DNA of 48,651 nucleotides from Candidatus Eiseniibacteriota bacterium (GTDB lineage: Bacteria; Eisenbacteria; RBG-16-71-46; SZUA-252). Where the stretch lies: assembly GCA_041484545.1 (NCBI GenBank), contig JBGPHU010000001.1:1-48651 (forward strand). The letters run 5' to 3'. Shown here piece by piece: positions 1 to 48,651 of the stretch. The position numbers and the translations under genes were made by a program. The notes beneath the pieces were generated by a model. It saw nothing but the letters and a program-made list of their open reading frames with translations. It searched no databases and was not told the DNA's origin. Within the stretch, counting starts at the first letter, position 1, and each line of letters opens with the position of its first letter.

Positions 1-682
1 GCATCGCGCCGCCGAACATCTTCCTCGCGGCGCGCGCCTCCTCGATGAAGGCGCTCGAGCCCGCGAGGGCCGAGCCGACGGGAGCGCCAAGCCCTTTCGA
101 ATAGCAGACCATGACGCTTTGAGCATGGGTCGCGTACTTTTCGAGCGAGTCCCCGGTAGCCGCGCACGCGTTCCAGAGCCTCGCACCGTCCATGTGGACC
201 GGGACGCTGCGTTCTGCGGCGCCTCTCGCGACCTTCCACAGAAAGCTCATCGGGTACACCGCTCCGGAGGCCCAGTTGTGCGTGTTTTCGACCTCGACGA
301 GACGGATCGCCGACCTCTCGCTTCCTCCCAAGCCCAACTCCACGTCGGCTCCCGTGAGCAGCCCTCGGTCCGCGTCACACGCCACGAACCGGCACCCGAG
401 GAACTCCGTCACTGCCTTGGCCTCGACCTGAGCGACGTGACTGAATCGGTCGAGGAGAATCGCGTCCCCGCGCCTCGTGTGCACGGCGATCGCGATCTCG
501 TTCCCCATGCACCCGCTCGGCACGAAGAGCGCGGCCTCCTTGCCCAGGAGGGCCGCCGTCTCCTCTTCGAGCATCCGGACCGTGGGGTCTTCGCCGAAGA
601 CGTCGTCGCCGACTTCCGCCTCGGCCATGGCGCGGCGCATCGCGGGCGTCGGACGGGTGACCGTATCGCTTCTCAGATCCAC
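1..682 (-). CDS. ltaE: Low-specificity L-threonine aldolase (PLP-dependent); C-terminal part lies beyond the left window edge
   Basis: Absent from the ORF track because it runs off the edge. Reverse translation from GTG at 682-680 gives [41 protein letters not shown]. Near the edge it reads [38 protein letters not shown], with the SKG PLP-lysine motif typical of threonine aldolases. Confidence 0.85.
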
Positions 683-834
683 GTAACTCGTTGTCAGATC
701 GTCCCCGGTTCCTTGAATCGCCGACATCCCGGTGATAGTCTTAAGGGAAGTGGCTTGCCCGGAACGTTTCCCGAGCTGTGGCAGTATAGAAGAGTAGCAA
801 GCCGACCCGAAAGCAAGACCGGAGGAGGAAATCG

Positions 835-1536
835 ATGTTCATGCCGTTCTGGGATCCGACGATGATTCTGCTGATCCCGGCCATCATCCTGGCCGCGTAC
901 GCGCAGGCCAAGGTCCAGAGGACCTACGCGAAGTTCAGCGAGGTGCCATCCGCCAGTGGACGCACCGGGCGGGAGATCGCCCAGACGATCCTGTCGGCGA
1001 ACGGGCTCTCCGATATCCAGGTGCAGCCCGGCCAGGGCTTCCTGTCCGATCACTACGACCCGGTCCACAAGACGATCCAGCTCTCTCAGCAAAACTACGA
1101 AAAGTCCTCGATCGCCGCGATCAGCGTCGCCGCGCACGAGTGCGGCCACGCCATCCAGCATGCCCACAACTACGCGCCGCTCACGATGCGGACGGCGATC
1201 TTTCCGATGGCGAGATTCGGCACCAACCTCGCCTGGATCTTCATCATCGCCGGGTTCATCTTCGCCAACAGGCTCAGCGTGTTCGGCGTCGGCCTGCTCG
1301 ACATCGGCATCTTCCTGTTCACGTTCGGAGTCATTTTCCAGCTGGTCACGCTCCCCGTCGAGTTCGATGCGAGCAGGAGGGCCCTCGTCCAGCTGAACCA
1401 GCTCGGTCTGGCAGCGCCCGAGGAGCAGCGAAGCGCCAAGAAGGTGCTGGACGCTGCGGCTCTGACCTATGTGGCCGCGGCAGCGGTTGCGGTGCTCCAG
1501 CTCGTCCGCCTCCTGCTGATTCGCGATCGGCGCTAG
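835..1536 (+). CDS. YugP-type membrane zinc metallopeptidase (Zn_peptidase_2 family)
   Basis: 233-aa ORF with an HECGH zinc-binding motif and N- and C-terminal hydrophobic segments. GGAGGAGG Shine-Dalgarno about 7 nt upstream of the ATG. Confidence 0.85.
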
Positions 1537-1592
1537 GCCTCTCCGAAGCGCGGGGCGAAGGCTCCGTGATCAGGATCGGGACAAAATACTAC

Positions 1593-1631
1593 GGGACGCC
1601 TCACGCACGCGAGGCGTCCCGTTTCGTTTCG
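1593..1631. terminator. Bidirectional intrinsic terminator between convergent genes
   Basis: Perfect 10-bp stem GGGACGCCTC / GAGGCGTCCC with an 8-nt loop. Followed by GTTTCGTTTCG on the plus strand and GTAGTATTTTG on the minus strand. Confidence 0.7.
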
Positions 1632-1640
1632 TGCCCGTCC

Positions 1641-1919
1641 TCAGACCTGGGCGACGATGTCTTTCAGTTCCTTCGAGACCTTGAAGACCGGAACCCGACG
1701 AGGGGGAACCGGGACCGATTCGCCGGTTCTTGGATTTCGGGCAAGGCGCGACTTCCGATCCTTGACCTTGAACGTCCCGAATCCACGAATCTCGATGTGC
1801 TTGCCGGCAGCAAGGGCCCTGGAGACCGCCTCCAGAAACTGATCCACCGTGTCGGCCACGTCCTTCTTCGTGAGCCCCGTCCGCTCCGCAATCTCATCGA
1901 CGATTTCTGCCTTGGTCAT
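1641..1919 (-). CDS. HU/IHF-family DNA-binding protein
   Basis: 92 aa. MTKAEIVDEIAERTGLTKKDV... and RGFGTFKVKDRKSRLARNPRTGESVPVPPRRVPVFKVSKELK match the HU/IHF fold and beta-arm signature. Confidence 0.9.
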   Translation of the reverse strand: MTKAEIVDEIAERTGLTKKDVADTVDQFLEAVSRALAAGKHIEIRGFGTFKVKDRKSRLARNPRTGESVPVPPRRVPVFKVSKELKDIVAQV

Positions 1920-2124
1920 CAGCCCCTCCTAAGGCGGAGTTGGCATTGAACATAAGCGCCTCGCGGTGCGCGATCTGCGAATATAGGCCGCTGGCGAAAG
2001 CTGTCAAGGCTTTTTCCCGCTGTGGGTTCCGCGACCTGCGGGTTTTCCGCACCGGTTCCGGGTGCAGAGCGCCTCATTCCTGCGCCTACTCGCAAGCCGC
2101 ACGGTCCCGTGCGCGATGCATGAG

Positions 2125-2144
2125 TGTAACATATTATGGTTACA
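2125..2144. promoter_or_regulatory. Perfect palindrome TGTAAC-N8-GTTACA in an AT-rich island; candidate operator or enhancer site
   Basis: TGTAACatattatgGTTACA read directly from the sequence. Its centre is about 52 bp upstream of the -24 GG of the sigma-54-like promoter at 2186-2201. Confidence 0.35.
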
Positions 2145-2185
2145 ATACTTGAGCGGATCATGAGAGCCCCTCCCAAGACCTCTCA

Positions 2186-2201
2186 TGGCACGTCGTTTGC
2201 G
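2186..2201 (+). promoter_or_regulatory. Sigma-54 (-24/-12) promoter-like element
   Basis: TGGCAC-GTCGT-TTGCG fits the consensus TGGCAC-N5-TTGCW with canonical GG/GC spacing. Intergenic, 140 nt upstream of the ATG at 2341. Matches the element at 22884-22899 at 14 of 16 positions. Confidence 0.6.
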
Positions 2202-2340
2202 AGTGTGTCCGGACGGGAAAGATTCGGGAGCTGCCTAGCGAAGGTTACTGATACTGCGTCTCCGGCCTGCCACTACCTTGCGCTATCTCGCGGCTCCCGA
2301 TTTTCATTCCCCCCGCGGTCGCTATAATCCCTCCTTCCCG

Positions 2341-2511
2341 ATGGCTCAGACCGACATCACGCCAACCCAGGTTGTGGCATTAGACCGCATCGAGTCGCTC
2401 GCCGACGCCTCCGCTCTCTCCGGAATTCTGGGTCCGATCTCGCATGTGGAGCGAGAGCGACTTCCGGCAATCTCCTCGGTGGCTCGGCTCACGCGCTGGA
2501 GCCATAGGTGA
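2341..2511 (+). CDS. Small hypothetical protein (56 aa), possibly translationally coupled to the next gene
   Basis: ATG-initiated part of track ORF 2278..2511 (MAQTDITPTQVVALDRIESLADAS...). Its stop overlaps the GTG of the next gene as GTGA. No clear SD and no recognisable domain. Confidence 0.3.
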   Translation: MAQTDITPTQVVALDRIESLADASALSGILGPISHVERERLPAISSVARLTRWSHR

Positions 2512-3470
2512 CTGCCGGGGACGCCCGGCGTCGCGTCCTCCTTTTCTTCGTCGACGGGATCGGGGTTGGCTCGGACGATCCGGAGCAGAACCCGCTCGCG
2601 ACCGGCGAATTCCCCACGCTCCGGCTCACGCGATCGCGCACCCCGGAGGCGCGTGTGGGCCCTCCTCGTCTGGCGCGTGGGCTGGACGCGTCGTTGGGCG
2701 TTCCCGGTCTGCCCCAGAGCGCAACCGGCCAGACCGCGATCCTGACCGGCGTCAACGCGCCGAAGGCCCTGGGGCACCATATGTCCGGCTTCCCCGGGCC
2801 GACCCTCCGGCGGGTCCTCTTCGAGCACTCCCTCCTCAAGCAGATCCGCGAGCGGGGACGGAGCGCCACGTTCCTGAACGCCTTCCGCCCCGAATACTTC
2901 GAGATGCCGCACGCGCAGCGCCGCCTCTCGGCGACCTCCCTCGCGACGCTCGCATCGGGGGCGCGATTCCGCTCCTGGGAGGACCTGGTGGAGGGACGCG
3001 CCGTGACGCACGACCTGACCCACTGGAGGGTGCGGGAGCGCGGCTACGATCTGCCGCTCCGGACGCCGGAGGAGGCCGGCGCGATCATCGCGGACGAGGC
3101 GATGCAGAGCGACTTCTCCCTATTCGAGTACTTCGAGACGGATCGGGCGGGTCATGCCCAGGACCGGACGCGAGCGATGCGCTGTCTCACGGACCTGAAC
3201 CGCGCCCTCGAGACCGTGCTCGGCCGCGTGGATCTGGAAAGGCTCACGGTCCTCGTGGTGAGCGATCATGGGAATCTCGAGGATCTCACCGTGGGAACCC
3301 ACACGATGAATCCCGCCGTCTTCGCCCTCTGGGGGCCTGAGGCTGCCGCCCCCGCGGGTGCCCCTGCGGGCGCGATCTCGCCGCGCCGGCTCACCGACAT
3401 CGCCGCGTTCACGCTCCACGCGCTGGGATTGCGCGGAGCGGACGACAAGGACGCTACTTCAGCCGCTTGA
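2508..3470 (+). CDS. Alkaline-phosphatase-superfamily metalloenzyme (iPGM/phosphopentomutase-like)
   Basis: 320 aa. N-terminal VLLFFVDGIGVG, LPQSATGQTAILTG and C-terminal VVSDHGNLED are the metal-ligand and nucleophile motifs of the metalloenzyme superfamily. Exact substrate unknown. Confidence 0.7.
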   Translation: MTAGDARRRVLLFFVDGIGVGSDDPEQNPLATGEFPTLRLTRSRTPEARVGPPRLARGLDASLGVPGLPQSATGQTAILTGVNAPKALGHHMSGFPGPTLRRVLFEHSLLKQIRERGRSATFLNAFRPEYFEMPHAQRRLSATSLATLASGARFRSWEDLVEGRAVTHDLTHWRVRERGYDLPLRTPEEAGAIIADEAMQSDFSLFEYFETDRAGHAQDRTRAMRCLTDLNRALETVLGRVDLERLTVLVVSDHGNLEDLTVGTHTMNPAVFALWGPEAAAPAGAPAGAISPRRLTDIAAFTLHALGLRGADDKDATSAA

Positions 3471-4188
3471 TGATGTGCCAACCGAACGGACTCGCCGTGG
3501 CATCGTAGTCGGCGATCCCGATATTGCCCGGACTGATGGAGAAGCCCACGTTGCCGAACGCGGCGACCATTCCGTCGCGGGAAAACTCGCCGGCCGCGGG
3601 CGCCACTCCGGTTCCGCTCATCCCGTAGATTCCCGGGGGGGAATCGTCCGTATACTTGCGGACGAGCTCGTCGAAGTTCTCGCCCTTCCGCGCGCGCTCC
3701 AGGACTTCATAGGCGAGCGTCTTCGCTTCCTCTTTCGAGCGCGAGATGGCCTTGCCCGGCACCGACCCGGCAAAGCCGATGAGGACGTGCTGCACCTGCA
3801 CGTGCTGAGGCATGACCTCCGGCTTGACCGGCATCGTTCCCTGTTTGGCTGTGATGTCCAAGGACTTCACCGTTCCTTTCCCGCCCGCGGCGGCCTTGAT
3901 CTTCGTTTTCTTCGCGCTCTTCTTGGCCTTCGCGGCTTCCTTCTCCTTCGCGGCTTCCTTCTGCTTGGTCGCCTCCGACGTCTCCTTGGCCGCCTCCGCC
4001 TTCTCCTTCGCCACCTCCGACGTCTCCTTGGCCGGTTCCGTGGTCGTGGCGGCCGCGCTCGAATCCGCAGCCTGAGCCGCAGCGGTGGAGTCGGCCGGCG
4101 CCGCCGCGGCCGGGACGGTCCGGGCCAACGCGAGCGTGGTCGTGAGTGCGGCGAGCGCGATCAGATACGAGATCGTTCGTGAAAACAT
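3454..4188 (-). CDS. Secreted parvulin-type peptidyl-prolyl isomerase (PpiC/SurA-like) with a Lys/Glu/Ala-rich linker
   Basis: 244 aa with a signal peptide. KEKAEAAKETSEATKQKEAAKEKEAAKAKK low-complexity linker. The C-terminal rotamase domain reads VQHVLIGF...ENFDELVRKYTDDSP...GFSISPGNIG...FGWHIIKRL. Confidence 0.8.
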   Translation of the reverse strand: MFSRTISYLIALAALTTTLALARTVPAAAAPADSTAAAQAADSSAAATTTEPAKETSEVAKEKAEAAKETSEATKQKEAAKEKEAAKAKKSAKKTKIKAAAGGKGTVKSLDITAKQGTMPVKPEVMPQHVQVQHVLIGFAGSVPGKAISRSKEEAKTLAYEVLERARKGENFDELVRKYTDDSPPGIYGMSGTGVAPAAGEFSRDGMVAAFGNVGFSISPGNIGIADYDATASPFGWHIIKRLK

Positions 4189-4249
4189 GTGGAGCTCCGT
4201 AGCGTTGGGTGGGTGAGGTGCGCCGCGGACCGGCCGCGAGACTGCGCCT

Positions 4250-4885
4250 CTAGAACAGGAAGACGGCGCTCGAGAGGACCGTGGTCCATCCCTTCGCCGA
4301 AATCACGGCCGATTGGGTCACGTTGAAGGTGCGGATGATCTCTCCGGAAATCTTGAACACCTGTTCTTTCTCGTCCCAGTTCGCGGTCTCGTCGAACTCC
4401 ACTCCCAGGGTCGAGGCCAGCATCGAAGCCGCCATGTCCTCCGCGAAATCGCCGGCGAACTCGTCGGTTTGTCCGTAGGCGTGATGCTCGCTCAGGTATC
4501 CGTACGTGCTCTTGTCCGCGGGAATGGCGCATCCGATCGACGCGGCGATGAGCCGGCGCATCTCGCTCGAAGCGAGCCGCGCCATCACGCAGAACGCGAT
4601 GCTCCCTGGCGCGATCAGCTTCACGCCCTCGTCCTTGGGAATGATCTTGCACTTCGGGGGAAAGATGCTCGACACGTGCACCAAGTTGAGCTTTTCGATC
4701 CCGGCGTCCTTGAGTGCCAGCTCGAACGAGCGCAGCTCGTCCCGGTGGTTCCCCACCCCTTTCGTGAAGAACACGCGCGTCGGCACCAGACTGAAACCGC
4801 CGTTCCTCCGGTCGGCCAGCATCGTGGAACCCTGCGGATCGGTGGCCGCGCCGGCGGGAGGATTCGGGTCGGTCGTTCGCTTCAT
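4250..4885 (-). CDS. pdaD: Pyruvoyl-dependent arginine decarboxylase
   Basis: 211 aa. [40 protein letters not shown] contains the PdaD self-cleavage serine context (VSS). The start may instead be the internal Met (MLADRR...). Confidence 0.8.
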
Positions 4886-4914
4886 CGTTCTCGGTCTCCT
4901 CTCTGGATCGTGTC

Positions 4915-5631
4915 CTACCGTACTCGTGCTCGCTTCACCGTCGAATCGGATTCCGCTCTGTCGAGCTGGATGGTGACGGTGCAGCGCCGCGTCTCGAGAT
5001 TCACCACGTTTGCCGGAAGTGCCAGCGCAACTTGGCGCTGGATTCTCTCGCGTTCTCCCGTGATGTCAACCGCCACTGTGTACAGCGTGTCGATTCTCTG
5101 GACCGCCCGGGCCGGGCCGATTACACGTACGGACTCCGGTTCCACCTCCGGGTTTCGGTTCAAAACGTAGCCCTCGGCCGGGGTGCCCACGATCCGCGCC
5201 CGTACCGGCAAGCTCCTGGTGGCCTTAGCCTCGATTGCAAGATCTACGCTTCGGGGCTCGAGAACCTCGGTGACCGAGATCAGCCGGGCCAGCTCGGGCG
5301 GGATGGCGCGGCGGGAAATATCGTCGGCGGTGATCGAGGTCCGGAACATGCCCGGCTTGGCGGTCGCGAGATCGATCGAGAGGAAGGGACGCGTGAGGTT
5401 CAGCCGGATCAGGTCCTTCCACTTGCCCCGAACCTTGACCGCGACCCGGGGAGGAAGCTCCCCGATACCCGTCAGCGTGTCCGCGAGCCCGACGGCGGCG
5501 ATCGGAATCTGGACCACCGACTCACGCTCCTGCTCCGTCACGACGTGCGCGTAGACCAGGAGCGCCAGAAGGACCGAGGCGAGCTTGAGCCCCAGGTTCT
5601 CGAAGAGAATTCCGCGGACGCGATCCCACAT
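4915..5631 (-). CDS. YbbR-domain protein (CdaR-like)
   Basis: 238 aa. N-terminal anchor [16 protein letters not shown] followed by repeated YbbR-like beta modules (V.V.V.G....L......P..V.V.G). Confidence 0.7.
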
Positions 5632-5636
5632 GCGAA

Positions 5637-6212
5637 TCAGAAGCCCGAGGCTTCCGAGGAGCCCAGCTCGATCCAGTACTTGGTGTCCATGGGATCCGCC
5701 TCATCGACGGTCCGGCCGCTCACCACTGAGAATCGCACGCTGCGGTTCGACGAGTCGTTGGGAAAGTAGATCCATCCCAGCCGGTCCCGTCCCGAGCGCC
5801 AGGTGAGATCGAACGTGCTGATGTGGATCATTCCTCCGTTCCCCGTCGTGCCGATTCCCTTGTCCTTCTGCCCCGGGAACAGCCACAAGAATGGGGAATG
5901 TTGGAGATAGTAGAAATAGCGGAGCGAATCCTTCCCTTCCGCCACGACCTCGATCGGCATCATGGCCGCGAACTCCCCGCCGCGGCGCAGCAGCAGAATG
6001 TTCCCCGGCTCGAGGCGAAGCCTCAAGTCGTGCACACTGCCCAGCGCAGCCCGCTCGGAATCGGGCACCTCCTCGAGGAGGCGGACCAGGCGCACGTGAG
6101 CCCGGCTCTCGGCAGCGTCCCCTCGCGCGCCGTGGCCGGCGACCCAAATCAGGAGAAGCAGGAGCGACACGGAGACGGCGATCGTCCGCCATGTACGGGA
6201 ATGTTGGTTCAT
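5637..6212 (-). CDS. Hypothetical exported protein
   Basis: Track ORF 5637..6311 trimmed to the internal Met MNQHSRTWRTIAVSVSLLLLLIWVAG (signal/anchor). No recognisable domain. First gene of the minus-strand cluster. Confidence 0.5.
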   Translation of the reverse strand: MNQHSRTWRTIAVSVSLLLLLIWVAGHGARGDAAESRAHVRLVRLLEEVPDSERAALGSVHDLRLRLEPGNILLLRRGGEFAAMMPIEVVAEGKDSLRYFYYLQHSPFLWLFPGQKDKGIGTTGNGGMIHISTFDLTWRSGRDRLGWIYFPNDSSNRSVRFSVVSGRTVDEADPMDTKYWIELGSSEASGF

Positions 6213-6338
6213 TGGGATCGGGCGCGTCGGGCGCCGTCGCGGAGAGCGGTCTCCGGAAAGGGATCTCGAATGCGCGCGAGAAGTTTCCCACGGTGCCGGA
6301 GCGAGGGTCAACGGAAACCGCCCCCGGGAGGAAATAAA

Positions 6339-7220
6339 TTGACGGCGGGCACGTCCCGCCGTGACCCTTGGGCGGTGCGCTACGAGCTTCCGGTGTCCGG
6401 CCCCATCGACCTCGATCTCACCTTCTCGTGCGGCCAGGCCTTCCGCTGGACGCGGGGCGAGGGCGCGTGGCGTGGCATCGTCGGAGGAGCCGATCTCGAG
6501 GTCGCCCTCCTCGACCCCGCCCGCCTCTCGGTCTTAGTCGTCGGAGCCGACCCTGGGCCCGAGGCGCTCGTGCGCTACTTCGGGCTCGACCAGGATCCCC
6601 TGCGGCATCTGGAGCACGCCGAGGAGCTGCGCGATCTTCCCGGGATTCTGCCCCTCTTCGGGTTGAGGCTCCTCGAGCAGGACCCCTGGGAAACGCTCGC
6701 CTCGTTCATCTCGTCGGCCGCCTCGAACATCCAGAAGATCAGCCGCTCGGTGGAAGCGATGGCCGAGCGCTGGGGAGGGCCCATTGCGGGCTCGCCGCGA
6801 AAGGCGTTTCCCGGCCCCGACACCCTCGCGGCGGCCGGGGGGCGCCGATTGCGCTCCACGGGGCTGGGCTTTCGCGCGCCCCACCTGGCCCGGTCCGCGC
6901 GTCGCGTCGCCGCCCCTGGATTTTCATGGGGCGCGCTCCGCGCGGCGCCCTACGAAGAGGCCCGCGCGGCTCTCGTGGAGCTGCCCGGAGTGGGACCCAA
7001 GATCGCGGACTGCACGCTCCTCTTCGGGCTGGGCCGCCTCGAGGCCTACCCGGTCGACCGCTGGATCCGTCGCGCGACCCTCGAGCTGGCGGCGCGCCGT
7101 AGCGCCAAGGACGAGGAGCTTTCGCGCTGGGCGGCGCGGTTCGGACCCGGACGCGGATACCTTCAACAGATCATCTTCCACCTGCGTCGAACGCAGGGAC
7201 CGCTCCCTCCGCTCCCGTGA
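6339..7220 (+). CDS. ogg: 8-oxoguanine DNA glycosylase / DNA lyase (OGG, HhH-GPD superfamily)
   Basis: LDLTFSCGQAFRW, LRLLEQDPWETLASFI and the HhH-GPD segment LVELPGVGPKIADCTLLFGL...PVDRWI. Start set at TTG 6339, 8 nt after GGGAGGAAA. ATG 6270 is an alternative. The 5' part of track ORF 5823..7220 is an off-gene extension. Confidence 0.8.
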   Translation: MTAGTSRRDPWAVRYELPVSGPIDLDLTFSCGQAFRWTRGEGAWRGIVGGADLEVALLDPARLSVLVVGADPGPEALVRYFGLDQDPLRHLEHAEELRDLPGILPLFGLRLLEQDPWETLASFISSAASNIQKISRSVEAMAERWGGPIAGSPRKAFPGPDTLAAAGGRRLRSTGLGFRAPHLARSARRVAAPGFSWGALRAAPYEEARAALVELPGVGPKIADCTLLFGLGRLEAYPVDRWIRRATLELAARRSAKDEELSRWAARFGPGRGYLQQIIFHLRRTQGPLPPLP

Positions 7221-7903
7221 ACGATCCCGCGATCGCGCTCTTTGCGAAGGCCCCTATGGCGGGGCGCGTGAAGACGCGGCTCGTCCCTCCGTTGACCCAC
7301 GAGGATGCCGCGCGGGTCGCGCGGGCTTCCCTCGAAGACACCGTGCGCTTCATCGTTCCCGCCGTGCCCTATTCCTGGACGCTCTTCCTCGATGGCGACG
7401 TCGACTCGCCCATGCGGCGGCTCGCGGACGAGAACGGCTTCGACATCGCCTCCCAGGAAGGACCCGAGCTGGGGGCGAGGCTCAAGGCCGCGTTTCGCGA
7501 GCTTCGATCCCGGGGCGCCCGCCGCGTGCTGGCCATCGGCTCGGACTCCCCCACGCTCGACCCGGAGCGGATCCGCGAAGCGGGCGAGGCGCTGGCGGTC
7601 TGCGACGTGGCTCTGGGGCCGACGGAAGACGGCGGGTATTACCTCATCGGGACGAGCGGGGACCACGAATCGGTCTTCGACCGGATTCCCTGGGGCAGCG
7701 CCGCGACCGCGGCGGCGACGCTCGATCGGGCGCGGGAGGAGCGCCTCCTGGTGCGGCTGCTCGCGCCGTGGTACGACCTGGATGACATGGCCTCCCTGAG
7801 GCGGACCTACGAAACGGCGGCCCCGGGCTCGGCCCTTCGGGTGGTGCTGGAGGAGTTGAAGGAGAAGCTGGAGTTCGTCAGCCGGCCTGTTTCAGAGTCG
7901 TGA
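7217..7903 (+). CDS. DUF2064 / TIGR04282-family nucleotidyl-transferase-fold protein
   Basis: 228 aa. IALFAKAPMAGRVKTRL...LAIGSDSPTL...GPTEDGGYYLIG is typical of this family. Its GTG overlaps the ogg stop as GTGA. Confidence 0.7.
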   Translation: MNDPAIALFAKAPMAGRVKTRLVPPLTHEDAARVARASLEDTVRFIVPAVPYSWTLFLDGDVDSPMRRLADENGFDIASQEGPELGARLKAAFRELRSRGARRVLAIGSDSPTLDPERIREAGEALAVCDVALGPTEDGGYYLIGTSGDHESVFDRIPWGSAATAAATLDRAREERLLVRLLAPWYDLDDMASLRRTYETAAPGSALRVVLEELKEKLEFVSRPVSES

Positions 7904-8783
7904 GCTCCTGCCTGATGCTCGCCGCGTGCTCGCCCTGGGGATCCAGCTCGAGATATTTCTCCCAGGCGCGCACGGCGCCCGCATGGTCGCCCATCTCGCG
8001 GCTAACGACGCCGAGGTTGAGCCAGGCGTTCTTGTGGTCCGGCTTCTCCCGGACCACTTGCAAAAGCTCCCGCTTGGAGACGTCGTTCTGCCCGGCCGCG
8101 TGGTAAGCGATCGCGCGGTCCACGCGAACGTCGGCGTTCGTGGCGTCGATCGCGAGCGCCCGGGAGTAGTAATCGATCGCCTTGTCCCACTGGCTGGAGT
8201 CGAACTCGAGATTGCCGAGCCCGATGGTGGCGTCGAGGTCCTTGGGGTTCTTCGCCAGAGCCGCCTTGTAGCCCTGCACCATCTGCATGATCTCACCGGG
8301 CATCCGTTGCGGGGCTCCGCCGGCCATTCCACCGCCCATGGCGCCGCCGGGGGCGCCACCGCCGCCGGCCGGACCCGCCGAGCCCGCGTCGCCGCCCGAG
8401 CCGCCCGCCATGACATCGGCCGGACCGGTCGGCATATCGGATTCCGCGCTCGGACCGACCGCGGAGTGGAGCGCGAATCCGACCAACCCTCCGACCGCGA
8501 GCCCGACCACCAGGAGGAGCCACGCGATCCCGGGGACGCCCTGCGAATCCCCGCGCGCCGCGGGGCCGCCCCGTGCGCCCGCTCCCACGCGGTCGCGCTG
8601 ACGGTTCTTCCGCGGCGCCGCGTGCGGGCCGGGCGCGCCGGCCGCGCCATGCTCGTAGGGAGTGGCATGCGAGGAGGCTCCGGCCGCGCGAGCGCTCAGA
8701 TCGTAGCCGCAGGCATCGCAGATCTCGAGATTCGCCGGAAGGGATTCGCCGCAACGGGGACAGCTGATTCGATCAGGGCTCAT
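7878..8783 (-). CDS. Zinc-ribbon / single-pass membrane / TPR-repeat protein
   Basis: N-terminal CPRCG...CDACG zinc ribbon and a TM segment IAWLLLVVGLAVGGLVGF. A Gly-rich linker precedes C-terminal TPR repeats (AIDYYSRALAID..., AWLNLGVV..GDHAGAVRAWEKYLELDP). An alternative start lies at 8798. Confidence 0.7.
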   Translation of the reverse strand: MSPDRISCPRCGESLPANLEICDACGYDLSARAAGASSHATPYEHGAAGAPGPHAAPRKNRQRDRVGAGARGGPAARGDSQGVPGIAWLLLVVGLAVGGLVGFALHSAVGPSAESDMPTGPADVMAGGSGGDAGSAGPAGGGGAPGGAMGGGMAGGAPQRMPGEIMQMVQGYKAALAKNPKDLDATIGLGNLEFDSSQWDKAIDYYSRALAIDATNADVRVDRAIAYHAAGQNDVSKRELLQVVREKPDHKNAWLNLGVVSREMGDHAGAVRAWEKYLELDPQGEHAASIRQELTTLKQAG

Positions 8784-8860
8784 GGTCGGACGCAGCATAC
8801 CCCCGAAAGGATCGGGGGATCAACCTTGCCCCTCGGCAACCGATCGGGTAAACACATTCG

Positions 8861-9748
8861 ATGATCCTTGCCCAGATGTTCGGCCCGAGCGCTCTCGTGT
8901 GGGACGGCGTTTCTCTCCTCCCCGCCTCGCTCGATCCCAAGCTCCGGAAGGAGGCAGGCCGCGGCTCGAGCGTTATCGCCGTGGGGGACGAAGTCGAGGT
9001 CGCGAGTAACGGCCAAGGCGGGCTCTCGATCGTCGCCGTCGCTCCGCGGAGGACCCATCTCGGGCGGTCGAGCGGCGAGAACCGTGTGCCCCAGGTGATC
9101 GCGGCGAACGCGGAGCGGGCTGTGATCGTATCATCGGCCGACGAGCCACCCTTTCGCGCGGGACTCGTGGACCGATGGGCGCTGCTCGCGCACCGGGGAG
9201 GGCTCACGCCGTTTCTGATCCTGAACAAGGTGGATCTCGTGACGGTGGCCGAAGCCGAGAAGATGATCGCGGACGCCGCGGTGCCCCTCTCCTACATGCT
9301 CGGGAGCGCGAAGACCGGAACCGGCATGGAGGAGCTGCGCGAGTCGCTGCGAGGAACCACGTCGGTCTTCGTGGGACACTCCGGCGTCGGCAAGTCCTCC
9401 ATCCTGCGACGGCTCCTTCCAGACACGGAGATCACGACCGGCGAGATCAGCGGGAAATCGGGGAAGGGAAAACACACGACGACCAGCGCCAAGCTCTATC
9501 CATTGCCAGGAGGCGGACACGTGATCGACACACCGGGCGTTCGAAGCGTCTCGCTCGGTGAGACGAGCACCGCCGAGGCCGCCGCCATCTTCCCGGAAAT
9601 CCGAGACGCGGGTGGATGCCGTTTCAGCTCGTGCACGCACCGCATGGAGCCGGGCTGCGCCGTGCTCGAGGGCGTGCGGAGTGGCGCCGTCCCAGAGAAC
9701 GTGTACGCGCGCTACCGGAAGCTCCTGCTCGAAACGGAGAGCGAGTGA
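8861..9748 (+). CDS. rsgA: Ribosome small-subunit-dependent GTPase A
   Basis: 295 aa. Circularly permuted GTPase motifs LNKVDL, GHSGVGKSS and DTPG, plus the C-terminal zinc knuckle CRFSSCTHRMEPGCAV. Confidence 0.9.
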   Translation: MILAQMFGPSALVWDGVSLLPASLDPKLRKEAGRGSSVIAVGDEVEVASNGQGGLSIVAVAPRRTHLGRSSGENRVPQVIAANAERAVIVSSADEPPFRAGLVDRWALLAHRGGLTPFLILNKVDLVTVAEAEKMIADAAVPLSYMLGSAKTGTGMEELRESLRGTTSVFVGHSGVGKSSILRRLLPDTEITTGEISGKSGKGKHTTTSAKLYPLPGGGHVIDTPGVRSVSLGETSTAEAAAIFPEIRDAGGCRFSSCTHRMEPGCAVLEGVRSGAVPENVYARYRKLLLETESE

Positions 9749-11280
9749 GCGCGTCCACGGTGGAATCCAGGCTCGGCGAGCTTCTGATCGTCGGACTGCC
9801 CGGGACCGAGATCACCCCGGACGTCGAGGATGCCCTTCGCCGCATCGCTCCTTCCGGGGTCATCCTGTTCGCGGCGAATTTCACGGACGCCGACCAGGCC
9901 GCGCGGCTCGCCCGCGCGGTGCACGAGCGGGTCGGCTCGCCCGAGCTTCCCGCCCTGGTGGGAGCGGACGAGGAAGGCGGGATGGTCTCCCAGATCGCCG
10001 CCTTCTGGGAGGTGCCCCCTTCAGCGCGCGCGGTGGCGTCGTCCGGAGGCCCGCCGCTCGTCAAGGACCTGGCTCACAGGACCGCGCGCCGGCTCCTGGC
10101 GCTCGGCATCAACGTCGATTTCGCGCCGGTCCTCGACATCGATTCCAATCCGGCGAATCCGGTGATCGGGATCCGCAGCTTCGGCGCCACCGCTTCTCAC
10201 GTGACCGCCTGCGGGCGCGCCGCGATCGAGGGATTCCTCGCCGGCGGGATCATCCCGGTGGTGAAACACTTCCCCGGCCATGGCGACACGAGCCTCGACT
10301 CCCACGTCACCCTGCCGGTCGTGAGCGCGGACGAGTCGCGCATGAACCTGCGCGAGCTTCGCCCGTTCGAGGCGGCGGTGAACTGGGGAGTGCCGGTGGT
10401 CATGACCGCCCACGTTCACGTGCCCGCGTTCGAGCCGGATCGGGCGCGGCCCGGGACGATCTCGAGCCGCGTGGTTACCGACCTCCTGCGCGGCAGGATG
10501 AAGTTCAACGGCGTGGTCATCACCGACGCGCTCGAGATGGCGGGCGTGACCTCGATCGCGCCGTACGGAGAGATCGCGGTGCGCGCGATCGAGGCGGGCT
10601 GCGACCTCCTCCTCTATTCCAAGCTGTCCCCCGGCCCCGAAGAGGCGCTCGCCGCCCTGCGCGAGGCCCTGCGCTCGGGAAGGCTGAGCGAGGAGCGGAT
10701 CCAGGTTTCGCTCGAGCGGATCCGGGCGCTCCGAGCCGCAAGCGCCGCGCGGCCGCGCCCCTGGAGCGACGCGCTCGAGCGCGATTCGCGCCAGCTCATC
10801 GCTCCCGAGGAGCTGGAACGCATCGCCGAGGGTGCGATCCGCATGCTGAAGCAGGGGGCGGGCGGAATTCCGCTCCGGAATCCCGTGGACATCCTGGAGG
10901 TGAACCGGCCGCCCTCGCGCGCGGGAATGTCGGATCTTCTCCGCGCGCACGGCATGACCGTGCGCGAGATGAGCCCCGATCCCGCGACCTGGCCGACGCG
11001 CATCGCCGGCTCGGCGCTCCTCACGCTCGCGGCCCGGGCCACGCTCTCCGCCGAGGACGAGACGACCGCGCGCACGTGGCTCAAGCGCTTCCCGGAGACG
11101 GTGGCGGTCGCCTCGCTGAATCCGAACGTCACCGAGGGCTGGGACGAGGTCCGGACCGTCATCACGACGTTCGACAACACGCCTGCCAGCCGCCGCGCGC
11201 TCGCCAAGCGCCTTGCCGGCTACACCGAGCCAAAGCCCCGCCGCGGCGCTCCTCCGCCTACGCCCCCACCCCAGCGCTGA
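9745..11280 (+). CDS. nagZ: Beta-N-acetylhexosaminidase, glycoside hydrolase family 3
   Basis: GTG 9745 overlaps the rsgA stop. Motifs LIVGLPG, DEEGGMV, INVDFAPVLD and KHFPGHGDTSLDSH. The 5' part of track ORF 9616..11280 overlaps rsgA and is discounted. Confidence 0.85.
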   Translation: MSASTVESRLGELLIVGLPGTEITPDVEDALRRIAPSGVILFAANFTDADQAARLARAVHERVGSPELPALVGADEEGGMVSQIAAFWEVPPSARAVASSGGPPLVKDLAHRTARRLLALGINVDFAPVLDIDSNPANPVIGIRSFGATASHVTACGRAAIEGFLAGGIIPVVKHFPGHGDTSLDSHVTLPVVSADESRMNLRELRPFEAAVNWGVPVVMTAHVHVPAFEPDRARPGTISSRVVTDLLRGRMKFNGVVITDALEMAGVTSIAPYGEIAVRAIEAGCDLLLYSKLSPGPEEALAALREALRSGRLSEERIQVSLERIRALRAASAARPRPWSDALERDSRQLIAPEELERIAEGAIRMLKQGAGGIPLRNPVDILEVNRPPSRAGMSDLLRAHGMTVREMSPDPATWPTRIAGSALLTLAARATLSAEDETTARTWLKRFPETVAVASLNPNVTEGWDEVRTVITTFDNTPASRRALAKRLAGYTEPKPRRGAPPPTPPPQR

Positions 11281-11522
11281 CGCGGCCACTTCGAGCAGCC
11301 GACGCTCCGCGCGACGCAAAAGAGCACTCGAGTCATCAGGGGATGCGCGCCTCATCGAGGAACCGAAGACACTGCGCCGCGTCGAGGTAGTCCTCGAGAT
11401 CGAACACGACAAGCTTCATGCCTTCGATCTTACCCTCCAAGGACGCCGCTGTCTTCCGTGCACGGCCCCGGACACGTAACCTTGCGCATAGCGTTGCAGA
11501 GCGGCAGGGCGGCAAACGAAAC

Positions 11523-11560
11523 GGGCGGCGCCTTGTGGGGCACCGCCCGGAGTTTTCGTT
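11523..11560. terminator. Intrinsic terminator between convergent nagZ and the HMA gene
   Basis: GGGCGGCGCC-ttgtgg-GGCACCGCCC (one mismatch) followed by GGAGTTTTCGTT. The reverse side is followed by CGTTTCGTTTG. Confidence 0.55.
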
Positions 11561-11578
11561 CGTCGGAACGCTACGAGA

Positions 11579-12103
11579 TCAGGCCTTATCCTTGTTCTTC
11601 GCCGGGCAGGTGACCGTGCTGCCGCCGGCCGCCATCGCCTTCATGAACGCGGCGCGGGCGTTCGGACCGTCCGACTTGAACGTGCAGGTGAAGCCGGCGT
11701 CCTTGACCGCCTTGGTGATCGCGCGCTGGTCCACCTTCTTCTCGGCGACGATGTATGCGGTCTTCGTGTCGAGATCCACGTGCACGCAGTGGACGCCCTT
11801 CTGAGCCATGGCCGCGCTCTGTACCTTCTTCACGCACGCGCTGCAGTGCATGTCGTTCACCGCGAAGCTGTAGACGGCGTGGCTGGCCCCGTACGCGCAG
11901 GCCTCCTTCGATGCCGCGGAGGCGCCCATGGCGCAGTGGTCGCCGGCCGAGACCGAAGCCGCCGAGGCTCCGAACGGGCAGTGGACTCCCTGCTTCGAGG
12001 CGCCTTCGCTCTTGCCGGTACACATGCTGCCCCCGGCCCAGGCCGAGGTCGCGAGACACAGGGCGCCGAAAATCGCGGGGACGATCAAGGCATTACGTTT
12101 CAT
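11579..12103 (-). CDS. Exported heavy-metal-associated (HMA) domain protein with a Cys/His-rich N-terminal region
   Basis: 174 aa with a signal peptide (LCLATSAWA). The HMA fold with MHCSACVKKV metal loop reads YSFAVNDMHCSACVKKVQSAAMAQKGVHCVHVDLDTKTAYIV. The preceding region has spaced Cys/His (CTGK, HCPF, DHCAM, EACAY). Confidence 0.75.
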   Translation of the reverse strand: MKRNALIVPAIFGALCLATSAWAGGSMCTGKSEGASKQGVHCPFGASAASVSAGDHCAMGASAASKEACAYGASHAVYSFAVNDMHCSACVKKVQSAAMAQKGVHCVHVDLDTKTAYIVAEKKVDQRAITKAVKDAGFTCTFKSDGPNARAAFMKAMAAGGSTVTCPAKNKDKA

Positions 12104-12182
12104 GATGGGTCTCCTTCTACGGTACGGGTTACGGTAATTCCCTCTGGCGCATTGTACACCCCGCGCCCGCCCGCCTCTCCAC

Positions 12183-13403
12183 CTAATTGGAGGCGCTCCG
12201 GGCGTGGTTTTTCATGTATTCCTGGACTCCTCCCGCGAGCCGCTCGGCCACCTTGGACTGGAACTGCGCGTCCTTGAGCATGGACGCCTCGCGTGGATTG
12301 GTGATGAACGCGGTCTCCACCAACACGGCGGGTATGTCCGGAGCCTTGAGAACCACGAAACCGGCCTGCTTCACGCCCCGCGTGCTCAGCCGGTCCTCGT
12401 CTTTCAGCGCGTCGACCAGATTCTCGGCCAGCTCGCTGCTCCGGCGGACGGTGTCGTTTTGACGCAGGTCGAAGAGAATTCCGAGCAGATCCTCTCCACC
12501 GCCCGGCGCGCCTCCGCCGATGAGGTCGGCAGCGTTTTCAGCCTCAGCCAGGGACCGCGATGCCTCATCGGTCGCGCCGGTGAGCGAGAGGAAGTAGACC
12601 TCCGTCCCGGTGGCGTCGTGGTTCCGGCTCGCGTTGCAATGGATGCTGATCATGATGTCGGCCTGGAATTTCCGCGCGATCTCGACTCGCTTCCGGAGGG
12701 GGATGAAGTAGTCCCCCGAACGGGTGAGCACGGCGCTCACGCCCGGGATCTGCTCCAGCTCCCCTTTCAGCTTTTTCGCGATGGCCAGCACGATATCCGC
12801 CTCGGGTAGCCTCCGGTACCCTACCGCTCCGGTGTCGTCGCCTCCGTGGCCGGGATCGATTGCGACGATGAGCCGCTTCGATTTCTTGATCTCGGTCACC
12901 TGCTGCTGGAGATTCGCCTCGGCCTGCGGATTGGGCGGGGCGGGAACGTCGATCACGATCCGATCGGGAACCCCGTCGGCGGCGGCGAGAACGAACGCGA
13001 GCGGCGTCACGGCCTGCTTGAGCCCGACCCGAACCACGACCCCCGAGTCCGAGACCGTCGGGAAGATGTCGGCGACCAGGCTGTCCCCAACGAACTCGGA
13101 GGTCACAGCGAGCGACTTCCCGGCCCGGGGAAGCACGATCTCGTACGAGGCCGGCCCCGAGAGCCGGAAGCGCGGCGCGACGGGCGGCGGTCCGGAGAGA
13201 TCGAAGACCAGCCGCGTGTGATCGGGCGCGGTCCAGAACCGTATCCGGACGAGCTGGGTGGCGGGCTTCGGCGCGCGCGGCGGAGTCCTCGCCGCCTCGC
13301 GCGGAGGCGAATTGGCGCCCAGGAGTGCTAAGCCCAGAGCCAAAATGGAGAGGCCCGTCCAGGGCCCCCGTCGTCGGGGGGCTGGTCCGGGCCTCGATCC
13401 CAT
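12183..13403 (-). CDS. N-acetylmuramoyl-L-alanine amidase (AMIN domain + Amidase_3)
   Basis: 406 aa. AMIN-like N-terminal domain (VRIRFWTAPDHTRLVFDL). The catalytic domain has IDPGHGGDDTGAVG, SIHCNA and AVLVETAFITNP. Confidence 0.9.
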   Translation of the reverse strand: MGSRPGPAPRRRGPWTGLSILALGLALLGANSPPREAARTPPRAPKPATQLVRIRFWTAPDHTRLVFDLSGPPPVAPRFRLSGPASYEIVLPRAGKSLAVTSEFVGDSLVADIFPTVSDSGVVVRVGLKQAVTPLAFVLAAADGVPDRIVIDVPAPPNPQAEANLQQQVTEIKKSKRLIVAIDPGHGGDDTGAVGYRRLPEADIVLAIAKKLKGELEQIPGVSAVLTRSGDYFIPLRKRVEIARKFQADIMISIHCNASRNHDATGTEVYFLSLTGATDEASRSLAEAENAADLIGGGAPGGGEDLLGILFDLRQNDTVRRSSELAENLVDALKDEDRLSTRGVKQAGFVVLKAPDIPAVLVETAFITNPREASMLKDAQFQSKVAERLAGGVQEYMKNHARSASN

Positions 13404-13431
13404 CTGTGCGGGAAGCGTTCTCAGCTCGCGA

Positions 13432-15006
13432 TCATCCTTGTGGGTCCACGGCGAGGAACTGCGTCGAATCCCCGCGCTTGACGAGCATCACGATGGGCTT
13501 CCTAGGGCTCTTGGTCTTGGCCCGATTGATCGCCGCATTGTAATCGCGGACGTCTTTCACCTTCGTGTCGTTCACTTCCTTGATGACGTCGCCGCGCTGC
13601 AGGCCCGCGTCATCGGCGGGGCTTCCCTGACCCACATCGGTCACCACGACCCCGCTCTTTTCGCCGACATTGTTCTCCTTGCTGAAGTCGCCGGTCACCG
13701 GCTCGACCGACAACCCGAGAATCTCGGTCGGCGGCGCGTTCTTCTGGCCGATGGCCTTCTCGTCGGGACGCTCGCCCATCCGAACCCAGAGATCCTGCGC
13801 CTGCCCGTCGCGCAGCACGTGCACGCGAACCTTCTTGTGGACCGGCGTGTCCGCGACGAGAAGACGGAAATTCTGCACGTCAGAGACTTTTTGACCGTCG
13901 AACTCGGTGATCACGTCTTTCACGCGGAATCCGGCGCTGTCGGCGGGGGTGCTGGGGTTGACGCTGCCGACGAGAACGCCGGAGACGTTCCGAAGGCCCC
14001 ACGAATCGGCCAGCTCGGGCGTCAGCTCCTGGGGCGCGATGCCCAGCCAGCCGCGTGTCACCCTGCCGTGCGCGATGAGCTGCCCGGAGATGTGCTTCGC
14101 CATGTTGATCGGAATCGCGAAGCCGATACCTTCGCCCGAGGGATTGATGGCGGTGTTGATGCCGATCGCCTCCCCGTGGATGTTGAGGAGCGGGCCTCCG
14201 CTGTTCCCGAAGTTGATCGAGGCGTCGGTCTGGATGAAGTCCTGATAGGCAGGGGCGCCGCCCACGATCGAAAGATTCGTCCGTCCCTTCCCGCTGATGA
14301 CCCCGACCGTCAGGGTGCCCGAAAGCTCGCCGAGCGCGTTCCCGATGGCCACCGCCCAGTCGCCGATCCGAACGTCGTCGGAGTCGCCGAGCGGCACGAC
14401 CGGAAGGTCCCCGTCCGAATCGATCTTGATGACCGCCACGTCGGTGCTGGGATCGGCTCCCACCACCTTGGCCTTGAACTTCCGCTTGTCGTTCAGGATG
14501 ACCGTGATGTCGGAAGCGTCGCGGATCACATGGTTGTTCGTGAGAATCCGGCCGTCCTTCTCGATGATGAACCCGGAACCGCTGCTGGGCACCTTCTGCG
14601 TGTGCGGCGATCTCGGCTGGCCCTGGCCCTGGCCTTGCCCCTGCCCGCCCTGGCCTTGCCCCTGCCCACCCTGGCCCTGGTCGGGCTGGTCCGGGAACAG
14701 GCGCTTGAAGAAATCGCCGTAGGGCCCTTCGAAGTTGAATTGCGGCGAGCCTTGACGCTCGACGTCGCGCTTGGTCTCGATCGTCACGACCGCGGGGAGC
14801 GTATTGTCCGCGATTGCCGTGAAGGGACTATCGAGCGAATTCACCGCGGGGGTGACGGCTTCTCGCGCCTGGGACGTGGGCGAGAGGCTCAGATTTCCCG
14901 AGAGGATGAATCCGACGACGATGCCGAGCAGCAGGATCCCGCCCGCAAGGATGAGCACTTTCGCGGCACGGATGGTCTCTCTTGATTCCATTCCTTCTAC
15001 CTCCAT
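13432..15006 (-). CDS. htrA: HtrA/DegP/DegQ-family periplasmic serine protease with two PDZ domains
   Basis: 524 aa. Catalytic motifs TNNHVI, DVAVIKI and GNSGGPLLN, followed by two PDZ-like regions. Contains a (GQ)n low-complexity insert. Confidence 0.92.
   Translation of the reverse strand: MEVEGMESRETIRAAKVLILAGGILLLGIVVGFILSGNLSLSPTSQAREAVTPAVNSLDSPFTAIADNTLPAVVTIETKRDVERQGSPQFNFEGPYGDFFKRLFPDQPDQGQGGQGQGQGGQGQGQGQGQPRSPHTQKVPSSGSGFIIEKDGRILTNNHVIRDASDITVILNDKRKFKAKVVGADPSTDVAVIKIDSDGDLPVVPLGDSDDVRIGDWAVAIGNALGELSGTLTVGVISGKGRTNLSIVGGAPAYQDFIQTDASINFGNSGGPLLNIHGEAIGINTAINPSGEGIGFAIPINMAKHISGQLIAHGRVTRGWLGIAPQELTPELADSWGLRNVSGVLVGSVNPSTPADSAGFRVKDVITEFDGQKVSDVQNFRLLVADTPVHKKVRVHVLRDGQAQDLWVRMGERPDEKAIGQKNAPPTEILGLSVEPVTGDFSKENNVGEKSGVVVTDVGQGSPADDAGLQRGDVIKEVNDTKVKDVRDYNAAINRAKTKSPRKPIVMLVKRGDSTQFLAVDPQG
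14617..14690 (-). repeat. In-frame Gly-Gln microsatellite-like tract inside htrA
   Basis: Encodes QGQGGQGQGQGGQGQGQGQGQ. The DNA is reiterated ctggcc/ttgccc units. Confidence 0.8.
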
Positions 15007-15037
15007 CTCGACGTTGCGTCCGACAGGACGCGGGGGA

Positions 15038-15370
15038 CTACTGGGTCTGAGCCGCGTCCGGAGCGCGAGCGCGGATCGACTTCAGCTCCTGCTCCTTCGC
15101 GGCGATCAGTCCTTCGATCGATTGGACGAGTGTCTTGAGACGCAGGGTTTCGGGATCGTCGGTCATGCTCTCGAGCCGCTCCGCGCCCCACAAAGCGAGC
15201 ACGCGCTCGCCCAGGTGAGCCTGCGTCCGACCGCGGTCGCGGCGGAGCGAAACGAGATCCATCTGGAGCACGCCCGTTCGAACGACGCGTTCCGCTTCCT
15301 TCCGGGCTTTGCCCGAGGCGGAGCGGAGCTCGTCCTGAACGCGGTCCCAGAAGCCGGTCGTTGTCGTCAT
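15038..15370 (-). CDS. Hypothetical coiled-coil protein (110 aa), first gene upstream of htrA
   Basis: ORF with high third-position GC, 31 nt upstream of htrA on the same strand. No recognisable motif. Confidence 0.5.
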   Translation of the reverse strand: MTTTTGFWDRVQDELRSASGKARKEAERVVRTGVLQMDLVSLRRDRGRTQAHLGERVLALWGAERLESMTDDPETLRLKTLVQSIEGLIAAKEQELKSIRARAPDAAQTQ

Positions 15371-15528
15371 AACCTATCAACTCCCAAGGTTTTGCCCTGT
15401 GTTCAATCTAGGAAGGCCGGGTACGCTCTGTCAAGCTGGTATACCGCCTTTCGGAGGATGCGGTTCCAGTCGGGGCGTGGGACGAACCGCGCTTGCCCAT
15501 GGAACGACGCCCCTTATACTGACGCTGC

Positions 15529-16287
15529 ATGCCCGAACCCCGATGCGCCTATTTTGTCGCCGACGCCCATCTGGGCCAGGGCCCCCCCGACTCGAATCGT
15601 TCCCGAGAGCGGGACCTTCTCCGACTCTTCGACACCGTGCTCGCCGAGCGGGCCGCGCTCTACGTTGCCGGGGACCTGTTCGACTTCTGGTTCGAGTACG
15701 GCCATACGGTTCCCAAGCGATACGTCGGAATCTTGCACAAGCTCGGGGAGCTTCGCCGCGCGGGCCTCTCGGTTACATATGTCGGCGGAAATCACGACTT
15801 CTGGATCGGCGATTATCTGCGCCGTGAGCTGGACGTCACGTTCACCGACACCCCCCTCACCCTCGCCATCCAGGGCCGGAACATCCTCCTGGCGCACGGA
15901 GACGGTCTGGGCCCAGGGGACCACGGCTACAAATTGCTGAAGCGCGTTCTCCGGAACGGCCTCGCACGCGGACTCTTCCGCTGGATCCACCCCGATATCG
16001 GGATTCCGCTCGCCACCATGATCTCCCTCACGAGCCGCCACCACGCCCCGCGGGCGCGCCGCAGCGAGGAATGGCTCTTCCAGACTCTGGGCAGGCCCGT
16101 GTTCCGCCAGGGTTACGACGCCCTCGTGCTCGCCCACTTCCACGTGCCGGTGCACCGTCGCGAGAGCGACGGGGAGCTTCTGGTGCTCGGGGATTGGATC
16201 GAGCGGCGGACCTACGCGCGGCTGGAAGGTGGCGTCTTCCGGCTCGAGGATTTCCGGGACGGCCCCGGCTCTAGAGGCGGGCGTTGA
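15529..16287 (+). CDS. lpxH: UDP-2,3-diacylglucosamine hydrolase (calcineurin-like metallophosphoesterase)
   Basis: 252 aa with FVADAHLG, GDLFDFWFEY, GGNHDFW and LAHGDG motifs. Confidence 0.85.
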   Translation: MPEPRCAYFVADAHLGQGPPDSNRSRERDLLRLFDTVLAERAALYVAGDLFDFWFEYGHTVPKRYVGILHKLGELRRAGLSVTYVGGNHDFWIGDYLRRELDVTFTDTPLTLAIQGRNILLAHGDGLGPGDHGYKLLKRVLRNGLARGLFRWIHPDIGIPLATMISLTSRHHAPRARRSEEWLFQTLGRPVFRQGYDALVLAHFHVPVHRRESDGELLVLGDWIERRTYARLEGGVFRLEDFRDGPGSRGGR

Positions 16288-17188
16288 CCGATACGAAATG
16301 GGTGGTGCCGAGGTCCGAGGAGAACGGCACGAGAGCGTAGTCGAAGCTGAAGCGGCGCTGGATCAGCCCCACCCCGAAGCTCATCTTCTCGTCGTCGTAG
16401 CCGAACTTGGCGCCCGCCCTGAGCGCGATGCGCTCTTTGTACTCGAACTCGCCTCCGACGTTTACCCGCGTATCGTCCCCGCGCGCATTCCGCACCTCCG
16501 CGCTCAGGACCCCTTTGCCCGAGAGGCTCGGGATCGCTCGCGTCAGCGCGGCGCCGGCACGGATGGTCCGGGGAAGCGGGAAGGGCACGGCTCGGAACGT
16601 GGCGTCTCCGCCGAGATTCTGGAGCGCCGCCCCGAGCGACAGGCCGGAGTGACCGAGCGCGACCCGGCCGCCCAGATCGAAGGCCACCGCCGTCGCGTTT
16701 TCCTGGTCGATCATCTCGCGAATGAACTTCACCGCGATTCCGCCCGTCGCCTGCCCCGCGAAGCGGTGGGCGAACGCGCCCGTGATCGCCAGGTCGTTGA
16801 ATCCGAAGTGCCCGGTGAGATTCCCCACGTCGTCCCGGCTCTCAAGCTCCGAAGTGTAGAAGCCCGAGATCCCGAAACCGAGCGTCCCGGCCCCGATGGA
16901 GCGCGAGACGGCCGCGAATTCCTGGCGGAAGTCCTGGATCCATTCGTTGTGCATGACCGTCACCTGGGACCCTTCGGCTCCGCCGAGGCCGGCCGGATTC
17001 CAGTAGACCGCGGTCGGATCGTTGGCGAGCGCGACGTACGCGCTGCCCATGCCCATGGGGCGCGCCCCGACGCCCAGCTTCAAGAAGGCGAAGCCGGCCT
17101 CGCCGGCCGCCGCGCGCGCGCTCCGCGGCGCCTGGGACGACGCGAGAAGTACGACCGCAAGTGCGAGAACAATCGAAAACCGATGCAT
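16271..17188 (-). CDS. porV: PorV/PorQ-family outer-membrane beta-barrel protein (T9SS-associated)
   Basis: Real part of the fused track ORF 16271..18049. MHRFSIVLALAVVLLASS signal, FLKLGVGARPMGMGSAYVALANDPTAVYWNPAGLG hallmark, alternating beta-strand pattern. An alternative ATG at 17212 overlaps the upstream stop as ATGA. Confidence 0.75.
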   Translation of the reverse strand: MHRFSIVLALAVVLLASSQAPRSARAAAGEAGFAFLKLGVGARPMGMGSAYVALANDPTAVYWNPAGLGGAEGSQVTVMHNEWIQDFRQEFAAVSRSIGAGTLGFGISGFYTSELESRDDVGNLTGHFGFNDLAITGAFAHRFAGQATGGIAVKFIREMIDQENATAVAFDLGGRVALGHSGLSLGAALQNLGGDATFRAVPFPLPRTIRAGAALTRAIPSLSGKGVLSAEVRNARGDDTRVNVGGEFEYKERIALRAGAKFGYDDEKMSFGVGLIQRRFSFDYALVPFSSDLGTTHFVSVNARL

Positions 17189-17208
17189 GGGCTTCTCCTC
17201 GAATGGAG

Positions 17209-20200
17209 TCATCGGACCACGGCCAGTTTGGTGAACGTGACCTCGACGCCGCGGTCCGATTCTACCTCGACGCGGCAAACGTATACGCCGCTCGCCTGAG
17301 CGGAATGGTTCCACCGGATGGCGTGCTCGGCCGATCCCAGCAGGTCGGCGGCTCCCGTCGCGGGCTCCGCCACCACCTGCCCCGCCGTGTCGAGCACCTT
17401 GAGCCGCACCGCGCGGGCGTTCCCGGCGAGGCGGTAATGGATGAAGGAATCGCCGGAATGGGACGGGTTCGGGAAGGCATACACCTGGGAGAGGATGGAG
17501 GTCCCGGCCGAGGGCCCCGCGGGCCCCGAGGGTATGAACCCGGCGCGGGTGGGGCCGTAGCGGTACTGGGACCAGGCGACCGTCCCGGGCGCGGCTGGAA
17601 TCGACGTCGTGCGAACGTCGATCTGGACGCGCGGATCGGAGGGGACAGGGTCGAAGGTCTCGACCCACTCTAGAATTCCGTCGTTGTCGAGATCGAGGAG
17701 CATCGGCGGAGAGCCGGAGCCCGTGCTGCCCAGCTCGCCGAAGCCCGGGATCTTTTTTCCGTCGGCCCGGAATGCCGGCCGCGTCCCGTCCGGCAGGATG
17801 GGAATCACGTCCAGGATGCCGTCCTGGTCCACGTCCGCTATGAGCGGGGGCCAGAAGGCGGTCGAGTCCGCGGGCGCCAGCGGGTCCCGGGCGTCGATGG
17901 GGAACCCGCTCCTCGGCGAGCCGCTGTAATGAGCCGCGGCCACGCGGCAGCCGCCGCCGGCGTGGATGACCTCGGGGAAGCCGTCGTGCTCCAGGTCGCC
18001 GATCGACACCTCGGACAGCGCCCCCTGCGTGAGCGGCGCGGTGGGCCATCCGGGCAATTCCCGCGCGGTGATGTATTGCGAGGGAAGGTCTCCCCCGATG
18101 TGCGCCGCGAAGTTGAATTCGAATGCGTGGAGCGCGCCGTCCCGATCGGAAACCACGACCTCGGGTTTTCCGTCCCGGTTCAGATCCGCGAGGATCGGGG
18201 CGGAGAAGGCTCCCGGCTGGACCACGAAGGAGCCGTACTCGCTCGGGTCCGTTGGAAGGAGCGGATCGTTGAAGATCTCCCAGTTGGCGATGAAGAGCCC
18301 GCTGAACGTGTTCTCCCCGATGGTTCCCCGGGCACTCGCGATGACCACCTCGGGCAGCCCGTCGCCGTCCAGGTCCGCCGCCGCGGCGGGACCGGTGGTC
18401 GCTCCTCCGACAGGAATCAAGTAGGTAGAGATCGTGCCCGCCAGGTCGCGATACGCGGTGAGGAGGGAGCCTCCGCTTGCATTGGCCGAACGTCCACGGA
18501 TGATTTCCATCGCCCCGTCGCCGTCCAGGTCCGCCAGGATCGGCTGTCCGCCGCCGAGGGCGAAGTTGCCGGGCACGAGGACGCCCAGCGTCGCCGGGTT
18601 GGAATCTCCATCTTGAACCTCGGTTCCGTCCGCATGCATGGCGTAGATCGTTCCGTCCACCGTCTGGATGATGATCTCAGGGATTCCATCGCCGTCGATG
18701 TCGCCGGCGCACGGGGTCGCGTTCACGCCGGATGCCGTCGTGAGGAACACGTCCCGGGTCGCGGGATTGGAGTCACGATCGAGCAAGTCGTTCCCGTTGG
18801 GCTCGAGGACATAGACCGCGCCGGTGTTGTTGAGGCGCTGCACCGGCACGATCAGCTCGAGGAGCCCGTCCCCGTTCAGGTCCACGGCGAGCGGCGGTAC
18901 GCCCCCATTCCGCGAGCGCCCTCCGATCACCACGGGCCAGCCCGGTTTCTGCCGGTCGAAGGCGAGATTGAAGGTCATGAGGCTGTCGGCCGCGCCGATG
19001 TTCGTGACGGAGATGCCGGTGGCGACATGTCCGTACGCCTCCGTCGAGGGGTTCGTGGTGGGCGTCCAGTGGTCGCGCCATCCCGCCCGGAACACGTCGT
19101 CCGGGCTCCCACCGTTGAATCCGGTGGGAGGATCGTCCAGATCCTGGATGCCGTTCGCCTCGACCAGATCGATCGCCTTGCGATCCCGGTCCCCGTTCAC
19201 GATGTTGAGCGTGAGTCCCGAGGCGAGCTTCGATTCGTCCACGTGAAAGGCGAGGAGCCCGGAGCCGGTCCCGCTGCCTGGAAGGAAGTAGTCGAACTCC
19301 GCGCCGAGATAGCTATCCGTGTAGAAATCGAACGAGCCGTCGCCGTTCGCGTCGTCGAAATCGAACTTGCCGTTCCCGTTCAGGTCCTGCTCGCGGTTCT
19401 CGAGGAGAAAATATTCGCTCTGGGTGACCGGGATCTCGAGGAGCCTCGGATTCGCTCCCACGGTCCGCTCGACCTGCGAGAGCGCGACGGCCTGGCCGTT
19501 CGTGGCCCGCGCGGGAGTCAGCACCCCGAGGAACGCCTTGCTCCAGGCGCTCGGCGCGCACGGAACGAATCCGTTCGCGTTCCAGACTCCGGTCGCCATG
19601 ATGTCCCATGCGCCGAGCCCCTGCGAATAGCCGTTCACCCCCGCGTCGGTGTCGTACAAATCGGGCAATCCGAGCTGATGGCCGAACTCGTGGCAGGTGA
19701 CTCCGGTCATCCCGAAGACATAGCCGTCCTGGGTCTCGGACTCGGGTAGCTCCACGGCTTCCTTCACGCGGAAGAAGTTCCCGGGAGTGATGGCGTCGTT
19801 CGTCTTGATCCCGACCGCTCCGGTCGAATCCGGGAGTATGGCCTTCAAATCTTGTTGTGTGATGAACGCGGACCAGACCTGATCGCGGCTGTTGTCCAGA
19901 ACGTCCGCCTCCTGCCCCTGCCCCGCGTGGAAGATCACGATGCTCTGGTAGGGACGGAAGTCGACCGTGGAGTCGGCGAGCGCCACCATGTCGCGAACCA
20001 TGAAGACGACGCGCTCCTGGAACCGGTCATCGTTCCCGTAATAGGACATCGGATGCGGAAGGGTGAACACCGAATCCCACAGCGTGGGCTGGAGCGTCAC
20101 CGCCCCTTCCGTGACCTGGTTCCAGTACTGATTCATGAAGAACAGAAGGCGGTTGTAGTAGGCGGTCGAAGAATCGATGGGGGTGTCGCTGAAGGCCACC

Positions 20201-20472
20201 CTCACCGCGAGAACGCGCAGTGTCCCTTGCGCCTCGAGGGTGATGCGCTCGCCCCGAGCCGGCAGGAGCGCGAAATCGGGCCTGAGGCGCGAGGTGGAGA
20301 AGCCCTCTCTAGGCCCGACGGCACCGTGCTTCCCAGGGACGGGCGGCACGGCCGAAGCCGTTTGCGTAAGCAGTGTTAGGGAGATTGCCAGGAGGAACGC
20401 GGACGTCCGACTGGGCCGGGGCGTACCGAATCGCACCTGAGAAGTGTATCCGCGATCGCACGCCCCGGTCAA
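17209..20472 (-). CDS. Secreted M6 (immune inhibitor A-like) metalloprotease with FG-GAP/VCBS repeats and a C-terminal T9SS/FlgD-Ig-type sorting domain
   Basis: 1087 aa. GVTCHEFGHQLGLPDLYD is the M6 HExxH motif. At least seven Ca-binding FG-GAP loops (DLNGDGLLE, DIDGDGIPE, DLDGDGAME, DLDGDGLPE, DLNRDGKPE, DVDQDGILD, DLDNDGILE). C-terminus FPNPSHSGDSFIHYRL...ASGVYVCRVEV....FTKLAVVR. The start is TTG 20472 or GTG 20436. Confidence 0.85.
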   Translation of the reverse strand: MTGACDRGYTSQVRFGTPRPSRTSAFLLAISLTLLTQTASAVPPVPGKHGAVGPREGFSTSRLRPDFALLPARGERITLEAQGTLRVLAVRVAFSDTPIDSSTAYYNRLLFFMNQYWNQVTEGAVTLQPTLWDSVFTLPHPMSYYGNDDRFQERVVFMVRDMVALADSTVDFRPYQSIVIFHAGQGQEADVLDNSRDQVWSAFITQQDLKAILPDSTGAVGIKTNDAITPGNFFRVKEAVELPESETQDGYVFGMTGVTCHEFGHQLGLPDLYDTDAGVNGYSQGLGAWDIMATGVWNANGFVPCAPSAWSKAFLGVLTPARATNGQAVALSQVERTVGANPRLLEIPVTQSEYFLLENREQDLNGNGKFDFDDANGDGSFDFYTDSYLGAEFDYFLPGSGTGSGLLAFHVDESKLASGLTLNIVNGDRDRKAIDLVEANGIQDLDDPPTGFNGGSPDDVFRAGWRDHWTPTTNPSTEAYGHVATGISVTNIGAADSLMTFNLAFDRQKPGWPVVIGGRSRNGGVPPLAVDLNGDGLLELIVPVQRLNNTGAVYVLEPNGNDLLDRDSNPATRDVFLTTASGVNATPCAGDIDGDGIPEIIIQTVDGTIYAMHADGTEVQDGDSNPATLGVLVPGNFALGGGQPILADLDGDGAMEIIRGRSANASGGSLLTAYRDLAGTISTYLIPVGGATTGPAAAADLDGDGLPEVVIASARGTIGENTFSGLFIANWEIFNDPLLPTDPSEYGSFVVQPGAFSAPILADLNRDGKPEVVVSDRDGALHAFEFNFAAHIGGDLPSQYITARELPGWPTAPLTQGALSEVSIGDLEHDGFPEVIHAGGGCRVAAAHYSGSPRSGFPIDARDPLAPADSTAFWPPLIADVDQDGILDVIPILPDGTRPAFRADGKKIPGFGELGSTGSGSPPMLLDLDNDGILEWVETFDPVPSDPRVQIDVRTTSIPAAPGTVAWSQYRYGPTRAGFIPSGPAGPSAGTSILSQVYAFPNPSHSGDSFIHYRLAGNARAVRLKVLDTAGQVVAEPATGAADLLGSAEHAIRWNHSAQASGVYVCRVEVESDRGVEVTFTKLAVVR

Positions 20473-20512
20473 TGCCGGCGCTCAGCGTCCGTCCTGTCTT
20501 TCCCGCCCCTGA

Positions 20513-22051
20513 TCACCGCGATCGGCCACGGCCCTGATCACCGCGGTCGCCATGGTCCCCGCGGTCGCGGTTTCCGTCGTCCTGCCTCGCGCGATCCCCC
20601 TGGCCCTTGTTGTCCCCTTGGCTCTTGTCATCCTTTTGGCTCTTATCGTCACTGTGGCTCTTGTCATCACTGTTGCGATTGCCGCCACCACGCTCCTCGC
20701 GCGGCGGTGCGGGCCGTTCCCGGCCCCCACGGTCCCCCTGCGGCGGCTGCCCGCGATCGGGCTGAGGCTGGCGCTCCCGGCGGTCCTGCGGCCGCTGCCC
20801 GCGGTCCTGCGGCTGCCCGCGGTCCTGCGGCTGCCCGCGGTCCCGGGCGTTGCCTCCCTGGTTTTCGGGCGCGCGACGCTCGCCCCGCTGCCACCATCCT
20901 CGATTCGCGGGAGGATTCGGCCTATCGCCGCGATCGCGCCATCCGCGGTCCGGCGCCGGCACGGGACGCGCGCGGTCCCGGTTCCCCTGGTCCCCGGGCT
21001 GGATCACTCGATTCCGGTTCTCCCTGAGTCTCAAAATCTCGTCGCGTCCCCTCCAGATGCGTCCCTCGCGGTAGCGGCGAAGGTCACGGAATTCGGGCCT
21101 CGCGGACCGCGCCTGAGGCGGGCGCTCCCGGCGATTCCGGATGTCGCGCTCGGGGAGAAAGCGCGTGCGCAGCACGGCCCGGCCGTCAAGGGAGGACCAC
21201 TGCGATTTCCACTGGCGGTAGCGGGTCGGCGCCCCAGGACGCACGCGATAGATGTACCGCGGCCGCACCGTGCCGAACCGGATCGGCGCGTAGTGCGCCC
21301 ACGTCGCATCGACGCGGATCTCGAACACCGAGCAGGCGTTGACGTACGGATCGAAATAGAACGGATGATAGTGGCAGTCGGCGCAGACGTACCGCGGGTA
21401 GTCGACCCGCCGGTCGATGTAGAAATAGGTCTCGTTGGTCGCGACCCGGTCCTCGCGTCCCGGCGGGACGATCCGCCTTACGATCCGGTCGATCCCCACG
21501 TAGGGATCCCCCGCGATCTGTCCGGAGTTCGTGTCGTCGCCCTCGTCGTCCTCGAGATCGGGACGTCCGCCGTCCGCGCGGTCCGCCGAGAGATACCAGG
21601 GAAGATTCTGGAACGGGAACGGGCTCGCCACCGCGACGACGTACTCGATGCCCGCGGGCCCGTCGGCGACCAGATCGTAGGGGTCGCTTCGAGAAGGGAT
21701 CCGGTACGCGCGTCCCCCCTCGACGAGCGGCGGATCCTCGGGGCCGTAGGGATAGACGAGATGGATGTACCCGTCGGTATCGACATTGAACACGAGCACG
21801 TAGCTGTCCGTGGAGGAGCGGAAATAGACCCGCATGCTTTCCCCGGGCCGGTAGATGCCGCCCTCCTCCTTATTGACCCAGACATCCACGTCGGGCCGGC
21901 CCCCATGGACAATCCTTTGAGCCGGGTAAACGTCCGCCGCCGGATCATCCGCGGCGGCGGGCAACGGGACATGCTCGGCCGCGACGGCCGGAACGGCCGC
22001 CGCGACGAGGGTCATCCAAGCCACCGCGAATAGAGCCCGCGATCGTTTCAT
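20513..22051 (-). CDS. Exported DUF4384-domain protein with a long Arg/Asp/Gly/Gln-rich disordered tail
   Basis: 512 aa with a signal peptide. DUF4384-like core reads VWVNKEEGGIYRPGESMRVYFRSSTDSYVLVFNVDTDGYIHLVYP. A Cys-containing middle (YVCADCHYHPFYFDPYVNAC) is followed by about 215 aa of RDRG/QPQDRG/DDKS repeats. Its ATG overlaps the upstream stop as ATGA. Confidence 0.7.
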   Translation of the reverse strand: MKRSRALFAVAWMTLVAAAVPAVAAEHVPLPAAADDPAADVYPAQRIVHGGRPDVDVWVNKEEGGIYRPGESMRVYFRSSTDSYVLVFNVDTDGYIHLVYPYGPEDPPLVEGGRAYRIPSRSDPYDLVADGPAGIEYVVAVASPFPFQNLPWYLSADRADGGRPDLEDDEGDDTNSGQIAGDPYVGIDRIVRRIVPPGREDRVATNETYFYIDRRVDYPRYVCADCHYHPFYFDPYVNACSVFEIRVDATWAHYAPIRFGTVRPRYIYRVRPGAPTRYRQWKSQWSSLDGRAVLRTRFLPERDIRNRRERPPQARSARPEFRDLRRYREGRIWRGRDEILRLRENRNRVIQPGDQGNRDRARPVPAPDRGWRDRGDRPNPPANRGWWQRGERRAPENQGGNARDRGQPQDRGQPQDRGQRPQDRRERQPQPDRGQPPQGDRGGRERPAPPREERGGGNRNSDDKSHSDDKSQKDDKSQGDNKGQGDRARQDDGNRDRGDHGDRGDQGRGRSR

Positions 22052-22827
22052 CAGGGCACCCGCCTCGTGAGTTCGGGGTTATTGGCGTCGATCTGGTACG
22101 CCCAGTCCATGACCATCGCCGAGCCGTCGCGCGATTTCACCTCAAACTTCGCGTAGTGGTTGTCGCGCGTGAGAACGATGTAGCTGTGTCCGACGATCGC
22201 TTCCACCAGACCGTCCGCCGACCAGCCCGATGGCGGCGCGAAATCGACGTCGCGGAGCGCCACGAATCCCGCGTCCTGGATCTTCGTATTCAGGGTATCG
22301 GGAACGTAGACCAGGTAGTGACCCCCTTGCGAGCCGTAATAAACGTCGGTCTGCGCGTTGAGGGAAGATCGGCGGACCTGCGCCGAGAAATCCCATCCGC
22401 TCACGCTGTCGACGGCGAAGGTGTTCGTGAGCGAAACACCGAATCCCTCGGGCCGCGGCGTGTCGAACACGTTTTCGAAACTCAGCTCAGCGCTCTCCTG
22501 TCCCGCGAGGTCCACGGCCGCGACAGCGTAGAAGTAGGTGTTCCCGTTCGCGACGCTCGTATCGATGAAGCTCGTCGTGGTGCTGGATCCGACCAGAGTG
22601 AAGGTGCCGGTCGCCGCCGAATTTCCATAAATCTTGTAGTAGGCGATGTCGCTTTCCTGGTTCGCGCGCCAGTAGACGGTGACCCGGCCGTCGCCCGTGA
22701 CGCTGTACACGCCGTCCACCGTGTGCGGCGGGCGGTCGCTCGTAGCGTTGGTGACTTTGTCGCCATGGCAGCCGAGCACCAGGAATGCGGTCGAGAGGGC
22801 GAGCACTTTGGTCAGGTTCCGGATCAC
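22051..22827 (-). CDS. Lipoprotein with a fibronectin type III-like domain
   Basis: 258 aa. Lipobox LVLGC. FN3-like VTVYWRANQESDIAYYKIYGNS...GNTYFYAVAAVDLAGQES. GTG start preceded by GAAGGAGGT. Confidence 0.7.
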   Translation of the reverse strand: MIRNLTKVLALSTAFLVLGCHGDKVTNATSDRPPHTVDGVYSVTGDGRVTVYWRANQESDIAYYKIYGNSAATGTFTLVGSSTTTSFIDTSVANGNTYFYAVAAVDLAGQESAELSFENVFDTPRPEGFGVSLTNTFAVDSVSGWDFSAQVRRSSLNAQTDVYYGSQGGHYLVYVPDTLNTKIQDAGFVALRDVDFAPPSGWSADGLVEAIVGHSYIVLTRDNHYAKFEVKSRDGSAMVMDWAYQIDANNPELTRRVP

Positions 22828-22883
22828 GATGCCTACCTCCTTCGGTTCTTGAGACGAGGGCAGTGCTTGTCAAGCCCTCGAAC

Positions 22884-22899
22884 CGCAAGCGACATGCCA
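22884..22899 (-). promoter_or_regulatory. Sigma-54 (-24/-12) promoter-like element in front of the FN3-DUF4384-M6-PorV operon
   Basis: The minus strand reads TGGCAT-GTCGC-TTGCG with canonical spacing. The -12 GC lies about 58 nt upstream of the GTG start at 22827. Confidence 0.65.
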
Positions 22900-23075
22900 C
22901 GCTGCGCGCGATCCAGTTCATCGCTGTAATCGATGTGACATTTGGAGGTTATGGAGACTCGGACCGTGGAGGCGGACCTCTGCCGACGTAGGGTATCGGG
23001 GACACTGTGACGGGGAGGAAACAGAGGATGGGCCGACAGTTTCGTCGCCTTCGGGCACAAGTCGCGTTCGAGCAC

Positions 23076-23115
23076 AAAAAAACGCGGGAGCATATGCTCG
23101 CGCACACGCTCCCGC
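23076..23115 (-). terminator. Strong intrinsic terminator (minus strand)
   Basis: The minus strand reads UUUUUUU-GCGGGAGC-(16 nt)-GCUCCCGC-G-UUUUUUU. This is an 8-bp GC-rich stem followed by U7. Confidence 0.75.
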
Positions 23116-23249
23116 AAAAAAATGAGCCCCGGCCCAACCAGCTCTATTGGGTTACGGCTACTTCGATCAAGGCCGGTGCTCGATCGGGCAGCTAACCCAC
23201 CACCACGCTGGCTAAACCCGCAGGCTCCTTGGAGGTCCCCCCCTCCGGT
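23076..23249 (-). ncRNA. Candidate sigma-54-dependent small RNA (about 175 nt), family not recognised
   Basis: Bounded by the sigma-54-like promoter at 23260-23275 and the terminator at 23076-23115. No RBS-preceded ORF. Hairpins seen: CCGGAGG..CCUCCAAGG, CGAUCGA-N9-UUGAUCG, CCCAA-N9-UUGGG. U-rich stretch before the terminator. Confidence 0.45.
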
Positions 23250-23259
23250 CACATGTCAT

Positions 23260-23275
23260 TGCAGTCCGCATGCCA
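23260..23275 (-). promoter_or_regulatory. Sigma-54 (-24/-12) promoter-like element downstream of the activator gene
   Basis: The minus strand reads TGGCAT-GCGGA-CTGCA, with GG and GC at canonical spacing. Lies 211 nt after the activator stop, flanked upstream by an AT-rich island. Confidence 0.5.
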
Positions 23276-23485
23276 AGATATTGGACTACATGACACTCTG
23301 AGAAATATAGCTGTAGCAGCTTGCAATTAAGGCTGTTGCAATGAAGCACCAGACGTCGATCGGCACCGGCCGCGGGTCGGATTATCAAAGAATATTACAG
23401 GTCATTTAATAGTAGTTTGGGTCAAGGTGGCGATATCGATGCAGGAGAGTAAGTTAGTGCAGTAAAGAAGCTTTATATCAAAAAC

Positions 23486-26400
23486 TTAAGACTTTTGCCG
23501 GATTCCGAGGCGGCGATCAAGCTGGTAGATCTTGATCTTCTGGAGCAGGGTTGGATAGCTGAGGGAAAGTTCGCGGGCTGCCTTTAGCTTGTTCCAGTTG
23601 CTGCGCTCGAGAGCCTGGCCGATGAGCTTCCGCTCGACCTTGGCCACCTCGACCCTGAGAGTCGCCGGTGAATTGCCGTTCGTCTCTTCCTCGGCCCGGA
23701 GAAGCTCGCGCGGCACCAGCCGGAGCGAGAGAGGCTCTCCTTCGTTTGCGAGCACTACCATCCGCTTCACAACCTTCTCCAGCTCGCGCACGTTGCCGCG
23801 CCAGGGAAGCTCGGCGAAAAGGCGCAGCATCTCGGGCTCCACGCCGCTGATCTGTTTCCCCATCTCGGAGGCGAATCTCCTGCTGTAATGGTCGACGAGA
23901 AGCGGAATGTCCTCGGGGCGGTCGCGAAGCGGCGGCACCCGGAAGCAGATATCGTTGAGCCGGTAGTAGAGATCCTCGAGGAACTCTCCCTTGGCGATCC
24001 TGGCCTTCAAGTTCACGTTGGTCGCGCAGAGCACCCTCACGTCCACCTTCGTGGACTTGTTCCCGCCCACGGGACGAACCTCGCGGTTGTCCAGCACTTG
24101 CAAAAGCTTCCCCTGGATCGTGATGGTCGTCTTGTCCACCTCGTCCAGGAAGAGGGTCCCGCCGTTCGCCTCGACGAAGAGGCCGGACTTTTCGCGCACG
24201 GCGCCGGTGAAGGCGCCCTGCACGTGGCCGAAAAGCTCGGATTCGAGGAGCGGCTCGGGAAGCGCCGCGCAGTTGACCTGGATCAAGGGCTTCGTCGCGC
24301 GATTGCTCGACGCGTGGATCGCCCTGGCCAGAAGCCCCTTGCCGCTCCCGGTTTCTCCCTCGATCAGGATCGTCGCGTCGCTGGGTCCAACCCGCTCGAG
24401 GAGCGAGAGAATCTCCAAGAGCTCGCGGCTGCGGGTCACGATGCCGTGATCGTTGGCGGTCCCGAGCAGGCGACCGCGGAGCGACATGTTCTCCCTGGCC
24501 AGCTCGCGACGCTGCGACTCCAGAATTGCGACCGCGACGTAGTTGCTGAGCACCGCGATCAGGTTCACCTCGCGCTGCTTGAACGTGCCGAGCGGTCCCT
24601 CGGCCTGCCGGTCCAGGTATAGGAACCCGGGCTGTCCCGATGGAAGCGAGAGCGGCATGATTACGAGGCTCGTCCTGGGACCGAGGGCGTGCGCCGCCGG
24701 GAAGTCGCGGAACCTGGGATCGACCCCCGCGCGGCTCGCCACGACGGGGCCGGACGCCAGCCGGTCCGCGCCGACGCGCGCCAGAAGCTCGCGAAGGAGA
24801 TCCTGAGCCACGCGCATCGAGATTCCCGTCGCCGCGAGGACGGTGGCGCTGCCGTCCGGGGAGGGCGCCACGACACAGCCGCGCGTCGCGCCCGACCGGC
24901 GCACCAGAAGGCTCAGGATTTCCTGCACCGAGCCTTCCCCATTTTCCACGCGCAGCACGCGGCGGATCTCGTCGAAGGCGGCGAATTCGTTGCTCTGCGC
25001 CGTGGTGCCTTCGATGAGACCCTGCTCGACTTCGCGCCGGAACGCCTCGATCTCGCGCTCGAGCGCGGGCTCCTGGTGGTCGGCGAAGAGCGACGCCGCG
25101 TGGTCCAGGTGGATGACCGCCTCGTCCACCAGCCCGCGGCACATCTCGCTTCGCGCCAGCTCGAGAAGCGCGCCGCCCGTCAACTCCGGCAGCCCGAAGC
25201 TCTCGAAGCCGGCCGCCGCGCGGCGGAGGTAGCTCACCGACTCGTCGAGGATCGCGCGCGACTTGCCGCGACGGGCGCGCTTGCGCCACGTGAGGCCGGC
25301 CGAGAAGCAGAGACGCGCCAGCTCGTAGCGCTTGCCGATCTGGTTCAGGATCTCGCTCGCCTGATCGAGGTAGGTGCGGCCCTGATCCAGATCGCCATCC
25401 TCGGCGCGGGCGAGCCCGATGAGCTTGAGCGAGCACGCTTCCTCGAGACGATCGCCGAGGCGCCGCGCGATCACCAGGGCGCGCTCCGCGATCCGCACGG
25501 CGGGCTCCAGCTCGAGCGCAGCCAGGTGCACTTCCCCGAGCCGGCGCAGCAGCTCTACCGTGAGGTCCGACTCGGGCGCAACCTGGTCGGCCATGACGAG
25601 CGCGGCCTCGAATTCCTTGCGCGCCTCGGCGATCGAGCCGCGGTCCAGGTGGTAGTCGCCCAGGGCCTCGCGGGCCAGGATCGTCTCGCGCGGATATCCG
25701 CGCTCGACCGCGAGCGCGAGGGTTTCGTGGATCAGCTCCTCGGCCTGCGCCCAATCGCGGCGTTTGCGCTTGAGATTGCCCAGGCAGCAGAGGGCGCGCG
25801 CGCGGCCCGCCGCGTAGCCCACCTCGGTGTACATCTGGAGCCCGCGGCGGTAGTGCTCTTCCGCCAGATCCCAATCGCCCATCTTGTCGTGCACGATGCC
25901 GATGTTGTGCAGGTAGGTCGCCGCGTCATGAAAGTGTCCGGAGCGCTCGCTGATCCGGAGCGCCTGCTCCAGGAACCGCAGCGCTTCCTTGAACCGGCAT
26001 TGGTTCTTGTGGAGAAGGCCGAGGTTGTTATACGCCGCGGCCATGCCGCTCTGGTAGTCGGCGCGGCGGTAGGTCGCGATCGCGCTCTCGAAGTGCTCCC
26101 GCGCCGAATTCCACTCGCCCGTGCGCAGCCCGATGGCGCCGAGGCACATCTCGGTGTGACCCAGGTCCAGGTTGAGCGTGGTGTCGCGAAGGAGGCGGTA
26201 GGCAAGCGAAGCGGACTTGTGCGCGGCGCGATAGCGTCCGCGCTCGAAGAGCAGGATGCCGAGCCGCGAGGAGAGCCGCCCGACCTGCTCCCGAGTGACG
26301 TGCGGGCGGAGCCTCCGGTGGAGATCATGGAGGGCTTCGACCGCTTCGTTCAGATCTCCGCGGTGCCTTAGGCACTCGACGATCTGCGTTCCGGTCTTGA

Positions 26401-26626
26401 GGAGCGTTTCCTGGCTGGCTTCGTCGCCGCGACGGCCCTCGATTTCCAGGGCTCGGCGATAGTACTCGAGCGCTACCGCGAAGTTGTCCGCGGCGAAGTA
26501 GAGGTCGCCGAGCTCCTGAGCCTTGTGGTCTCCGTTCGATGCCGCCTTGTCACGCGGCTGGGACGGGGCGCCCCCAAGAGCTTCGTTGGGATAGCTCGGT
26601 CGGTCTTTTGGTACAAATCCTTCCAT
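23486..26626 (-). CDS. Sigma-54-dependent transcriptional activator with TPR array + GAF + AAA+ + Fis-type HTH and no receiver domain
   Basis: 1046 aa. The N-terminal ~550 aa form a TPR-like helical repeat array (AAYNNLGLLHKNQCRFKEALRFLEQAL etc). GAF-like middle. AAA+ motifs GETGSGKGLLARAIH and ESELFGHVQGAFTGA (GAFTGA loop), FLDEV, RELEKV. C-terminal HTH LSLSYPTLLQKIKIY. Confidence 0.92.
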   Translation of the reverse strand: MEGFVPKDRPSYPNEALGGAPSQPRDKAASNGDHKAQELGDLYFAADNFAVALEYYRRALEIEGRRGDEASQETLLKTGTQIVECLRHRGDLNEAVEALHDLHRRLRPHVTREQVGRLSSRLGILLFERGRYRAAHKSASLAYRLLRDTTLNLDLGHTEMCLGAIGLRTGEWNSAREHFESAIATYRRADYQSGMAAAYNNLGLLHKNQCRFKEALRFLEQALRISERSGHFHDAATYLHNIGIVHDKMGDWDLAEEHYRRGLQMYTEVGYAAGRARALCCLGNLKRKRRDWAQAEELIHETLALAVERGYPRETILAREALGDYHLDRGSIAEARKEFEAALVMADQVAPESDLTVELLRRLGEVHLAALELEPAVRIAERALVIARRLGDRLEEACSLKLIGLARAEDGDLDQGRTYLDQASEILNQIGKRYELARLCFSAGLTWRKRARRGKSRAILDESVSYLRRAAAGFESFGLPELTGGALLELARSEMCRGLVDEAVIHLDHAASLFADHQEPALEREIEAFRREVEQGLIEGTTAQSNEFAAFDEIRRVLRVENGEGSVQEILSLLVRRSGATRGCVVAPSPDGSATVLAATGISMRVAQDLLRELLARVGADRLASGPVVASRAGVDPRFRDFPAAHALGPRTSLVIMPLSLPSGQPGFLYLDRQAEGPLGTFKQREVNLIAVLSNYVAVAILESQRRELARENMSLRGRLLGTANDHGIVTRSRELLEILSLLERVGPSDATILIEGETGSGKGLLARAIHASSNRATKPLIQVNCAALPEPLLESELFGHVQGAFTGAVREKSGLFVEANGGTLFLDEVDKTTITIQGKLLQVLDNREVRPVGGNKSTKVDVRVLCATNVNLKARIAKGEFLEDLYYRLNDICFRVPPLRDRPEDIPLLVDHYSRRFASEMGKQISGVEPEMLRLFAELPWRGNVRELEKVVKRMVVLANEGEPLSLRLVPRELLRAEEETNGNSPATLRVEVAKVERKLIGQALERSNWNKLKAARELSLSYPTLLQKIKIYQLDRRLGIRQKS

Positions 26627-26680
26627 GCCGGCCCTCGACTACCGTTTCGACGTCGTCCTGAGCGGCGATCCGGACTTCGA

Positions 26681-26995
26681 CTACCGCAGCCAGAACGACC
26701 AGTAATCCAGTTTCACCGCCAAGAGGAACAATCTCAAACCGCTCAATTCGCGGCGCACGCTTGTACGCGCGACCACGGTTCCGCTGCCTTCCGCCGCGAC
26801 CGTCGATGATCCGATGGCTCTGGACTTGAGCACGATGCCATCGTTGTCGCCTTTGGGAGTCGGGTCAATTGGGCCAACGTCTTCCCAACTGATCGGTCTG
26901 GCGACTGCGATCTTCGAGCTCGCGGGTAGGAGGCAGAGGAAAGCGGAGAGGATTGCCACTGAGGCGATGAAGCGACCTGGAACCCGGATCCTCAT
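26681..26995 (-). CDS. Small exported hypothetical protein (104 aa), 54 nt upstream of the activator gene
   Basis: Track ORF 26681..27046 trimmed to MRIRVPGRFIASVAILSAFLCLLPASS (signal peptide). Hydrophobic/aromatic C-terminus LRLFLLAVKLDYWSFWLR. No known domain. GC is lower than in the neighbours. Confidence 0.45.
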   Translation of the reverse strand: MRIRVPGRFIASVAILSAFLCLLPASSKIAVARPISWEDVGPIDPTPKGDNDGIVLKSRAIGSSTVAAEGSGTVVARTSVRRELSGLRLFLLAVKLDYWSFWLR

Positions 26996-27158
26996 GTAAG
27001 ACTCCTCGGAGATGCCACCCGGCGCAAAGCGGTCGCCCGAAAGCAATTTTTCGGGGTACCTGTCCGCGCTCGGCTTGGGATTCCGGCTGTGAGCCGGAGT
27101 CCGGGAGGGAAGTCCCTGGGGACTGCGGCCTCGCGCTGACAGAACTACCTTTGTAGAG

Positions 27159-27187
27159 CAATATAGTTGGTCTTATTGATAACGTCA
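27159..27187 (-). promoter_or_regulatory. Sigma-70-type promoter for the small ORF + activator transcription unit
   Basis: The minus strand reads TTGACG-N17-TATATT in an AT-rich patch, about 155 nt upstream of the ATG at 26995. Confidence 0.5.
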
Positions 27188-27258
27188 AGGGAAAACACGT
27201 GCACTTTGCGACTTAGCGGGTTCTCGGAGGGGCGGATCGAAGGCTGCGGGGTCCGGCG

Positions 27259-28215
27259 TCAGTTCCCGACCGGCTCTCCCTGGGCCCGCCACACCTTGCG
27301 GGCCTCGCTCAGCACGAGCCCATACCGGAGTCCCCGGGTCGATACGTAAACCCCGGGGACCGGGAAGCGGTTCACGAACTCGGAAAGGATGACCGCTCCA
27401 GCCGGGATAATGTCTGCCCTGCCCCGGCTTACGCCAGCCAAGTCCCTGCGCTGATTCAGGGGTATCGAGCAGAGGCGCTTCTCGATCGAGGCGATCTTCT
27501 CCCGGCTCAGAAGGTGGTTCTCGATGCGGGAGGGATCGTACTTGGTGAGGCCCAGGTCGAGGGCGCCGAAGGCAGTCACCGTGCCGCCGACCCCGACGGC
27601 CCGTTCGAGCCGGTTCCCGTCGAAAGCGCCCAGCTTCTCGGCGAAAACCTCCCGGACGTGGCTGCGTATCTGCTCCAGCTCCGAAGCGGCGGGCGGGTCA
27701 CCCCGGACGAGCCGCTCGGTCAGGCGGACGCATCCAAGCTCGAGGCTGATGAGCTGGGTGCCCTTCTCGCCTTCGCCGCAAATGATCTCGGTGCTTCCGC
27801 CCCCGATATCCACGACCACGGAGCGCCCATGGGCGCCGCTCAAGCCGCTCATGACGGCCAGAAATACGAGGCGGGCCTCTTCTTCTCCGGTCAGGATGTC
27901 GACGGGGTATCCGATCCGCTGCGCGTAGGAGTCGGCGACGTCGCGGCCGTTACGGGCGACGCGGAAGGCGTTTGTGCCGGCGACGCGAATCTGGCTTGCG
28001 CCGCTGTATTCCGCCTCGTGGACGAAGCGTTCCAGGCAGTCGAGGGTTCTCGTCGCGGCGGCCTCATCGATCACGCCGGTGCGATCGAGCCCTTCGCCGA
28101 GGCGTGATATCTCGCCCATCCGGTGGGCCGTCTTGAGGCGTTCCTTTTCGTCCACATCGGCAACGAGGAGACGCACCGAATTCGTTCCGATGTCGACAGC
28201 ACCGATCCTCACCAT
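27259..28215 (-). CDS. ppx: Ppx/GppA-family phosphatase (exopolyphosphatase / pppGpp phosphohydrolase), short form
   Basis: Real part of track ORF 27259..28524. MVRIGAVDIGTNSVRLLVADV, TNAFRVARNG and VVDIGGGSTE are ASKHA-fold phosphate-binding motifs. Confidence 0.85.
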   Translation of the reverse strand: MVRIGAVDIGTNSVRLLVADVDEKERLKTAHRMGEISRLGEGLDRTGVIDEAAATRTLDCLERFVHEAEYSGASQIRVAGTNAFRVARNGRDVADSYAQRIGYPVDILTGEEEARLVFLAVMSGLSGAHGRSVVVDIGGGSTEIICGEGEKGTQLISLELGCVRLTERLVRGDPPAASELEQIRSHVREVFAEKLGAFDGNRLERAVGVGGTVTAFGALDLGLTKYDPSRIENHLLSREKIASIEKRLCSIPLNQRRDLAGVSRGRADIIPAGAVILSEFVNRFPVPGVYVSTRGLRYGLVLSEARKVWRAQGEPVGN

Positions 28216-28328
28216 GCGTTGAGCCAGGTGTGGCGCCTGATCTGTCCTCCGCGAAAGGTAAAGAATCGGAGGGGCGCGAGCCCCCGCGATTGACTCCACC
28301 AAGAACGGGACATTACCATGTGGCCCAT

Positions 28329-29435
28329 ATGAATGTAAAGTCGGAAACCCTTGCAAGGCCGAAAAATGGAGGCTCTTTCTCCGTCGACGAGCCGCCGGAG
28401 AACCTGCTCGGGCTGAGCCCGTCCGAGCTGGAGAAGGTCTTCTACGCCTTCGGTGAGAAGCCCTACCGCGGCAAGCAGGTCGCCGAATGGATGTACGGGC
28501 GCGGCGTTTCGGACTTCGCGGCAATGACCAACCTCCCGGCCGCGCTCCGGGCGAAGCTGGGGGAGCGGTTCGCCATAGGATCGCTCCGGGAGCGCTCGCG
28601 GCGCGAGACCCCGGACCGCCGAACCCGGAAGGTCGCCTACGAGCTGCCCGAAGGCGGGGTCGTGGAGTCGGTCTTCATGTCGACCCCTACCCGGTTCACC
28701 TTCTGCCTTTCCTCGCAGCACGGCTGCGCGTTCGCGTGCCGCTTCTGCGCCACCGGGAGGATGGGACGGGGCCGCAATCTCTCCTCGGCGGAAATCTTGG
28801 AGCAGGCGTTCCGCCTGAGGAGCGAGCTCCCGGAAGGCCGGACCGACTACAACGTGGTTATGATGGGAATGGGAGAGCCGCTGGAGAATTACGACGAGGT
28901 GCTCGCCGCGCTCACCATGATGACCGACCCCGAGGGCATGGCGGTGCCGGCGAAGCGCATCACCATCTCGACGGTCGGGCTCGTCCCCCAGATCATGAGG
29001 CTCGCGGACCAGGGGCACCGCTTCAGGCTCGCGGTCTCCCTCCACGCGGCCACCGACGCGCAGCGCTCGAAACTCATGCCGGTGAACAAGCGCTTCCCGC
29101 TGGAGCAGCTCATGCGGGCCGTCCGCCATCACGTGGAGCGCACGGGACGGCGGGTCACCTTCGAATACATCCTTCTCGAGGAGCTGAACGACACCGTTGC
29201 CGACGCCTCGAGGCTCGTGAGACTTGTTGCCCAACTTCCCTGCAAGATCAACCTGATCCCCTATAACCCGATCGGCCCCGGCAAGTTCAAGCGACCCTCG
29301 GCCGAGCGGATCGAGCGCTTCGTCGCGTATCTGAGGCCTCGCGTCCCCGCGGTGACCGTGCGCTACAGCCAGGGCGTGGAGATCGGGGCGGCGTGCGGGC
29401 AGCTTGCGGGCGAGGAGGAGTCCGCTCCTGGCTAG
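28329..29435 (+). CDS. rlmN: 23S rRNA/tRNA adenine-C2 methyltransferase (radical SAM)
   Basis: PYRGKQVAEWMY. Radical-SAM cluster CAFACRFCATG. C-terminal GAACGQL. Start taken at ATG 28329 within track ORF 28230..29435. Confidence 0.9.
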   Translation: MNVKSETLARPKNGGSFSVDEPPENLLGLSPSELEKVFYAFGEKPYRGKQVAEWMYGRGVSDFAAMTNLPAALRAKLGERFAIGSLRERSRRETPDRRTRKVAYELPEGGVVESVFMSTPTRFTFCLSSQHGCAFACRFCATGRMGRGRNLSSAEILEQAFRLRSELPEGRTDYNVVMMGMGEPLENYDEVLAALTMMTDPEGMAVPAKRITISTVGLVPQIMRLADQGHRFRLAVSLHAATDAQRSKLMPVNKRFPLEQLMRAVRHHVERTGRRVTFEYILLEELNDTVADASRLVRLVAQLPCKINLIPYNPIGPGKFKRPSAERIERFVAYLRPRVPAVTVRYSQGVEIGAACGQLAGEEESAPG

Positions 29436-29447
29436 CGGCGGAAGCGC

Positions 29448-31004
29448 GTGAGGATGCTCTCGACCCTTCGCCAGCGGCTCCTGGCGCTGTTTCTCCTCGT
29501 CTCCCTCATCCCGTCCCTCGGCCTGACCCTCGTCGTCACGTTCTATCTCTCCCGGAGCATTGCGGCGCTCCGCAATCCGGAGACCGAGCACGCGCTCGCG
29601 CAATCCCTCGAGGTGATCCGGGAGGGAATCGAGCGGCTGGGGAGCGACGCCCGGCAACACGCCGAGGTTCTGGCGATCGACCCGGTGACGCAGCGCCTGC
29701 TGGGCGCCGGCGGCACCGCCGATCTCGAACGGTACCTGCGCGAGGCGGCGAGGAGCCGCGGGCTCGATTACATCTGCCTCTACAAGACCGGGCCGCCGGT
29801 CGCGCGGGTCTTCGGCGCCCGGCTCGGGCCGCGGATCACCCTCCCCCAACCGGAGGATCAATCGCTCCTCGGCGCTCTGGAGCAGGGTGGGCTCATCTCG
29901 GGCGGCGACGCCCCCCGACAGGTGAGCGGGGTGGCTCCGGTGGGGAAGGACTACATGCTCCTTGCCGGCTATCAGCTGGATCCGGAGATCTCGAAGGAGA
30001 TTCTCGCGCTCCAGAAGAACCTGACCATGTACCGGAAGCTCGGTGTCTACACGTCGCTCTCGGAACAAAGCCTCTGGATCTTCGCGGCGCTGTGGACCCT
30101 GATTCTCGGCGTCATGAGCTTCATCCTGGCCTACATCGTGTCGCGAGGAACCGCGCGCCCCATCCTCGAGCTGCGCGGCGCGATGGAGCGGGTTTCCGGC
30201 GGAGAGCTCTCGCACCGCGTCTCGCCCTCGGGCACGAAGGAGGTCCGCTTTCTCGGAAACGCGTTCAACCAGATGGTCGAGGAGCTTCAGACCTCGAGGC
30301 GCTCGCTGGTCCGGGCGGAGCGGCTGGCGGCGTGGCGCGAGGTGGCGCGCGCCGTCGCGCACGAGATCCGGAATCCGCTCACGCCCATCCAGTTCGCGCT
30401 GGAGCGCCTGCGGGACGAAGCGCGGCGCCCGGGCGCCCCGCGCGGCGAGGTCGTCCAGGAGAACGCCGACCTCATCCTGAACGAGGTGCACTCGCTGCAG
30501 GAGTTCGTGAACGCCTTCTCGGCCGTGGCGCAGCTTCCGGAGCCGCGTTTCGCGGCGTGCGACGTCGGTGCGCTGCTCGAGAGCGTGGCCAAGCTCTACC
30601 GCGGCTCGACCCCGATCGAATTCCGCGTTGAGTACGTGGCCCCCCTGCCCTTAGCCTGGGCCGACGAGGCGCAGATCCAGCGCGTGCTCGTGAATCTCAT
30701 CAAGAACGCCATGGAAGCGTCCACGGCACGCGGGACCATCCAGTTGCGCGCGGTCCGGGACCAGGCGTCCGGGGAGCTTCTCCGGGTGGAAGTCGAGGAC
30801 TCGGGGCCCGGCATGGACCCCGCCACGCTCGAGCGCGCGGTCGCGCCCGGGTTCACCACGAAATCGACAGGGAGCGGCTTGGGACTGACCCTCGTGCAGC
30901 GGATCGTGGAGCAGCACGCGGGACGGTTCGGACTCGAGAGCCACCCGGGCATCGGGACGCGCGCCTGGTTCACGCTTCCGCTCACGCCCGAGGAGCCGTC
31001 ATGA
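29448..31004 (+). CDS. Membrane sensor histidine kinase (NtrY-like: TM-HAMP-HisKA-HATPase)
   Basis: 518 aa. Two TM segments, a HAMP-like region, H-box AVAHEIRNPLTPI, N-box LVNLIKNAMEA, and G-boxes DSGPGM / GSGLGL. Confidence 0.88.
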   Translation: MRMLSTLRQRLLALFLLVSLIPSLGLTLVVTFYLSRSIAALRNPETEHALAQSLEVIREGIERLGSDARQHAEVLAIDPVTQRLLGAGGTADLERYLREAARSRGLDYICLYKTGPPVARVFGARLGPRITLPQPEDQSLLGALEQGGLISGGDAPRQVSGVAPVGKDYMLLAGYQLDPEISKEILALQKNLTMYRKLGVYTSLSEQSLWIFAALWTLILGVMSFILAYIVSRGTARPILELRGAMERVSGGELSHRVSPSGTKEVRFLGNAFNQMVEELQTSRRSLVRAERLAAWREVARAVAHEIRNPLTPIQFALERLRDEARRPGAPRGEVVQENADLILNEVHSLQEFVNAFSAVAQLPEPRFAACDVGALLESVAKLYRGSTPIEFRVEYVAPLPLAWADEAQIQRVLVNLIKNAMEASTARGTIQLRAVRDQASGELLRVEVEDSGPGMDPATLERAVAPGFTTKSTGSGLGLTLVQRIVEQHAGRFGLESHPGIGTRAWFTLPLTPEEPS

Positions 31005-32359
31005 GCCAGGCGCCCCGCACGCGCGTGCTCGTCGTGGACGACGAGCCCTCGGTGCTTCTCGAGATCTCGGGCGCGCTCAAGCGCCACTACGAAGTGCTCA
31101 CCGCGCAGAGCGCGGAGGAAGCCGAGTCCATCCTCGCCAAGGAGCGGGTGGACCTCCTCCTTACCGACCTCAGGCTCCCCGGCAAGGACGGGATCCACCT
31201 GCTCGAGGCCGCGAAGGCGTCGAACCCCGATCTTCCCGTCGTCATCATGTCCGGGCACGGCACGATCGAGGAGGCGGTCCGCGCTACGCGCATGGGCGCC
31301 GCGGACTTCGTGGAGAAGCCCTTCGGCCCGGACCGCCTGAGCGTCACGGTGGAGCGCGCCCTCGAGCTGCGCGAGCTGAAACGCGAGAACGAATCGCTCA
31401 GGACGCAGGCGGGGCGGTTGGACGAGATGATCGGCCAAAGCCACGCCCTGGAGCAGGTGCGCGCCGAGATCGCGAAGGTGGCGCGGAGCGAGGCGAAGGT
31501 GCTCATCACCGGCGAGAGCGGCTCCGGAAAGGAGCTGGTGGCCCGAGCCATCCACCGCGCGAGCGGACGCAGCCGGGGGCCGTTCGAGAAGCTGAACTGC
31601 GCCGCCCTGCCCAAGGATCTGGTCGAGAGCGAGCTCTTCGGGTACGAGAAGGGCGCATTCACCGGGGCGGCACAGATGAAGCGCGGCCGGCTGGAGGCGG
31701 CCGACCGGGGCACGCTCTTCCTCGACGAGGTGGGCGACATGAGCCTGGACACGCAGGCCAAGTTCCTCCGCGCCATCGAGACGGGCGAGATCGAGCGGCT
31801 CGGCGGCACGCGCACCATCCAGGTCGACACGCGAATCGTGGCCGCCACGAACAAGGATCTCTCCGAGGAAATTGAGAAGGGTCGTTTCCGCGAGGACCTC
31901 TTCTATCGCCTCAACGTGGTTCCCATCCACGTGCAGCCCTTGCGCGCGAGGCGCGACGACATCCCGCTCCTGATCCAGTACTTCATGGCGCGGTTCGGGC
32001 AGGAGCACGGCCGATCGATGCGGCGCATCGGCTCCGAGGCGGTGGAGCGGCTGGCGCGCTACTCCTGGCCGGGAAACGTGCGCGAGCTGAAGAACCTGAT
32101 CGAGCGGCTCCTCATCATGAGCGAGGGCGAATCCATCGGCGTCTCGGAGGTGGAAGCGGCACTCCCCGTGGAAACGGACGAAGAGCCGGTAAGCGAGATC
32201 CGCGCGGCGCGCGACCGGGCGGAGCGCGACGCCATCCTGACCACGCTCCGGCAGTGCTCCTGGAACGTCACCGAGGCGGCGAAGCGCCTCGGCATGGACC
32301 GCGGCTACCTGCACCGGAAGATCAAGCGCTACGGCCTGGTCCGCGATGCGCAGACGTAA
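31001..32359 (+). CDS. Sigma-54-dependent response regulator (receiver + AAA+ + HTH; NtrC/NtrX-like)
   Basis: 452 aa. Receiver VLVVDDEPSV...LLLTDLRLPG. AAA+ motifs GESGSGKELVARAIH and ESELFGYEKGAFTGA. C-terminal HTH. Its ATG overlaps the kinase stop as ATGA. Confidence 0.92.
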   Translation: MSQAPRTRVLVVDDEPSVLLEISGALKRHYEVLTAQSAEEAESILAKERVDLLLTDLRLPGKDGIHLLEAAKASNPDLPVVIMSGHGTIEEAVRATRMGAADFVEKPFGPDRLSVTVERALELRELKRENESLRTQAGRLDEMIGQSHALEQVRAEIAKVARSEAKVLITGESGSGKELVARAIHRASGRSRGPFEKLNCAALPKDLVESELFGYEKGAFTGAAQMKRGRLEAADRGTLFLDEVGDMSLDTQAKFLRAIETGEIERLGGTRTIQVDTRIVAATNKDLSEEIEKGRFREDLFYRLNVVPIHVQPLRARRDDIPLLIQYFMARFGQEHGRSMRRIGSEAVERLARYSWPGNVRELKNLIERLLIMSEGESIGVSEVEAALPVETDEEPVSEIRAARDRAERDAILTTLRQCSWNVTEAAKRLGMDRGYLHRKIKRYGLVRDAQT

Positions 32360-33563
32360 GGACGGCGGCAACGCGCGGAGCGTCCCCCGCGCCGTCGTCA
32401 TCGCGCTCGCGGCCGTCGCGCTCGGGGCCGGTGTGGGCGCGGCGGCGACGCTCCAGCCTGACTCGGCCTTCGTCCGCGATACGTCGCCCGTGCCCGCGCC
32501 GGTCGCGCGGACTGCCGATTGGGAGACCCTTTCGACCGGGCTTCCCGAGGAGGCCCGGTTCCGGCGCATCGTCCGCCTTCGCTACAACCGCGTGGACGGC
32601 CCCGCGGTCACCCTCGGCGCCGCGTTCCAGACCGGCCGCCATCCCGCGCCCGTGCTCTTCGCCGAGGGCGGTTACGCGTTTTCGCGCGCGAAGGGTCTCT
32701 ACGATGCGGGTTTCAGCGCGCCCTTCGGGGACCGGCCCGTCCTCACGCTCGGTGGATCGGTTTTCCGGCGCACCGCGAGCGAGGACGAATGGATCGTCTC
32801 GGAGGGCGAGAACACGATCTTCGCGCTCGTCGCGCGCACCGATTACCGCGACTACTACGAATCCGAGGGCGGCCAGGCGTATCTCGCGTGGTCGCCGGGC
32901 TCGGATTTCGAGCTTCGGGGGGGCGCACGGGTAGAGTCACAGCGGTCGCTCTCCGTGCGCACGCGCGTGTCGCTCACCGGACGGCATCCGGTCTTCCGGG
33001 CGAACCCCGCGATTCAGGAAGGAGACGACCAGGCCTTCGCGGTGCGCCTCCGTCTCGGTCCCGCCCAGATTCCATTCAGCGGAGGCACGCACGGCGAGGC
33101 GATCTACGAGCGGTCCGGACGGCCGCTCTCAGGCGATTTCAAGTACGGGAGGCTGCGGGGCGCGATCCGGAACCGGATCAGGCTATCCCCCGGTAAGGAT
33201 TTCCGCGCGCGGCTGATCGCCGGCACGACACTCACCGGCGCGCTTCCCGCGCAGAAGCTCTGGGCCGTGGGTGGCATCGGGACCCTTCGCGGGCACGACT
33301 ACAAGTCCTTCACCGGAGACCAGTTCTTCCTGGCGAACGCGGAGCTGTACCAGCGCGCGAGAAAGAACGTCTACGCGTCTACGTTCCTGGACTGCGGCGC
33401 CGCCTGGTTCGGGCGCGCCAACCTGAGCCGTCAGCGCCCGGCGCTCGACGCGGGCATCGGGATCCGGATCGGCGAGGGGCCGGTCGCGGTCACGGTGGCG
33501 AAGAACCTGCGCGACGGAGGATCGAAGCCGCTCGTCGGGGTGCGCCTCGGAGGGAGCTTCTGA
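32346..33563 (+). CDS. Omp85-superfamily outer-membrane beta-barrel without an obvious POTRA array
   Basis: 405 aa with a signal peptide. GGIGTLRGHDY (the Omp85 GGxxxLRGY motif). Alternating beta-strand pattern and a C-terminal ...VGVRLGGSF with terminal Phe. Confidence 0.7.
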   Translation: MRRRKDGGNARSVPRAVVIALAAVALGAGVGAAATLQPDSAFVRDTSPVPAPVARTADWETLSTGLPEEARFRRIVRLRYNRVDGPAVTLGAAFQTGRHPAPVLFAEGGYAFSRAKGLYDAGFSAPFGDRPVLTLGGSVFRRTASEDEWIVSEGENTIFALVARTDYRDYYESEGGQAYLAWSPGSDFELRGGARVESQRSLSVRTRVSLTGRHPVFRANPAIQEGDDQAFAVRLRLGPAQIPFSGGTHGEAIYERSGRPLSGDFKYGRLRGAIRNRIRLSPGKDFRARLIAGTTLTGALPAQKLWAVGGIGTLRGHDYKSFTGDQFFLANAELYQRARKNVYASTFLDCGAAWFGRANLSRQRPALDAGIGIRIGEGPVAVTVAKNLRDGGSKPLVGVRLGGSF

Positions 33564-33577
33564 GGTCCGCCATCGGG

Positions 33578-34213
33578 GTGACCGCGGTCCTTCTGCTCTT
33601 CCTCGCGCCGGCAGCCTCGGCCGACAACCTGGGCCTGACCGTGGGGCCGGTGGTAGAGGAGCGCGGCGCCATCACCGTCTCCTACCGCGTCGAGAATCCG
33701 TGGACGCCGCGACTGACCGAAACCCTCTTCCGCGGCATGCCGGCGACGGTCACCTTGGAGGTGGGCGTCTGGAAGCGACGGGCCCTCTGGTTCGACAAGC
33801 TCGTCCTCGCCATCAAGAGCAAGCACCAGGTGCTCTACGATCCCTGGGAGCAGGCCTTCCGCGTGCGCTCCGGGGCCTTATACCGGAAAACTAGGCTGGT
33901 GCCGACGCTCGATTCGCTCAATACCTTCCTCTTCTCCGAGCGGCATCTGCCGCTCGCCGCGGCCGCCGCGCTGGACCCCGAGGGCCGCTATTACGTCTCC
34001 GTCCGCGTCACCATCCGCCCCCTCAGCGCTGAGGACCTGGACGAGGTCGAGGACTGGCTTTCGGGCGAGGCCAAGAATCCGAAGCCTCCGGAGCGCGGAC
34101 TCCCGGGTTACCTGCTCGGGATCGCGGTGAATGTCTCGGGCCTCGGCGACCGAACGGCGCTGGCGAAGAGCGAGTGGTTCCGGCCCTCGCTCCTCGAGCC
34201 ACCGCCGCCCTGA
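33578..34213 (+). CDS. DUF4390-like exported protein
   Basis: 211 aa, GTG start. VWKRRALWFDKLVLAIKSKHQVLYDPWEQAFRVRSG...TLDSLNTFL resembles the DUF4390 core typically found beside NtrY/NtrX genes. Confidence 0.55.
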   Translation: MTAVLLLFLAPAASADNLGLTVGPVVEERGAITVSYRVENPWTPRLTETLFRGMPATVTLEVGVWKRRALWFDKLVLAIKSKHQVLYDPWEQAFRVRSGALYRKTRLVPTLDSLNTFLFSERHLPLAAAAALDPEGRYYVSVRVTIRPLSAEDLDEVEDWLSGEAKNPKPPERGLPGYLLGIAVNVSGLGDRTALAKSEWFRPSLLEPPPP

Positions 34214-34238
34214 CGCCGCGCGCCGCGCGCGGGGTTGG

Positions 34239-35585
34239 CTAAGGCGCGTCCGACGTGCCCCCCTCGGGCGCTGGGCGCGTCGAGGGAGGAACGGCCGATG
34301 GAGCCGGCGGGGGCGAGTACCATCCGGCGTCCGGCGGTGCCGGGGCGGCAGGCTGCGCCAGAGGGCCCTTCGCGAAGCGCGTCAGGACCATCGATCCCAT
34401 CCCCGCCGTCATGAAGACCACCCCCAGGACCACCGAGGCGATTCCGAGCGCGATCCCGATCGGCATCACGAGCACGAGGCCGAGGAAGCCGAGCAGATGG
34501 CCCAGCAGCTTGAGGCCGAGGATCACGGCCGCGCCGACGATCACCGCCCGGATGGGCGAGACCGGGATGCCGGGACTCCTGCGCGACAGAATTTTCCGGC
34601 CGAGGTACATCGCTCCGTTCACGTAGCCCAGGAACGCGAAGACGAAGATCCCGAGCAGCGCGCCGATGAGCGCGAACACCATCGCGATCGCGAGCAGGAT
34701 GGCGACGGGGATGCCGATGATCGTGATCACGAGGATCACCATGGCGATGGCTCCCACGATCGCGATCGCGGGGATCACCACGATCATCGCCATCCAGGCC
34801 ACGAGCCCCCAGAGGAACGACTTGCCGAACTGGCTTCCCATGCGGTCCACCGCGTGTTGCATGCGCTCGCGGACCACCAGGAGACAGAGCCAGGCGAGGA
34901 TGATCGTGAGCAGGATCTGACCGATCGTTCCGAAGATCCCGGCGAGCGCCGCGCCGATGCCCACCAGCCCCATGAACGGGAGCATGCCGTGCGTGTGCCA
35001 GCCGCCCACGGAGACGTTGTCGCCCATCACGCGGGCATTGTCACTGACGGTGGTGGAGCCTCCCACGCTGACCGCGCTCCCTTCGACGACGGCGCTGTCC
35101 CTGAGGGAGACGCTCCCGCCGACGGCCGTGCAGTCCCCTTTCACGCGCCCCAGGACCGTGATCGAGCCGCCCATGGCGACCACGCTGCCGTCGATCACCT
35201 TGTCCGCGGGGATCTCGATGTCCTGCCCGAACCGCACCAGGTCGTTGTCGTGACCGTGGTCGGGAGTATCCGGCGTGTCGGGCGTGTCGGGAGTATCCGG
35301 CGTATCCGTCTCCTCCCCGCCGCTCGCCTCCGAGTCGGTTCTGCTCGCTGCCTTGCGCAGGGCGTGGGCGCGCTTCGTGGTCGCGGTCTTCTCGCCGTCG
35401 ATGACGCGGACCGAGATCCCTTCATCGCGGGATTCGGCGCGCGCCGCGCTGTCGGCGGCGGCTTTCGCGCGATTCTTCGCGGTAGACGTGGCGCCCCGCG
35501 CCGCATGCGGCTGCACGAGCAGCGCGGCACAGAGCAATGCGAGGAACGAGACCGCCGCGATCCAAGGACGGGCCTTGGTCCGCAT
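34239..35585 (-). CDS. Membrane protein with a beta-helical (bactofilin/DUF4097-like) repeat region, a (TPD)n tract and a polytopic C-terminal half
   Basis: Track ORF 34239..35735 trimmed to MRTKARPWIAAVSFLALL, 8 nt after the anti-sigma stop. IDGSVVAMGGSITVLGRVKGDCTAVGGSVSLRDSAVVEGSAVSVGGSTTV repeats, followed by 6 or more TM segments. Confidence 0.65.
   Translation of the reverse strand: MRTKARPWIAAVSFLALLCAALLVQPHAARGATSTAKNRAKAAADSAARAESRDEGISVRVIDGEKTATTKRAHALRKAASRTDSEASGGEETDTPDTPDTPDTPDTPDHGHDNDLVRFGQDIEIPADKVIDGSVVAMGGSITVLGRVKGDCTAVGGSVSLRDSAVVEGSAVSVGGSTTVSDNARVMGDNVSVGGWHTHGMLPFMGLVGIGAALAGIFGTIGQILLTIILAWLCLLVVRERMQHAVDRMGSQFGKSFLWGLVAWMAMIVVIPAIAIVGAIAMVILVITIIGIPVAILLAIAMVFALIGALLGIFVFAFLGYVNGAMYLGRKILSRRSPGIPVSPIRAVIVGAAVILGLKLLGHLLGFLGLVLVMPIGIALGIASVVLGVVFMTAGMGSMVLTRFAKGPLAQPAAPAPPDAGWYSPPPAPSAVPPSTRPAPEGGTSDAP
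35259..35308 (-). repeat. In-frame 9-nt tandem repeat encoding TDTPDTPDTPDTPDTPD
   Basis: gtcggg/gtatccgg units are reiterated about 5 times on the plus strand. Confidence 0.8.
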
Positions 35586-35592
35586 CGTCAAC

Positions 35593-36230
35593 TCAGAGCG
35601 AGAGACAAACATGGCCCACACTCCCTTCATGGCGACGGGATGGTCGCAGCAGAATGTAGAGCGCGAGTCCCAGGGTGATGAGAATGGCTCCGGCCAGCTG
35701 AGCCTCGGGTGTCCGGAGGAGAACGATCGCGGCACGTGGAATCGTCTTCAGCGCCTGCGCCGCCAGCAGGAGCCGGCGCGCGAGCGGCGCGTAGAACGCG
35801 ATCTCGCCGGCGAGCCACTTGGATCCCACGGTGGCCGTCGAGATGGAGCGATCGAGCGCGGAAACGGTCCACACGTAGGCGTCCGGAATTCCGAGCGCCA
35901 GGGCGATCCGGTCCAGATTCGCGACGAGCACGACGGTGAGGGCGAAGGAGACGGCGCCGAGCGCCGCGCCGAAACGCTGCCAGCCCGCAGCCAGGAAGCC
36001 GCGCGCGCCCAGCACTTCGCGGATGACGCGGTCCTCGAGGAACGCCGGAGCGGCGAGGAGCGGCATGCTGCGAAGCCGGAGCGTCTGGCGGCGGAAATCC
36101 TCGAGCGACGCCCCGCACGAGGCGCACGAGGCCGCGTGGGCTTCGATCACGCGGGCGACCGAGGGGGTCAGCGTGCCGTCGATCAGCGCTACCAGCTCAC
36201 GCTCGCAAGCTTCGCAGGAGAGATTTTCTT

Positions 36231-36234
<4 letters not shown>
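35593..36234 (-). CDS. Anti-sigma factor (zf-HC2 type, membrane-spanning)
   Basis: 213 aa. N-terminal CEACERELVALIDGTL...HAASCASC zinc-finger motif and several TM segments. Overlaps the sigma gene stop by 4 nt. Confidence 0.8.
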
Positions 36235-38288
<2,054 letters not shown>

Positions 38289-38348
38289 CCGGATGGACGC
38301 CATGGTCCGGCGGGATGCAAACGGGTTCCGCGCGAGGCGGGCCCCGCG

Positions 38349-38723
38349 ATGATGCGCTCACCGTACCAAAGCCCCAAGAAGGCGCCGACCCGGCGCTATC
38401 TCCGACTTCCTCCCACCGAGATGAAGCGAAAGAAACGTCGCGCGCTCCGATGGGCCGCGGGGATCCTTCTCGGGCTCCTGGTCTATTCCTTCGTCGGCGG
38501 AGACAGCGGACTCATTCGCATCCGGGCGCTGCAGGGCGAAACGGCGGATCTGAGGGCGCGGAAGCTGGCGCTCGCCGCGCAGGTGGAACGGGTGGATCGC
38601 ACCCGCAAGGACACCGCGAAGGACCCTCTGCTGCAAGAGCGGGTCGCGCGCGAGCGTTTCCACATGGTCAAGAAAGACGAGATCCTCTACCGCTACCAGG
38701 CGGACGAGGACTCGACAAAGTAG
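38349..38723 (+). CDS. ftsB: Cell-division protein FtsB/DivIC (septum formation initiator)
   Basis: TM segment WAAGILLGLLVYSFV, then a coiled coil and RVARERFHMVKKDEILY. Classic eno-ftsB synteny. The true start may be the Met at 38421. Confidence 0.8.
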   Translation: MMRSPYQSPKKAPTRRYLRLPPTEMKRKKRRALRWAAGILLGLLVYSFVGGDSGLIRIRALQGETADLRARKLALAAQVERVDRTRKDTAKDPLLQERVARERFHMVKKDEILYRYQADEDSTK

Positions 38724-38731
38724 TTCGGCTC

Positions 38732-38760
38732 TTTACAACCCGCCCTGACTCGGGCAGAAT
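38732..38760 (+). promoter_or_regulatory. Sigma-70-type promoter for the tRNA gene
   Basis: TTTACA-N17-CAGAAT, with the -10 element ending 5 nt before the mature tRNA 5' end. Confidence 0.45.
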
Positions 38761-38765
38761 ACCGC

Positions 38766-38842
<77 letters not shown>

Positions 38843-38852
38843 TTAAGAGCCT

Positions 38853-38885
38853 CAGGGGCCTGGAACACCGGGCCCCTGTTTTTTT
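38853..38885 (+). terminator. Intrinsic terminator after the tRNA
   Basis: CAGGGGCC-tggaacacc-GGGCCCCTG followed by TTTTTTT. Confidence 0.85.
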
Positions 38886-39171
38886 GCGCGCGGAGGGCCG
38901 CCCCGCGGCGCGGCCCCTACCTCATCCCGACGACTTGGTTCAGATACGCCGCGACCACTGGCCCTTCCCTCAACCGGAGCCCCGCGCAGTCGTCAACCGC
39001 GTCGGCTACCTTCGCCATCTCCAGCTCCGACCCCGGCGCCGAATGGGTGGATCTAGCGGGACCGCATGGCGCCTCCTTGGGTGGTTTCGTCGGCAGGACG
39101 TGTTAGTATAGATAGGTTCCGAACCATGCGCGAGCATCAGGGCTGACACCAAGTTCAGGAGACTGAAACCT

Positions 39172-40014
39172 ATGGCACACAAGCTTTTGAAGCTCCCGTC
39201 CGTTCTTCTCCCGCTTCTCGCCATGCTAGCCCTGGCGACCGTGCTCGGGGCCTCCGGGTGTGGCAAGAGCATCTCGGGACCCGCGAAAATGGTTCCCCTC
39301 ACGCTCAAGACACAGGCAGGCGGCACCGCCGCGACTCGCGTCCTGCGCGCGGCCGGCTTGGTCGCCGCCGATTCCGACACGGTCCACGTCGATGTCACGT
39401 TCACACGCGCATTACTGGTCGTCCGCGACGTAAAGTTTCATGCGACCGAGACGGACAGTGAGGGCAGCGACGGCGAGGAGCAGGTTGCCGAGAGCGACAG
39501 CCTGGGAGACGCGGAAAACGATTCGACCCATAGCGAGGACGGCGGAGGAATCGCATTCCGGGGTCCCTTCGTGATCGATCTCCTCTCGCACCACGCGGAC
39601 GTCCTGGACACCCAGATGGTGCCGCCCGGCCTCTACGCCCAGGTGCAGGGGCATCTTCAGGCCCTCCACGCCGGGGACGCGGCCGCGACGCCCGACCTGA
39701 GCTTCCTCGTCGGGAGCACGATCGACCTGGAAGGCACGATCGGGGGCGATGGCGGCGGCGCGTTCACGTACCGGGCGAGAATCGACGACGAGTTCGTGAT
39801 CCACGGCCACTTCACGGTGCAGTCGGACACGCCGGCCACGGCGTTCCTCGTATTCAATGTGGACGGGATGCTGGTCGATTCCAGGGGACGGTTCCTGGAC
39901 CCGCGGGATCCCGCGAACGACCAGGCGATCAGGAGCGCCATCCGTCACGCGATCAAGGTGGGCCTGGACGACAATCACGACGGCGAGCTGGACGGCGACG
40001 AAGGACACGAATAG
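39172..40014 (+). CDS. Lipoprotein, DUF4382-like, with an acidic insert
   Basis: 280 aa. Lipobox LGASGC. AGGAGA SD 9 nt upstream. DUF4382-like V.V.F..A.LVV..V.F strands. Acidic tract TETDSEGSDGEEQVAESDSLGDAENDS. Confidence 0.6.
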   Translation: MAHKLLKLPSVLLPLLAMLALATVLGASGCGKSISGPAKMVPLTLKTQAGGTAATRVLRAAGLVAADSDTVHVDVTFTRALLVVRDVKFHATETDSEGSDGEEQVAESDSLGDAENDSTHSEDGGGIAFRGPFVIDLLSHHADVLDTQMVPPGLYAQVQGHLQALHAGDAAATPDLSFLVGSTIDLEGTIGGDGGGAFTYRARIDDEFVIHGHFTVQSDTPATAFLVFNVDGMLVDSRGRFLDPRDPANDQAIRSAIRHAIKVGLDDNHDGELDGDEGHE

Positions 40015-40089
40015 CACGAAGGCGAGAATGCTCCCCCTCTCGCTCGTTTCTAAGCAGTCTCGGTAGAGGCCGGTCGCGAATTCAGGGGG

Positions 40090-42024
40090 TTGACCGTGAA
40101 GTGGCAGCGGAGTCATTCGAGCCTTCCGCCCAACCGGCGGGCGGCGGCTGGCCTGTGGATTCTCGTTTTCTTGGCGTTCGCATCACCCGCGACGGCGACC
40201 TTGAAAGCGGTCGCCGTCGATCCCCCGGCGCCCGCAACGTGCGACTCCGTGACGATCACCGCGACGGGGGAGATCCCGAACGATTGCTACGAGATCGTGG
40301 GGGCCCAAATCCGCGGTCCCGAGTACCTTCCGTGCGCGCGGCCCACGCCCTGCCCCGCGAGGTTCGTCGTCGAGATCACGGTGCGCGAGCCCAACCCCGC
40401 CATCGAGCGGTACTGCATCTTGGTCACGGCGCCGTACACCCGCTCCTTCGCCGTCGGAAAACTCGGGGCCGGCGAGTACGTCGTCCAGGCCAGCGAGCGA
40501 GTCCTTCCGTTCGCGCCGGACTCGACCGACTCGATCGTGTCGGAGAGCTTCGCTTCCGGGACCTTCACCGTGCGGTCGGATTCGACGTGCTCAGCCTTCC
40601 CCGGTTGCTTCCTGCTGGGATTGGCTCCCGACCGGATCGGAGAAGAGATCCCGATCGATCCCCGCTGCACCGCATCGGCCGCTCCCGGAGGCACCGCCTG
40701 CCTCGCCCTCACGCTCACGAACTCGCGCGCGGTCGCGGGCCTTCAGACCACCCTCCAAATCTCGGGCTTGGTCCTGCCGGTCACTCCGGACGAGTTCCTG
40801 CGCGCGATTTCGGTCGACCCCATGGGCCGCGCGGCCGGATTCCAGGTGGGCTGGACCGTCGAGGGGTCGCGGACGAAGATCCTTCTCTACTCGACGAGCG
40901 GAAACTCGATCGCGCCGGGAGACGGTCCCGTGGCCCGGATCTGTTACGCGGTCGCGCCAGAGACGCCGCCGCAAGAATTCCGAGTCTTCGAGACCGCGAC
41001 CCTCGTATCCGATCCGGCGGGAGACTCGATTCCGCCCTGCCCGACGTTCGCCATGATCCCGCCGGGGATCATCTGCGTCGGCTTGCGGGCCTGCGACGTG
41101 AATGGGGACGGCGTCTCCGACGTGCTCGACGTGATCCGGCTGGTCCGGTGCGCCCTGGCGGGCGGCGCCGACTCGGCCTCGGCCTGTCCCGATTCCGTCG
41201 CGGCGCGCTCCGACTGTAACGGCGACGGCTCGGTCGACGTCCGCGACGTTGTCTGCTGCGTGCGGAAGATCGTCGCGGCCCTTGGAACGTCCTCCGGAAT
41301 CGGTCAGGTCGCGGCCCGATTGCAGTCCAGCGCGGAAGGAAGCGCGATCGGGTTCGAAGGCGCTCCCCACTGGATCAACGATCACGAGTGCCACGTCATG
41401 GTGCGGATCGATGCCGCTGAAGGCTGGGGTGGAATGCAGTTCTCGATCGATCCCGGCGGCGCTGCGGTCCGGATCGGAGGTATGGCCGTGGACGGCGCAA
41501 GGGCTCCGGGAAAAGCCATGATCGAGAGCGCTACCGACGCCTCGGGCGTGGCGCATGCGATCGTCTATGGGATTGCTCCGGGCGACCGCTCTGCCGCCCC
41601 GATTGGAATCGACATTATCCTCACGCGTTCGGCGCCCGGTTCGGGCACGCTCCGACTCACCGATCTGAAGGCGGGAACCGCGACGGGAGAGGTCGCCCCG
41701 ATATCGTCGTTCAACCCCACGATGGAGGTCGGGGCCCCGGCGCCCGCGGCGCCGGCTCTCTTGGCCGCGCGGCCCAATCCCACTTCGGGCTCGACCGACA
41801 TCGGCTTCGTGCTTCCGGCCGACGCGCGGGTCACCCTTCGCCTGTACGACGTCGCGGGGCGGTTGGTGCGGACGCTCGTCGAGGGTTCGATGCCGGCGGG
41901 CGCGCACCGTGCCCGCTGGGACGGCCTGGACGCGCGCGGGCGCGCGGCGAGATCGGGAATTTACTTCGCGAAGCTTCAGGCGGGGGCGACGATCCGCTCG
42001 GAACAGATCTTGTTGTTGCGTTAG
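40090..42024 (+). CDS. Secreted cohesin-like / dockerin / cohesin-like protein with a C-terminal T9SS/FlgD-Ig-type sorting domain
   Basis: 644 aa with a signal peptide. Dockerin EF-hand pair reads CDVNGDGVSDVLDVIRLVRC...SDCNGDGSVDVRDVVCCVRKIV. C-terminus PNPTSGSTDIGFVLPADARVTLRLYDVAGRLVRTL....SGIYFAKLQAG. The likely true start is GTG 40096, after AGGGGG. Confidence 0.75.
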   Translation: MTVKWQRSHSSLPPNRRAAAGLWILVFLAFASPATATLKAVAVDPPAPATCDSVTITATGEIPNDCYEIVGAQIRGPEYLPCARPTPCPARFVVEITVREPNPAIERYCILVTAPYTRSFAVGKLGAGEYVVQASERVLPFAPDSTDSIVSESFASGTFTVRSDSTCSAFPGCFLLGLAPDRIGEEIPIDPRCTASAAPGGTACLALTLTNSRAVAGLQTTLQISGLVLPVTPDEFLRAISVDPMGRAAGFQVGWTVEGSRTKILLYSTSGNSIAPGDGPVARICYAVAPETPPQEFRVFETATLVSDPAGDSIPPCPTFAMIPPGIICVGLRACDVNGDGVSDVLDVIRLVRCALAGGADSASACPDSVAARSDCNGDGSVDVRDVVCCVRKIVAALGTSSGIGQVAARLQSSAEGSAIGFEGAPHWINDHECHVMVRIDAAEGWGGMQFSIDPGGAAVRIGGMAVDGARAPGKAMIESATDASGVAHAIVYGIAPGDRSAAPIGIDIILTRSAPGSGTLRLTDLKAGTATGEVAPISSFNPTMEVGAPAPAAPALLAARPNPTSGSTDIGFVLPADARVTLRLYDVAGRLVRTLVEGSMPAGAHRARWDGLDARGRAARSGIYFAKLQAGATIRSEQILLLR

Positions 42025-42137
42025 ACTGAGCGCATGGACCCGGCGGACCCGGTCGCTCAGTACCTCACTTATATTCTGCTGATGCTGGCGCCGCTCTGGA
42101 TGATCGGGTGCTGAGCGGCGCCACTATCACGCCGGCG

Positions 42138-43202
42138 TCAGTCCCCGAGCGACTCCCAGGCTCCTGACTGATCGCTGAGCCGGCCCGCGTCCAGCACCTT
42201 ATGGATGTCCACGGCGTCGTCGAAGTCCGGGCTCGCCGGCTTCCCTTCCTGGATGGCCGCGCGAAGCATCTCGAGCTTGACCAGAAACGGCGCCAGCAGC
42301 GACACGTCGGGCGTCGGCTCGATGGCAAGGTCGTCGGGGATCGGAACCGCTTCGTAGGAGCCATCCTCCTTCGGCCGCGCGAGCCGGTAGCCGTCGAGCA
42401 CGACCATCGAATCGGCCGAGCCGAAAACCTCCATGCTCTGCCCGCGCACCTGGGCTCCTCCGAAGAGGTCGACCGCGCCACGCGCGCCGCTCTCGAACTG
42501 GAGGAGCAGCGTGAAGCTGTCGTCCGCCGTGATCCCGGCGAGCGCGGGGGATCCATCCACGGATTCGGCGGCGACCGTCCGCAGCGAGCAGAAGACGCGC
42601 CGGACAGGGCCTCCCCATAGGATGAGCTGGTCGATGTGGTGGGAGCCCAGGGCCCCGAGGTAACCGCCCCCCCGTCTCTTCTCCACGAGCCAGGTGAGGC
42701 GGCGCTTGGGATTTCGCGCCCACCCCGGGATCCGGTCCCGGATCGCGATGTGCTCGACGCGCCCCAGAGCGCCTTCCCGGATCTTCCGCGTCAGCGCCTC
42801 GCGCGCGGGATAATGGCGGAATTCGTGATTCACCGCGTTCACCAGCCCCTTGGCATCCGCGAGCGCGGCCAGCTCGCGCGCCTCGGCCGCGTTCATGGCG
42901 AAGGGCTTCTCGCACAGGACATGGCGCCCCCGCTCGAGCGCGGCGCGGGCCATGGGATAGTGTTGATCAACCGGCGTCGCGATCGAGACCAGGTCCGCCT
43001 CGACCTCGTCCAGCATCCGCTTCCAGTCGTCGGTGGCGTACGGAATCGAGAACTCGGCGGCGACCCGGCGCGCGTTCTCCGCTTTGCCGCTCGCCACGCC
43101 TGCAAGGACGAAGGCGGGATGGCGCGAGAACCCGGGCGCGTGGACCTGCGCGCCGAATCCAGTGCCGACGAGGAGGACGCGGATCGAGGCGAGAGGGGTC
43201 AT
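42138..43202 (-). CDS. Gfo/Idh/MocA-family NAD(P)-dependent oxidoreductase
   Basis: 354 aa. N-terminal Rossmann IRVLLVGTGFGAQVHAPGF, plus HVLCEKP and HEFRH family motifs. Confidence 0.85.
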   Translation of the reverse strand: MTPLASIRVLLVGTGFGAQVHAPGFSRHPAFVLAGVASGKAENARRVAAEFSIPYATDDWKRMLDEVEADLVSIATPVDQHYPMARAALERGRHVLCEKPFAMNAAEARELAALADAKGLVNAVNHEFRHYPAREALTRKIREGALGRVEHIAIRDRIPGWARNPKRRLTWLVEKRRGGGYLGALGSHHIDQLILWGGPVRRVFCSLRTVAAESVDGSPALAGITADDSFTLLLQFESGARGAVDLFGGAQVRGQSMEVFGSADSMVVLDGYRLARPKEDGSYEAVPIPDDLAIEPTPDVSLLAPFLVKLEMLRAAIQEGKPASPDFDDAVDIHKVLDAGRLSDQSGAWESLGD

Positions 43203-43312
43203 GGGACGGGATCATAGCAGGCCCGCGCGGTTTCCCGCTGGCCGGGCGAGCATCGGAAAGCGATAATGGGCGATCGGTCCGTAATCTCACCAGGAGAATC
43301 GCAACCTACCGA

Positions 43313-44641
43313 ATGAAACCAACCGAAGAGCCGCGTGTCGGTGGTGGGGGCCGGGAGCCCACAGGGCGGAGGTTTCTCTGGGGAACCGGCACGTCCGCCC
43401 ATCAGGTGGAGGGCGGAAACGACCAGAACGACTGGTGGGACTGGGAAAAGCTCCCCGGGAAAATCCGCGACGGCTCCCGCTCCGGCGCGGCGTGCCTCGC
43501 GTGGGACCGCTACGAGGAGGATCTCGATCTTCTGCGCTCGTTCGGCCTCAACGCATATCGCTTCTCGATCGAGTGGAGCCGGATCGAGCCTGAACCCGGC
43601 CGCTACGACGAGGGCGCGCTCGACCATTACCGCCGCGTTCTCCTCGCCTGCCGGGCGCGCGGCATCACGCCCATGGTCACGCTCCACCATTTCACCAATC
43701 CGCGATGGTTCGCGGCGCTCGGCGGCTGGGAGACGAACCGGAACATCGCGCACTTCGCGCGGTTCGCGCGGCTCGCCGGCGAGCGGTACGGAGATCTCGT
43801 GGATCTCTGGATCACGATCAACGAGCCCGAGGTGCTGGCCCTCCACGGCTACGACGAGGGCGGCTGGCCCCCGGGGGTGAAGGATCGCTCGCGGGCGCTG
43901 CTCGTGATTGCCAATCTCCTCGAGGCCCACGCGCTCGCCTCGGCGGCGATTCGTGAGACCGACCGGACCGACGCGGACGGGGACGGCATTGCCGCGCTCG
44001 TCGGAGTCGCGAAGCATTGGGTGCTGCTCGAGCCGCTCCGCTGGTGGAATCCGCTCGAGCACCTTTCCACCGCCATCCAGCACGGCGTATTCAACGTGGC
44101 GATCGGGCGCGCGCTCCGCGGCGACCCCATCGACTTCAACATTCCCGGAGCGCGCCGGGTGCGGAGGCGCGTCGACGCCCTGCGGGGCTCGTCCGATTTC
44201 ATCGGCGTGAACTACTACACGCGGTGGATGGTGGACCTCTTCGGGAAGGAGCCGAGATGCGCGCGCCCCGGCGCCGCGGTGAGCGACCTGGGATGGGAGT
44301 TCTATCCCAAAGGGCTCGAGCGCGCGCTCGTGAGCTGCGCCTCCTTCGGCCTTCCTCTCTACGTCACCGAGAACGGAATCGCGGACGGAGCGGACCGCCT
44401 TCGTCCCGCCTTCATCCGGAAGAGCCTCGCGGCTCTGGACCGGGCGCGCGCCCGGGGCGTGGACGTGAGGGGGTACTTCCACTGGTCGCTCCTCGACAAC
44501 TTCGAATGGAACGACGGCTATTACGGGAAGTTCGGCCTCTGCGCGGTGAATTTCGGCGGCGCCGACCGTCCGAGAGTGCCCCGGCCGAGCGCCGGGACTT
44601 ACGCGCAGGAGATCGAACGCCGCCGGACCAAGCCTTCCTGA
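43313..44641 (+). CDS. Glycoside hydrolase family 1 (beta-glucosidase-like)
   Basis: 442 aa. FLWGTGTSAHQVEGG, TINEP (acid/base Glu), YVTENG (nucleophile Glu) and WSLLDNFEW. Confidence 0.9.
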   Translation: MKPTEEPRVGGGGREPTGRRFLWGTGTSAHQVEGGNDQNDWWDWEKLPGKIRDGSRSGAACLAWDRYEEDLDLLRSFGLNAYRFSIEWSRIEPEPGRYDEGALDHYRRVLLACRARGITPMVTLHHFTNPRWFAALGGWETNRNIAHFARFARLAGERYGDLVDLWITINEPEVLALHGYDEGGWPPGVKDRSRALLVIANLLEAHALASAAIRETDRTDADGDGIAALVGVAKHWVLLEPLRWWNPLEHLSTAIQHGVFNVAIGRALRGDPIDFNIPGARRVRRRVDALRGSSDFIGVNYYTRWMVDLFGKEPRCARPGAAVSDLGWEFYPKGLERALVSCASFGLPLYVTENGIADGADRLRPAFIRKSLAALDRARARGVDVRGYFHWSLLDNFEWNDGYYGKFGLCAVNFGGADRPRVPRPSAGTYAQEIERRRTKPS

Positions 44642-44765
44642 ATTTACATTTCTTGCCCCCTCCGGGAGCACTCCTGGGCCTTCGGCGCGAGTCACCACTC
44701 TCGCGCTAGCCCGCTACGCGACGCCCCGACAAGCTCTTGTGCCGAGATCGCCTTCCCCCGTTTTG

Positions 44766-44781
44766 CGGCACGAAGGATGCA
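44766..44781 (+). promoter_or_regulatory. Sigma-54 (-24/-12) promoter-like element upstream of the 4x repeat protein
   Basis: CGGCAC-GAAGG-ATGCA with GG/GC at canonical spacing. The -12 GC is 76 nt upstream of the ATG at 44856. Weaker than the paralog's element. Confidence 0.45.
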
Positions 44782-44855
44782 AGCCGCCAACCACAGGGAC
44801 TGAGTGATCTGTACAAACCAAGGGAGAAGCACGTAAGAAGGAGGAGCTTGTTCTC

Positions 44856-46310
44856 ATGAGACGACTTCCTATCTGGGTTCTATGCATGAGCCTTGCCTGC
44901 GCGCTGCTGGTTTCGGTGGACCACGCAACAGCGCAGACGGGCGCTTCGATCAGTCTTCAAATCGGGGACCGATACCGTGGCCCCAGCCTGGGCTTCTACG
45001 ACGAGTCCAACGTCGTGTCGATCCCGGGCCGGGCCGGCGTTTACTACGTCCAGGACTCCGATAACGATGTCTACCGCTACAACAACATGTGGTACATGAA
45101 CTACAGTGGCGATTGGTATCGCGCGAACGCCTACGGCGGACCGTGGACCTTCGTCGGGTACCGTTCGGTTCCGCAGCCTGTCTACACGGTGCCGTCCTCG
45201 TATCGCAGGAGCTGGAGCGACTACCGCGACAGCCACTACGATTGGAGCCGGTCCGATCGCTACAGTGGCAATTACACGAACTCGGCTGTCGGCGGGTCGT
45301 TGACCCTCCGGATCGGCGACCGCTACAACGGGCCGAATCTGGGCTTCTACGGTCAGCCGAGGCTTCGCGGCGTGAGGGGACACGACGGCGTCTACTACGT
45401 CCGTGACTCCGACAACGACGTCTACCGCTATGGCAACATGTGGTACCTGAACTATAATGGCGACTGGTACCGCGCGAGCAGCTACAACGGTCCGTGGGTC
45501 TTCGTCGGCTACCGATCGGTGCCGAGGATGGTCTATACGGTCCCGGCCCAGTACCGCAGAACCTGGCGGGACTACCGCGATCGCCACTACACCTATCGCG
45601 CCGATGACACGAATCGTTATGGAAACGTCGGCGGGAGCGTCACGCTTCGCATCGGAGACCGATACAACGGCCCCAATCTCGGCTTCTACGACATGCCCAA
45701 CATGGTCCGGGTTCCGGGGCGCGGCGTGTACTACGTCCAGGACTCCGATTACGACGTCTACCGCGCGGGCAACTACTGGTACATGAACTACAATGGAGAC
45801 TGGTACCGCGCCGGCAGTTACCGCGGGCCCTGGATCTTCGTCGGGTTCCAGTCGGTGCCGCGCGACGTCTATACCCTTCCGGCCCAGTACCGCCGCTGGA
45901 GCGACTACCGGGATCGGCACTCCATGTCGACCACGGATGACAACACGAACTACGGCCGCGATAACACCGTCGACGACAACACGGGCGTCTCGTTCACGCT
46001 CCGGATCGGCCAGCGCTACAACGGGCCGGATCTCCGGTTTAATGGCGAGCCGCAGGTCGAGTCGGTGCCCGGCGGACGGGGCGTCTACTACGTGCGCGAT
46101 TCGAACAACGACGTCTATCGTTACGGGAACAGCTGGTACATGAACTACAACGGCGACTGGTATCGCGCGAGCAGCTACGGTGGAACGTGGTCGTTCGTCG
46201 GATACCGCTCGGTTCCGCGCGAAATCTACAGCGTTCCCACGGGCTATCGGAGAAACTGGACCGACTACCGCGACCGGCACTACGACTGGAACGACAACGG
46301 TCGGGATTGA
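44856..46310 (+). CDS. Secreted protein made of four tandem ~115-aa Tyr/Trp/Arg/Asp-rich modules; family not recognised
   Basis: 484 aa with a signal peptide (ALLVSVDHATA). Each module reads S.TLRIGDRYNGPNLGFY...GVYYV.DSDNDVYRYGN.WYMNYNGDWYRASSY.GPW.FVGYRSVP..VYTVP..YRR.W.DYRDRHY. Strong SD AAGGAGGAG. Confidence 0.85.
   Translation: MRRLPIWVLCMSLACALLVSVDHATAQTGASISLQIGDRYRGPSLGFYDESNVVSIPGRAGVYYVQDSDNDVYRYNNMWYMNYSGDWYRANAYGGPWTFVGYRSVPQPVYTVPSSYRRSWSDYRDSHYDWSRSDRYSGNYTNSAVGGSLTLRIGDRYNGPNLGFYGQPRLRGVRGHDGVYYVRDSDNDVYRYGNMWYLNYNGDWYRASSYNGPWVFVGYRSVPRMVYTVPAQYRRTWRDYRDRHYTYRADDTNRYGNVGGSVTLRIGDRYNGPNLGFYDMPNMVRVPGRGVYYVQDSDYDVYRAGNYWYMNYNGDWYRAGSYRGPWIFVGFQSVPRDVYTLPAQYRRWSDYRDRHSMSTTDDNTNYGRDNTVDDNTGVSFTLRIGQRYNGPDLRFNGEPQVESVPGGRGVYYVRDSNNDVYRYGNSWYMNYNGDWYRASSYGGTWSFVGYRSVPREIYSVPTGYRRNWTDYRDRHYDWNDNGRD
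44946..46284 (+). repeat. Four in-frame tandem repeats with periods of about 351, 339 and 354 nt
   Basis: Module starts at aa 31, 148, 261 and 379 (nt 44946, 45297, 45636, 45990). Protein-level identity between modules is high, and DNA similarity is visible (for example gactccgataacgatgtctaccgctac versus gactccgacaacgacgtctaccgctat). Confidence 0.9.
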
Positions 46311-46359
46311 CGATCGAACAGAAACGAAACGGGAGGATGTCGGCTGACACCCCGGGACA

Positions 46360-46384
46360 GGGGCCCGAAGCGTGGGCCCCTTTT
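46360..46384 (+). terminator. Intrinsic terminator after the 4x repeat gene
   Basis: GGGGCCC-gaagcgt-GGGCCCC followed by TTTT. Confidence 0.7.
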
Positions 46385-46555
46385 CCATGCCCGCCCGGCC
46401 CCGCGCCGGCGGCACGGCGAGGCGCGCCCCAGGTGTGACCCATTCTCCACGCTGGCGCGACGCGAGCCGCACCCTTGCGAGTCGGACAGATCCTTGCCGC
46501 TCGCCTAACACGGTCGGGGTGAAGCGGCTACTGGGGTTAGCCTCGATACAAGACT

Positions 46556-46571
46556 TGGCATGAGCGTTGCT
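46556..46571 (+). promoter_or_regulatory. Sigma-54 (-24/-12) promoter-like element upstream of the single-module paralog
   Basis: TGGCAT-GAGCG-TTGCT, a near-consensus match. The -12 GC is 70 nt upstream of the ATG at 46640. Confidence 0.65.
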
Positions 46572-46639
46572 CTCGTACGAGCCTGGAAGGGGCTACCACC
46601 CAGGTGGCGCTGGAATTTGTCGTGGCATAGGAGGAATTC

Positions 46640-47125
46640 ATGAGCCGCATTTCTCTCTGGATCGCGTTTCTCGTGACGGCGCTTGCGCTCGTGTCGCCGG
46701 CCTCGAGGGCGAGCGCGCGCACAAGTGTGTCGATCGACCTGCATATCGGAGATGCGTACCGCGGGCCTCGGCTGATGTTCCAGCACGAGCCGGACGTCGT
46801 GGTCGTCCCGGGAACGAGGGTCTACTACGTTCGTGATTACGACTACGACATCTACCGCTACGGCAGCTTCTGGTACTACAACTACGATGGCGGCTGGTAT
46901 CGCGCCCGCAGGTACAACGGTCCGTTCACGTATGTCGGCTATCGCTCCGTTCCCAGCGCGGTGACCTACGTTCCAACGAGGTATCGCAGACATTGGCGCG
47001 ATGCCGGCGAAGGGCGCGCATACGGCCGTGACAACGGACGCGGAAACGACAACGGACGCGGAAACGACTACGGGCGCGGAAACGACAACGGACGCGGCCA
47101 CGGCAACAAGCACGGAGGCAGGTGA
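46640..47125 (+). CDS. Secreted single-module paralog of the Tyr/Trp/Arg/Asp-rich repeat protein, with a (GRGNDN)n tail
   Basis: 161 aa with a signal peptide. SIDLHIGDAYRGPRLMF...RVYYVRDYDYDIYRYGSFWYYNYDGGWYRARRYNGPFTYVGYRSVP..VTYVPTRYRRHW aligns with the modules of 44856..46310. Tail GRDNGRGNDNGRGNDYGRGNDNGRGHG is encoded by about four 18-nt repeats (about 47030-47100). SD AGGAGG. Confidence 0.85.
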   Translation: MSRISLWIAFLVTALALVSPASRASARTSVSIDLHIGDAYRGPRLMFQHEPDVVVVPGTRVYYVRDYDYDIYRYGSFWYYNYDGGWYRARRYNGPFTYVGYRSVPSAVTYVPTRYRRHWRDAGEGRAYGRDNGRGNDNGRGNDYGRGNDNGRGHGNKHGGR

Positions 47126-47201
47126 GCTAGAGCCGCCCGGTTCAGCAAAGCCGTAAGAAGATGGGGCTCCCGCGAGGGGGCCCTTCGTATTGCCGGGCGC
47201 G

Positions 47202-48125
47202 CTAAGGCCGTCCGCGATTCACGAGCCAGATCCCGAAGAGGATGATCGCTCCCCCTGCCATCGTTCCGATCCGGATCGATTCCCCCAAGAGCGCAGCGGC
47301 CACGGCCACCGTCACGAGCGGCTCGAGATAGAGGAAGGCCCCGACGCGTGACGCTGGAAGACGCTCGAGCGCGTCGTACCAGAACACGTACGCCACGCCG
47401 GAACAGATGATCCCGAGAAAGAGCAGCGCAGCCGTCCCGGCGCCTGTGAGCGGACCGATCCCCCGGAAGCCGGACTGGACCACAAAGAGCCCCGTGGTGA
47501 GAACCCATCCGAGAAGCATCACGTAGAACATCATGAGCGCCGCCGGATGCCGCTTCAGCCCGCTCCGCGAGAGCACCGAGAACACCGCCCAGTTCACGGC
47601 GCTGATCAGGATGAGCGCGTCTCCCGGCGCCCCCAGACGCCCCACGACGATCGCGCGTGGATCCCCGCGCGCCACGACGAGCAGCACGCCCGCCGTCGCG
47701 AGCACGATTCCCGCGAGTCCCCCCGGACCGATCCGCTCGCGCAGGAACACGCGCCCGAGGACCGCGATGAAGAGCGGGGTGGTTGCAATGATCCAGCCGG
47801 TCGTCGTCGCCTGGGAGGTGACGAGGCCATTGGACTGCAGCCACTGATGCAGGGTGATGCCCAGGAATCCGAGAAGCAGGAAATAGGCGAAGTCGCGTTT
47901 CTGGATCGGGCGGAATTGACGCCGGCCGAGCACGAAAAGCCCCAGGACAATGACGCCGAGGGAAAAACGGGCCCATACGAGGGCCACCGGCGCGAGCTCG
48001 CGCAGGGCGATCTTCGTCGCGACAAACGAGGCTCCCCACGCGACGACCGCGAACGCGACCTTGAGGAGGTTCACCGCGTTCGATGGATTTCCGGTAGGAT
48101 CGACGGTAGAGGGGGGCCTCGCCAT
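47202..48125 (-). CDS. DMT-superfamily (EamA-like) transporter
   Basis: 307 aa with about ten TM segments in two EamA-like halves (AWGASFVATKIAL..., SAVNWAVFSVLSR...). Confidence 0.85.
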   Translation of the reverse strand: MARPPSTVDPTGNPSNAVNLLKVAFAVVAWGASFVATKIALRELAPVALVWARFSLGVIVLGLFVLGRRQFRPIQKRDFAYFLLLGFLGITLHQWLQSNGLVTSQATTTGWIIATTPLFIAVLGRVFLRERIGPGGLAGIVLATAGVLLVVARGDPRAIVVGRLGAPGDALILISAVNWAVFSVLSRSGLKRHPAALMMFYVMLLGWVLTTGLFVVQSGFRGIGPLTGAGTAALLFLGIICSGVAYVFWYDALERLPASRVGAFLYLEPLVTVAVAAALLGESIRIGTMAGGAIILFGIWLVNRGRP

Positions 48126-48444
48126 GACTCAGACGCAGCTACTCAAGAAGGTCCAACGAGCGAACTGGCGCTCGCTTCAGAAGGTCGTTCGCCAGGCCTA
48201 TCGGGAAGGGTTCAGCGCCGGTCTCGTTCGGGCGCACGGCGTTGGCCGCCGTGGCCGCACCATCCGCGCGGACGCCCGGGTGGAGGGCTTGGTGCGCCGG
48301 ATCGAGCGGCATTTCGGACTCGGCCGCTACGCCTTCGAGGTTCGGGTGGTTCACGCTGCCTCGGGGCGGAGAATTCCCGCCCGCGATCTGCTCGTGAAAT
48401 ACCTCACGGAGGAGCGGACGCAGCGCGACTCGAAGAAACCCTGA
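48124..48444 (+). CDS. Hypothetical basic protein (106 aa)
   Basis: ATG-initiated part of track ORF 47950..48444 (MTQTQLLKKVQRANWRSLQKVV...). No recognisable domain. Its start overlaps the divergent EamA start. Confidence 0.4.
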   Translation: MTQTQLLKKVQRANWRSLQKVVRQAYREGFSAGLVRAHGVGRRGRTIRADARVEGLVRRIERHFGLGRYAFEVRVVHAASGRRIPARDLLVKYLTEERTQRDSKKP

Positions 48445-48651
48445 GCCCCGGTCACTCGAAATGTTCCATGGCCCAGACGTCGCCACCCTGCGGACGGAAC
48501 CGGTCGAACAGCACCCACCAGGATCGTGAAATGGGCGAGCCTTGTTCCGGCGGCGAGCATCGTGGGTATTCTACCCGGACGACGTTCGAGGGACTAGCGG
48601 CGCGAAAACTCCGGGGACATCAGCGCAGAGGACGGAGAATCTGGCTGAAGC

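Follow-up and report, generated by a model that had tools for sequence, protein, structure and literature searches.

The question raised by this locus is what is encoded in the intergenic DNA between the gene for a sigma-54 activator and the operon downstream of it. Both lie on the minus strand of the window, by which we mean the whole 48,651-nt stretch of Candidatus Eiseniibacteriota DNA that was analyzed. Eisenbacteria are common in soils and uncultured, and the organism is known solely from metagenome-assembled genomes. To our knowledge, nothing is known about gene regulation in Eisenbacteria, and a literature search found no paper pairing "Eisenbacteria" with "sigma-54." The upstream gene (23486–26626, minus strand) encodes a 1046-aa enhancer-binding protein with TPR, GAF, sigma-54-interaction (AAA+), and HTH_8 domains (Pfam assignments), in which a Walker A motif (GETGSGK), a GAFTGA loop, and a Walker B motif (DEV) are present. 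The operon begins with a gene for a 258-aa Fn3-like putative lipoprotein (22051–22827, minus strand), followed on the same strand by genes for a DUF4384 protein (20513–22051) and an M6-like peptidase with FG-GAP repeats (17209–20472). An initial annotation had placed a non-coding RNA gene with a sigma-54 promoter between the activator gene and the operon, and comparison with related sequences argues strongly for such a gene. We consider it probable (roughly 0.7) that minus-strand positions 23275–23116 are an independent gene for a ∼134-nt structured non-coding RNA, which is transcribed via sigma-54 and an enhancer-binding protein and acts in trans. The locus combines an adjacent AAA+ activator that has a GAFTGA loop, a conserved promoter with −24 GG and −12 GC elements at canonical spacing, and a non-coding segment with conserved structure and an intrinsic terminator, as expected of a sigma-54–dependent sRNA gene adjoining the gene for an enhancer-binding protein.

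The predicted promoter of the RNA gene (23260–23275, minus strand) reads TGGCATGCGGACTGCA from 23275 to 23260, that is TGGCAT-GCGGA-CTGCA, with the −24 GG and −12 GC dinucleotides spaced as the initial annotation had described and located, as it had also stated, 211 nt past the TAA stop codon of the activator gene (23488–23486). The 48.6-kb window contains two instances of the pattern TGGCAYN5YTGCW, compared with 0.02 expected from shuffled sequences. In relatives, TGGCAY-N5-NTGC is kept in 14 of 14 complete homologues, all of which were fetched solely via the neighboring protein gene and not via the RNA sequence. Among 30 genome loci with the 5′ hairpin described below, 29 retain the motif, as does the window, always 13–15 nt before that hairpin; in the 30th locus (L044), the −12 box is deviant (TCGCT). 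The assignment of this element as a minus-strand sigma-54 promoter is therefore upheld by its fixed distance from the RNA in relatives and by the fact that conservation starts at the promoter. Judging from the spacing of the −12 element, transcription would start at 23249 ± 2.

The element was found as 14 complete copies in related genomes and as at least about 20 copies in metagenomes. Conservation sets in at the −24 box and stops at the first U run, outside of which the flanks are unalignable, and nhmmer matches in relatives span exactly the interval from promoter to U run. The RNA alignment has a mean column identity of 83%, and a covariance model built for the window's class of RNA (class 1, model R1) scores 135–164 bits in relatives and finds a single match in the window. 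The folding energy of a 181-nt segment is −94.6 kcal/mol, which corresponds to z = −4.95 relative to shuffles that preserve dinucleotides, and RNAalifold reports 13 compensatory pairs. When 36 sequences were aligned to the covariance model, 98.3% of cells were paired, and 15 of the 36 pairs showed compensatory changes. This pairing value was reached by none of 500 shuffles, and only 28–49% of cells remained paired in a control in which the partners were slid by 1–3 columns. The comparative alignment thus contains a structure that covaries, and the −24/−12 element is conserved along with it.

The conserved RNA (23116–23249, minus strand, with its 3′ end within a U7 run and its start placed by the promoter spacing) consists of a 5′-terminal hairpin and one long rod. 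The hairpin, GGAGG-GGGGGA-CCUCC (23231–23246, minus strand), is identical in 35 of 35 distinct class-1 sequences; it is present once per locus in the 30 genome loci and the window, and its G-rich loop is 5–7 nt long across Eisenbacteria. When the consensus is mapped onto the window, the rod-like body occupies 23124–23227. It comprises a closing helix, GAGCCU/GGGCUC (23227–23222 with 23129–23124), a helix of 23218–23207 with 23142–23131, a 2-bp helix of 23198–23197 with 23151–23150, a helix of 23192–23188 with 23161–23157, and an apical hairpin of 23184–23178 with 23173–23166 that carries the invariant loop bases CACCGGC. Covariation within the rod includes the replacement of GCCAGC/GCUGGC by GUCAGC/GCUGAC and by GACAGC/GCUGUC. 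The 5′ hairpin and the closing helix are invariant, so covariation cannot test their pairing. Of three hairpins that had been proposed by eye, the GGAGG/CCUCC and GAUCGAG/CUUGAUC pairings are part of the consensus structure, but CCCAA/UUGGG is not, because its bases sit in other, covarying helices. A local terminator hairpin, GAGCUGG...CCGGGGCUC, was considered in place of the long-range rod; this alternative involves invariant bases only, and covariation favors the rod. A kink-turn in the central internal loop was also rejected, as it was inconsistent across sequences when the alignment was inspected by eye.

The U7 run at 23116–23122 (minus strand) directly follows the closing helix, and a scan of the consensus flags this region as terminator-like; the closing helix of the rod and the U run would act together as the terminator. 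The conserved tail GGGGCUCA(A)U5–9 is present in 13 of 14 complete genome homologues, with an interruption of the U run in L009. At the level of sequence only, this tail bears out the likeness, pointed out earlier, to the 3′ modules of Hfq-type sRNAs, in which six or more U residues trail a GC-rich terminal stem. Farther downstream, a second hairpin, GCGGGAGC...GCUCCCGC, with a U7 run of its own (23076–23116, minus strand), is lineage-specific. This hairpin forms 15 pairs at 23116–23083, and terminator-like hairpins occur at this place in just 12 of 34 class-1 loci, where their sequences are mutually unrelated. The strong terminator that the initial annotation had assigned to 23122–23076 thus exists as far as the hairpin and both U7 runs are concerned, but the hairpin is not homologous among the relatives that have one. 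The predicted length of ∼170–180 nt must be corrected as well, since conservation places the 3′ end at the first U run (23122–23116), which yields an RNA of ∼134 nt. Read-through of the first terminator could produce a 174-nt form, and the second terminator would either generate this isoform or serve as a back-up stop.

The RNA matched no family known to the initial annotation, and a search with the Rfam 15 models, which include Qrr, GlmY/GlmZ, CrcZ, 6S, SRP, CsrB/Rsm, and riboswitches, found no match to the RNA at gathering thresholds, either in the window or in the 20 related loci scanned. At E-values up to 10, only chance matches were obtained in the same set, the top one being to Giardia U6 (18.8 bits where the gathering score is 100; E = 0.28). 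An sRNA that titrates CsrA/RsmA was also considered. It would need several GGA motifs in loops, and the RNA has one conserved loop GGA, in the 5′ hairpin, and one in the stem of that hairpin; AAGGAGCC of the window is unconserved, as read from the alignments.

Among the alternatives to an independent RNA gene, we asked how well the data fit a cis-acting leader or attenuator, in which transcription runs on into the downstream genes and the rod and U run form a terminator regulated by a protein or ligand. The RNA and the operon share orientation, and, as read from the alignment, two partners are available to the 3′ strand GGGGCUC, namely the 5′ GAGCC and a nearby GAGCU, so that alternative folds are possible. 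In addition, seven loci (L039, L065, L105, L132, L172, L184, and L189) have the promoter, the hairpin, and the rod without a U run, and in these an AAA ATPase gene begins within about 60 nt and is followed by a CAAX protease gene. The promoter-hairpin-rod module can therefore also serve as a 5′ leader. In the window's class, however, the operon has its own sigma-54 promoter and a candidate enhancer between the RNA and the first ORF; the layout expected of a leader, in which no promoter separates the RNA from the regulated gene, is thus absent. This operon promoter, TGGCATGTCGCTTGCG (22884–22899, minus strand), agrees with the second sigma-54–like promoter noted earlier and lies 57 nt before the GTG start codon. 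It is conserved far beyond Eisenbacteria: among 80 loci drawn from several FCB-group phyla, 60 have a strict TGGCAY-N5-NTGC no more than about 260 nt upstream of the orthologous operon gene, which points to an ancient sigma-54–controlled cell-surface operon (Fn3-like lipoprotein, DUF4384 protein, M6-like peptidase) common to these phyla.

The position of the RNA in other genomes also argues against a leader. In all genome loci bearing the RNA, an activator orthologue ends 200–450 nt ahead of the RNA promoter, and an activator is likewise found just upstream of the RNA in 85 of the 88 metagenome loci listed, the other 3 being split alignments. The RNA stays beside the activator gene where other genes have been inserted; in L008, L003, L039, and L065, this linkage survives although 3–4 kb of unrelated genes part the RNA from the operon, and in L008 and L003 these genes lie between the RNA and the first operon ORF. 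The addition of a second terminator in one-third of relatives favors insulation over read-through, and no riboswitch or leader family matched. Based on these results, we regard a leader as an unlikely description of the RNA in the window.

A further possibility is that the RNA is the 3′ UTR of the activator mRNA, arising solely by read-through and processing, such that the terminator belongs to the activator gene and the promoter-like sequence is unused. Between the activator stop codon and the RNA there is no strong terminator, just a 5-bp hairpin at 23321–23309, and CrcZ provides a precedent, as it also arises by processing of a cbrB-crcZ read-through transcript (PMC5113210). Against this, the ∼200 nt from the stop codon to the promoter are mostly unalignable among homologues, whereas the −24/−12 element is kept at a fixed distance from the hairpin, and an unused sequence would not show such conservation. 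We therefore hold an origin by read-through alone to be quite improbable, although read-through may well add to the RNA made from the promoter, by analogy with CrcZ.

It is also conceivable that the locus acts at the level of DNA, with the inverted repeats and promoter serving as protein-binding or decoy sites and no functional RNA being made. The 5′ hairpin corresponds to an invariant palindrome, GGAGG-N6-CCTCC, just past the start site, which could be an operator. This explanation is very hard to reconcile with the compensatory changes at 15 helix positions, as these include G-U pairs, which are meaningful for one RNA strand only. Moreover, the variation of the hairpin loop between 5 and 7 nt among lineages suits an RNA loop better than a dimer-binding site, and a U run sits right after the closing helix.

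Finally, the reading of the segment as a gene for a small protein is already refuted by the comparative data, because a GTG frame that opens at 23252 and spans 139 codons in the window is shut after 16–20 codons or missing in relatives, its start codons are unconserved, no ribosome-binding site precedes it, it has no Pfam match, and homologues of the RNA differ by indels of 1–2 nt. In agreement with the earlier statement that the segment lacks an ORF, the single ATG ORF is 15 codons long and begins at 23259, before the transcription start expected near 23249, and no ORF is shared among the homologues.

If the segment is an independent sigma-54–dependent RNA gene, sigma-54 RNA polymerase would start at about 23249 once an enhancer-binding protein is active, and the neighboring activator would be the likeliest such protein. 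The DNA through which it might work lies in an AT-rich island that the initial annotation had recognized, with a GC content of 0.38–0.50 over 23250–23550 compared with about 0.62 in the flanks. Just past the activator stop codon, an AT-rich conserved block (23459–23481, minus strand) spans roughly −204 to −185 relative to the RNA promoter. Its counterpart in relatives is an inverted repeat, CTATWAA-N4–6-TTWATAG, with half-sites fixed at −201 to −205 and −188 to −193 in class-1 loci, and resembling sites are found at −178 to −193 in distant loci; the copy in the window, GATATAAAG...TTTACTG, is degenerate. From its sequence and placement, the block is a candidate enhancer or site for an architectural protein. 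A second conserved AT-rich element, CTATTAA (23406–23412, minus strand), lies at −137 from the RNA promoter, and a scan of 15 class-1 sequences, including the window, found CTAT[TC]AA at −127 to −139 in 8. The activator would probably work via these elements at about −204/−190 and −138.

Other features that had been noted in the AT-rich island fared less well. The match to the IHF consensus at 23476–23488 exists and is the sole one in the window, at −213 from the RNA promoter, beside the stop codon and overlapping the AT-rich block. The strict consensus, however, is present in 2 of 31 loci, at differing positions, and shuffled windows contain a mean of 0.12 matches, with at least one in 11 of 100 shuffles. 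A conserved WATCAANNNNTTR between enhancer and promoter, as in an IHF-assisted sigma-54 promoter, was thus absent from these loci. The ATTGCAA repeats are present, but they are separated by 8 nt rather than 9 and are unconserved. The AGCTG palindrome is likewise unconserved in relatives.

The operon promoter is associated with a different motif. A TGT-N12-ACA inverted repeat (23006–23023, minus strand), positioned −124 from the operon promoter, is a candidate enhancer of the operon on the basis of its conservation. All 16 class-1–type genome loci and the window have it at −115 to −134, and 15 of the 17 within the narrower interval of −123 to −126; most distant loci have it at about −145. The region upstream of the RNA promoter contains the repeat in just 2 of 31 loci, which is the level expected by chance. 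We therefore rejected a shared enhancer for both promoters, since TGT-N12-ACA is specific to the operon promoter. These motifs, which differ between the operon promoter (TGT-N12-ACA at −124) and the RNA promoter (AT-rich elements at about −204/−190 and −138), do not bear out the proposal that the RNA and the operon are driven by a single activator. The lack of TGT-N12-ACA at the RNA promoter also weighs against a firm choice of activator for that promoter. The locus constitutes a defined regulatory module, made up of a TPR-GAF activator, a conserved RNA with a testable structure, and a sigma-54–controlled operon.

The arrangement of this locus can be compared with known sigma-54–dependent sRNAs. 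Qrr with LuxO and GlmY with GlrR are pairs in which a sigma-54– and activator-dependent sRNA is encoded beside the activator gene and forms the post-transcriptional arm of a signaling system. Relative to the activator gene, the Qrr and GlmY genes are divergently oriented or lie upstream, and the Qrr sRNAs are Hfq-dependent and pair through a conserved single-stranded seed. The RNA gene described here, in contrast, is downstream of the activator gene, and the RNA has no covariance-model match to Qrr or GlmY. A closer parallel in layout is pxr of Myxococcus xanthus, which lies downstream of the sigma-54 regulator gene nla19, with a predicted sigma-54 promoter, a 262-nt spacer, and an RNA of 108 nt (PMC5568312). 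In both cases, the RNA gene is directly downstream of the activator gene on the same strand (PMC5568312), the spacer is similar (262 nt in Myxococcus, 211 nt here), the sigma-54 promoter is predicted, the RNA is roughly 110–130 nt long with several stem-loops, and the layout is conserved across a clade. The two RNAs come from different phyla and have no kinship in sequence or structure (no Rfam match): the RNA in the window is one long rod with a 5′ hairpin, whereas Pxr has three separate stem-loops and a known phenotype. The activator here has TPR and GAF domains and, unlike Nla19, is not a response regulator.

In Pseudomonas, cbrB is followed by crcZ, whose promoter depends on RpoN and CbrB (PMC5113210). 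CrcZ/CrcY resemble the present case in that the sRNA gene immediately follows the activator gene and read-through is possible (PMC5113210), and in having a sigma-54 promoter of their own, which is RpoN-dependent for CrcZ and predicted for the RNA in the window. With a length of about 400 nt, CrcZ works through repeated A-rich motifs, whereas the RNA in the window is without a repeated motif. CrcZ titrates Hfq/Crc (PMC5113210), and titration of a protein is also the mode that we tentatively favor here. We regard the RNA as a new, previously undescribed family with good covariation support in a layout already known from Pxr and CrcZ, an activator gene followed by a sigma-54–dependent sRNA, which it extends to a distant phylum. 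By analogy with Pxr, CrcZ, and Qrr, the RNA may act in trans as the riboregulatory output of the signaling protein.

As to how the RNA might act, we lean weakly toward binding to a protein or the ribosome as the most likely mode, rather than the use of a short seed. This mode is favored because almost the whole molecule is conserved in sequence and structure, and because the module that is found phylum-wide is the 5′ hairpin. The hairpin resembles a Shine-Dalgarno:anti-Shine-Dalgarno helix and contains GGA in its G-rich loop, and its invariance makes it a handle for finding the partner of the RNA. Feedback pairing with the activator mRNA was considered, as the invariant loop sequence CCGGCC is complementary to the conserved ribosome-binding region GAGGGCCGGnAUG, yet the energies were at the level of controls. 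Duplexes of CCGGCC with the activator ribosome-binding region GAGGGCCGG were not more stable than those with shuffled targets (z between −2.0 and +0.3), and when RNA classes were set against cognate and non-cognate start regions in a matrix, the diagonal carried no signal. We set feedback pairing aside as a conceivable but unsupported idea.

Other Eisenbacteria carry a larger RNA of about 310–430 nt (class 2) in the same position. Class 2 resembles the RNA in the window in its sigma-54 promoter at equal spacing, its 5′ hairpin, and its site between the same activator gene and operon, but its body is different and much longer. One domain of class 2 is closed by CUGGGCUAGCCGG/CCGGCUAGCCUGG, and a 3′ domain, GACACCGG...CAYUGGGGGAUGU...CCGGUGUC, is followed by a U run. 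The class-1 model R1 scores class 2 weakly, at 13–27 bits, and on reading of the sequences these scores appear to stem from the shared 5′ hairpin; the class-1 body shares with class 2 only short words, CUAGCC and GCACCG, when compared by eye. Across the phylum, then, the promoter and the invariant 5′ hairpin (GGAGG, a G-rich loop, and CCUCC) are constant, and the RNA body varies. A tentative and rather doubtful extension of this observation is that the RNA in the window is the smallest of a phylum-wide set of sigma-54–transcribed structured RNAs that share only the promoter and the 5′ hairpin, with bodies that have been swapped or expanded to ∼350 nt. The hairpin would then be a handle for a protein or the ribosome, and the set, instead of consisting of ordinary seed-pairing sRNAs, would form a new class of large RNAs under sigma-54 control that work in ribonucleoproteins or as decoys. 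If so, these RNAs might feed back on the activator or on translation. The ∼350-nt RNA carries a second GGGGGAU motif.

The predicted sigma-54 promoter of the RNA gene, TGGCATGCGGACTGCA, is located on the minus strand at 23275-23260, 211 nt past the TAA stop codon (23488-23486, minus strand) of an ORF whose 1046-aa product contains TPR, GAF, Sigma54_activat, and HTH_8 domains as well as Walker A, GAFTGA loop, and Walker B motifs. Two instances of the pattern TGGCAYN5YTGCW are present in the window, compared with an expectation of 0.02. Downstream of this promoter are a first U7 run (23122-23116, minus strand) and a 15-bp hairpin with a second U7 (23116-23083, minus strand), and the 181-nt stretch has a folding energy of -94.6 kcal/mol (z = -4.95). 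The region upstream of the promoter is AT-rich, as the initial annotation had described (GC 0.38-0.50 versus ∼0.62), and it contains the reported ATTGCAA repeats, with a spacing of 8 nt, not 9. An Rfam scan of the RNA site returned no match at gathering thresholds or at E ≤ 10; the sole Rfam match in the window is a tRNA gene at 38766-38839 (plus strand).

To analyze conservation, 80 genomic loci were retrieved through an alignment of the 258-aa Fn3-like protein encoded downstream (more than 1000 relatives, the named ones from Candidatus Eisenbacteria) and oriented on its gene, so that the choice of loci was independent of the RNA. With 23290-23060 (minus strand) as the nhmmer query, the element was found upstream of the 258-aa-protein gene in 14 loci (E values of 1e-44 to 1e-14), and one more copy was incomplete. 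The matches span the TGGCA box to CCGGGGCUCA and the U run, the flanks are unalignable, and the adjacent protein in RNA-bearing loci is only 57-81% identical to that of the window. The sigma-54 promoter proposed for the minus strand is supported by retention of TGGCAY-N5-NTGC in 14/14 complete copies. All of these relatives are metagenome-assembled genomes. A separate metagenome scan for the promoter plus hairpin yielded at least 120 loci, which were usable for linkage and body structure; because they were picked by this pattern, they are not independent evidence for the promoter or the hairpin.

RNAalifold analysis of a MAFFT-based alignment of 15 sequences predicted 39 pairs, 3 of them inside the promoter and 13 with compensatory changes. 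A covariance model of the RNA (R1) scored 135-164 bits on relatives and had one match in the window, its E-values being rough. In a model-based alignment of 36 sequences that included metagenome copies, 98.3% of cells were paired and 15 of 36 pairs had changes on both sides, values that were reached by 0 of 500 shuffles. When partners were slid by 1-3 columns in these 36 sequences, only 28-49% of cells were still paired and 0-4 compensatory pairs remained. This alignment leans toward structure because it was fitted to the model; the MAFFT-based result agrees with it.

Mapped onto the minus strand of the window, the consensus consists of a 5' hairpin, GGAGG-GGGGGA-CCUCC (23246-23231), and a rod with a closing helix GAGCCU/GGGCUC (23227-23222 with 23129-23124), helices pairing 23218-23207 with 23142-23131 and 23192-23188 with 23161-23157, and an apical hairpin with invariant loop bases CACCGGC (23184-23178 with 23173-23166). 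The 5' hairpin and closing helix are invariant, so covariation cannot test either. Two of the three hairpins initially drawn by eye stand, but the third, CCCAA/UUGGG, clashes with covarying helices and is unconserved.

The C of the -12 GC is at 23261, so the usual sigma-54 geometry puts the expected transcription start near 23249, three bases ahead of the 5' hairpin. At the 3' end, conservation stops with the first U run, giving a predicted RNA of ∼134 nt. The strong hairpin and U7 previously taken as the terminator are present, but a second terminator-like hairpin occurs in only 12 of the 34 loci with a window-type (class 1) RNA and its sequences are mutually unrelated, so the hairpin at 23116-23083 is, by this comparison, a lineage-specific feature. 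The view that the segment is non-coding is borne out by 1-2-nt indels between homologues, among which no common ORF was found.

A full-length activator orthologue ends 200-300 nt upstream of the RNA in every RNA-bearing locus searched by tblastn. In four related loci (L008, L003, L039, and L065), unrelated genes intervene and the distance to the Fn3-like gene is 3-6 kb greater, which indicates that the RNA is tied to the activator gene and not to the operon. Among the metagenome matches listed, 88 loci extend far enough upstream, and in 85 of them the activator 3' end is 202-446 nt upstream (the remaining 3 are split alignments); the Fn3-like gene is downstream in 72 of 79. Among the genes read in the ∼3.7 kb between RNA and operon of L008 (2222-6000) are one for a response-regulator receiver and, in the reverse orientation, one with a histidine-kinase-like ATPase domain; the equivalent gap in L003 spans ∼6 kb.

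When R1 was applied to more distant Eisenbacteria, weak plus-strand matches were found at the same relative position. These loci carry the same promoter and, after an unchanged 13-15 nt, the same hairpin, whose G-rich loop is 5-7 nt long. Overall, the promoter and hairpin are present once per locus in 30 genome loci and the window (in one of them, L044, the -12 box is deviant). The RNA bodies vary between lineages, and the promoter, 5' hairpin, and position after the activator gene are constant across the family. The commonest form in distant Eisenbacteria is a larger RNA (class 2), recognised by motifs in at least 66 loci (for example, L018:5339-5746, L021:5349-5762, and L038:5337-5717), with a length of 308-429 nt (median ∼350) in the 32 loci in which both ends were placed. 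It has two conserved domains, one closed by CUGGGCUAGCCGG/CCGGCUAGCCUGG and a 3' domain, GACACCGG...CAYUGGGGGAUGU...CCGGUGUC, that holds a second GGGGGAU motif and is followed by a U run. RNAalifold predicted 48 pairs in class 2, 13 of them compensatory, and a comparison of class 2 with Rfam found no match. Other loci have short-rod forms (L020 and L044) or a variant of promoter, hairpin, and rod-like stem that lacks the U run (L039:2612-4281, L065:1700-3200, and also L105, L132, L172, L184, and L189), in which a winged-helix plus AAA ATPase gene lies within ∼60 nt, followed by a CAAX (Rce1-like) protease gene; in these, the module resembles a 5' leader.

The operon has its own sigma-54-type promoter at 22899-22884 (minus strand), 57 nt ahead of the 258-aa gene. 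Ahead of the Fn3-like gene, a strict promoter of this type is present in 60 of the 80 loci; these come from several FCB-group phyla, WOR-3, Zixibacteria, and Ignavibacteria among others, and the pattern looks like an old sigma-54 regulon. In several Zixibacteria and Ignavibacteria loci, the match to the activator is confined to its C-terminal AAA+/HTH part and ends close upstream of the gene, and no hairpin module was found in them. Because the operon promoter is widespread and the module is absent from these loci, the operon appears to be an old sigma-54 unit, and the RNA gene appears to have been inserted between it and the activator specifically in Eisenbacteria. Within 16271-20472 (minus strand), the M6-like peptidase with FG-GAP repeats resembles the NCBIfam "T9SS-dependent M6-like inactivated metalloprotease" below the family cut-off, and the next ORF has a weak UPF0164 match; together these matches hint at cell-surface or secreted products of the operon.

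The two promoters have different upstream elements. Relative to the operon promoter, a TGT-N12-ACA inverted repeat (23023-23006, minus strand; almost invariant at -124) is positioned between -115 and -134 in the window and in each of the 16 class-1-type loci. For 15 of these 17 the position is -123 to -126, and in most distant loci the repeat lies at about -145. At the RNA promoter, only 2 of 31 loci carry it, no more than expected by chance. The RNA promoter has instead an AT-rich inverted repeat, CTATWAA-N-TTWATAG (23459-23481, ∼-204/-190), that abuts the activator stop codon, and a CTATTAA element (23406-23412, ∼-138), both of which keep fixed distances from it in diverged genomes. The annotated IHF-consensus match is present and overlaps the inverted repeat but is not conserved, since the strict consensus occurs in only 2 of 31 loci. 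Control of both promoters by one activator, as initially suggested, is possible but unsupported by a shared motif.

Taken together, these comparisons show a conserved, structured, non-coding element with a conserved predicted sigma-54 promoter and terminator, linked to the activator gene. The same order of activator gene and RNA gene is found for pxr, downstream of nla19 (262-nt spacer, predicted sigma-54 promoter, 108-nt RNA; PMC5568312), and for crcZ, downstream of cbrB (RpoN/CbrB-dependent promoter plus read-through and processing; PMC5113210). By analogy, the element would be, like Pxr, CrcZ, and Qrr, a sigma-54-dependent RNA beside an activator gene. Sigma-54 RNA polymerase would transcribe it once an enhancer-binding protein, most likely the neighbouring one, is active, and the RNA would then act in trans. 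Read-through from the activator gene plausibly also contributes, as only a weak hairpin separates the two genes.

Conservation of nearly the whole RNA in sequence, and the fact that its sole phylum-wide module is an SD:anti-SD-like (Shine-Dalgarno) hairpin with a GGA-containing loop, weakly favour protein or ribosome binding over short seed pairing. The activator start region (26626-26650, minus strand, and orthologous starts) is conserved at the nucleotide level, reading GAGGGCCGGnAUGGA in the clade of the window and GAGGGUUCGAAAaGUGCA in that of the large RNA, which suggests translation-level control of the activator. Pairing of the RNA loop CCGGCC with the complementary GAGGGCCGG in this region was considered and dropped, because it was no better than with shuffled or non-cognate targets. 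The element belongs to no RNA family found in Rfam, the literature searched held no joint treatment of "Eisenbacteria" and "sigma-54", and a broader search with RNA terms gave no Eisenbacteria work among its ten best-ranked matches. On the most far-reaching reading, these hairpin-plus-variable-body RNAs would constitute a new class of protein-binding RNAs under sigma-54 control.

The window also contains a third consensus sigma-54 promoter, TGGCATGAGCGTTGCT (46556-46571, plus strand), 68 nt ahead of a 161-aa ORF (46640-47125, plus strand) that has a hydrophobic N terminus and no Pfam match.
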